IMG/VR virus record: IMGVR_UViG_2684622669_000018
Span: 1 to 7,999 of that record
Source: a virus
Taxonomy: Duplodnaviria; Heunggongvirae; Uroviricota; Caudoviricetes
Length of the DNA: 7,999 bases
Reading direction: 5' to 3' (one strand)
Part shown: piece by piece, positions 1-7,999 of the stretch
Layout of the letters: the number at the start of each line of letters is the position of its first letter
How positions within the stretch are numbered: the first letter of the stretch is position 1
Made by a program: the position numbers and the translations under genes
Notes under the pieces: model-generated
Told to the model about the DNA's origin: nothing
Databases searched by the model: none
The model's input: the letters and a program-made list of their open reading frames with translations, nothing else

Positions 1-1074
1 TCATTTGTTGATTTCAATTTTGTCCCATTCTCTCCCTCGGCTGTCCCTATACCGCGCCGCCATTGAATCTGATTTATGCCCGAGAAGACGTTGAGCAAAC
101 TTATCGCCAATCTGATTCCGGTATAGCCTCGCCGACAGGCTACGCAGTTCATGGAATGTTGGCGGGTCTCCATCAAATGAGAGTCCAGATGCATTTCTCG
201 CCTTTGTAAAATACTTAGATACTGTTTTCGGGGAAAGCGGTTCGTGATGCGTTGATGCAATTATTGTTTCACTGCCGCTGGTCTCCCTGCATTTCTGTAG
301 TGTATCAGCCAATGAAATATTGAGCGCGTCAATCGTTAGCGTCAGCGGAATGGCGAGCTTAGCCCCTGTTTTACCCTGTTCAATGTGAAGATGGTTGTCG
401 TTTATGTCTGACCATTTCATTTTGCACAAATCGCCGACTCTCTGACCTGTAACGACGGCCAAATCCATCGCAAGCCTCAGCCAGATTGGGAGAGGTTCGG
501 CTGCATGGTGAATTGCGACATACTCATTAGCTGTCAGCCTTGAGCGCCTTACTTCTGACTTTGCTGTGCGGGTTGCTGTTACCGGATTCGTAGCCACATG
601 CCCCTCGGCTATTGCCTCACGAAAAACGTCAACAAGGGTTGACCTGATTAATTTTGCGGAAGCCGCTTTACCTTCTGCTACGTAGGTGTTTAGCATTGCT
701 GCCACCTCTTTCGTTGATATGTCTGCGAGCGGTTTGTCCGGCAATTTTCTTCGGATTGCCCTGATTTTGCTGGCGTAGTCGAGTAGAGTTTTCGGCCTGA
801 TACCCCTCTCGCTGAGGATTGTTTCATATCGGTCAAGCCACGCATGAAGAGTGATTGCGTCAGCGCCTTTAATTCTGTCTATCAGTGACTCACGCCTGTT
901 CCCGGATAGCAACTCAATATTGGCCTGTATAGCTTCAGTGATTGCTATACGTCTGTCTCGGCCTAATCCGAACTCTTTACCCGTCCTTGGGTCCCTGTAG
1001 CAGTAATATCCATTGTTTCTTATATAAAGATTAGGGGGTAAATCCCGGCGCTCATGACTTCGCCTTCTTCCCAT
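1..1074 (-). CDS. int: Tyrosine integrase, lambda Int-like (357 aa, complete)
   Basis: ATG at 1074..1072, TGA at 3..1. N-terminus MGRRRSHERRDLPPNLYIRNNGYYCYRDPRTGKEFGLGRDRRIAITEAIQANIEL matches lambda Int as I recall it; C-terminal HELRSLSARLY ... LLGHKSD ... RY fits the tyrosine-recombinase catalytic signature. The 5' end overlaps the xis 3' end by 23 nt, as in lambda. Confidence 0.95.
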   Translation of the reverse strand: MGRRRSHERRDLPPNLYIRNNGYYCYRDPRTGKEFGLGRDRRIAITEAIQANIELLSGNRRESLIDRIKGADAITLHAWLDRYETILSERGIRPKTLLDYASKIRAIRRKLPDKPLADISTKEVAAMLNTYVAEGKAASAKLIRSTLVDVFREAIAEGHVATNPVTATRTAKSEVRRSRLTANEYVAIHHAAEPLPIWLRLAMDLAVVTGQRVGDLCKMKWSDINDNHLHIEQGKTGAKLAIPLTLTIDALNISLADTLQKCRETSGSETIIASTHHEPLSPKTVSKYFTKARNASGLSFDGDPPTFHELRSLSARLYRNQIGDKFAQRLLGHKSDSMAARYRDSRGREWDKIEINK

Positions 1075-1270
1075 TTCTGATCCTCTTCAAAAGGCTACCT
1101 GTTACTGGTCGATTTAAGTCAACCTTTACCGCTGATTCGTGGAACAGATACTCTCTTCCATCCTTAACCGGAGGAGGGAATATCCTGCACTCGCGTACCC
1201 ATCGACGAACTGTTTCAAGGCTTCTTGGGCGTCGCTGGCGTGCGTTCCACTCCTGAAGTGTCAAGTACAT
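1052..1270 (-). CDS. xis: Excisionase, lambda Xis-like (72 aa)
   Basis: ATG at 1270..1268, TGA at 1054..1052. MYLTLQEWNARQRRPRSLETVRRWVRECRIFPPPVKDGREYLFHESAVKVDLNRPVTG is near-identical to lambda Xis as recalled; the gene sits directly upstream of and overlapping int. Confidence 0.92.
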   Translation of the reverse strand: MYLTLQEWNARQRRPRSLETVRRWVRECRIFPPPVKDGREYLFHESAVKVDLNRPVTGSLLKRIRNGKKAKS

Positions 1271-1294
1271 CGCAAAGTCTCCGCAATTACACGC

Positions 1295-1317
1295 AAGAAA
1301 AGCCGCATTGATGCGGC
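1295..1317 (-). terminator. Candidate intrinsic terminator or attenuator between the 114-aa gene and xis
   Basis: Plus strand gccgca-ttga-tgcggc (1302..1317) forms a 6-bp GC-rich stem with a 4-nt loop. On the minus-strand transcript it is followed by UUUUCUU (plus 1295..1301). A second weaker hairpin, gcctca/tgaggc, lies at 1352..1370. Confidence 0.3.
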
Positions 1318-1375
1318 AATGGTAGGTCTGGATATCTTGAGAAATGAACAGGCCTCATTGAGTGTGAGGCTGTGG

Positions 1376-1720
1376 TTAGTCCTTGCGTAGCTCGCTAATT
1401 CTTCTGTAAGTCTCTGGTGCTTTGTTTCCGTGTATCTTCATTTCAGACTTCAACAGAGCGACGAGGGAATCCCATTCGTTGAGGATGCCTTTGAATGCCG
1501 GAACGCGCTTTGCAACCTTGTCGAATGAATCTCTGATTTCTGGAATCTGCTCAACAAGTGCAACGCATCGCCGGAAGTCTGCTGCGTCATGTGGAGCGCC
1601 GAAGTGATGACCATAGATATTCTTTTTCAGTCCACATGCGATTGAGGCAAGAGTTGCGCTACTGATGCCAACATCGCCAGTCGATTGCCATTTCAAAACC
1701 TTCATAGCCAAATCTGACAT
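1376..1720 (-). CDS. Hypothetical protein (114 aa), function unknown
   Basis: ATG at 1720..1718 preceded by GGAGA with 6-nt spacing; TAA at 1378..1376. It lies in the lambda ea8.5/ea22 position next to xis, but I recognise no family. Confidence 0.6.
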   Translation of the reverse strand: MSDLAMKVLKWQSTGDVGISSATLASIACGLKKNIYGHHFGAPHDAADFRRCVALVEQIPEIRDSFDKVAKRVPAFKGILNEWDSLVALLKSEMKIHGNKAPETYRRISELRKD

Positions 1721-1758
1721 TTCTTGTCTCCATAAAACAAAACCCGCCGTAGCGAGTT

Positions 1759-1791
1759 CAGATAAAAGAAATCCCCGCGAGTGCGAGGATT
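1759..1791 (-). terminator. Candidate internal intrinsic terminator or attenuator
   Basis: Imperfect hairpin aaatccccgcgagtgcgaggatt (1769..1791; about 9 bp with one mismatch and one G-U). On the minus-strand transcript it is followed by a U-rich tract (plus cagataaaagaa, 1759..1770). It lies between the 98-aa and 114-aa genes. Confidence 0.25.
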
Positions 1792-1838
1792 GTTATTCAT
1801 TGCCGATATTCACCTTTATCGCGAACACCTTTACCGGT

Positions 1839-2135
1839 TTATCTCCTTTGCATGGCGCGTAATTTTTTCAGATGGTTCTCCTGCTCTGTTTCAGCCAGAA
1901 TTTGTCGGTATTCCTGGTGATCGATCCGTTCAAACAGTTCATTAAAATCGTTTATTTTTACCGACTGTGTTCGCCCATCCATTCTTCTGTACAACACAGT
2001 GTTGTTTATGCAGCGAAGAATTTTTATCGGGTAGCCGGCGCTATCGGTGTATATCTGACCACGTTGAATCAGAGCGAACATTCCTTTATCCCCAGCGGAA
2101 AAGCGAATACAGAATAAATGCCACCGCGATTGCAA
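1839..2135 (-). CDS. Hypothetical protein (98 aa from TTG, or 80 aa from ATG at 2081)
   Basis: The ORF-track start at 2135..2133 is TTG, immediately abutting AGGAG (0-nt spacer). The first in-frame ATG is at 2081..2079 with a weak AAAGGA directly adjacent. TAA at 1841..1839. Start uncertain; no family recognised. Confidence 0.45.
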   Translation of the reverse strand: MQSRWHLFCIRFSAGDKGMFALIQRGQIYTDSAGYPIKILRCINNTVLYRRMDGRTQSVKINDFNELFERIDHQEYRQILAETEQENHLKKLRAMQRR

Positions 2136-2155
2136 CTCCTACAGCGGTGAATGCT

Positions 2156-2818
2156 TCAGGCCAATTCATCATTCACTCCCTGCGGCGGTTCTGGTAGCAG
2201 CATCCAGTACAAGGCGTTCCCTAACCACGATAAAGTGCCGTCGCTCAACTCCACGTATTCCCCTTGTACCTGTCCTGCCATATACTCGCCGTGCTTTGAA
2301 TAAATTAAAACCCAATCGTCTTGAGCGGGAATTCGCTCACTACAGCTTATCCAACCATCCGGAGTTACCGGAGAGTTGCCACCGGGAATATTTTCCGGAA
2401 TATTTTGTTGTGCGTTTTGTGGTTGTTCGGATTTACCCTGAAGCATGGCGGCGCGGCAGGCGTTCCAGCCAGCTGTTCGCCCAAGCGCGTAAACTTCAGA
2501 TGGATCAAGATAATCAATGTCATGCCCGTCCTCATCGTCGTTCTCAGGTAATGCAGCAGGTACTACTGGTACTGGAGGGGCGGCATAAACAGGAATAACG
2601 TCCGATTGATCTTTATTGCTTTCATCCGTCAAAGCCCAGAATAATTTTCCGGCCGGATGTTTGAAAATATAAGCAACTGGCTCTGCTTCCAGTGATGCCA
2701 GTGCAATTCGTGCCAGTTCTTCCGCTTCTTCTGCTGGCAGTACAACGTTGCTACCAGGTCCGTATGTTTCGCGCCACTGCTTGATTGTCAGCAGTCGCTC
2801 TTTGGTAATAGTGGTCAT
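2156..2818 (-). CDS. DUF551 domain-containing phage protein (220 aa)
   Basis: ATG at 2818..2816 preceded by AGGAA with 7-nt spacing; TGA at 2158..2156. The C-terminus PDGWISCSERIP...WVLIY...LSWLGNALYWMLLPEPP fits the DUF551 pattern common in lambdoid early regions. The central region is Pro/Asp/Glu-rich and looks like a low-complexity linker. Its ATG overlaps the upstream gene's TGA (ATGA at 2818..2815). Confidence 0.8.
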   Translation of the reverse strand: MTTITKERLLTIKQWRETYGPGSNVVLPAEEAEELARIALASLEAEPVAYIFKHPAGKLFWALTDESNKDQSDVIPVYAAPPVPVVPAALPENDDEDGHDIDYLDPSEVYALGRTAGWNACRAAMLQGKSEQPQNAQQNIPENIPGGNSPVTPDGWISCSERIPAQDDWVLIYSKHGEYMAGQVQGEYVELSDGTLSWLGNALYWMLLPEPPQGVNDELA

Positions 2819-3330
2819 GCCGCGTTTCCTTCTTTCTTATTAACAATTACACCGTCATATATTTCATTAAGGTGCCCTCTCAACTCCATGCGCCTTAATG
2901 CAGATAACATGTAATCGCATTCAACCTGCTTATTTCCAGTAAATGGCTTATCGTCAGGATTACCCCAACAGCAATTACCCTTGGGCCACCCATGCACTTT
3001 CCGTACTCTTCCGTTAACAACGTGAAGTAATCCCCAGCCAGGTGGTAAATCCTCAACTGAAATAATTCCCGGCTCACTAATAAAGAATCGCCAGTCGCCC
3101 ATTCCAAGAGATGGATTTTTACGAAAACGCTTTTTTCTATCTGCCAACAAGTCAGCACGAGAACACTTCGCCTCTATCAGGCATGATGCTGAATTTCTGA
3201 ATCCCATAGCATCTGGCTGTTCTCCGGTACTGGTTACAGCTATAAAGCGGTCATGAAAACAAACCTTGAACCCGTTGCGCTTAAGGAACTTATACGCAAT
3301 CTGACAGAGTTCGCGGTGTGTTAACGCCAT
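2815..3330 (-). CDS. Putative PD-(D/E)xK-motif nuclease-like protein (171 aa; possibly MmcB-like), Cys-rich C-terminus
   Basis: The ORF-track ORF 2815..3492 is a 5' over-extension that overlaps the Ea22-like gene. The internal ATG at 3330..3328 is preceded by AGGAGAG with 4-nt spacing and lies 1 nt after the Ea22-like TGA (3334..3332). The motif GEQPDAMGF...SCLIEAKCSRADLL resembles the PD...ExK nuclease signature; the C-terminus carries a GNCCWGNPDD...ECD cysteine cluster. Confidence 0.6.
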   Translation of the reverse strand: MALTHRELCQIAYKFLKRNGFKVCFHDRFIAVTSTGEQPDAMGFRNSASCLIEAKCSRADLLADRKKRFRKNPSLGMGDWRFFISEPGIISVEDLPPGWGLLHVVNGRVRKVHGWPKGNCCWGNPDDKPFTGNKQVECDYMLSALRRMELRGHLNEIYDGVIVNKKEGNAA

Positions 3331-3331
3331 A

Positions 3332-3991
3332 TCACTCTCCTTTGATGCGAATGTCAGCGGCGCGCTCGGCTTCACTTTGTTCCCAAAACCACTTGTGAAG
3401 CTCCATGAGCTTTTCGTCAATCGGTGCATATTTGCGATTAAAGTAGGCCTGAGCATCTTTCTCAGATTCGTCCGGCAATTCGCCTGGGCCAAACAGTGTG
3501 TTATAAATCCATGCCAGTCCGCTTTTAGCGTCGCCAGTTGCCTGCCATTCGATAATCGCAGCCTGCATGACCAGAATGTTTTTCCCGATTAACAGGTCCA
3601 GCTCTTTGAACCGGTTGCGGATGTATGCATTCTCGCTTTGTAATTTTGCGTTGCGCTTCTCTGCGGCTTCCAGCTCAACACGCAGCTTCCCTACAGTTAG
3701 CGCAATTTCCTCGTTCTCCTGATCGCGGCGTTTTATGTATTGCTGGTTTCTTTCCCGTTCATCCAGCAGTGCCTGCACTACTTCAGGGTTGAAAGCTGCG
3801 ATATAACGAGCATTAGCAGCAGCTTTTTTCTGTCCATCAAACCCAGGCCATTTGATAACATCTTCGCATCGTTTATCACCTGGCGTATGCACCGCATACG
3901 TACCAGTACCCGGCGAAATAAATGCGACCCATTCGCCCTGTGTTGCCTGTTTTGCTAACTCACGCAGTGCCTGATAGTCAATCTTGCTCAC
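3332..3991 (-). CDS. Ead/Ea22-like family phage protein (219 aa from GTG start)
   Basis: The ORF-track start at 4183 is a GTG with no SD, inside the Lar-like gene. GTG at 3991..3989 is preceded by AAGGAGG with 6-nt spacing. The N-terminal domain (IDYQALRELAKQATQGEWVAF...ARYIAAFNPEVVQALLDERE) and the coiled-coil middle resemble the Ead/Ea22 family as recalled. TGA at 3334..3332. Confidence 0.65.
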   Translation of the reverse strand: MSKIDYQALRELAKQATQGEWVAFISPGTGTYAVHTPGDKRCEDVIKWPGFDGQKKAAANARYIAAFNPEVVQALLDERERNQQYIKRRDQENEEIALTVGKLRVELEAAEKRNAKLQSENAYIRNRFKELDLLIGKNILVMQAAIIEWQATGDAKSGLAWIYNTLFGPGELPDESEKDAQAYFNRKYAPIDEKLMELHKWFWEQSEAERAADIRIKGE

Positions 3992-4211
3992 TGTTTGCCT
4001 CCTTTGCTCGCTGATTCCACTCTGCTCTAACCTCTGAATAAAAAATCGCGCAGTCATTTCCAGGCGCTGCATATTTGCTACCAGATTGAGCGCGACACGT
4101 ACCGCATCGAACGAAATAGAATCGACCGCCAGAGCCATATTCAGGGTGATCTGCTTCGCTGGCAACGTGCGCTGCACCGCCACAGAATGGACATGGTAGT
4201 AGGTTGCTCAT
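3978..4211 (-). CDS. lar: Lar-family restriction-alleviation protein (zinc ribbon, 77 aa)
   Basis: ATG at 4211..4209 preceded by GGGAG; TGA at 3980..3978. Protein [12 protein letters not shown]...RCGTC carries the CPFCG plus CxxC four-cysteine ribbon typical of Lar/RalR-like proteins. The start overlaps the stop of the 186-aa gene as ATGA (4211..4208). The longer ORF-track version (from 4244) is an in-frame 5' extension. Confidence 0.75.
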   Translation of the reverse strand: MSNLLPCPFCGGAAHVASEADHPEYGSGGRFYFVRCGTCRAQSGSKYAAPGNDCAIFYSEVRAEWNQRAKEANSEQD

Positions 4212-4768
4212 GAATGCACTCCCTTGTGAAGCTGTTCCGCACAATGCAGCAGGGCGTCAGTCGCCTCTTTCACCGTAACGCAGTCGCCATCGTCCAGCCC
4301 GGACACCGACGCGTGCTTAACGAACGCCGCGTAAAGGTCATCAAACGCCTTAGCCCGGACTTCAGCCAGGAAAGCATCGGTGGCTGGGGTGTCTGATTGC
4401 ATAGACTTTGCGCGATAATCATTCCACCCTCTTGCATATATGGGATTAACTTGCACCCCATCTTTTACGCAATATGCCTGCCCTCCACGGTTGATAACCT
4501 TGATTTCGTCCATAGCGCCAGACTTCAGCCCCGCATTCTCCGCCGCCAGCGCCGAAAACTTCTCGTGTGCCAACTTAACAGCCGCATCAGCCTGCTTAAT
4601 TGACTCAATCGCTTTCTGGTGGTCTTCGGACAGAGCCGAAATCTTGGCCTCCGCTTCAGCAAATTTACGCACCAGATATTCAGCGTTTGTTTCGTTAACC
4701 TTTAAATCTCGTGGGATGCATTGACCTTTCAGAAAACCATCCATCTCAATTAGTGACATTTGTTTCAT
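4208..4768 (-). CDS. Hypothetical protein (186 aa), predicted coiled-coil N-terminal half
   Basis: ATG at 4768..4766 (GGAG about 9 nt upstream); TGA at 4210..4208. The N-terminal half is Ala/Glu/Lys-rich and heptad-like. No family recognised. Translationally coupled to the Lar-like gene. Confidence 0.65.
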
Positions 4769-4945
4769 TTCTTCCCACTCCGCAACATCGCATTCAGATA
4801 TTTGTTTTGATTCACTGATGGAAAAGAATTTCTCTTAAGCAATTCCTCTCTCGATGGCATTGGCTTTACGCGTTAGAGAATAATCATTTCTGCCGGAAGA
4901 ATGCCGGGATTGTATGCAAGTCCTCTCATGGTAAATTCCTCTTTG

Positions 4946-5260
4946 TTAATTTATTCGTATGCCTGCTCTTTCTTCATCGAGTTTTTTTAGCTTGTATCGC
5001 ATAGCTCTTACTGAATAAATTGAGCGGCAGGTTGCAATTGCTATTTCTTCCGCGGTGAACTTACCGAAAAGTGATACTTCGGCTCTTGTCCATCGTCTTC
5101 CACGAAGTCGGCTAACAATGTCAGCGCCAATCCTTGTTGCTTTCGCCATAACTGCTTTTTCAGTCCTTTCCAGTTTTTCAGCGATAACTTCAACTGGCAT
5201 TGTCGCCGCTACTTCGCGCAAGAAATCGACTTCCCATTTCTCCCATGGAGTCTTTTTCAT
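4946..5260 (-). CDS. Hypothetical protein with two Myb/SANT-like repeats (104 aa); possible DNA-binding protein
   Basis: ATG at 5260..5258, 11 nt after the Gp157 TAA, with no clear SD (probable coupling). Internal duplication: WEKWEVDFLREV...EVIAEKLERTEKAV and WTRAEVSLFGKFTAEEIAIATCRSIYSVRAM. TAA at 4948..4946. Confidence 0.55.
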   Translation of the reverse strand: MKKTPWEKWEVDFLREVAATMPVEVIAEKLERTEKAVMAKATRIGADIVSRLRGRRWTRAEVSLFGKFTAEEIAIATCRSIYSVRAMRYKLKKLDEERAGIRIN

Positions 5261-5271
5261 AGGCGATACCG

Positions 5272-5754
5272 TTATTTGATAAGAAGTGAAGGTTTCCCAA
5301 CTTTGAGTTGAGCGCCGGGGATATTTATTCCTGCTTTTAGTTGGTGTTTGATTGCCAACTTGTCGGCTTTAATTGTTGTTTCAAACTCAACGTATTCAGG
5401 AGGAAGGGCGCTTGAGTCGATGATTTCTACAGTTTCTGACGGTTTGCGGATTGTTACCTGGTGAATACCTGCTCGCATCTTTTTCTTGCCAACCATTTCA
5501 AGCGATGACGCTATATATGATTTGATGCTGTCAATCTTATTTTGAATTACTGCGGCTCGTTCATTCAGTGACTTTGCCTCTTCCTTGAGGCGTTCAGCAT
5601 AACCAGATTCATTTTTAATAATGGCGAGAAGTTGCTCTATTTTATCGGTAAATTCTCCTTCCATGCCTTCTATTGTGTCAGCAATCATCTCTGGTTCTAA
5701 ATCTGAATCCATCAATTTTGCGTATTCATTGGCTATTTCATATAGTTTGCTCAC
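5272..5754 (-). CDS. Siphovirus Gp157-family protein (about 160 aa)
   Basis: (V)SKLYEIANEYAKLMD...IADTIEGMEGEF...EMVGKKKMRAGIHQVTIRK...VEIIDSSALPPEY fits the Gp157 family usually found beside phage annealing proteins. The ORF-track start is TTG at 5760; GTG at 5754 has GGAGG 6 nt upstream and is preferred. The 5' end overlaps the recT 3' end. TAA at 5274..5272. Confidence 0.8.
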   Translation of the reverse strand: MSKLYEIANEYAKLMDSDLEPEMIADTIEGMEGEFTDKIEQLLAIIKNESGYAERLKEEAKSLNERAAVIQNKIDSIKSYIASSLEMVGKKKMRAGIHQVTIRKPSETVEIIDSSALPPEYVEFETTIKADKLAIKHQLKAGINIPGAQLKVGKPSLLIK

Positions 5755-6649
5755 TGGCAACCTCCAGTTTCGCTTTGCATTCCATGTAAATGGCTTGTAC
5801 GTTCTGCTGCAATTTCATTCCAGATGTCAGGCGATATGCTTCTGCAAAATATCGCTTCAAATCATCCATGTTTTCAGCCTGAGCCATTTCATCACAAAGA
5901 AGTTGTGCTTTTTCCATAATTTCCTGCTGTCGTTTCCGTTCATCTTCGCGGATATCTTCCTCTGATTTGTGCGGCATAACTGGTTCAGTCCACACACCTT
6001 CTTCTTCGTTTAGTACGTGAATAGCACTATCAAGACGTGATGCCTTAGGCCAATACTTGCTTGCACGCTTTACGACCGTCTTTCGCGCCATCTCATTCCA
6101 GTGATTTACCCATGGTCCTTTATCGCTGAATGCTGCCTTGCTTGTTTTCCTTACAGCCTCAATTTCAGCCAGACTCATCTCTTCCGTTAGATAATCACCT
6201 GCTGGCGTCTTAACTGTGCAGTAAACGCCAACAATATCACCACGATCACCGAAGGCGTTGTATTTATGGGTTGGTGCTTTATCAAGCCCGTTTGACTCAT
6301 AGGTATCGTTAGCATGAACAAGTTTTGCCTGACCCCATGAGATAACACCAGACTCCATTGCAATATGGAGCAATCCCATATAACTGATATCAAGGCACAC
6401 CATGCCGTCGCGCGGAACCAGATAAGCCAGTTTGCTAGCCGGGTTTAAGGTGATACCGATCGCCGCAACATTGATGATGGCGTTCTGTGCGCTGGTTGGA
6501 TTTGCCAGTGCTGTTTTAGCCAGGTAATCATTTTTCTGGAAATACTGAATTGCAAACTGGCTTTCCTTAGCCCATGTCACCGTCTGTTCAGTCAATGCTC
6601 CGCAGAATAACTGCTCTTGCTGTTTAACGAATTCAACGATATTGCTCAT
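5738..6649 (-). CDS. recT: RecT-family single-strand annealing protein (303 aa)
   Basis: ATG at 6649..6647 preceded by GGAG with 7-nt spacing; TGA at 5740..5738. The conserved block GPWVNHWNEMARKTVVKRASKYWP matches the RecT/Redbeta-superfamily core as recalled from Rac RecT (GPWVTHWEEMAKKT...). The start overlaps the stop of the upstream 103-aa gene as ATGA. Confidence 0.88.
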   Translation of the reverse strand: MSNIVEFVKQQEQLFCGALTEQTVTWAKESQFAIQYFQKNDYLAKTALANPTSAQNAIINVAAIGITLNPASKLAYLVPRDGMVCLDISYMGLLHIAMESGVISWGQAKLVHANDTYESNGLDKAPTHKYNAFGDRGDIVGVYCTVKTPAGDYLTEEMSLAEIEAVRKTSKAAFSDKGPWVNHWNEMARKTVVKRASKYWPKASRLDSAIHVLNEEEGVWTEPVMPHKSEEDIREDERKRQQEIMEKAQLLCDEMAQAENMDDLKRYFAEAYRLTSGMKLQQNVQAIYMECKAKLEVASEQTI

Positions 6650-6957
6650 GCTGCTTCTCCATAAACGTGTCTGCGTTTGAATATTGCGAAGGCATATTCA
6701 GCCTTAACTCTTTCGGTTATTGCATCCCAGAACCATTCAGCGGCTTTTTCCTGATAGTTACAGTCATAATCTTCCAGCCAGTCGATAGCTTCCTTAGTGT
6801 GTTCATCTGGTTTATATGAGCGAAGCATTTCGCTTATTGGGTCGCAACGTTTGCAGAGGCGATCAACTTCACTGTTGATTCGTTCGTAATCTTCATCAGT
6901 AAAACTTGCGATTATTTGCGATATTTCACGCTCATCTTTCAGAGTCAGAATCATCAT
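6646..6957 (-). CDS. Hypothetical acidic protein (103 aa)
   Basis: ATGATG at 6957..6952 preceded by AGGAG; TGA at 6648..6646. About 24 Asp/Glu against about 15 Lys/Arg; two CxxC-like spacings (C..C at RLCKRC). It occupies the position of lambda gam, immediately upstream of the annealing protein. Confidence 0.6.
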   Translation of the reverse strand: MMILTLKDEREISQIIASFTDEDYERINSEVDRLCKRCDPISEMLRSYKPDEHTKEAIDWLEDYDCNYQEKAAEWFWDAITERVKAEYAFAIFKRRHVYGEAA

Positions 6958-7042
6958 CTTTCTCCTGTTCTTTGTGCTGATTGAGCATTTCTTTCATCTG
7001 ACGAATAAATTCTTCGTCTGACCAGTTATCTGTAAAACTCAT
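6932..7042 (-). CDS. Possible small ORF (36 aa, acidic C-terminus); speculative
   Basis: ATG at 7042..7040 overlaps the kil-like TGA (7041..7039) as ATGA. Translates to MSFTDNWSDEEFIRQMKEMLNQHKEQEKDDDSDSER. The SD is weak (AGGAA abutting the ATG). It overlaps the first 26 nt of the 103-aa gene. Not in the ORF track because of its size. Confidence 0.25.
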   Translation of the reverse strand: MSFTDNWSDEEFIRQMKEMLNQHKEQEKDDDSDSER

Positions 7043-7191
7043 TTCCTGCGATACCACGGAAGGTTGATAGCTGATTTCATCGCTTTATTTGCTTCAAGCC
7101 ACATTTTTGAATCACCAATAAATCTGGCTATTACTGCTTTGTTCTGTGCTGCACGAAGCATCTGGTGATTGATGGCTATTTCATTGCGCAT
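7039..7191 (-). CDS. kil: Kil-like host-killing / FtsZ-inhibitor small protein (50 aa)
   Basis: ATG at 7191..7189 preceded by GGAGG with 4-nt spacing. Translates to MRNEIAINHQMLRAAQNKAVIARFIGDSKMWLEANKAMKSAINLPWYRRK. The FIGD-x-KM core and its position overlapping the cIII 3' end by 16 nt mirror lambda kil as recalled. Missed by the ORF track (under 60 aa). Confidence 0.5.
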   Translation of the reverse strand: MRNEIAINHQMLRAAQNKAVIARFIGDSKMWLEANKAMKSAINLPWYRRK

Positions 7192-7310
7192 AACGCCTCC
7201 AGTTGTTTCTTTGCTGCTCTGATTAATTGTTTAACTCGGCGTGATAATTCAGATTCGTGCGGGTAGAAAGCGGACATGACGCCGCTACCCGCGAGCTGAA
7301 AGTGCATCAT
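7176..7310 (-). CDS. cIII: CIII-like small protein (44 aa), putative FtsH inhibitor
   Basis: ATGATG at 7310..7305 preceded by AAGGAG with 6-nt spacing; TAG at 7178..7176. MMHFQLAGSGVMSAFYPHESELSRRVKQLIRAAKKQLEAL resembles lambda CIII (M..AIAG....PSESLLERITRKL...) as recalled, and lies immediately upstream of kil. The ORF-track ORF 7176..7415 is a 5' over-extension. Confidence 0.5.
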   Translation of the reverse strand: MMHFQLAGSGVMSAFYPHESELSRRVKQLIRAAKKQLEALCAMK

Positions 7311-7372
7311 GGGTAACTCCTTATATTTGATTGCATAACGAAAACGCCTCGAGTGAAGCGTTATTGGTATGC

Positions 7373-7400
7373 ATATAAAAAAGCCCTCACACTGGAGGGC
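7373..7400 (-). terminator. Intrinsic terminator (tL1-like position, upstream of cIII)
   Basis: On the minus-strand transcript: GCCCUC-cagugu-GAGGGC (plus 7383..7400) followed directly by UUUUUUAUAU (plus 7373..7382). Perfect 6-bp stem. Confidence 0.5.
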
Positions 7401-7462
7401 AAAGAAGATTTCCAATAATCAGAACAAGTCGGCTCCTGTTTAGTTACGAGCGACATTGCTCC

Positions 7463-7490
7463 GTGTATTCACTCGTTGGAATGAATACAC
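7463..7490. repeat. Perfect 9-bp inverted repeat with 10-nt spacer
   Basis: gtgtattca (7463..7471) and tgaatacac (7482..7490) are exact reverse complements, with spacer ctcgttggaa. No U-run follows on either strand, so this is not a terminator. Candidate protein-binding site or RNA stem-loop. Confidence 0.4.
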
Positions 7491-7517
7491 AGTGCAGTGT
7501 TTATTCTGTTGTTTGTG

Positions 7518-7545
7518 CTAAAAATAAAGGCCGACTATGCGGCCT
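7518..7545 (-). terminator. Intrinsic terminator immediately after the membrane-protein gene
   Basis: Plus strand aggccg-actatg-cggcct (7528..7545) begins 5 nt after the TGA at 7552..7550. On the minus-strand transcript the hairpin is followed by UUAUUUUUAG (plus 7518..7527). Confidence 0.5.
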
Positions 7546-7549
7546 AAAA

Positions 7550-7999
7550 TCACTTAACCAATGATGCTGCATATTCGATAAGGTAAAGCTTTGGAGCCAG
7601 CCAAATTTTCAACCAAGTCATATTGGTTACTGCACTAATAATAAAAATCCCCCACAGAATCAAAACTCCAACCAATGGAATGATAAGAAGATTAATATCA
7701 CCTTTGCTATCCCAAACCATTGTCGGCCTGTATTTGGGATTTCCCTTCTCCCATGAATATCCTTCATCACCGATTTTACCTGTCTCAACTCTTTGGCACT
7801 GCTTCTTCATAAACCAGAAAACCAGTGGGATTGTTAGAATGGCTATTAATGTTTTAATCAGACTGTCAACCATATTCCATATTAGCAACTGATGAACAAC
7901 ATCAGGAATCTGTGCCTGGCTAAATGAAACAGCCGCGTCTATTCCATCACTGGCTTTTTGCAGTAGTTCTACGAGAATCTTGTTTGCTTGTTCTTCCAT
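7550..7999 (-). CDS. Small membrane protein with two predicted TM helices (149 aa or longer; N-terminus may lie beyond the window); candidate superinfection-exclusion or moron product
   Basis: The ORF runs to the window edge; the ATG at 7999..7997 may or may not be the true start. Hydrophobic segments LIKTLIAILTIPLVFWFM and LLIIPLVGVLILWGIFIISAV. Visibly AT-rich compared with the rest of the window. Followed by its own terminator. Confidence 0.65.
   Translation of the reverse strand: MEEQANKILVELLQKASDGIDAAVSFSQAQIPDVVHQLLIWNMVDSLIKTLIAILTIPLVFWFMKKQCQRVETGKIGDEGYSWEKGNPKYRPTMVWDSKGDINLLIIPLVGVLILWGIFIISAVTNMTWLKIWLAPKLYLIEYAASLVK

Follow-up and report, generated by a model that had tools for sequence, protein, structure and literature searches.

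MmcB gives Caulobacter protection from mitomycin C and cisplatin, and one hypothesis is that it works alongside translesion polymerases in repairing crosslinks; Caulobacter genetics is the sole basis for this function (reviewed in PMC9578287). Its gene is chromosomal, SOS-regulated and found mostly in Alphaproteobacteria (PMC3424549, PMC9578287). The MmcB-type motif was described in PMC1189080, where DUF1052/PF06319 is also related to archaeal junction resolvases; the structure 3dnx comes under this same family, itself classed as PD-(D/E)XK (PMC3424549). Here we analyzed a gene in a 7,999-nucleotide stretch of tailed-phage DNA (positions 1 to 7,999 of IMG/VR record IMGVR_UViG_2684622669_000018; this whole stretch is called the window). 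Judged by its sequence and its predicted structure, the product very probably belongs in one branch with the archaeal Holliday-junction resolvases and bacterial MmcB (DUF1052). It adds a member to a known kind of nuclease and is not a new kind of system. The gene and its junctions are laid out as follows.

2815..3330, minus strand: nuclease coding sequence, 171 aa, from ATG 3330..3328 to stop TGA 2817..2815
3335..3343, minus strand: Shine-Dalgarno sequence AAAGGAGAG of the nuclease gene, within the last codons of the upstream gene
3331..3334, minus strand: junction with the upstream gene, in which the Ea22-like stop TGA (3334..3332) and 1 nt precede ATG 3330
3332..3991, minus strand: upstream Ea22-like gene (PF13935, E = 2.9e-37)
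2815..2818, minus strand: ATGA overlap of the nuclease stop TGA and the downstream start ATG, read directly from the sequence
2156..2818, minus strand: downstream gene, whose 220-aa product carries DUF551 at its C-terminus (PF04448, E = 7.5e-9, residues 155-213)

The mechanical ORF for the nuclease gene (2815..3492, minus strand) begins at a TTG and encodes 225 aa. The preliminary description had instead placed the true start at ATG 3330, 162 nt (54 codons) 3' of that TTG, and this proved correct: AAAGGAGAG precedes the ATG, a search of the sequence upstream of TTG 3492 found no GGAG-like element, and the RefSeq CDS of the 99.4% identical gene in the Stx1 phage AU5Stx1 is 516 bp long. Moreover, 92 of 147 family representatives have, as their start, a Met aligned to M1. 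Of 80 near-identical prophage copies, 79 retain the Shine-Dalgarno sequence despite their differing upstream gene bodies, and all 80 have a junction of the type AAAGGAG..TGA.ATG (one copy reads ..AAATGAGAG..). The ATGA overlap reported earlier is likewise present, and occurs in each of the ten most frequent junction variants, together 71 of the 80 copies. Tight coupling of the nuclease gene to both neighboring genes is thus supported, and translation would be coupled through the stop-1nt-ATG junction on one side and the ATGA overlap on the other. As for the Ea22-like gene, its true start is probably GTG 3991, which lies behind AAGGAGG, versus 4183 in the ORF list; in a related variant of the upstream gene, the protein starts with VSEINSQAL at the corresponding position.

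Coupling to the DUF551 gene had also been proposed, and it holds at the junction but not as a partnership. A complete downstream ORF is present in 77 of the near-identical copies; these encode 64 distinct downstream proteins, and a DUF551-like C-terminus is found in only 40 of the 77. A specific functional partnership between the nuclease and DUF551 was rejected on these grounds, the body of the downstream gene being mosaic. Indeed, in lambdoid prophages the nuclease gene lies in the exo-xis region flanked by highly mosaic genes, and its neighbors there are accessory genes (Ea22-like, DUF551, Lar) rather than replication genes. Both in the window and in AU5Stx1 it is found between the RecT/exo module and xis-int, and a Lar-like restriction-alleviation gene is near it in the window. 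The gene is probably transcribed early and leftward within the exo-xis unit, with the RecT recombination module upstream of it.

The features of the protein that bear on its activity are the following.

3166..3216, minus strand: catalytic core, from P39-D40 (3216..3211) at the start of predicted strand β2 to E53-A54-K55 (3174..3166) in β3
3250..3252, minus strand: D27 at the end of strand β1, a candidate additional metal ligand
3121..3162, minus strand: signature following E-x-K, S57-R58-x-D60-[FL]61-x-x-D64-x-x-K67-x-F69-R70, in helix α2, partly common to MmcB
2890..2922, minus strand: C-terminal helix with E137 and R146-R147 (helix at residues 134-150, pLDDT at least 90)
2917..2973, minus strand: "cysteine cluster" of C120-C121 (2973..2968) and C138 (2919..2917), not conserved

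A restriction-endonuclease-like fold had been proposed from the sequence, and the predicted structure bears this out. The model has the α-β-β-β-α-β core of the PD-(D/E)xK superfamily, with strands at residues 41-45 and 48-54, an acidic residue at β2 and a (D/E)-x-K in β3, both conserved in homologues. A Foldseek search of the model against the PDB returned nothing at E <= 1e-3, and 3dnx was not among the 50 matches listed; those listed are nearly all PD-(D/E)xK enzymes (R2 endonuclease domain, AF1548, Bax1, Hjc). The PD...E-A-K arrangement with its D/E-x-K triad, also put forward in the preliminary description, was examined in 147 representatives of at most 50% identity, in which D40 is kept in 143/144, E53 and K55 in 145/146 each, and P39 in 135/144. 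In these alignments, conservation of the motif is confirmed to be far beyond chance. D40, E53, K55, D60, D64, K67, R70, G78 and R81 are each kept in at least 97% of the 147, and the triad remains invariant in an alignment that includes the bona fide MmcB of S. meliloti. The segment after E-x-K aligns to 3dnx and MmcB, and four of its residues are kept almost throughout (D60 and R70 in 146/146, D64 and K67 in 146/147). D27 is invariant among 43 close relatives; most family members, and the consensus, have Glu at this position. In the C-terminal helix, E137 is conserved in 133/139, R146 in 118/142 and R147 in 124/142. From topology and conservation, the active site would be made up of E53-x-K55 in β3 and of D40, where β2 starts, with D27 and E37 as probable further members, and conserved basic residues of helix α2 and the C-terminal helix (R58, K67, R70, R81, R146 and R147) would form the DNA-binding surface.

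These residues also bear on whether the protein is an enzyme at all. Other exo-xis genes, Ea22 and orf63 among them, are reported to influence lysogenization and induction (PMC7093339, PMC3824215); papers on the exo-xis region mention neither the nuclease gene nor any nuclease. By analogy, the product might bind DNA or act as a regulator without catalysis and so tip the choice between lysis and lysogeny, which its co-transcription and coupling with the Ea22-like gene would suit. However, the active-site acidic and lysine residues are near-invariant across thousands of clusters, as expected of an active enzyme, and homologues occur in strictly lytic phages, which have no lysogeny decision to make. 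We regard a silent regulator as very unlikely.

The preliminary description further noted a Cys-rich tail that may bind metal. Seven cysteines are present in the 171 residues (C9, C24, C50, C56, C120, C121, C138), with the CC pair and C138 lying toward the C-terminus. In close enterobacterial relatives C9 never varies, and conservation of C50 and C138 reaches at least 90%. Taken together these could suggest a Zn or Fe-S cluster, as in the metal-cluster nucleases of the Cas4/AddB type. The cluster is indeed there in the sequence, but no cysteine is conserved family-wide: the four conserved metal-ligating cysteines of the Cas4/AddB/Exo5 type have no counterpart among the 147 representatives, in which V, I, T or R predominates at every Cys position. 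Thus V occupies the C9 position in 84/134, and I or V that of C50 in 82/145; V, T or A prevails at C56, Cys is kept at position 120 in 15/122, C121 is mostly G, N or R, and C138 mostly R, T or I. The positions look like hydrophobic-core or surface sites. The CC pair is already missing from most of the aligned relatives of 59-88% identity, for example P0017, which is 85% identical. Nor is there a separate tail, since residues 115-160 are confidently modeled as helices of the same domain (pLDDT 90-97 at residues 101-150, lower beyond) that carry the conserved E137 and R146/R147. By conservation, metal binding by the cysteines is largely refuted; we rejected the metal-binding tail, and give a metal-cluster nuclease next to no chance.

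The relationship to MmcB emerged only from family-level comparisons. With the single protein, phmmer against the PDB returned only noise; a narrow profile reached 3dnx at a non-significant E = 0.48, and significance came only with the broad family profile (E = 1.2e-5). Against full-length MmcB, drawn for this comparison from an S. meliloti replicon, hhalign gave 86.5% and E = 4.6e-6. The PF06319 model does not match the window protein even at E <= 1, and matches only 14 of 148 family members at E < 0.01 (best 6.5e-5). Nevertheless, the predicted model is structurally equivalent to 3dnx over the whole domain, and the signature AD...E-[VIC]-K-[ST]-S-x-x-D-F-x-x-D-x-K is common to the family, 3dnx and S. 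meliloti MmcB. The Hjc model PF01870 behaves similarly, with no match to the window protein and weak matches to 22 of 148 family members (best 1.3e-4). A dedicated Holliday-junction resolvase, dimeric and Hjc-like, might resolve the four-way junctions made by RecT/Exo before packaging; we hold this to be unlikely.

The family comprises at least 3,276 clusters at 50% identity. At least 1000 public contigs carry the exact 171-aa sequence, whose cluster has 1363 members, and the gene is present in 931 of 5426 complete E. coli genomes. Its annotation is "hypothetical protein", both in these E. coli genomes, Shiga-toxin phages included, and in hundreds of phage records. The window protein was matched by no Pfam, NCBIfam or PADLOC model. 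It does match phrog_9263 (E = 2.6e-123) and phrog_631 (E = 1.4e-94), both of "unknown function", and more weakly phrog_5429 ("DNA repair protein", E = 2e-3), whose repair label has been passed by annotation pipelines to some relatives. Other relatives are mislabeled "adenylosuccinate synthase". Fusion architectures are mostly uninformative: one with TniB/AAA+, one with a dATP/dGTP pyrophosphohydrolase and a few with DUF551.

Outside the lambdoid prophages the gene has other company. A homologue lies directly upstream of a DNA primase gene in Kuttervirus rabagast, Klebsiella phage phi1_146041 and Vibrio Mardecavirus vB_VpS_C2, and in the last of these it is also preceded by helicase genes; in Vibrio phage K452 one small gene separates it from the downstream primase. 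This primase adjacency was observed in two or three phage lineages only, Ackermannviridae and Vibrio Mardecavirus among them. Pfam did not recognize the primases, which were identified by PHROGs instead (phrog_47, E = 1e-23 to 1e-74; the helicase matches phrog_62, and the homologues scanned, those of rabagast and vB_VpS_C2, phrog_631). In Acinetobacter phage HFM1 the homologue lies between a helicase and a VRR-NUC gene. Acidobacteriota have it as a chromosomal gene at about 45 loci, where CHAD/HD genes lie upstream and recR-ybaB-dnaX downstream on the opposite, convergent strand, a synteny that could be lineage inheritance without functional meaning. On prophages and viral contigs the neighbors include NinB, RusA, NinG, RdgC, SSB, DnaB, RecA, lambda P and DNA methylases.

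Two nuclease roles directed at foreign or host DNA must be weighed against these contexts. The first is that the protein supplies the cutting activity of a small restriction-modification pair, a phage methyltransferase encoded nearby being its partner. A DNA methylase gene does adjoin the homologue immediately upstream, overlapping it or within about 10 nt, at two loci (L018 and L019) and in Vibrio phage Kuja, and in AU5Stx1 a methyltransferase gene is four genes from the nuclease gene. However, neither neighbor in the window encodes a methyltransferase (one is Ea22-like, the other the DUF551 gene), most loci have no adjacent methylase, the protein lacks a separate DNA-recognition domain, and conservation across phyla is atypical of restriction enzymes. 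A restriction-modification partner was rejected for these reasons, and we consider this pairing highly improbable.

The second is an offensive or defensive accessory nuclease serving host DNA degradation, superinfection exclusion or counter-defense, like many variable early-left genes. Its site in the hypervariable exo-xis region near the Lar-like gene, its extremely mosaic neighbors, its frequency in E. coli and its recurrent DNA methyltransferase neighbors (6/127 and 3/150 in two neighbor counts) would all suit such a role. Against this, no family among the 5027 defense models of PADLOC-DB v2 matched at E <= 1, members sit beside primase in the replication modules of lytic phages, syntenic chromosomal homologues exist in Acidobacteria, and strong conservation over wide phylogenetic distances is unlike that of fast-evolving defense and counter-defense effectors. 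We rejected a defense effector on these points and hold an offensive or defensive nuclease to be decidedly unlikely. Of the two roles that had been offered for the gene at the outset, then, recombination, together with replication and repair, is the better supported; action against host or competing-phage DNA is not borne out, fitting poorly with the lytic-phage and acidobacterial contexts, and host killing or defense is the less likely role.

The reading that we favor, with some reserve, is that the product is a small single-domain, metal-dependent PD-(D/E)xK endonuclease acting on intermediates of replication, recombination or repair. This predicted Mg2+-dependent enzyme would cut branched or damaged DNA arising from phage replication, recombination and repair, and context and homology suggest stalled or regressed forks, junctions and flaps as candidate substrates; the argument from context is associative. 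A more specific version, which we offer as tentative and rather doubtful, is that the ancestral role of the family is that of a replisome-associated nuclease processing forks, primers or lesions during replication, a role separate from crosslink repair by MmcB and from the resolving of junctions. It would be translationally coupled with primase in lytic phages and dnaX-ybaB-recR-linked in Acidobacteria, and the lambdoid exo-xis copy would be a mobile form of the same replication accessory factor. Placed as an MmcB/Hjc-like PD-(D/E)xK endonuclease, a "hypothetical" gene gains a usable annotation with a corrected start, residues for mutation are identified (D40, E53 and K55), and a poorly understood exo-xis gene is tied to the replication and repair of DNA instead of the control of lysogeny. 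Since the family is large, conserved and adjacent to primase in unrelated lytic phages, modest biochemistry could assign a function to thousands of proteins.

Among known systems, MmcB (PF06319; COG5321; MmcB of Caulobacter crescentus; 3dnx is SPO1766 of Silicibacter pomeroyi) is alike in size, at about 150-175 aa, and both it and the window family have D...E-x-K-[ST]-S-x-x-D-F-x-x-D-x-K, a D/R-[FL]-F strand and a P-x-x-x-G-L element. The window family alone has the invariant G-E37-x-P-D, G-W-G-L-L and E137, as well as K-K-x-F-R-x-x-P-x-x-G-M-G-D-x-R-F, which has a 5-residue insertion relative to MmcB. The habitats differ as well, since MmcB is chromosomal whereas the window family is found mainly in phages and prophages, and also in Acidobacteria; here it is in a prophage early operon. 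The Hjc/Hje resolvases (PF01870; 1hh1, 1gef, 1ob8) have a much lower structural score than MmcB; their conserved α1 glutamate has no counterpart in the window family, which instead conserves H5 and, in the model, adds a β-hairpin and C-terminal helices. Rap/NinG and RusA are functional analogues rather than homologues. Their genes and those for VRR-NUC share genomes with the window family, sometimes as direct neighbors, and because of this co-occurrence the window family probably does something that they do not. PHROGs 631 and 9263 are also among the closest: the window protein matches both, and the rabagast and vB_VpS_C2 homologues beside primase belong to phrog_631 too.

In the window, the mechanical ORF list gives the nuclease gene as 2815..3492 (−), 225 aa, with a TTG start. 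The preliminary description placed the start at ATG 3330, and this holds. On inspection of the sequence, AAAGGAGAG is found at 3343..3335, 5' of the ATG, which lies only 1 nt beyond the Ea22-like stop TGA (3334..3332). The 99.4%-identical gene of the Stx1 phage AU5Stx1 is a RefSeq CDS of 516 bp, and 92/147 distant family representatives have Met aligned to M1 as first residue. No Shine-Dalgarno-like element was seen before TTG 3492, and the 54 extra codons run over the Ea22-like gene in a different frame, both as originally claimed. The difficulty with this start recurs in automated annotation elsewhere, which calls the same gene as 185-235-aa versions. The exact 171-aa sequence occurs in at least 1000 public contigs, labeled "hypothetical protein" every time.

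The ORF of the Ea22-like gene is probably likewise too long (window 3978..4183, −). An in-frame GTG at 3991 follows AAGGAGG (about 4003..3997); translation from there opens with VSKIDYQAL, much as a related upstream variant opens with VSEINSQAL. The protein would then have about 219 aa, and its gene would overlap the 3' end of the Lar-like gene (stop 3980..3978) by 14 nt rather than 206 nt. Residues 172-277 of the ORF (about 3353..3670, −), its variable C-terminal domain, match the PADLOC model 'DpdH' (E = 4.7e-37, 127-position profile); no Pfam family covers them.

Searching 1.84 billion representatives with a profile gave a family of 3,276 clusters at E <= 1e-3 (2,469 at E <= 1e-10). The proposed PD...E-A-K arrangement is conserved in nearly all representatives compared; D40 opens β2 and E53-A-K55 falls within β3. 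A second family alignment agrees with the counts.

Residues of the nuclease kept among the 147 best family representatives
E37, 142/144
P39, 135/144
D40, 143/144
E53, 145/146
K55, 145/146
D60, 146/146
D64, 146/147
K67, 146/147
R70, 146/146
G78, 147/147
R81, 146/147
W99, 139/143
E137, 133/139

An AlphaFold2 model built from an alignment of 43 relatives (pLDDT 89.8, pTM 0.83) comprises, in order, H5-18, E23-26, E41-45, E48-54, H58-64, E80-85, a β-hairpin at 100-113 and C-terminal helices. This order matches the αβββαβ core that characterizes PD-(D/E)xK nucleases, in keeping with the restriction-endonuclease-like fold first suggested. Foldseek against the PDB returned PD-(D/E)xK matches, at sub-threshold scores only, and BFVD matches include phage proteins titled "MmcB family" or "MmcB-like" DNA repair protein. 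The nuclease belongs to PHROGs 9263 and 631, both of "unknown function," and weakly matches phrog_5429, "DNA repair protein." It is probably a Mg2+-dependent endonuclease with an active site of D40, E53 and K55, perhaps joined by D27 and E37; DNA would probably be bound by basic residues of α2 and the C-terminal helix.

A metal-binding cysteine cluster in the tail had also been proposed. The protein does have seven Cys residues. Its close relatives in enterobacteria all keep C9, and conservation of C50 and C138 among them is at least 90%, but the C120/C121 pair is absent from most of the aligned relatives of 59-88% identity (e.g., P0017, 85%). Family-wide, position 9 is V in 84/134, position 50 is I or V in 82/145, position 56 is mostly V, T or A, position 120 is Cys in only 15/122, and positions 121 and 138 are variable. 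Because residues 115-160 are modeled as confident helices (pLDDT 90-97 for 101-150, lower beyond) carrying the conserved E137 and R146/R147, they are part of the nuclease domain. The metal-cluster reading is thus unsupported.

Within lambdoid prophages the nuclease gene is found in the exo-xis region, 3' of RecT or exo-bet and 5' of xis-int, and it occurs in 931/5,426 complete E. coli genomes and 642 phage records. E. coli plasmid records of about 93-95 kb hold 250/1,299 places with the gene, and a genome may have up to 6 copies, which suggests that the carriers are phage-plasmids or several lambdoid prophages. Coupling to the DUF551 gene was confirmed insofar as ATGA at 2818..2815 is both the nuclease stop and the start of the next gene. 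The upstream junction is retained in 79/80 near-identical prophage copies, and ATGA in the ten commonest junction variants (71/80). However, among 77 prophage copies with a complete downstream ORF and nuclease genes at least 99% identical, the downstream genes are hyper-mosaic, encoding 64 distinct proteins of 75-399 aa. Only 40 of the 77 have a DUF551-like end, 65 share an N-terminal segment that does not go beyond the first ~60 residues (MTTITKERLL...), and the Ea22 core is present in only 27/78 upstream genes. What is conserved in this coupling is therefore the junction and not a fixed partner, and the ATGA with the downstream N-terminal segment looks like a recombination boundary. Further along the leftward operon, two successive terminator-like hairpins with T-runs (1740..1791, −) sit just 3' of the DUF4222 gene (1839..2135), ahead of a 114-aa ORF, xis and int.

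Elsewhere, homologues lie directly 5' of primase in Kuttervirus rabagast, Klebsiella phage phi1_146041 and Vibrio Mardecavirus vB_VpS_C2 (there also after two helicase genes), and one small gene 5' of it in Vibrio phage K452. The two homologues scanned, from rabagast and vB_VpS_C2, are phrog_631. Pfam missed the primase and helicase neighbors, whose identities were confirmed by PHROGs 47 and 62.

Primase-linked homologue loci (Ackermannviridae, Vibrio Mardecavirus)
L165, 4980-5597, primase as two split ORFs
L166, 4863-5480
L167, 3980-4588
L173, 3896-4672, small gene between homologue and primase

In these groups the homologue abuts or overlaps the primase gene start. That the family is one of primase-linked replication nucleases seems rather unlikely. 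In Acinetobacter phage HFM1 the homologue is flanked by a ResIII helicase and a VRR-NUC gene, and neighbors in other prophages and viral contigs include NinB, RusA, NinG, RdgC, SSB, DnaB, RecA, lambda P, VRR-NUC and DNA methylases. About 45 Acidobacteriota species (Terriglobia/Acidobacteriaceae) have a chromosomal homologue, 35-39% identical, in conserved synteny: CHAD/HD (Ppx-GppA domain III) upstream and, convergently on the opposite strand, recR-ybaB-dnaX downstream.

Acidobacterial homologues
L037-L081, match at about 6001-6440, Acidobacteriota genome contigs

Rare fusions of the nuclease domain occur among proteins P0135 (428 aa) and P0227 (243 aa), one with an N-terminal TniB/DnaC-like AAA+ ATPase and one with a C-terminal dATP/dGTP pyrophosphohydrolase (MazZ-like); a few others are with DUF551.

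Taken together, the genomic neighborhoods favor a part in DNA replication, recombination and repair over one in defence. Of the roles first envisaged, recombination is the better supported, and action against host or competing-phage DNA fits poorly; defence, restriction-modification and regulatory roles are each weakly supported or contradicted. The substrate would be branched or damaged replication or recombination intermediates. A role purely as Holliday-junction resolvase is possible though less likely: AU5Stx1 already encodes NinG/Rap, and other resolvase genes adjoin homologues elsewhere.

The fold class and MmcB affinity are known concepts. Both had been spotted in some relatives, as in the annotation "spo1766 structure" in Vibrio phage Her and the pipeline label "DNA repair protein." The E. 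coli/Stx-phage protein itself is unannotated, and we found no paper on it. Several family members, in phage records MW411580.1, OL615013.1, OP610151.1 and OR246918.1, are labeled 'adenylosuccinate synthase' or similar to one; with neither sequence nor fold in its favor, the label looks like an annotation error that has spread.

The proposed Pfam search, like those with NCBIfam and PADLOC models, gave no match for the nuclease itself; of 148 family members, 14 touch PF06319 (DUF1052, MmcB) and 22 touch archaeal Hjc, with weak E-values. A broad family profile found the MmcB-like structure 3dnx in a sequence-only PDB search (E = 1.2e-5), hhalign aligned the family with bona fide S. meliloti MmcB (probability 86.5%, E = 4.6e-6), and D40, E53, K55, D60, D64, R81, P96, G100 and L101 are invariant across phage, acidobacterial and true MmcB proteins. 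These comparisons mark the nuclease as a homologue of MmcB. DUF1052 was already tied to archaeal Holliday-junction resolvases, with a motif AD...E(V/I/C)K (PMC1189080). In Caulobacter, MmcB, the closest characterized relative, confers protection against mitomycin C and cisplatin, and a crosslink-repair pathway with translesion polymerases has been hypothesized for it (PMC9578287). The nuclease belongs to a separate, larger and uncharacterized sister family of MmcB, outside the reach of the Pfam model.

Follow-up and report, generated by a model that had tools for sequence, protein, structure and literature searches.

Does a gene whose start codon lies across the stop codon of its neighbor also work with that neighbor? 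The question is raised by a locus in the window, by which we mean the whole 7,999-nucleotide stretch of Caudoviricetes DNA that was analyzed. On its minus strand the window carries a gene for a 186-amino-acid (aa) protein (4768-4208, ATG to TGA), a 77-aa zinc-ribbon gene of the Lar family (4211-3978), and an Ead/Ea22-like gene (3991-3332, 219 aa, GTG start), and every ORF coordinate given in the first-pass annotation proved exact. The start/stop overlaps that it had described on both sides of Lar are likewise as claimed: (i) the Lar ATG (4211-4209) overlaps the TGA of the 186-aa gene (4210-4208) in an ATGA at 4211..4208, with a Shine-Dalgarno-like AAGGGAG (4225-4219) embedded in the final codons of the 186-aa gene, and (ii) the Ea22-like GTG at 3991, which has a perfect AAGGAGG at 4004-3998, falls inside the Lar 3′ end and creates a 14-nt overlap. 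Junctions of this kind are not confined to Lar. The 186-aa gene begins in the same manner, its ATG sharing an ATGA with the TGA of a truncated DUF2737 gene (4860-4765, minus strand, 31 aa); exact −4 ATGA overlaps occur four times in the window (DUF2737/186-aa, 186-aa/Lar, 171-aa/220-aa, and 103-aa/RecT), and 10 of its 16 consecutive gene junctions overlap. The minus-strand operon context includes int, xis, DUF551, Ea22-like, Gp157/Gam-like, and RecT genes.

The assignment of the zinc-ribbon protein to the Lar family was borne out, and by its profile matches the gene is an ordinary, already known member of that family. It matches Pfam PF14354 (Lar_restr_allev) with 38.5 bits against a gathering cutoff of 28.6 (E = 1.4e-9; residues 3-69 on profile positions 2-58 of 58) and PHROG 599, “Lar-like restriction alleviation protein” (8e-13). 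NCBIfam TIGR03655 (anti_R_Lar) aligns over its full length (1-55 of 55; E = 7e-7), but the score of 29.4 bits misses the cutoff of 39.6; despite this, near-identical proteins receive the PGAP name “Lar family restriction alleviation protein,” and identical proteins already carry the Lar family name in RefSeq and UniRef. A word-indexed homologue search returned 15 clusters. From its sequence, the protein is predicted to form a four-cysteine zinc ribbon (C7 and C10 in CPFCG, C36 and C39 in CGTC) and then a C-terminal helix that carries the motif EWNQR, and P6, C7, P8, F9, C10, C36, C39, E60, W65, and R68 do not vary when the protein is aligned with Rac Lar/RalR and the Serratia and Vibrio-phage homologues. 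An AF2 model (pLDDT 81.5) has three strands and a helix; a Foldseek search of this model against the PDB gave nothing at E ≤ 0.001, with generic Cys4 beta-tent/zinc-ribbon folds appearing at E ∼0.4, and PDB sequence searches with the Lar and 186-aa proteins gave no significant match.

A 283-aa ORF that starts at GTG 4183 and covers 4183-3332 runs through the Lar coding region in another frame, and could be taken to mean that the 77-aa ORF is spurious and that the real gene encodes a long EaD/Ea22-like protein, all the more so as the GenBank CDSs of phages HF4s, ST104, and HK106 use the equivalent long start and leave Lar unannotated. The pattern of substitutions sides with Lar. A comparison of 28 distinct homologues yielded 95 variable columns, 62 of which fall on third codon positions in the Lar frame, and synonymous and nonsynonymous changes stand at 361:87 in this frame versus 45:376 in the alternative one, which indicates that purifying selection acts on the Lar frame; the long frame is open in 14 of the 28 homologues and interrupted in the other 14. 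Pfam and PHROG models match the Lar product, PGAP calls both Lar and a short Ea22, and the Ead_Ea22 domain (PF13935, E = 2.1e-37, residues 2-121 on profile positions 1-122) begins at the GTG 3991 start with its perfect ribosome-binding sequence. A spurious Lar is thus barely credible, and the three deposited phage genomes overlook the gene in favor of a longer out-of-frame ORF annotated on top of it.

What the Lar protein does can be approached through Rac Lar (RalR, ydaB) of the E. coli K-12 Rac prophage, the founder of PF14354 and TIGR03655. Both proteins are small CPFCG...CxxC zinc ribbons with a C-terminal E..WN.R helix, and in both cases the gene is part of the early-left operon of its lambdoid prophage and lies to the int side of recT. 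They differ in that the window protein is 26 to 28% identical to Rac Lar, scores below the TIGR03655 cutoff, has an 8-residue insertion (ADHPEYGS) in the first hairpin and about nine extra residues (PGNDCAIFY, with a fifth cysteine) before the helix, and is encoded without a RalA sRNA counterpart and behind a different upstream neighbor. The Ral gene of lambda sits elsewhere in the lambda early-left operon, and we know of no sequence relationship between Ral and Lar. Ral, the product of an early nonessential phage gene, is reported to relieve restriction by type IA enzymes and to enhance their modification (PMC12707154), the same phenotype as that reported for Rac Lar with EcoKI (King & Murray 1995, as cited in PMC4041452). 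Because of its family membership and homology to Rac Lar, the window protein most likely both alleviates restriction and promotes modification by type IA (EcoKI-like) restriction-modification systems, and would do so acting alone. Rac Lar is the only family member for which restriction alleviation has been demonstrated, a point that we counted against this assignment together with the TIGR03655 score below the trusted cutoff.

Rac Lar is also known as RalR, a reported DNase toxin that is neutralized by the sRNA RalA (PMC4041452), and the window protein, as a member of the same Pfam family, might accordingly be a nonspecific DNase of a type I toxin-antitoxin pair rather than an anti-restriction factor. 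An sRNA antitoxin of the RalA type was not found: the window holds no ralA-like sequence beyond chance matches of 9 to 13 nt, the sole Rfam match at E ≤ 1 is a chance flpD at 3834-3883, and neither strand of 3300-5300 has promoter-like or terminator-like sites. The Lar gene is embedded in a long operon and does not form a separate unit, and its product departs from RalR through its two insertions as well as its low identity. Taken together, these observations make a RalR-type toxin quite unlikely.

The 186-aa protein had been described as lacking a recognizable family. This holds for Pfam (E ≤ 0.1), NCBIfam, and PADLOC, none of which provided one (PADLOC matched neither the Lar nor the 186-aa gene), but not for PHROG 614, which the protein matches almost end to end (E = 4.7e-58; residues 1-185 on profile positions 27-210 of 214), with further piecewise matches to PHROGs 14548, 492, 27745, 368, and 583. 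These sequence matches place it in a mosaic family that is very large: its members are named EaE or HK620 hkaH-like in phage records, and it comprises at least 8,000 database clusters at 90% identity and 1,542 representatives at 50% identity in a representative library. The matches in that library come in pieces (residues 1-85, 67-186, and 126-186), and module swapping among the relatives is visible in the alignment. Four parts can be distinguished: residues from about 1 to 48 make up an N-terminal module, those from about 26 to 83 a long helix or coiled coil, 86-126 a small core rich in beta structure, and 127-186 a C-terminal module of helices. The AF2 model, built with 30 homologues, is poor (pLDDT 58, pTM 0.24) and has a helix at 26-83 and strands at 90-107.

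The likeness to the HkaH/“EaE” proteins of HK620 and other P22-like and lambdoid phages extends to genomic position. ST104 orf9, whose record cites similarity to hkaH, is 69% identical to the 186-aa protein, and the 186-aa gene occupies the same slot after DUF2737: relatives in WCHEC025943, ST104, and HK106, and in about 62 of 80 IMG/VR loci, are preceded by a full-length DUF2737 gene joined to them by the same overlap. HkaH/“EaE” proteins also share modules with the mosaic Ead/Ea22-like proteins, and some relatives carry the Pfam domain Ead_Ea22. The 186-aa protein, unlike these chimeric relatives, gives no PF13935 match at E ≤ 0.1, and it has no direct similarity to the Ea22-like protein of the window; the idea that it is a diverged paralogue of that protein or of DUF551 was rejected (BLASTP E = 5.7 and 1.9, respectively). 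Lambda Ea22 is reported to favor lysogeny. Its three parts, an N-domain, a coiled coil, and a variable C-part (PMC10834534), are arranged similarly to those of the 186-aa protein, which on this structural comparison is probably an oligomeric coiled-coil accessory protein of Ea22-like build, with a short N-domain.

If Lar and the 186-aa protein worked together, they might be expected to travel together, and co-conservation across prophages was among the checks that had been proposed. We found their co-occurrence to be asymmetric. The informative source of loci was the scans of IMG/VR; a single-protein search of genome contigs yielded 9 loci. Seen from the 186-aa side, the association fails: Lar lies directly downstream in 14 of 76 relatives, and the other 62 have no Lar. 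In phage records, close Lar copies (≥95%) occur in 12 enteric phage records compared to 280 for the 186-aa family, and among 5,426 complete E. coli genomes the window Lar is present in 47, compared to 1,127 with pieces of a 791-bp Lar/186-aa query and 9 with the whole pair. Seen from the Lar side, the association holds, but only within Enterobacteriaceae prophages. A member of the 186-aa family, as recognized by a locally built HMM, precedes Lar in 45 of 53 enterobacterial-type loci (≥59% identity), and some member does so in all 28 loci with a Lar identity of at least 96%. No 186-aa relative was detected beside Lar homologues of less than 60% identity; the gene upstream of Lar in Vibrio phage K249 encodes a 112-aa hypothetical protein, and in the Rac prophage ralR follows recT after a 56-nt gap. 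This clade-limited link, with the Lar clade nearly always behind the 186-aa family in Enterobacteriaceae, we counted against independence of the two genes, as it would be compatible with a functional connection confined to that clade.

The junctions themselves tell how much the overlap is worth as a sign of partnership. Downstream of 186-aa relatives, 73 of 78 junctions are −4 overlaps, whichever gene comes next, and at least 13 unrelated families fill this slot, including Ea22-like genes (21), a 104-aa family (18), and Lar (14). On the Lar side, a −4 overlap with the upstream gene is found in 59 of 89 Lar-family loci, 14 of which are distant loci where no 186-aa relative was detected. The claim that tight coupling suggests co-function finds no support in these counts, since a junction that is standard for the array does not mark a two-gene module. 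More specifically, the 186-aa protein and Lar had been read as a two-component anti-restriction or anti-defense module in which translational coupling secures co-expression and stoichiometry. To its credit, this reading can point to the ATGA overlap with the Shine-Dalgarno sequence inside the upstream gene, to the near-constant place of the enterobacterial prophage Lar clade behind a member of the 186-aa family, and to homology shared up to position −182 in about 14 loci, by which the last 60 residues of the 186-aa protein are often inherited with Lar. Yet the same C-terminal module, ending in ..HCAEQLRKGGNQ and the stop codon, also sits directly upstream of non-Lar genes, and across the loci in which Lar is 96 to 100% identical, the identity of the upstream partner ranges from 38 to 99%. 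Together with the many relatives that have no Lar, the variety of genes joined to the family by an identical junction, the different neighbors of Rac Lar and of distant Lar homologues, and the missing PADLOC or Pfam signal for the partner, this renders a two-component module very improbable.

What recurs at the junctions is a short sequence rather than a gene pair. The left boundary (linker) of Lar, CTTCACAAGGGAGTGCATTCATGA at 4208..4234 on the minus strand, encodes the tail ..LHKGVHS and stop codon of the 186-aa protein and holds both the AAGGGAG and the Lar ATG. About a dozen other Lar loci have unrelated sequence upstream, and in these the DNA homology breaks off at −23; the tails ..QLRKGVQS and ..QLHKGVHS (each followed by the stop) are kept even where the remaining upstream protein differs. 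A generic variant of this linker, CTTCGCAAAGGAGGCAACCAGTGA, is found at most other junctions of the family. We rejected the possibility that the ..KGVQS tail is specific to Lar, as the relative P0256 has this tail and then a non-Lar 106-aa gene in a nin region. The right boundary (3960..4006, minus strand) comprises CAAAGGAGGCAAACAGTGAGCAAGA and the opening codons of the Ea22-like gene and compares with CAAAGGAGGCAACCAGTGAGCAAGA of the 186-aa family junctions; it is the linker that also follows members of the 186-aa family, and its reading frame here is a different one, in which it encodes the Lar tail ..KEANSEQD and stop. This frame-shifted reuse of the linker at the 3′ end of Lar accounts for the 14-nt overlap between Lar and the Ea22-like gene. 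Homology breakpoints on the right cluster at +17 to +19 beyond the Lar stop; besides those at −23 and +18, further clusters lie at −182, −343, and −730. The notion that lambdoid phages carry short conserved boundary sequences is an accepted one (Susskind & Botstein 1978 and Clark et al. 2001, both cited in PMC3029335), and the sequence described here resembles them in that about 25 nt recur at junctions and coincide with the starts and ends of homology between phages. The ..QLRKGG.. / AAAGGAGG..RTGA linker is a candidate for one of the boundary sequences described for HK620.

We therefore consider it highly probable that Lar and the 186-aa gene are independent neighbors in a shuffled accessory array of a lambdoid/P22-like E. 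coli prophage. The array would correspond to the accessory region (“ea”/exo-xis-like) within the early-left (PL) operon and be made up of small, freely exchangeable genes joined by boundaries of about 25 nt, each comprising the final codons of one gene (..QLRKGxxx and stop) and, for the gene that follows, a Shine-Dalgarno sequence and a start codon that overlaps the stop as A/GTGA. Lar would be a 275-bp cassette (about 4234-3960) with such a boundary on each side, slotted between the HkaH/EaE-like 186-aa gene and the Ead/Ea22-like gene, the next occupant of the array, and its entry most likely took place by homologous recombination at the boundaries. It would be made early upon infection or induction. 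The overlap probably results in translational coupling, which would keep the downstream genes of a long polycistronic mRNA translated; such coupling would apply to every gene of the array and be uninformative about partnership, and the 186-aa protein would have a role separate from that of Lar.

A different kind of connection is suggested by P0256, which has an Acb1-like anti-CBASS 2H phosphoesterase in exactly the central position of the 186-aa family. The N-module, coiled coil, and C-terminal helices of this family may form a “carrier” scaffold whose central domain is swapped between counter-defense effectors, in a hot spot extending from DUF2737 to Ea22; in a narrower variant, Lar may require the C-terminal module of the 186-aa family, in Enterobacteriaceae only. 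We regard such a carrier role, in either form, as unlikely. Were it true, the beta-rich core at aa 86-126 would be an uncharacterized anti-defense effector, and the DUF2737-to-Ea22 stretch a linker-recombined counter-defense hot spot with Lar as one of its cassettes.

Under the preferred reading of independent cassettes, the overlap that prompted the idea of a module is the default junction of the array and carries little weight as a discovery, and the 186-aa gene is one among thousands of copies of a known, uncharacterized prophage family. More generally, start-stop overlaps in lambdoid early operons are poor evidence of partnership, and the linker that joins ..QLRKGxxx and stop, a Shine-Dalgarno sequence, and RTGA offers a clear worked example of how translation initiation and module exchange can reside in one sequence.

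The window covers the end nearest the integrase gene in a lambdoid/P22-like E. coli prophage, and all of its genes are on the minus strand. In transcription order, recT (6649-5738) comes first, followed by genes for a Gp157/Mu-Gam-like protein (5760-5272) and a 104-aa D5-like regulator (5260-4946), a truncated DUF2737 gene (4860-4765), the 186-aa ORF (4768-4208), the 77-aa zinc-ribbon ORF (4211-3978), a GTG-initiated Ead/Ea22-like gene (3991-3332), a 171-aa gene (3330-2815), a DUF551 gene (2818-2156), and then a DUF4222 gene, a 114-aa gene, xis, and int. Scanning both strands between 3300 and 5300 returned no promoter-like or terminator-like sites, and the genes form a single operon. For the Gp157/Mu-Gam-like gene, the probable start is GTG 5754 (product MSKLYEI...), which has GGAGG 7 nt upstream; TTG 5760, the first in-frame start from the ORF finder, is less likely. 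None of 5,426 complete E. coli genomes holds at least 80% of the 8-kb window at a single location (75% in 7 pieces is the most found), and pieces of it are present in 3,823; this exact mosaic is rare although each module is common. The DUF2737 gene encodes 31 aa versus 54 aa in WCHEC025943 and HK106, and the 85-nt gap 5' of it, which contains an 18-aa ORF, adjoins the 104-aa D5-like regulator gene (4765-4945 region); truncation and gap together look like a recombination scar joining two different early-left operon types. PADLOC model PDLC02890 "DpdH" matches residues 107 to 214 of the Ea22-like protein (3335-3673; E value, 2.9e-37), probably because the Dpd-island model has taken in an Ea22-like gene from a prophage, and not as a sign of defence function. 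The 171-aa protein (2815-3330) shows by eye a D...E-x-K pattern (PDAMGF...CLIEAKCS) resembling PD-(D/E)xK nucleases. Its PHROG matches are 9263 and 631, both of unknown function, and, weakly, phrog_5429 "DNA repair protein."

The assignment of the zinc-ribbon protein to the Lar family in the first-pass annotation is supported, as the 77-aa product exceeds the Pfam Lar_restr_allev threshold (38.5 bits versus 28.6) and matches PHROG 599 "Lar-like restriction alleviation protein" (8e-13); it falls under the stricter TIGR03655 cutoff (29.4 versus 39.6). The identical protein occurs on 479 contigs, under the public-database name "Lar family restriction alleviation protein." It shares 26 to 28% identity with Lar (RalR) of the E. 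coli K-12 Rac prophage, relative to which it has two insertions; the two share, without change, PCPFC, the second CxxC, and the E..W..R motif of the helix. An AF2 model (pLDDT 81.5) predicts a three-stranded zinc ribbon followed by a C-terminal helix, and no solved structures with significant resemblance were found. That the protein is instead a DNase toxin like RalR, belonging to a type I toxin-antitoxin pair, is unlikely, as searches found no ralA-like RNA, antisense promoter, or Rfam match. Elsewhere, one Lar copy (locus L022, 4001-4234), otherwise 99% identical, is interrupted by an in-frame stop at codon 19, apparently making it a pseudogene. The ∼50% identical, 125-aa homologue of Vibrio phage K249 (L175, 2501-2878) has a C-terminal extension resembling DUF551 (WISVEDKLPEE...YWQPLPNNPE); the window has DUF551 as a gene of its own, two genes downstream of Lar.

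The Lar ORF is unannotated in the deposited phage genomes HF4s, ST104, and HK106. In HF4s (L002, 3029-3841) and HK106 (L004, 3502-4512), a long EaD/gp32 coding sequence is annotated across it in another frame, whose window counterpart is a 283-aa ORF from GTG 4183 (3332-4183); in ST104 (L003, 3580-4371), orf8 begins further downstream and Lar is nonetheless unannotated. Across 28 distinct homologous sequences, third positions of the Lar frame hold 62 of the 95 variable columns, the ratio of synonymous to nonsynonymous changes is 361:87 in the Lar frame versus 45:376 in the long frame, and only 14 of them keep the long frame open. It is therefore the Lar frame that codes, and this test makes it extremely improbable that the 77-aa ORF is spurious. 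Because the codon-position test rejects the long frame, the annotation of HF4s, ST104, and HK106 looks like a recurrent misannotation.

The junctions are as first described: ATGA at 4211..4208 joins the 186-aa gene to Lar, and the Ea22-like gene starts inside the Lar 3' end. A Shine-Dalgarno sequence (AAGGGAG, 4225-4219) lies within the final codons of the 186-aa gene, and GTG 3991 of the Ea22-like gene stands behind AAGGAGG, 14 nt ahead of the Lar stop. From this tight coupling, the first-pass annotation had argued for co-function, possibly as a two-component anti-restriction or anti-defence module, and expected the two genes to be co-conserved; co-function is not supported, and co-conservation holds in one direction only, and there only locally. 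Overlaps are found at 10 of 16 window junctions, four of them exact ATGA, including that between DUF2737 and the 186-aa gene just upstream. In the best 80 IMG/VR loci that encode relatives of the 186-aa protein, 78 junctions with the next gene are readable, and 73 of these show the same −4 overlap; the next gene comes from at least 13 unrelated families (Ea22-like, 21; 104-aa family, 18; Lar, 14; methyltransferase-like, other zinc-ribbon proteins, and more), and Lar lies downstream in only 14 of the 76 loci with room for it. Lar is also much rarer than its supposed partner: window-type Lar occurs in 47 of the 5,426 complete E. coli genomes, where pieces of the 791-bp pair are present in 1,127 and the whole pair in 9, and the phage records include 12 enteric ones with close copies (≥95%) and 101 from Vibrio phages with more distant copies, versus 280 for the 186-aa family.

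The association read from Lar to the 186-aa protein is a local one. Wherever Lar is at least 96% identical (28 loci), a 186-aa family member lies upstream, and this member is 38 to 99% identical to that of the window while Lar is 96 to 100% identical. Upstream of Lar in the 87 to 94% clade lie distant family members or genes with only the tail in common, and beside Lar homologues below 60% identity no relative was detected; a 112-aa hypothetical gene precedes Lar in phage K249, and recT does so in Rac. In 14 distant loci, Lar has a −4 overlap with an upstream gene not detectably related to the 186-aa protein. Since the overlap is common in the window and independent of the next gene, Lar is the rarer gene, and the reverse association is local, overlap here does not mean co-function. 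The near-constant presence in Enterobacteriaceae of some 186-aa family member upstream of the window Lar clade, together with the frequent co-inheritance of its C-terminal 60 aa with Lar, would fit a true two-component module, but the same C-terminal module, with a generic tail, also precedes non-Lar genes; we regard such a module as very unlikely, and the two-gene interpretation is not supported.

The 186-aa protein was thought to have no recognizable family, which is true of Pfam, NCBIfam, and PADLOC but not of PHROG 614 (unknown function), which matches it over its full length (4.7e-58); several other PHROGs match pieces. Phage records name it "EaE protein," and its homologue ST104 orf9 is recorded as resembling HK620 hkaH. 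The family is very large (at least 8,000 clusters scored at 90% identity; 1,542 representatives at 50% identity, with piecewise matches to residues 1 to 85, 67 to 186, and 126 to 186) and its alignment is modular, with a conserved N-module, an optional coiled-coil segment, a small conserved core, and a variable helical C-part closing with a conserved tail, ..QLRKGGNQ-stop or ..QLHKGVHS-stop. Relatives swap parts for other domains (DUF551, Ead_Ea22, and one Acb1-like). In the last, P0256 (L176, 3001-3714), an Acb1-like domain (anti-CBASS 2H phosphoesterase, PF23474, 32 bits) replaces the small central core between the same N-module and a ...QLRKGVQS tail; its gene comes after DnaB in a nin region, and the next gene, at −4, encodes 106 aa and is not Lar. 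Kinship of the 186-aa protein with the window's own Ea22-like or DUF551 proteins was rejected, as they show no similarity. Its AF2 model is poor (pLDDT 58), yet predicts a long helix at residues 26 to 83, which is consistent with the three-part architecture described for lambda Ea22 (PMC10834534).

The last ∼25 nt of 186-aa family genes form a conserved DNA element, with a generic form, CTTCGCAAAGGAGGCAACCAGTGA, and a Lar-linked form, CTTCACAAGGGAGTGCATTCATGA; this element carries the codons of the protein tail, the Shine-Dalgarno sequence, and the start codon with which the next gene overlaps. When other Lar loci are compared with the window, DNA homology breaks at −23, −182, −343, and −730 from the Lar ATG on the left and at +17 to +19 beyond the Lar stop on the right; these discrete breakpoints define a minimal Lar cassette of ∼4234-3960 with one linker on each side. 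The right-hand linker (CAAAGGAGGCAAACAGTGAGCAAGA, 4006-3982) differs from the generic form by one base and is read in the Lar frame as ..KEANSEQD-stop; its TGA is out of that frame, so Lar runs 11 nt longer and overlaps the Ea22-like gene by 14 nt. Short conserved boundary sequences mediating module exchange in lambdoid phages (Susskind and Botstein, 1978; Clark et al., 2001) are cited in PMC3029335, and the window linkers match the idea as cited there.

Each start has its Shine-Dalgarno sequence inside the gene before it, and ribosomes ending on one gene probably re-initiate on the next, a generic form of translational coupling that would run the length of the PL transcript. Lar would be made early and, by analogy with Rac Lar, probably shifts type IA restriction-modification enzymes from restriction to modification of incoming or induced phage DNA. 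It would act without the 186-aa protein, a putative oligomeric coiled-coil accessory protein. Both this Lar gene and its location are of known types, and the gene is joined to its neighbors as all genes there are.

Follow-up and report, generated by a model that had tools for sequence, protein, structure and literature searches.

Phage recombination (Rec) modules that lack a nuclease have been described before. In an analysis of 325 lambdoid phages, Zheng, Casjens, Davidson, Amundsen and Smith counted 84 nuclease-less modules out of 246 (Genome Res 2025, PMC12315714), and the Rec module of phage HK140 was reported there to consist of a RecT-type annealing protein and a MuGam-type anti-RecBCD protein, without a nuclease and without an SSB. 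The equivalent block of phage Gally was named recT-gam-abc1, "the recombination module" (Misson et al., PLoS Pathog 2023, PMC9928086). Gally recT is induced 3.6-fold in macrophages together with the rest of the left operon, and a mutant in which the block was swapped for a kanamycin cassette gave phage that were infectious and still lysogenised (PMC9928086). In phage P22 the corresponding genes are arf-erf-abc1-abc2. Abc1 aids P22 recombination and is non-essential, its molecular function not being established (PMC12315714), and the mode of action of Abc2 on RecC is established (PMC9836394, PMC12315714). Proteins of the Gp157 family have been reported in association with annealing proteins in Firmicutes phages, and Gp157, DUF1351, DUF2483 and Mu Gam were described as occupying one genomic position beside annealing proteins (PMC8093625).

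Here we analysed a stretch of 7,999 bases (the window), which represents nearly the whole early-left (pL) operon of a lambdoid E. coli prophage, spanning it from one gene short of N to int. A preliminary description of this DNA had recognised a RecT-Gp157 module at positions 4946-6649 with no visible exonuclease partner, and had proposed that the partner was either displaced within the operon or replaced by host functions. We examined the module, its neighbours and its relatives in other genomes to see how it compares with the described systems.

Results

All genes in the window are on the minus strand, and families were assigned with Pfam, PHROGs and NCBIfam. In transcription order the window begins with a membrane-like ORF of 149 aa (7550-7999), which is followed by a cIII-like ORF (about 7176-7310) and a kil-like ORF (about 7039-7191). 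The next four genes encode an acidic protein of 103 aa (6646-6957), RecT (303 aa, 5738-6649), a Sipho_Gp157 protein (160 aa, 5272-5754) and a basic protein of 104 aa (4946-5260). After EaE-like, Lar-like and Ea22-like ORFs come the 171-aa ORF at 2815-3330, a DUF551 protein with two small ORFs and, as the last genes of the operon, xis and a lambda-type integrase (1-1074). The Rec module is at its usual early-left site, directly after cIII and kil, and it is the known Rec module of lambdoid prophages of the HK140/mEpX1/Gally type, already described and ordinary. It shares with these phages the same genes, the same order and the same early-left place, its proteins are 94-99% identical to those of HK140, and only the flanking mosaic ea genes differ. 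The combination of ea genes found here (Lar-like, Ea22-like, EaE-like, MmcB-like and DUF551) was matched over at most 75% of the window length in any searched record, and the whole window was not found end to end in any searched genome, the best match covering 75%. When ten window proteins were scanned with PADLOC, neither the module nor the 171-aa protein matched a defence system. Chi sites are absent from the window, as expected for phages with an anti-RecBCD function (PMC12315714).

The 103-aa ORF, recT, the Gp157 gene and the gene for the 104-aa protein form a fixed, translationally coupled block. The stop codon of the 103-aa ORF and the start codon of recT overlap in an ATGA, and the Gp157 gene, read from the start described below, shares its first 17 nt with the end of recT. 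None of the four ORFs is disrupted, and their order was kept in 80 of 80 IMG/VR loci that carry RecT at an identity of at least 98%, a set that consists of near-identical alleles. The DNA of the block also occurs in phages Gally, HK140, mEpX1, Kapi1, Louie and Dewey, and 302 of 5426 complete E. coli genomes carry it. Across enterobacterial genera, pairs of Gp157 and RecT are kept down to about 57-60% identity.

The RecT protein matched the Pfam family PF03837 over residues 31-217 (E 3.7e-32; 111.9 bits, cutoff 24), TIGR00616 (82.4 bits, cutoff 52.65) and phrog_148 (E 6.8e-92). It fell short of NF007351, the equivalog model for the RecT of Rac (101.8 against 296), and Rac RecT is detectable as a homologue with about 30% identity. 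By these comparisons the protein is a member of the RecT family and not the Rac orthologue. It is 99.0% identical to HK140 RecT, corresponds to "SAP-4" in the nomenclature of Zheng et al. 2025 (PMC12315714) and is classed, by family, as a single-strand annealing protein.

The Gp157 protein most likely starts at the GTG codon at 5754 and not at the TTG at 5760, since the GTG start yields 160 aa, the length of nearly all homologues; this codon lies 6 nt after a GGAGG. The protein covered the whole Sipho_Gp157 profile (PF05565, positions 1-162 of 162; E 1.4e-37, 129.6 bits against 28.6) and matched phrog_253, annotated "Mu Gam-like end protection" (E 1.3e-53). It is 97.5% identical to its HK140 counterpart, which has been classed as MuGam type (PMC12315714). 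An AlphaFold (AF2) model with a pLDDT of 86 and a pTM of 0.48 consists of a short helix, a 67-residue helix (23-89) and a small C-terminal beta domain. A profile built from the Gp157 alignment retrieved 13,029 representative relatives at E<=0.001. In a deep alignment of 144 Gp157 relatives, no Asp, Glu or His comes close to being invariant, suggesting that the protein is unlikely to be an enzyme. We found no experiments on any Gp157 protein in the literature.

We then compared Gp157 with Mu Gam. When the deep Gp157 profile was aligned with a shallow Mu Gam profile by hhalign, the two matched over 100 collinear columns with an E value of 5.8e-4 and a probability of 29%. Searching the members of the Gp157 family with a Mu Gam HMM (hmmsearch) also gave collinear matches, which spanned Gam positions 43-159 and ran through the beta domain. 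The alignments share RxPSV and (D/N)K(x)AIL-like motifs. In addition, the Pfam family Phage_Mu_Gam (PF07352) was matched by 33 of 144 diverse Gp157 members with a best E of 6.1e-7, which makes it the third most frequent Pfam match among them. The window protein itself had no Phage_Mu_Gam match at E<=0.1, nor was there any at E<=0.01 when the ten members scoring best with the Mu Gam HMM were rescanned for this family. The Gp157 fold did not show the likeness to the solved Gam structure 2p2u that was looked for, PDB fold searches returning helical noise only, and sequence matches to PDB chains were at chance level. Together, these comparisons give moderate support to the view that Gp157 is a remote relative of Mu Gam, and it is probably a Mu-Gam-like protein that binds DNA ends and counteracts RecBCD.

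To describe the neighbourhoods of Gp157 elsewhere, homologues were located in 41 species-representative genomes. The divergent Gp157 genes always adjoin an annealing protein, which is RecT, a large, weakly Rad52-like protein or Sak4. RecT is the neighbour of homologues with about 57-81% Gp157 identity. At 30-35% identity the neighbours are phrog_2489 proteins of 600-760 aa, in which the middle resembles the non-nuclease part of RecE and the C-terminal part matches phrog_7838; a weak Rad52 match was found in the C-terminal part of one of them (Pfam E 6.6e-4). These large proteins resemble the nuclease-less "RecE-2" proteins (PMC12315714). Other Gp157 homologues lie beside annealing proteins of the Sak4 type.

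The 104-aa protein matched phrog_11492 (E 1.1e-23) and phrog_323 (E 1.3e-20). The latter was also matched by P22 Abc1 (1.3e-23) and Mu gp9 (5.2e-29), which by profile places the 104-aa protein in the P22 Abc1/Mu gp9 family. The gene is annotated as "Abc1" in Gally. BLAST detected the similarity of the 104-aa protein to Mu gp9 (E 5e-5) and, in a pairwise comparison, none to P22 Abc1, so that the Abc1 link exists at the level of the PHROG profile only. Its HK140 counterpart is 98.1% identical, and in an Enterobacter prophage (L100) the slot of this gene is filled by a true P22 Abc1 homologue. Two Myb/SANT-like repeats had been proposed for the 104-aa protein. No Pfam Myb/SANT family was matched, and BLAST of the two halves revealed no internal repeat; both halves can nevertheless be aligned with a single N-terminal segment of Mu gp9, which still suggests a build of two repeats, possibly HTH-like.

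The acidic 103-aa ORF (pI 4.68; phrog_3486, E 3.7e-57) lies directly upstream of recT in 80 of 80 IMG/VR loci, in a position that corresponds to that of Arf in P22. It showed no detectable similarity to Gam, P22 Arf or any Pfam family. Lambda Gam fills this slot between kil and recT in three prophages of Citrobacter and Yokenella (L089, L093 and L095), which indicates that the slot can hold an anti-RecBCD gene. Since lambda Gam co-occurs there with Gp157, Gp157 is not simply redundant with such a gene. It is conceivable, if doubtful, that the 103-aa ORF encodes an uncharacterised anti-RecBCD protein or a RecT cofactor. In that case the functional unit would comprise four proteins, with RecT between two different proteins of end protection or nuclease control.

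With respect to the exonuclease, the initial observation held: the gene calls and coordinates of the RecT-Gp157 module were correct, and no ORF of the window matched an exonuclease family in Pfam, PHROGs or NCBIfam. Scans of the block and of ten larger window ORFs revealed no nuclease or SSB family. Lambda Exo, RecE, Bet, Erf, Abc1 and Abc2 were found in 0 of the 80 RecT loci, lambda Exo and RecE having been searched by tblastn. An exonuclease gene just outside the window would have spoken against a nuclease-less module, and the gene order of relatives shows none. The E. coli TB354 prophage, which is the closest relative to continue beyond the right end of the window, has N next to the ORF at 7550-7999, then small hypothetical ORFs and then the repressor; on the same side, Gally has a small hypothetical gene, then N, then the repressor, and HK140 is alike. 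This arrangement leaves no space upstream for an exonuclease gene, and the downstream side falls inside the window. As annotated, the complete operons of Gally, HK140 and TB354 contain no exonuclease from N to int. Finally, 66 families were matched in a Pfam scan of 70 representative same-strand ORFs of at least 150 aa from the 80 RecT loci, and the 25 most frequent of them include no YqaJ-type gene, a count that leaves room for a rare single-locus case.

The candidate for a displaced partner was the 171-aa product of 2815-3330, which is on the same strand in the same operon, about 2.4 kb downstream of the module. The ORF is real, its length matching that of most homologues. Its model (pLDDT 82) has a PD-(D/E)xK fold, with an alpha-beta core and the conserved D...(D/E)xK motif on adjacent strands, and the motif E37/D40...E53-x-K55 is invariant. 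The fold and the place in the operon thus agree with what had been proposed, and the likeness to YqaJ or lambda Exo does not, as judged by homology and structure searches. No Pfam, NCBIfam or PDB-sequence match was obtained, including YqaJ, Exonuc_VIII and related families, and matches to PDB chain sequences were at chance level. Neither lambda Exo nor RecE was among the closest structural neighbours, and the protein is MmcB-like rather than lambda-Exo- or YqaJ-like. The relevant structure, PDB 3dnx (SPO1766), presumably belongs to the MmcB family (DUF1052). The 171-aa protein differs from MmcB/SPO1766 in being phage-borne in enterobacteria and in having no sequence-level match in Pfam or NCBIfam. 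MmcB has been described as a PD-(D/E)xK endonuclease in tolerance to crosslinking agents (PMC9578287). As for an identity with EaE, BLAST showed the 171-aa protein to be unrelated to P22 EaE and to the "EaE" of Gally, which is a 171-aa gene there.

The distribution of the 171-aa gene was examined in both directions. Of the 80 RecT loci, 44 of which have at least 5 kb of downstream flank, only 4 carry it. Conversely, in 80 loci that carry the 171-aa gene at an identity of at least 99%, again near-identical alleles, its neighbours are RecT-Gp157 in 5 loci, lambda Bet/Exo/Gam in 3, Erf/Abc2 in 3, Abc2 without a detected annealing protein in 9, RecT together with a lambda-Exo homologue in 2, and RecE in 1 locus; in 54 of the 80, no Rec gene was detected by the queries used. 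The gene is thus rare in RecT loci and is found near other Rec modules, indicating that it is an independently shuffled gene of the ea region and not a RecT partner. It is a separate accessory gene within the mosaic ea region, and its product is probably an endonuclease with damaged or branched DNA as substrate.

Compared with P22, the window module likewise has no phage exonuclease, follows kil, includes a gene of the Abc1 family and belongs to the class that combines an anti-RecBCD protein with an annealing protein (PMC12315714, Table 1). In contrast, the annealing protein of P22 is Erf and not RecT, and its anti-RecBCD protein is Abc2, which binds RecC, and not one of the Gam/Gp157 type; no Arf homologue was found here, and no Abc2 homologue in the window and the 80 loci. 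Lambda Red (exo-bet-gam) and Rac RecET share with the window the order cIII-kil-module and an annealing protein that promotes homologous recombination, but they encode their own 5'-3' exonuclease (Exo, RecE), which the window module does not. Relative to lambda, Gp157 occupies the slot of exo and the 103-aa ORF that of gam. The resemblance to phage Mu consists of the remote similarity between Gp157 and Gam, their similar size and the fact that Mu gam adjoins a phrog_323 gene (gp9), whereas the Pfam families differ (PF07352 in Mu, PF05565 here), the gene order is reversed and no annealing protein lies beside gam and gp9 in Mu. On the basis of its position after cIII and kil, its RecT, the 97.5% identity of its Gp157 to the MuGam protein of HK140 and the absence of a nuclease or SSB match, the module fits the nuclease-less "P22-type" class of Zheng et al. 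2025 (an anti-RecBCD protein plus an SAP, with P22 as the prototype), its anti-RecBCD role being predicted from sequence.

Discussion

We conclude, with a probability of roughly 75%, that the window carries an HK140-type Rec module composed of RecT, a Gam-like protein and an Abc1-like protein, without a nuclease and independent of the 171-aa gene. Gp157 would, like Mu Gam, bind double-stranded DNA ends as a dimer and keep RecBCD, and perhaps other exonucleases, off these ends. For Mu Gam, end capping and the exclusion of RecBCD are established (cited in PMC12315714 and PMC12407980). RecT would then anneal single-stranded DNA which the phage does not itself make and which may be supplied by host helicases and nucleases, RecQ/RecJ for example, or be exposed at replication forks and rolling-circle tails. 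Of the two possibilities raised in the preliminary description, reliance on host functions is hence the better reading, and the displaced partner falls with the independence of the 171-aa gene.

The readings that compete with this one concern the source of the single strands, the nature of Gp157 and the integrity of the module. That the 171-aa protein is the 5'-3' exonuclease of RecT, moved 2.4 kb within the operon, would be attractive for a protein with a PD-(D/E)xK fold and an invariant E/D...ExK motif that is encoded, like RecT, on the minus strand of this operon and by the sole nuclease-like gene of the window. Such a role is unsupported, however, given its likeness to MmcB, its linkage to RecT in 4 of 80 loci and its occurrence beside complete lambda Red, Erf/Abc2 and RecE modules, and we regard it as very improbable. 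It is also rather improbable that the module redirects host RecBCD in the manner of P22 Abc2, with the 103-aa or the Abc1-like protein modifying RecBCD so that it resects DNA for RecT and with Gp157 as an auxiliary. The layout of the operon does parallel kil-arf-erf-abc1-abc2 of P22, the 104-aa protein shares phrog_323 with Abc1 and is replaced by a true Abc1 homologue in the Enterobacter prophage, the acidic 103-aa ORF sits in the slot that lambda Gam fills in relatives, and the established action of Abc2 on RecC offers a precedent. Yet Abc2 itself has no homologue in the window or the 80 loci, Abc1 aids recombination and is non-essential (PMC12315714), and the 103-aa ORF resembles neither Gam, Arf nor any Pfam family detectably.

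Gp157 might alternatively be another kind of accessory, such as a loader, a mediator or a replication-linked factor, and its Gam label an artefact of a coiled-coil helix. The helical noise from the PDB fold searches, the lack of a direct Phage_Mu_Gam match for the window protein and the co-occurrence of Gp157 with lambda Gam would all agree with this, as would the position that Gp157, DUF1351, DUF2483 and Mu Gam share without a proven common function (PMC8093625). We nevertheless find it unlikely: in both hhalign and hmmsearch the alignment stays collinear for about 100-115 positions and runs through the C-terminal beta domain, so that it does not cover the helix alone, Phage_Mu_Gam ranks third among the Pfam matches of the 144 members (best E 6.1e-7), and two independent groups have labelled the protein MuGam or gam (PMC12315714, PMC9928086). 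The infectious, lysogenising particles made by the Gally recT-gam-abc1 deletion mutant show that the block is dispensable there (PMC9928086), as would be expected if it were a decaying, non-working remnant that has lost its exonuclease. This last idea is scarcely credible for four intact and translationally coupled ORFs that are conserved in 80 of 80 loci and in free-living phages, are transcribed on induction (PMC9928086) and include a Gp157-RecT pair that persists to about 57-60% identity across enterobacterial genera.

For the nuclease-less module favoured here, our analysis adds two points to what was already described. The PD-(D/E)xK gene downstream should not be annotated as the exonuclease of RecT, and the "Mu Gam-like" label carried by Gp157 proteins rests on remote homology. 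In many bacteria, Gp157 genes accompany several families of annealing proteins, which makes Gp157 a very common phage accessory and one that may be of use in recombineering.

Edges of the conserved block and neighbouring genes

Downstream of the Abc1-like gene lies a gap of 177 nt (window 4769-4945, minus strand) in which the sole ORF is 18 codons long, whereas HK140 and TB354 carry a DUF2737 gene at this position; the conserved block thus ends here, on its downstream side, at a mosaic boundary. Upstream of the block, a 354-aa coiled-coil ORF was observed in six loci with the window's RecT (8254-9315 in L006 and five similar). On reading its sequence this ORF looks DUF1351-like, a family reported beside annealing proteins in Firmicutes phages (PMC8093625).

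Several window genes were over-extended in the mechanical ORF list (2815-3492, 3332-4183 and 3978-4244, all on the minus strand). The 225-aa ORF at 2815-3492 is really 171 aa, with its ATG at 3330, and the Ea22-like ORF listed at 3332-4183 shares about 200 nt with the Lar-like ORF, so that translation of the Ea22-like gene probably begins downstream of the listed start. With E = 4.7e-37, C-terminal residues 172-277 of the Ea22-like protein matched "DpdH", a PADLOC model; this model may include a prophage Ea22-type domain, or else Dpd defence islands and the Ea22-like protein have the domain in common.

Gp157 homologs in other hosts

Divergent Gp157 genes (30-35% identity) were found in prophages of Serratia, Proteus, Xenorhabdus, Morganella, Pantoea and E. 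whittamii (L108-L125 and L129; for example L110 3812-5980, L122 3791-6001 and L124 3716-5974), where they are preceded by genes for phrog_2489 proteins of 600-760 aa annotated as "exonuclease". The RecE-like PHROG matches of these large proteins are confined to a non-nuclease middle part, their C-terminal ~240 aa match phrog_7838, and one of them has a weak Rad52_Rad22 match (E = 6.6e-4). Judged from these matches, their annotation as "exonuclease" is doubtful.

Three short contigs (L092, L096 and L104; 2-5 kb), assigned to an Actinomycetes MAG, Micromonospora and Streptomyces, also have a Gp157 gene with about 70% identity to that of E. coli, and in L096 and L104 the 103-aa ORF and RecT genes adjoin Gp157. 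These contigs probably represent enterobacterial contamination of the assemblies.

Putative anti-RecBCD genes of the module

No Chi site (GCTGGTGG) is present on either strand of the 8-kb window (1-7999), which agrees with the scarcity of Chi reported for lambdoid phages with an anti-RecBCD function (PMC12315714). The acidic 103-aa ORF coupled to recT (6646-6957, minus strand) belongs to phrog_3486, which has no known function. In Citrobacter and Yokenella prophages that retain RecT-Gp157, its slot is occupied by a genuine lambda Gam gene (match to Pfam Gam at 2.8e-51; L089 4816-5109, L093 4813-5106 and L095 4813-5106), and no nuclease was found in these three modules. Since Gam replaces the 103-aa ORF while RecT-Gp157 is kept, each of these modules has two different putative anti-RecBCD genes.

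In phage Mu (L087), gam (5801-6325) is directly adjoined by gp9 (5482-5781), a member of phrog_323, the family also of P22 Abc1 and the window 104-aa protein. This pair resembles the window Gp157/Abc1-like pair (4946-5754), but in reversed order. The adjacency in both Mu and the window suggests that Gam or Gp157 genes and Abc1-family genes form a conserved functional pair.

Follow-up and report, generated by a model that had tools for sequence, protein, structure and literature searches.

Analysis of the window, that is, the whole stretch of 7,999 nucleotides considered here, reveals the early-left (pL) operon of a lambdoid E. coli prophage, with all of the relevant genes on the minus strand. 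The upstream end of the operon within the window is formed by a gene for a 149-aa membrane protein (7999–7550), followed by three terminator-like hairpins (7545–7528, 7400–7383, and 7362–7343) upstream of cIII. The order from there on, which had already been given in the initial annotation, is cIII (7310–7176; PF08134, E = 2e-30), kil, encoding a host division inhibitor (7191–7039; PF06301, E = 1.7e-20; phrog_2055, E = 1.2e-35), an ORF of 36 aa (MSFTDNWSDEEFIRQMKEMLNQHKEQEKDDDSDSER; 7042–6932; phrog_17766, E = 8.6e-16), an ORF of 103 aa (6957–6646; PHROG 3486, of unknown function, E = 3.7e-57), and the gene of a RecT-family single-strand annealing protein (6649–5738; PF03837, E = 3.7e-32; phrog_148, E = 6.8e-92); the family matches of cIII, kil, and RecT bear this order out. 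The recombination module continues with a Sipho_Gp157 protein (Gp157; 5760–5272; PF05565, E = 1.4e-37; phrog_253, E = 1.3e-53) whose gene overlaps the end of RecT, and its distal end is occupied by an ORF of 104 aa (5260–4946; PHROG 11492/323), beyond which lie, also on the minus strand, Ead/Ea22-like, Lar-like, DUF551, and DUF4222 genes and then xis and int. In phage Gally the counterpart of the 104-aa ORF is labelled 'Abc1-like', a label that is unsupported by BLAST, since neither P22 Abc1 nor P22 Abc2 was found in the window and a tblastn search with P22 Abc1 came back empty.

Both ATGA overlaps described previously are present in the sequence: one (7042–7039) is common to the stop of kil and the start of the 36-aa ORF, the other (6649–6646) to the stop of the 103-aa ORF and the start of RecT. 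The two ORFs themselves overlap by 26 nt (6957–6932) in different frames, and the ATG of RecT is preceded at 7 nt by GGAG. No terminator-like site was found between cIII and RecT, the three hairpins lying upstream of cIII, and a terminator is annotated at the equivalent position in mEpX1 and HK97. The lack of a terminator between cIII and RecT, together with the GGAG before the RecT ATG, indicates that these genes are read as a single coupled unit; an Rfam search of the window yielded no RNA family. Near-identical modules occur in the phages Gally, Kapi1, mEpX1, and HK140, where the 103-aa gene bears the label 'hypothetical protein' and just some of the records annotate the 36-aa ORF. A count over 5,426 complete E. 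coli genomes finds the 397-nt segment spanning both ORFs at almost its entire length in 265 of them (about 5%), often with two hypothetical proteins annotated on it in RefSeq. The arrangement is more than a chance pattern of ORFs, as both have diverged homologues at the protein level, and the segment appears to hold two genuine early genes of this operon whose translation is linked.

As had been pointed out for this locus, lambda carries gam in the same slot (cIII-kil-gam-bet-exo) and P22 has accessory genes near its annealing gene (c3-kil-arf-erf-abc1-abc2); in the latter phage it is arf that occupies the slot, abc1 and abc2 following erf. The partners differ from those of lambda, RecT and Gp157 without an exonuclease being found here in place of Bet and Exo. 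In phi80 and HK639, GamL directly precedes RecT, and the arrangement GamL-RecT-Gp157 of HK639 is the same architecture as that of the window. The racC gene of the Rac prophage is likewise small and lies between kilR and recE-recT, directly upstream of the latter; RacC was considered as a homologue and rejected, BLASTP giving no alignment at E ≤ 100. A catalogue of Rec modules covering 325 lambdoid phages was compiled by Zheng, Casjens, Davidson, Amundsen, and Smith (Genome Res 2025; PMC12315714), who recognize four anti-RecBCD types, Gam, GamL, Abc2, and MuGam, the last name being used for the Sipho_Gp157-type protein, to which end protection or anti-RecBCD activity is ascribed. In the same work phi80 GamL is described as far from Gam in sequence with a predicted common fold, HK639 is listed as GamL-RecT-MuGam, the only case known with two inhibitors, HK140, which has the same module as the window, is scored as RecT and MuGam only, and the SEN22 class is scored as lacking an anti-RecBCD gene (PMC12315714). 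The entries for HK140 and SEN22 imply that the family of the 103-aa protein was missed in this census.

The 103-aa ORF is a real gene belonging to a small family. Its comparison across 69 close loci gives 22 synonymous versus 16 non-synonymous codon changes over 93 codons. An AGGAG (6966–6962) is located 7 nt before the second ATG of the ORF (6954), and this spacing, together with homologues that start with M-x-L-T, suggests that the product probably begins at ATG 6954 and comprises 102 aa. Word-indexed searches, for which first the 103-aa protein and then the family alignment served as query, retrieved about 80 clusters, all of about 100 aa and unnamed, from Escherichia, Salmonella, Cronobacter, Enterobacter, Dryocola, and Erwinia, and when all 1.84 billion representatives were searched exhaustively with a profile, just 69 proteins were recovered at E ≤ 0.001. 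The family alignment holds down to about 30% identity, with E11, I15, D23, I27, V31, L61, and the last residue invariant; the C-terminal ...EAA is also invariant and overlaps the ribosome-binding site of the next gene. No sequence match to the family was found in Pfam, NCBIfam, or the PDB, the best matches being HJURP_C (Holliday junction regulator protein family C-terminal repeat, E = 0.1) and ribosomal protein S15 (E = 0.018), neither of which is meaningful. The protein is acidic, as had been stated, with a pI of 4.68 and 24 D+E versus 15 K+R.

The structure of the 103-aa protein was predicted, as the initial annotation had proposed. The AlphaFold2 model, based on a 36-sequence alignment without templates, is of high confidence (pLDDT 89.9, pTM 0.75), contains five helices, and displays a Gam-like fold; indeed, lambda GamS ranks first of the 48,164 PDB chains searched by predicted-fold match. 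Foldseek, which is insensitive here, gave nothing significant for this model against the PDB and BFVD; three of its 14 weak PDB matches are GamS chains, and these have the top TM-scores (0.48/0.56). Local alignment of the family with the Gam alignment using hhalign gave P = 0.0012 for a co-linear stretch (residues 37–76 against 37–80) that includes the motif DDDxx[FY]QE[KR]xAE and places the nearly invariant Q69 of the family opposite the invariant Q of Gam, and permuting the columns of the Gam alignment 300 times never gave a score as high. The global hhalign comparison of the family with Gam (P = 0.07) and those with phi80 GamL (P = 0.097 and 0.41) were not significant. Moreover, Gam was absent among the matches at E ≤ 10 in a PDB profile search with the family, and the protein matched neither PF06064 at E ≤ 1 nor PHROG 259 or PHROG 1050. 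Size and charge are near those of GamS (about 100 aa, net charge −9 vs. −10). Of the features that define the Gam family, the sequence profile is thus not recovered, whereas the fold of GamS, as predicted by the model, and the position after cIII-kil and before the annealing gene are.

Comparing the protein with lambda Gam (GamS; PF06064, PHROG 259; PDB 2UUZ, 5MBV), the identity is about 15% and a break at residues 18–20 interrupts the predicted N-terminal helix. GamL of phi80 and HK639 (PHROG 1050) provides a precedent for a Gam fold with a very different sequence. GamL keeps the N-terminus MNAYLTYDRIE of Gam, whereas the 103-aa family has M-x-L-T-x-x-D-x-x-E-I, and the C-terminus is CPF in GamL and EAA in the family. 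Position, fold rank, local profile match, size, and charge, together with the mutual exclusivity with known inhibitors described below, make the 103-aa protein probably a true relative of the Gam fold, and its family would then form a third sequence type of this fold beside lambda Gam and phi80 GamL. The two ORFs had been described as belonging to an unrecognized family, which holds insofar as no database names either protein; it does not hold for the larger one, most likely a very remote relative of Gam, nor for the smaller one, whose family is already represented in the PHROGs (phrog_17766, phrog_2123).

Analysis of the module contexts shows that the family gene opens the recombination module in all 13 distinct contexts examined and that in every lineage it is coupled to the next Rec gene, either by an ATGA overlap or by abutting frames. 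It is followed by RecT and Gp157 in this window and at loci L095, L101, L105, and L108–110, and by the same pair in Salmonella L102, with a 97-aa insertion between the family gene and RecT; by RecT and a YqaJ/lambda-Exo-like nuclease in ENT47670, Midgardsormr38, L096, and L106; by a RecE-like nuclease and RecT in phiEt88; by a RecE-like nuclease and a 189-aa protein in SEN22; and by a 167-aa protein and YqaJ in L098. A cofactor specific to one partner would hardly be found paired with annealing proteins and nucleases as unrelated as these. Neither lambda Gam nor phi80 GamL nor P22 Abc2 was found in the flanks of the family gene at any of 104 loci. Gp157 is encoded at 93 of these, so that in most family modules a second inhibitor would be redundant. 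Ten loci have neither Gp157 nor a known inhibitor, leaving the family gene as the sole anti-RecBCD candidate there, and one (L086), which ends just past the gene, was set aside. Chi sites number 0/0 in the SEN22 class, and ENT47670, in which the family gene precedes RecT and Exo, has no Chi site on either strand, in agreement with the rule put forward in PMC12315714, although this agreement carries little weight, chance alone predicting fewer than one site on each strand.

Position, fold rank, local profile match, size, charge, and exclusivity together tip the balance slightly towards the 103-aa protein being an inhibitor of RecBCD. Alternatively, a protein of Gam-like helical fold could have another target, such as a different end-processing nuclease (for instance SbcCD), an end-sensing host defence, or the recombination proteins of the phage, and leave the control of RecBCD to Gp157. 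The frequency of Gp157 among the loci, and the fact that Zheng et al. count it as the anti-RecBCD function of the module (PMC12315714), are in favor of this explanation, as are the extreme sequence divergence of the protein from Gam and the reported interaction of lambda Gam itself with SbcCD (PMC5218532). However, the gene heads modules devoid of Gp157 and of any other known inhibitor (SEN22, ENT47670, Midgardsormr38, phiEt88, L096, L098, and L106), is never found alongside Gam, GamL, or Abc2, and is combined with annealing proteins and nucleases that are themselves unrelated, so that we regard a different target as unlikely.

Turning to the 36-aa ORF, the acidic end DDDSDSER reported in the initial annotation is present (pI of the ORF 4.27), but its suggested role as a hint of DNA mimicry has to be abandoned. 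The DDDSDSE(R) tail is encoded within the 26-nt overlap with the start of the next gene and is replaced elsewhere by ...PEPQKESA or ...QQEQKQ, and is thus a by-product of the overlap rather than a selected DNA-mimic feature. A programmed frameshift fusing both ORFs was also considered and rejected, since the junction is a simple ATGA in other lineages and the 103-aa gene is equipped with an AGGAG and an ATG of its own. The family comprises proteins of 33–36 residues with the core W-S-D-E-E-F-I-R-x-M-K-E-M-L, and diverged homologues in this size range were identified in Cronobacter, Enterobacter, Dryocola, and metagenomic lineages. The Enterobacter homologue begins MSIADTWSEDAFVRLMQDMLKQQ..., the one of metagenomic lineage L108 contains ...QWSDEQFARLMKDMG..., the Cronobacter one ...DMTDEQFARLMKDLMKQ..., and those of Dryocola (L106) and of the metagenomic lineages L109 and L110 ...MPEPEFLERMFEMLGG... 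and ...MPEDEFLAAMKEMLRG.... All of these overlap the start of the Gam-like gene, by a plain ATGA except at the Enterobacter locus. The functional part of the protein, as judged from these sequences, would be the N-terminal to central amphipathic segment with the helix-like core WSDEEFIRxMKEML.

The first 21 residues of the 36-aa ORF are common, with near-identical DNA, to many lambdoid phages irrespective of the downstream sequence, carriers of this block including HK97 (gp42.1), Sf6 (gp30), HK022, and Stx phages. Accordingly, the match to phrog_2123 (E = 9e-12) covers residues 1–21 only and does not extend over the full length of that family, phrog_17766 being the better match; the short form of the ORF is a family in its own right. 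It could be argued that the ORF has no function, being either a leftover of a mosaic junction after kil or a short relay whose translation serves just to hand ribosomes on from kil to the gene that follows. The spread of the 21-codon block over varying downstream sequences would fit this explanation, and so would the changes among close relatives, where 4 synonymous stand against 12 non-synonymous ones (too few to decide), the overlap-coded tail, the presence of two nonsense, one frameshift, and two deletion-fusion variants beside 75 intact copies among 80 close loci, and the Erwinia relatives of the Gam-like gene, which lack the small ORF. Against it, lineages with only 49–71% nucleotide identity to the core of the window keep an ORF of 33–36 aa with the core motif, and dN is lower than dS in most pairs of diverged lineages; moreover, among close relatives the WSDEEFI codons have undergone synonymous changes only, and for two proteins sharing its N-terminus or its slot, HK75 Gp33 and P22 Arf, phenotypes have been reported, as detailed below. 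Lack of function therefore appears improbable, and the 36-aa ORF is likely to be translated and functional.

HK75_33 begins MSFTDNWSDEEFIRQMKEL, identical to the first 19 residues of the 36-aa ORF, and then diverges. Expressed alone, HK75 Gp33 is reported in a 2026 preprint to trigger P2 OLD, a RecBCD-sensing system, as do lambda Gam and T7 gp5.9, and the authors of this preprint propose Gp33 to be a new RecBCD inhibitor or manipulator (bioRxiv 10.64898/2026.07.10.737580). HK75 Gp33, HK97 gp42.1, and Sf6 gp30 are identical to the 36-aa ORF in the first 19–21 residues and in the ATGA junction with kil, but they are unrelated to it past residue ~20, are 52–83 aa long, and precede Erf modules. 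P22 Arf is also a small acidic ORF that overlaps the end of kil and lies immediately before the recombination genes, and it shares [FW]SDEEFI near the N-terminus (FSDEEFI in Arf); it differs in having 47 aa and in preceding Erf. The comparison of the 36-aa ORF with phrog_2445 (Arf) gave E = 0.061 over residues 5–27 and BLASTP against P22 Arf gave E = 0.008 for a likeness that spans just about 10 residues, while 5 of 5,000 shuffles attained the score of P22 Arf against the small-ORF family model. Arf aids Erf recombination, for which the account in PMC12315714 of Poteete et al. 1991 gives a genetic phenotype only. The 36-aa ORF is best grouped with the small proteins encoded after kil in lambdoid phages (HK75 Gp33, HK97 gp42.1, and probably P22 Arf). 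The likeness to Gp33, and the weak one to Arf, makes a role related to RecBCD or recombination plausible, and an action of the 36-aa protein on either is conceivable at slightly less than even odds.

The earlier proposal, which saw in the two ORFs candidate inhibitors of RecBCD or accessory factors of recombination, is thus partly supported by the slot, by the predicted fold of the 103-aa protein with GamS as best match, and by the short motif that the 36-aa ORF shares with Arf and the N-terminus that it shares with Gp33. Gene order, coupling signals, family conservation, and the predicted fold are what the sequences show directly. The 103-aa protein most likely extends the Gam kind by a new and highly diverged member, accompanied by a conserved micro-protein linked to Arf and Gp33. 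Our overall interpretation, to which we assign a probability of roughly 0.55, is that a remote relative of Gam plugs RecBCD while the micro-protein modulates recombination or RecBCD. N-dependent read-through of the terminators upstream of cIII would allow ribosomes to translate cIII, kil, the micro-ORF, the Gam-fold protein, RecT, and Gp157 through a chain of overlapping frames. By analogy with GamS (PMC5218532), from which we infer dimerization, binding, and phenotype, the Gam-fold protein would insert as an acidic helical dimer into the DNA-end-binding site of RecBCD. Made first and ATGA-coupled to the following recombination gene, it would block RecBCD, so that the ends of the phage DNA are protected and the RecT-based system is able to work. 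Gp157 would contribute direct end protection and RecT single-strand annealing, and the micro-protein may assist or tune the process, most likely by modulating recombination or RecBCD.

A different combination of the same elements is a conserved two-part unit in which WSDEEFIRxMKEML serves as a portable N-terminal module relevant to RecBCD or OLD, as in Gp33 and Arf, and is spliced onto different tails, while the Gam-fold partner, or the pair, acts on RecBCD or on another end-sensing nuclease or defence in a way unlike that of lambda Gam. Such a unit would explain the coexistence with a MuGam-type protein; we consider it a long shot. That the fold match is a coincidence and the 103-aa protein an unrelated small helical early protein, such as a regulator or host-takeover factor, at the module boundary is very unlikely, given that the first rank of Gam among all the chains searched is precisely what synteny predicts, that independent profile evidence aligns the same regions, and that the gene shows tight coupling to the Rec gene behind it throughout the lineages, with the invariant ...EAA placed over the next ribosome-binding site.

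If the 103-aa family, as a divergent Gam, does block RecBCD, several types of lambdoid modules scored as lacking an anti-RecBCD function would have one, for example the SEN22-type modules and RecT plus Exo modules as in Cronobacter phage ENT47670, and the reported link between the presence of a RecBCD inhibitor and the absence of Chi sites would become tighter. The Gam fold would also gain a third sequence type, highly diverged from the other two, of use for recombineering tools and for the study of defence systems that guard RecBCD (OLD, retrons, Gabija). The micro-ORF, for its part, points to a short, well-defined sequence as a candidate for what is active in HK75 Gp33 and in P22 Arf, a protein that has long lacked an explanation. 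Gp33 has a different tail from the 36-aa protein, and its OLD-triggering activity may reside outside the shared N-terminus.

The C-terminus of the 103-aa family, which precedes RecT in the window, is invariant: in alignment A3 all members end in ...EAA (window 6646-6660). This ending is kept with different next genes, be it one for RecT, for a RecE-like nuclease or for a 167-aa protein, and the DNA for it overlaps both the ribosome-binding site of the next gene and the ATGA. The constraint may lie in the protein itself or in the coupling of translation. In Salmonella prophages (L102-L104) a 97-aa Cys-rich ORF (MTAKTIEVKCKCCPDTF..., 3309-3602) sits between the Gam-like gene and RecT and is coupled through an ATGA to the stop of the Gam-like gene.

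A different shared end, ...CPF, is found in phi80 GamL, HK639 gp40 and HK97 gp42-type ORFs, the last represented by Sf6 gp29 and, in HK75, by an overlapping ORF that lacks annotation (CPF-ending ORFs at L093:1698-1979, L094:1698-1982, L010:2580-2750 and L111:2580-2750). Each stops just 5' of an annealing-protein gene, and apart from CPF their sequences are unrelated; the end is either a common C-terminal signal or a junction sequence.

Deletion fusions involving the 36-aa micro-ORF or the 103-aa gene occur naturally. In the variant P0025 a DDD repeat is the point at which the micro-ORF meets the C-terminal third of the 103-aa protein, and P0022 joins the N-terminal half of the 103-aa protein to the C-terminal end of window ORF 4208-4768. 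At two related loci (L057 and L073, upstream of 4004) the gene of the 149-aa membrane protein is fused to the micro-ORF at W7, with deletion of cIII and kil.

The recombination module of the window consists of RecT and Gp157 (5272-5760, minus strand), without exonuclease or SSB. Searching both strands for Chi (GCTGGTGG) yielded zero sites in the window and zero in the Cronobacter phage ENT47670 (47.6 kb). A 104-aa ORF (4946-5260, minus strand) is annotated in phage Gally as 'Anti-RecBCD protein 1, similar to P22 Abc1' and labelled 'D5-like transcriptional regulator' in other records; P22 Abc1 as tblastn query found no match anywhere in the window, this ORF included.

A Lar-type restriction-alleviation gene (PF14354, E 1.9e-9; 3978-4244, minus strand) and an Ead/Ea22-like gene (3332-4183, minus strand) overlap at the start of the latter, and beyond them, toward xis and int, lie a DUF551 gene (2156-2818) and a DUF4222 gene (1839-2135). 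At the upstream end lies the gene of the predicted 149-aa membrane protein (7550-7999, minus strand; PHROG 3054). A strong terminator-like hairpin comes next (7528-7545), and two further terminator-like hairpins stand directly upstream of cIII.

Follow-up and report, generated by a model that had tools for sequence, protein, structure and literature searches.

The window, the whole 7,999-nt stretch of DNA analysed here, corresponds to the left arm of a lambdoid prophage in which all genes lie on the minus strand, in the order int, xis, a run of small ea-type genes, RecT, kil, cIII and orf149 (Table 1). The exact 149-aa orf149 protein is recorded in E. coli and E. albertii assemblies, and the locus is probably the accessory segment next to N in the early-left (PL) operon of a lambdoid prophage from one of these two species. 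In comparison with lambda, the window is devoid of ea10 and orf149 occupies the place of ral.

Table 1. Positions of genes, RNA elements and hairpins in the window
Feature	Position	Strand	Basis
int	1-1074	minus	
RecT	5738-6649	minus	
kil	7039-7191	minus	Pfam Lambda_Kil, 1.7e-20
cIII, downstream neighbour of orf149	7176..7313	minus	Pfam PF08134 cIII, E 2.2e-30
Third terminator-like hairpin, cIII leader, AACGCTTCACTCGAGGCGTT + TTCGTTAT	7333..7362	minus	Pattern scan; near-identity with lambda
Lambda tL2a homolog, PreS terminator hairpin GCCCTC-CAGTGT-GAGGGC + U6	7373..7400	minus	Pattern scan
Ortholog of lambda sRNA PreS/LPR1	7377..7461	minus	Lambda primers and probes mapped on the window; 3' end at tL2a
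PreS seed region UGUUCUGAUUAUUGGAA, removed in the lambda lpr1-delta-seed mutant	7410..7426	minus	Gap between the P970/P971 homology arms
14-bp hairpin ending at the first PreS base	7461..7492	minus	MFE and centroid fold of 7552-7335(-)
Short intrinsic-terminator-like hairpin AGGCCG-CATAGT-CGGCCT + TTATTTTT, directly after the orf149 stop	7518..7545	minus	Pattern scan
orf149, 149 codons, two-transmembrane protein, phrog_3054 (Sf6 gene 34 family)	7550..7999	minus	ATG-to-stop ORF

A previous reading of the window, made from the sequence only, had placed the true start of orf149 to the right of the contig. The reading frame is, instead, already complete at position 7999: an identical 450-nt CDS is annotated in phages Gally and HF4s, and GAGGTGAGAT directly precedes the ATG in contigs 100% identical to the window. 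A start beyond the window end is thus ruled out by these CDS annotations together with the window-identical contigs. In addition, a strong Shine-Dalgarno sequence (GAGGTGA) lies 5-6 nt before the orf149 ATG in all relatives.

The gene had also been described as much more AT-rich than its neighbours. The AT-richness stands, in a modest form, since the GC content of orf149 is 39.1% with respect to a window mean of 46.0% and falls within the lowest 1.4% of 450-nt windows. The contrast with the surrounding genes does not: kil (41.2%), orf41 (38.1%), orf103 (41.7%) and the intergenic stretch (40.7%) have similar values, and cIII (48.6%) is the sole neighbour clearly above orf149.

Among 52 distinct 149-codon alleles, all of which preserve the reading frame, dN/dS amounts to 0.08 in the N-terminal region, 0.26 in the first transmembrane segment (TM1), 0.27 in the loop, 0.81 in the second transmembrane segment (TM2) and 0.11 in the C-terminal region. 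Since the ratio stays between 0.08 and 0.27 in four of the five regions, orf149 is clearly a functional gene under purifying selection, with TM2 unusually free to vary. The idea that orf149 is a non-functional frame, arisen by chance or decaying within an AT-rich spacer, would be in keeping with the lack of Pfam, NCBIfam and PDB matches; it is, however, contradicted by the frame preservation and low dN/dS just described, by the conservation of the strong Shine-Dalgarno sequence and by the size of the protein family, which spans many phage groups and comprises 1855 clusters at 50% identity at E <= 1e-3 (562 at E <= 1e-10). These conservation data effectively refute it, and we consider it extremely improbable.

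Hairpins and the PreS block downstream of orf149

A pattern scan over 1.2 kb detected three terminator-like sites on the minus strand (7545-7528, 7400-7383 and 7362-7343), to be compared with 0.7 +/- 1.0 expected in shuffled sequence. The first consists of a stem (7545-7528) followed by a T-tract (7527-7518), in line with the earlier suggestion that orf149 ends in its own terminator. This hairpin is kept in most close relatives, with a stem mismatch in some of them, and in more distant relatives its position is taken by terminator hairpins unrelated to it; the HK639 record annotates terminators after its orf149 homolog as well. The second site, also composed of a stem (7400-7383) and a T-tract (7382-7373), is likewise terminator-like, as had been proposed. 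Finally, the third (7362-7343) matches the cIII-leader hairpin of lambda (lambda locus L004 683-722), and its position is presumably that of lambda tL2b.

The arrangement of these elements differs from the one initially put forward, in which two terminators bracketed the gene and the second of them lay just before the cIII Shine-Dalgarno sequence as an edge of the cassette. All three hairpins are downstream of orf149, which is therefore not bracketed by terminators; both sites reported in the sequence-only reading sit 3' of the gene, and the segment that they do bracket is a 117-nt spacer. Furthermore, the third hairpin intervenes between the second terminator and the cIII Shine-Dalgarno sequence. 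As to the cassette edge, the hairpin concerned corresponds to lambda tL2a, in which the small RNA PreS ends, because oligonucleotides designed on lambda PreS place this RNA at 7461-7377(-) in the window. Consistently, the Sf6 record bears at the aligned position the annotation 'terminator; homology to phage lambda; tL2A', due to Casjens, and the adjoining stretch is labelled 'bsq4; boundary sequence'.

In lambda, the interval between ral and ea10 encodes an Hfq-dependent sRNA, LPR1, renamed PreS, of about 88 nt and processed to about 68 nt, whose 3' end is tL2a, which is detected only in the lytic cycle and which activates dnaN translation (10.1101/2024.10.31.621285, 2024 preprint). Positions 7377-7535 of the window are nearly identical to lambda 33926-34085, within the ral-ea10 intergenic region, and the identity of the PreS block to lambda reaches 97.2% over 143 nt; the same block is nearly identical in Sf6, Gally and HF4s. 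[quoted passage not shown] The seed of PreS in the window is identical to the lambda seed, and so is the sequence from the 5' end of the RNA through the seed and the terminator stem. The orientation of PreS within the PL operon is also the same in both, and the GC-rich hairpin and poly-U 3' end corresponding to tL2a are found on the PL-transcribed strand. There are two differences between them: the terminator stem is followed by GAUUUUUU in lambda and by UUUUUU in the window, and lambda PreS sits between ral and ea10, whereas in the window the cIII leader follows PreS directly. An Rfam scan of 7300-7999 gave no match, PreS being evidently absent from Rfam 15.

The region 7552-7335(-) folds far better than its shuffled counterparts (z = -5.4), and its predicted structure includes the 14-bp hairpin that abuts the PreS 5' end. 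The sequence of this hairpin is the same as in lambda, given that the P969 homology arm matches 7462-7509 exactly, and a possible role for it is that of a processing or stability element. Since no promoter was seen by eye before the PreS 5' end, PreS would be processed from the PL transcript, the cut presumably taking place at the foot of the 14-bp hairpin.

Taken together, PreS, tL2a and the cIII-leader hairpin are already known lambda features. The gain is one of annotation: the conserved two-terminator spacer found ahead of cIII across hundreds of lambdoid prophages corresponds to the PreS gene with its terminator tL2a.

Operon context and cassette character of orf149

Three contigs (L094, L095 and L097), which share 100% identity with the window across 6450 nt, extend the sequence rightward and reveal the native surroundings of the gene. 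The order in L095 is a cI-like repressor, three co-oriented genes, a strong terminator, the operator/PL region, a boxB of the P22 type (GCGCTGACAAAGCGC), N (127 aa), a 58-nt spacer and orf149, which is thus the second gene of the PL operon, on the same strand as N. The gap between N and orf149 is also 58 nt in the TB354 prophage, and in HF4s the N stop codon lies 8 nt before the Shine-Dalgarno region of orf149. In HK639, the homolog is the second gene after a putL-like RNA and two annotated terminators come after it.

Scanning of the window-identical contigs yielded no promoter-like or terminator-like site between N and orf149. Particularly, neither the 58-nt spacer nor the 3' portion of N contained a sigma-70-like site, and no promoter was found upstream of the homolog in HF4s, bearing in mind that a consensus promoter scan can miss a weak or unusual promoter, for instance inside N. 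With N on the same strand and so close upstream, and with no promoter-like site between the two genes, the earlier claim that orf149 has its own promoter and is expressed in the lysogen is not sustained.

As judged from the anatomy of the locus, transcription would start at PL, proceed through the P22-type nutL boxB and N and, after 58 nt, enter orf149. The PL transcript would then meet the orf149 terminator, tL2a and the cIII-leader hairpin, beyond which lie cIII, kil and the recombination genes. N-modified polymerase is expected to read through the three hairpins, and the orf149 terminator, a weak one, would act like tL2a only on RNA polymerase unmodified by N. The gene anatomy thus suggests that orf149 is an early PL gene, silent in the repressed prophage, and its expression upon induction or during lytic growth via N antitermination appears more likely than expression in the prophage.

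As regards its insertion into the operon, ral is directly followed by PreS in lambda, whereas in 26 relatives the order is ral, orf149 and PreS (in some followed by ea10), and the PreS block directly follows orf149 in 74 of 80 close relatives among IMG/VR viral contigs. The gene is delimited by short repeated boundary sequences, CCACTTATTTGAGGTGAnATATG at its 5' side and the hairpin plus TTTATTTTT at its 3' side, and the ral-like gene that neighbours it in Gally is flanked by the same boundary types. Beyond the close relatives, an intrinsic terminator is located right after the stop codon of the family gene in about 16 of 36 diverse viral contigs, and unrelated terminators occupy this position also in HK639, Oslo, Citrobacter K1M and Vibrio 120E34-1. 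In the latter phage, the homolog stands alone and inverted between tail-completion and head-closure genes. The neighbours across the diverse contigs include HNH endonucleases, terminase, portal, spanin, methyltransferases, tail chaperones, RecT and N; no conserved partner gene emerged among 46 neighbours from 36 diverse contigs, and no tandem copies of the family were present in the loci examined. Because of its unrelated neighbours, its varied positions and its own terminators, the family behaves as a mobile single-gene cassette without a fixed partner.

These features bear on the possibility of orf149 being a moron that is driven by a promoter of its own in the repressed prophage and shields the lysogen through superinfection exclusion or abortive infection. 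Such a role would be in accordance with an AT-rich cassette that is extra with respect to lambda and ends in its own terminator, with the scatter of the family over genome positions that bear no relation to one another, in one case in inverted orientation amid structural genes, and with the location of the gene in the N-to-cIII interval, the site of sieB in lambda and in phage Oslo. Moreover, in approximately 40% of the close relatives a ral-like gene ends in a terminator-like hairpin about 45 nt upstream of orf149; were a promoter to follow this hairpin, the arrangement would be compatible with orf149 as a transcription unit of its own. Against this proposal, however, the native upstream region presents no promoter-like site and same-strand N lies 58 nt away (8 nt in HF4s). 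PADLOC-DB v2 defence HMMs returned 0 families at E <= 1 for orf149, and similarity to SieB was not found either by BLASTP against lambda SieB (E 0.51) or by hhalign against Oslo SieB (probability 0.2%). In addition, a homolog coexists with SieB in Oslo, and in the prophage studied here it is another gene, a PADLOC candidate, that fills the rexAB-like slot behind cI. The family is present, furthermore, in N4-like Schitoviridae, which are strictly virulent phages and not known to form lysogens. On balance, protection of the lysogen by an autonomously expressed orf149 is unlikely, and the exclusion or abortive-infection determinant proposed from the letters of the window was not borne out by the SieB and PADLOC comparisons or by the distribution of the family.

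The phrog_3054 family and the possible function of orf149

The orf149 protein matches the phrog_3054 HMM with an E value of 4.8e-63, its residues 1-149 being aligned to profile positions 1-137 of 137, and 42 of the 42 members of the alignment match phrog_3054 as well. This family is annotated as 'unknown function', and the best name given by any source is 'phage transmembrane protein'. The 90%-identity cluster of orf149 itself gathers 554 member sequences. The family occurs in temperate P22-like and lambda-like phages and in N4-like Schitoviridae, for instance in Ithacavirus SP076, where the homolog lies between RNA polymerase subunits and dUTPase, and it extends to environmental phages of Vibrio, Pseudomonas (Bjorn) and Rheinheimera and to Klebsiella phages.

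Pfam, NCBIfam and PADLOC scans of the 149-aa protein gave no match, in agreement with the previous failure to relate it to a known protein by eye. A Pfam scan of 42 relatives produced scattered sub-threshold membrane-protein matches only, and PDB sequences, searched with a profile, returned nothing beyond GPCR noise (E about 1). Foldseek found 0 PDB matches and, in BFVD, family members only; overall, the structure searches recovered either family members or generic helical hairpins. In the literature on Sf6 gene 34/gp34 and on membrane or exclusion genes of early-left operons, no functional study was found.

The closest named counterpart, the Sf6 gene 34 protein, is encoded at the same position of the early-left operon, upstream of the tL2a/'bsq4' block. 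Sf6 gp34 and orf149 are 50% identical, and both have two transmembrane segments. Their N-terminal 42 and C-terminal 23 residues are nearly identical, whereas the two proteins diverge in the centre (TM1, loop and TM2), where orf149 has 9 additional residues, which gives the pair a mosaic character.

The two transmembrane helices proposed earlier were confirmed as hydrophobic segments at about 44-64 and 102-124, and two such segments are present in 142 of 149 family members. Conservation is concentrated in the N-terminal 41 and C-terminal 22 residues, and TM1, the loop and TM2 vary. The conserved motifs M-N/E-E-Q ... F-x-Q-A-Q-x-P-D-V-x-x-Q-L-L-x-W, at the N terminus, and W-L-x-I-W-x-A-P-K-x-x-L-x-E-Y-A-A, at the C terminus, are both present in orf149. 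The N tail is acidic, with averages of 2.3 positive and 6.1 negative charges across 142 members, and the number of K/R within 8 residues is 2.4 after TM1 versus 0.5 before it. With the positive-inside rule as the sole basis, both conserved termini, consisting of an N-terminal helix and an amphipathic C-terminal helix, are probably periplasmic and the K/R-rich loop cytoplasmic. Of two AF2 models, with pLDDT of 63 and 74, the better one (149 sequences; pTM 0.49, moderate confidence) predicts a continuous 67-residue helix (2-68), TM2 at 106-125 and two short C-terminal helices.

The presence of the family in N4-like phages and the place of orf149 in an early operon point to the infected cell, and not the lysogen, as the setting in which the protein works, and the mobility of the family and the absence of a partner speak in favour of an activity that is accessory and self-sufficient. 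In this regard, orf149 may be a stand-alone inner-membrane protein that targets the infected cell's envelope for the benefit of the phage, and our best guess is that it would hinder the entry of further phage DNA. We hold both proposals with low confidence; an envelope-directed early function is what we favour, with a DNA-entry block as the leading candidate.

A different possibility is that orf149 serves the lytic programme of the phage itself, for example by anchoring replication or transcription complexes, by influencing membrane potential or lysis timing in an antiholin-like manner, or by inhibiting a host membrane protein. Several phages do encode the homolog in early operons beside replication, recombination or RNA polymerase genes: it comes after the RNA polymerase subunits in SP076 and directly after an annotated DNA polymerase III beta subunit in K1M. 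Similarly, in lambdoid phages orf149 is directly upstream of PreS, which boosts dnaN, and the conserved terminal helices are suggestive of a conserved partner. Nevertheless, the 36 diverse contigs share no conserved neighbour, and many lambdoid phages, lambda among them, are without orf149, so that its function is not a core one. Neither holins nor any other Pfam family matched orf149, and among the 42 relatives a single one matched Phage_holin_3_6, with an E value of 0.02 that falls well short of the threshold; in addition, the gene sits in the early-left operon and not in a lysis cassette. A dedicated task in the lytic programme therefore seems quite improbable.

Returning to the envelope-directed function that we favour, it may tentatively be extended to the family as a whole. 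It is conceivable, though we give this broader picture limited credence, that phrog_3054 constitutes a very widespread and novel class of self-contained, single-gene membrane effectors of temperate and virulent phages of Gammaproteobacteria, in which the periplasmic terminal helices would be the active parts and the fast-evolving TM2 would tune specificity, with early deployment from PL beside PreS in the lambdoid members. Blocking of secondary DNA entry or disabling of an envelope-based host function are examples of the activities that such effectors might have.

In terms of significance, orf149 is an accessory cassette in the lambdoid N-to-cIII interval that belongs to a catalogued but unstudied family. 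This family is very large, is found in temperate and N4-like phages, is without a Pfam entry and displays a distinctive conservation pattern. Our results overturn nothing known and open no long-standing question, and they make of orf149 an inexpensive and clearly delimited subject for expression and deletion work.

With respect to known systems, morons provide the first term of comparison, being extra genes that are independently expressed by means of a promoter and a terminator (epsilon34 paper, PMC2629481). orf149 shares with lambdoid morons the condition of an extra gene, its own terminator, a lower GC content and a family spread over many unrelated positions. Unlike them, it has shown no promoter and stands in frame-to-frame operon continuity with N. 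Hence, of the moron-like insertion proposed in the sequence-only reading, the additional gene with respect to lambda, the terminator and the AT-richness hold, and the promoter of its own was not found.

The second comparison is with the SieB proteins of lambda and P22, which are, like orf149, small phage membrane proteins encoded in the N-to-cIII neighbourhood. The sieB gene has its own promoter and, in lambda and Oslo, occupies the opposite strand, whereas orf149 is on the strand of N. T4 Imm, P22 SieA and HK97 gp15 are further small phage membrane exclusion proteins, and orf149 resembles them in being a small phage-encoded membrane protein.

Boundary sequences of the orf149 cassette

The same short linkers recur beside different genes of the N-cIII interval, the stretch of the PL operon that holds orf149 and the sRNA PreS, both in phage Gally (L001 3684-3760 and 3990-4010) and in the regions upstream of orf149 in close IMG/VR relatives (L010-L089). 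In both sources, the recurring 5' boundary sequence is TTATTTGAGGTGAnATATG, and the 3' boundary consists of a hairpin followed by TTTATTTTT; boundaries of the two types are present at a ral-like gene as well as at orf149. This distribution looks as if the linkers were sites of cassette exchange by recombination.

In two of these IMG/VR relatives, an orf149-type terminator and approximately the first 30 nt of the PreS block lie just upstream of orf149, where they are joined to the 5' boundary. This suggests that a gene sharing the 3' end of orf149 lies upstream, or that the two once stood in tandem; the fetched loci contained no further copy of the orf149 family (phrog_3054).

Within orf149 itself, the second transmembrane helix (codons 102-124, window 7628-7696) is almost neutral (dN/dS 0.81) and the termini are under strong constraint (dN/dS 0.08 and 0.11), all values coming from allele pairs pooled without phylogenetic correction.

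PreS and the family's neighbors

A 14-bp hairpin with the same sequence in lambda borders PreS (see table) and may guide its processing out of the PL transcript; the parts of the PreS preprint (10.1101/2024.10.31.621285) that were consulted hold no mention of this hairpin. According to that preprint, PreS raises host DnaN. In lambdoid phages, the family gene lies directly upstream of PreS. In the siphoviruses Citrobacter phage K1M (L008 2962-3866) and Salmonella phage STGO-35-1 (hit H59), the short gene directly before the family gene is annotated as 'DNA polymerase III beta subunit'. These two DnaN-related adjacencies may be a coincidence.

Coordinates of features in the window and in contig L095, which extends beyond its right end
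Feature	Location	Strand	Remark
14-bp hairpin	window 7461-7492	(-)	end coincides exactly with the mapped PreS 5' end
88-aa ORF	window 3978-4244	(-)	corresponds to the gene at L094 9789-10022, Pfam label Lar_restr_allev
283-aa Ead/Ea22-like ORF	window 3332-4183		start overlapped by the 88-aa ORF
113-aa DUF3024 gene	L095 3589-3930		beyond the right end of the window, some 2.1-2.4 kb from position 7999

Candidate restriction-alleviation and defence genes

Because the counterpart of the 88-aa ORF in the identical contig L094 is labelled Lar_restr_allev, the prophage has a candidate Lar/Ral-type restriction-alleviation gene, far from the N-cIII interval. In L095, this ORF and the Ead/Ea22-like one are called as a single gene. 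At window 3834-3883(-), Rfam gives a low-scoring hit to flpD RNA (22.1 bits at E 0.22, with the gathering score at 40) that is probably due to chance.

The sequence-only reading had proposed orf149 as a candidate exclusion or abortive-infection determinant expressed in the lysogen. If the prophage expresses a defence function, the position after the cI-like repressor is a more plausible site for it than orf149. Directly after the repressor gene, in a rexAB-like position, stands the gene for the 113-aa DUF3024 protein, which hits PDC-S43, one of PADLOC's candidate defence families, at 7e-42. Behind this gene come two more ORFs in the same orientation (162 and 206 aa), then a strong terminator.
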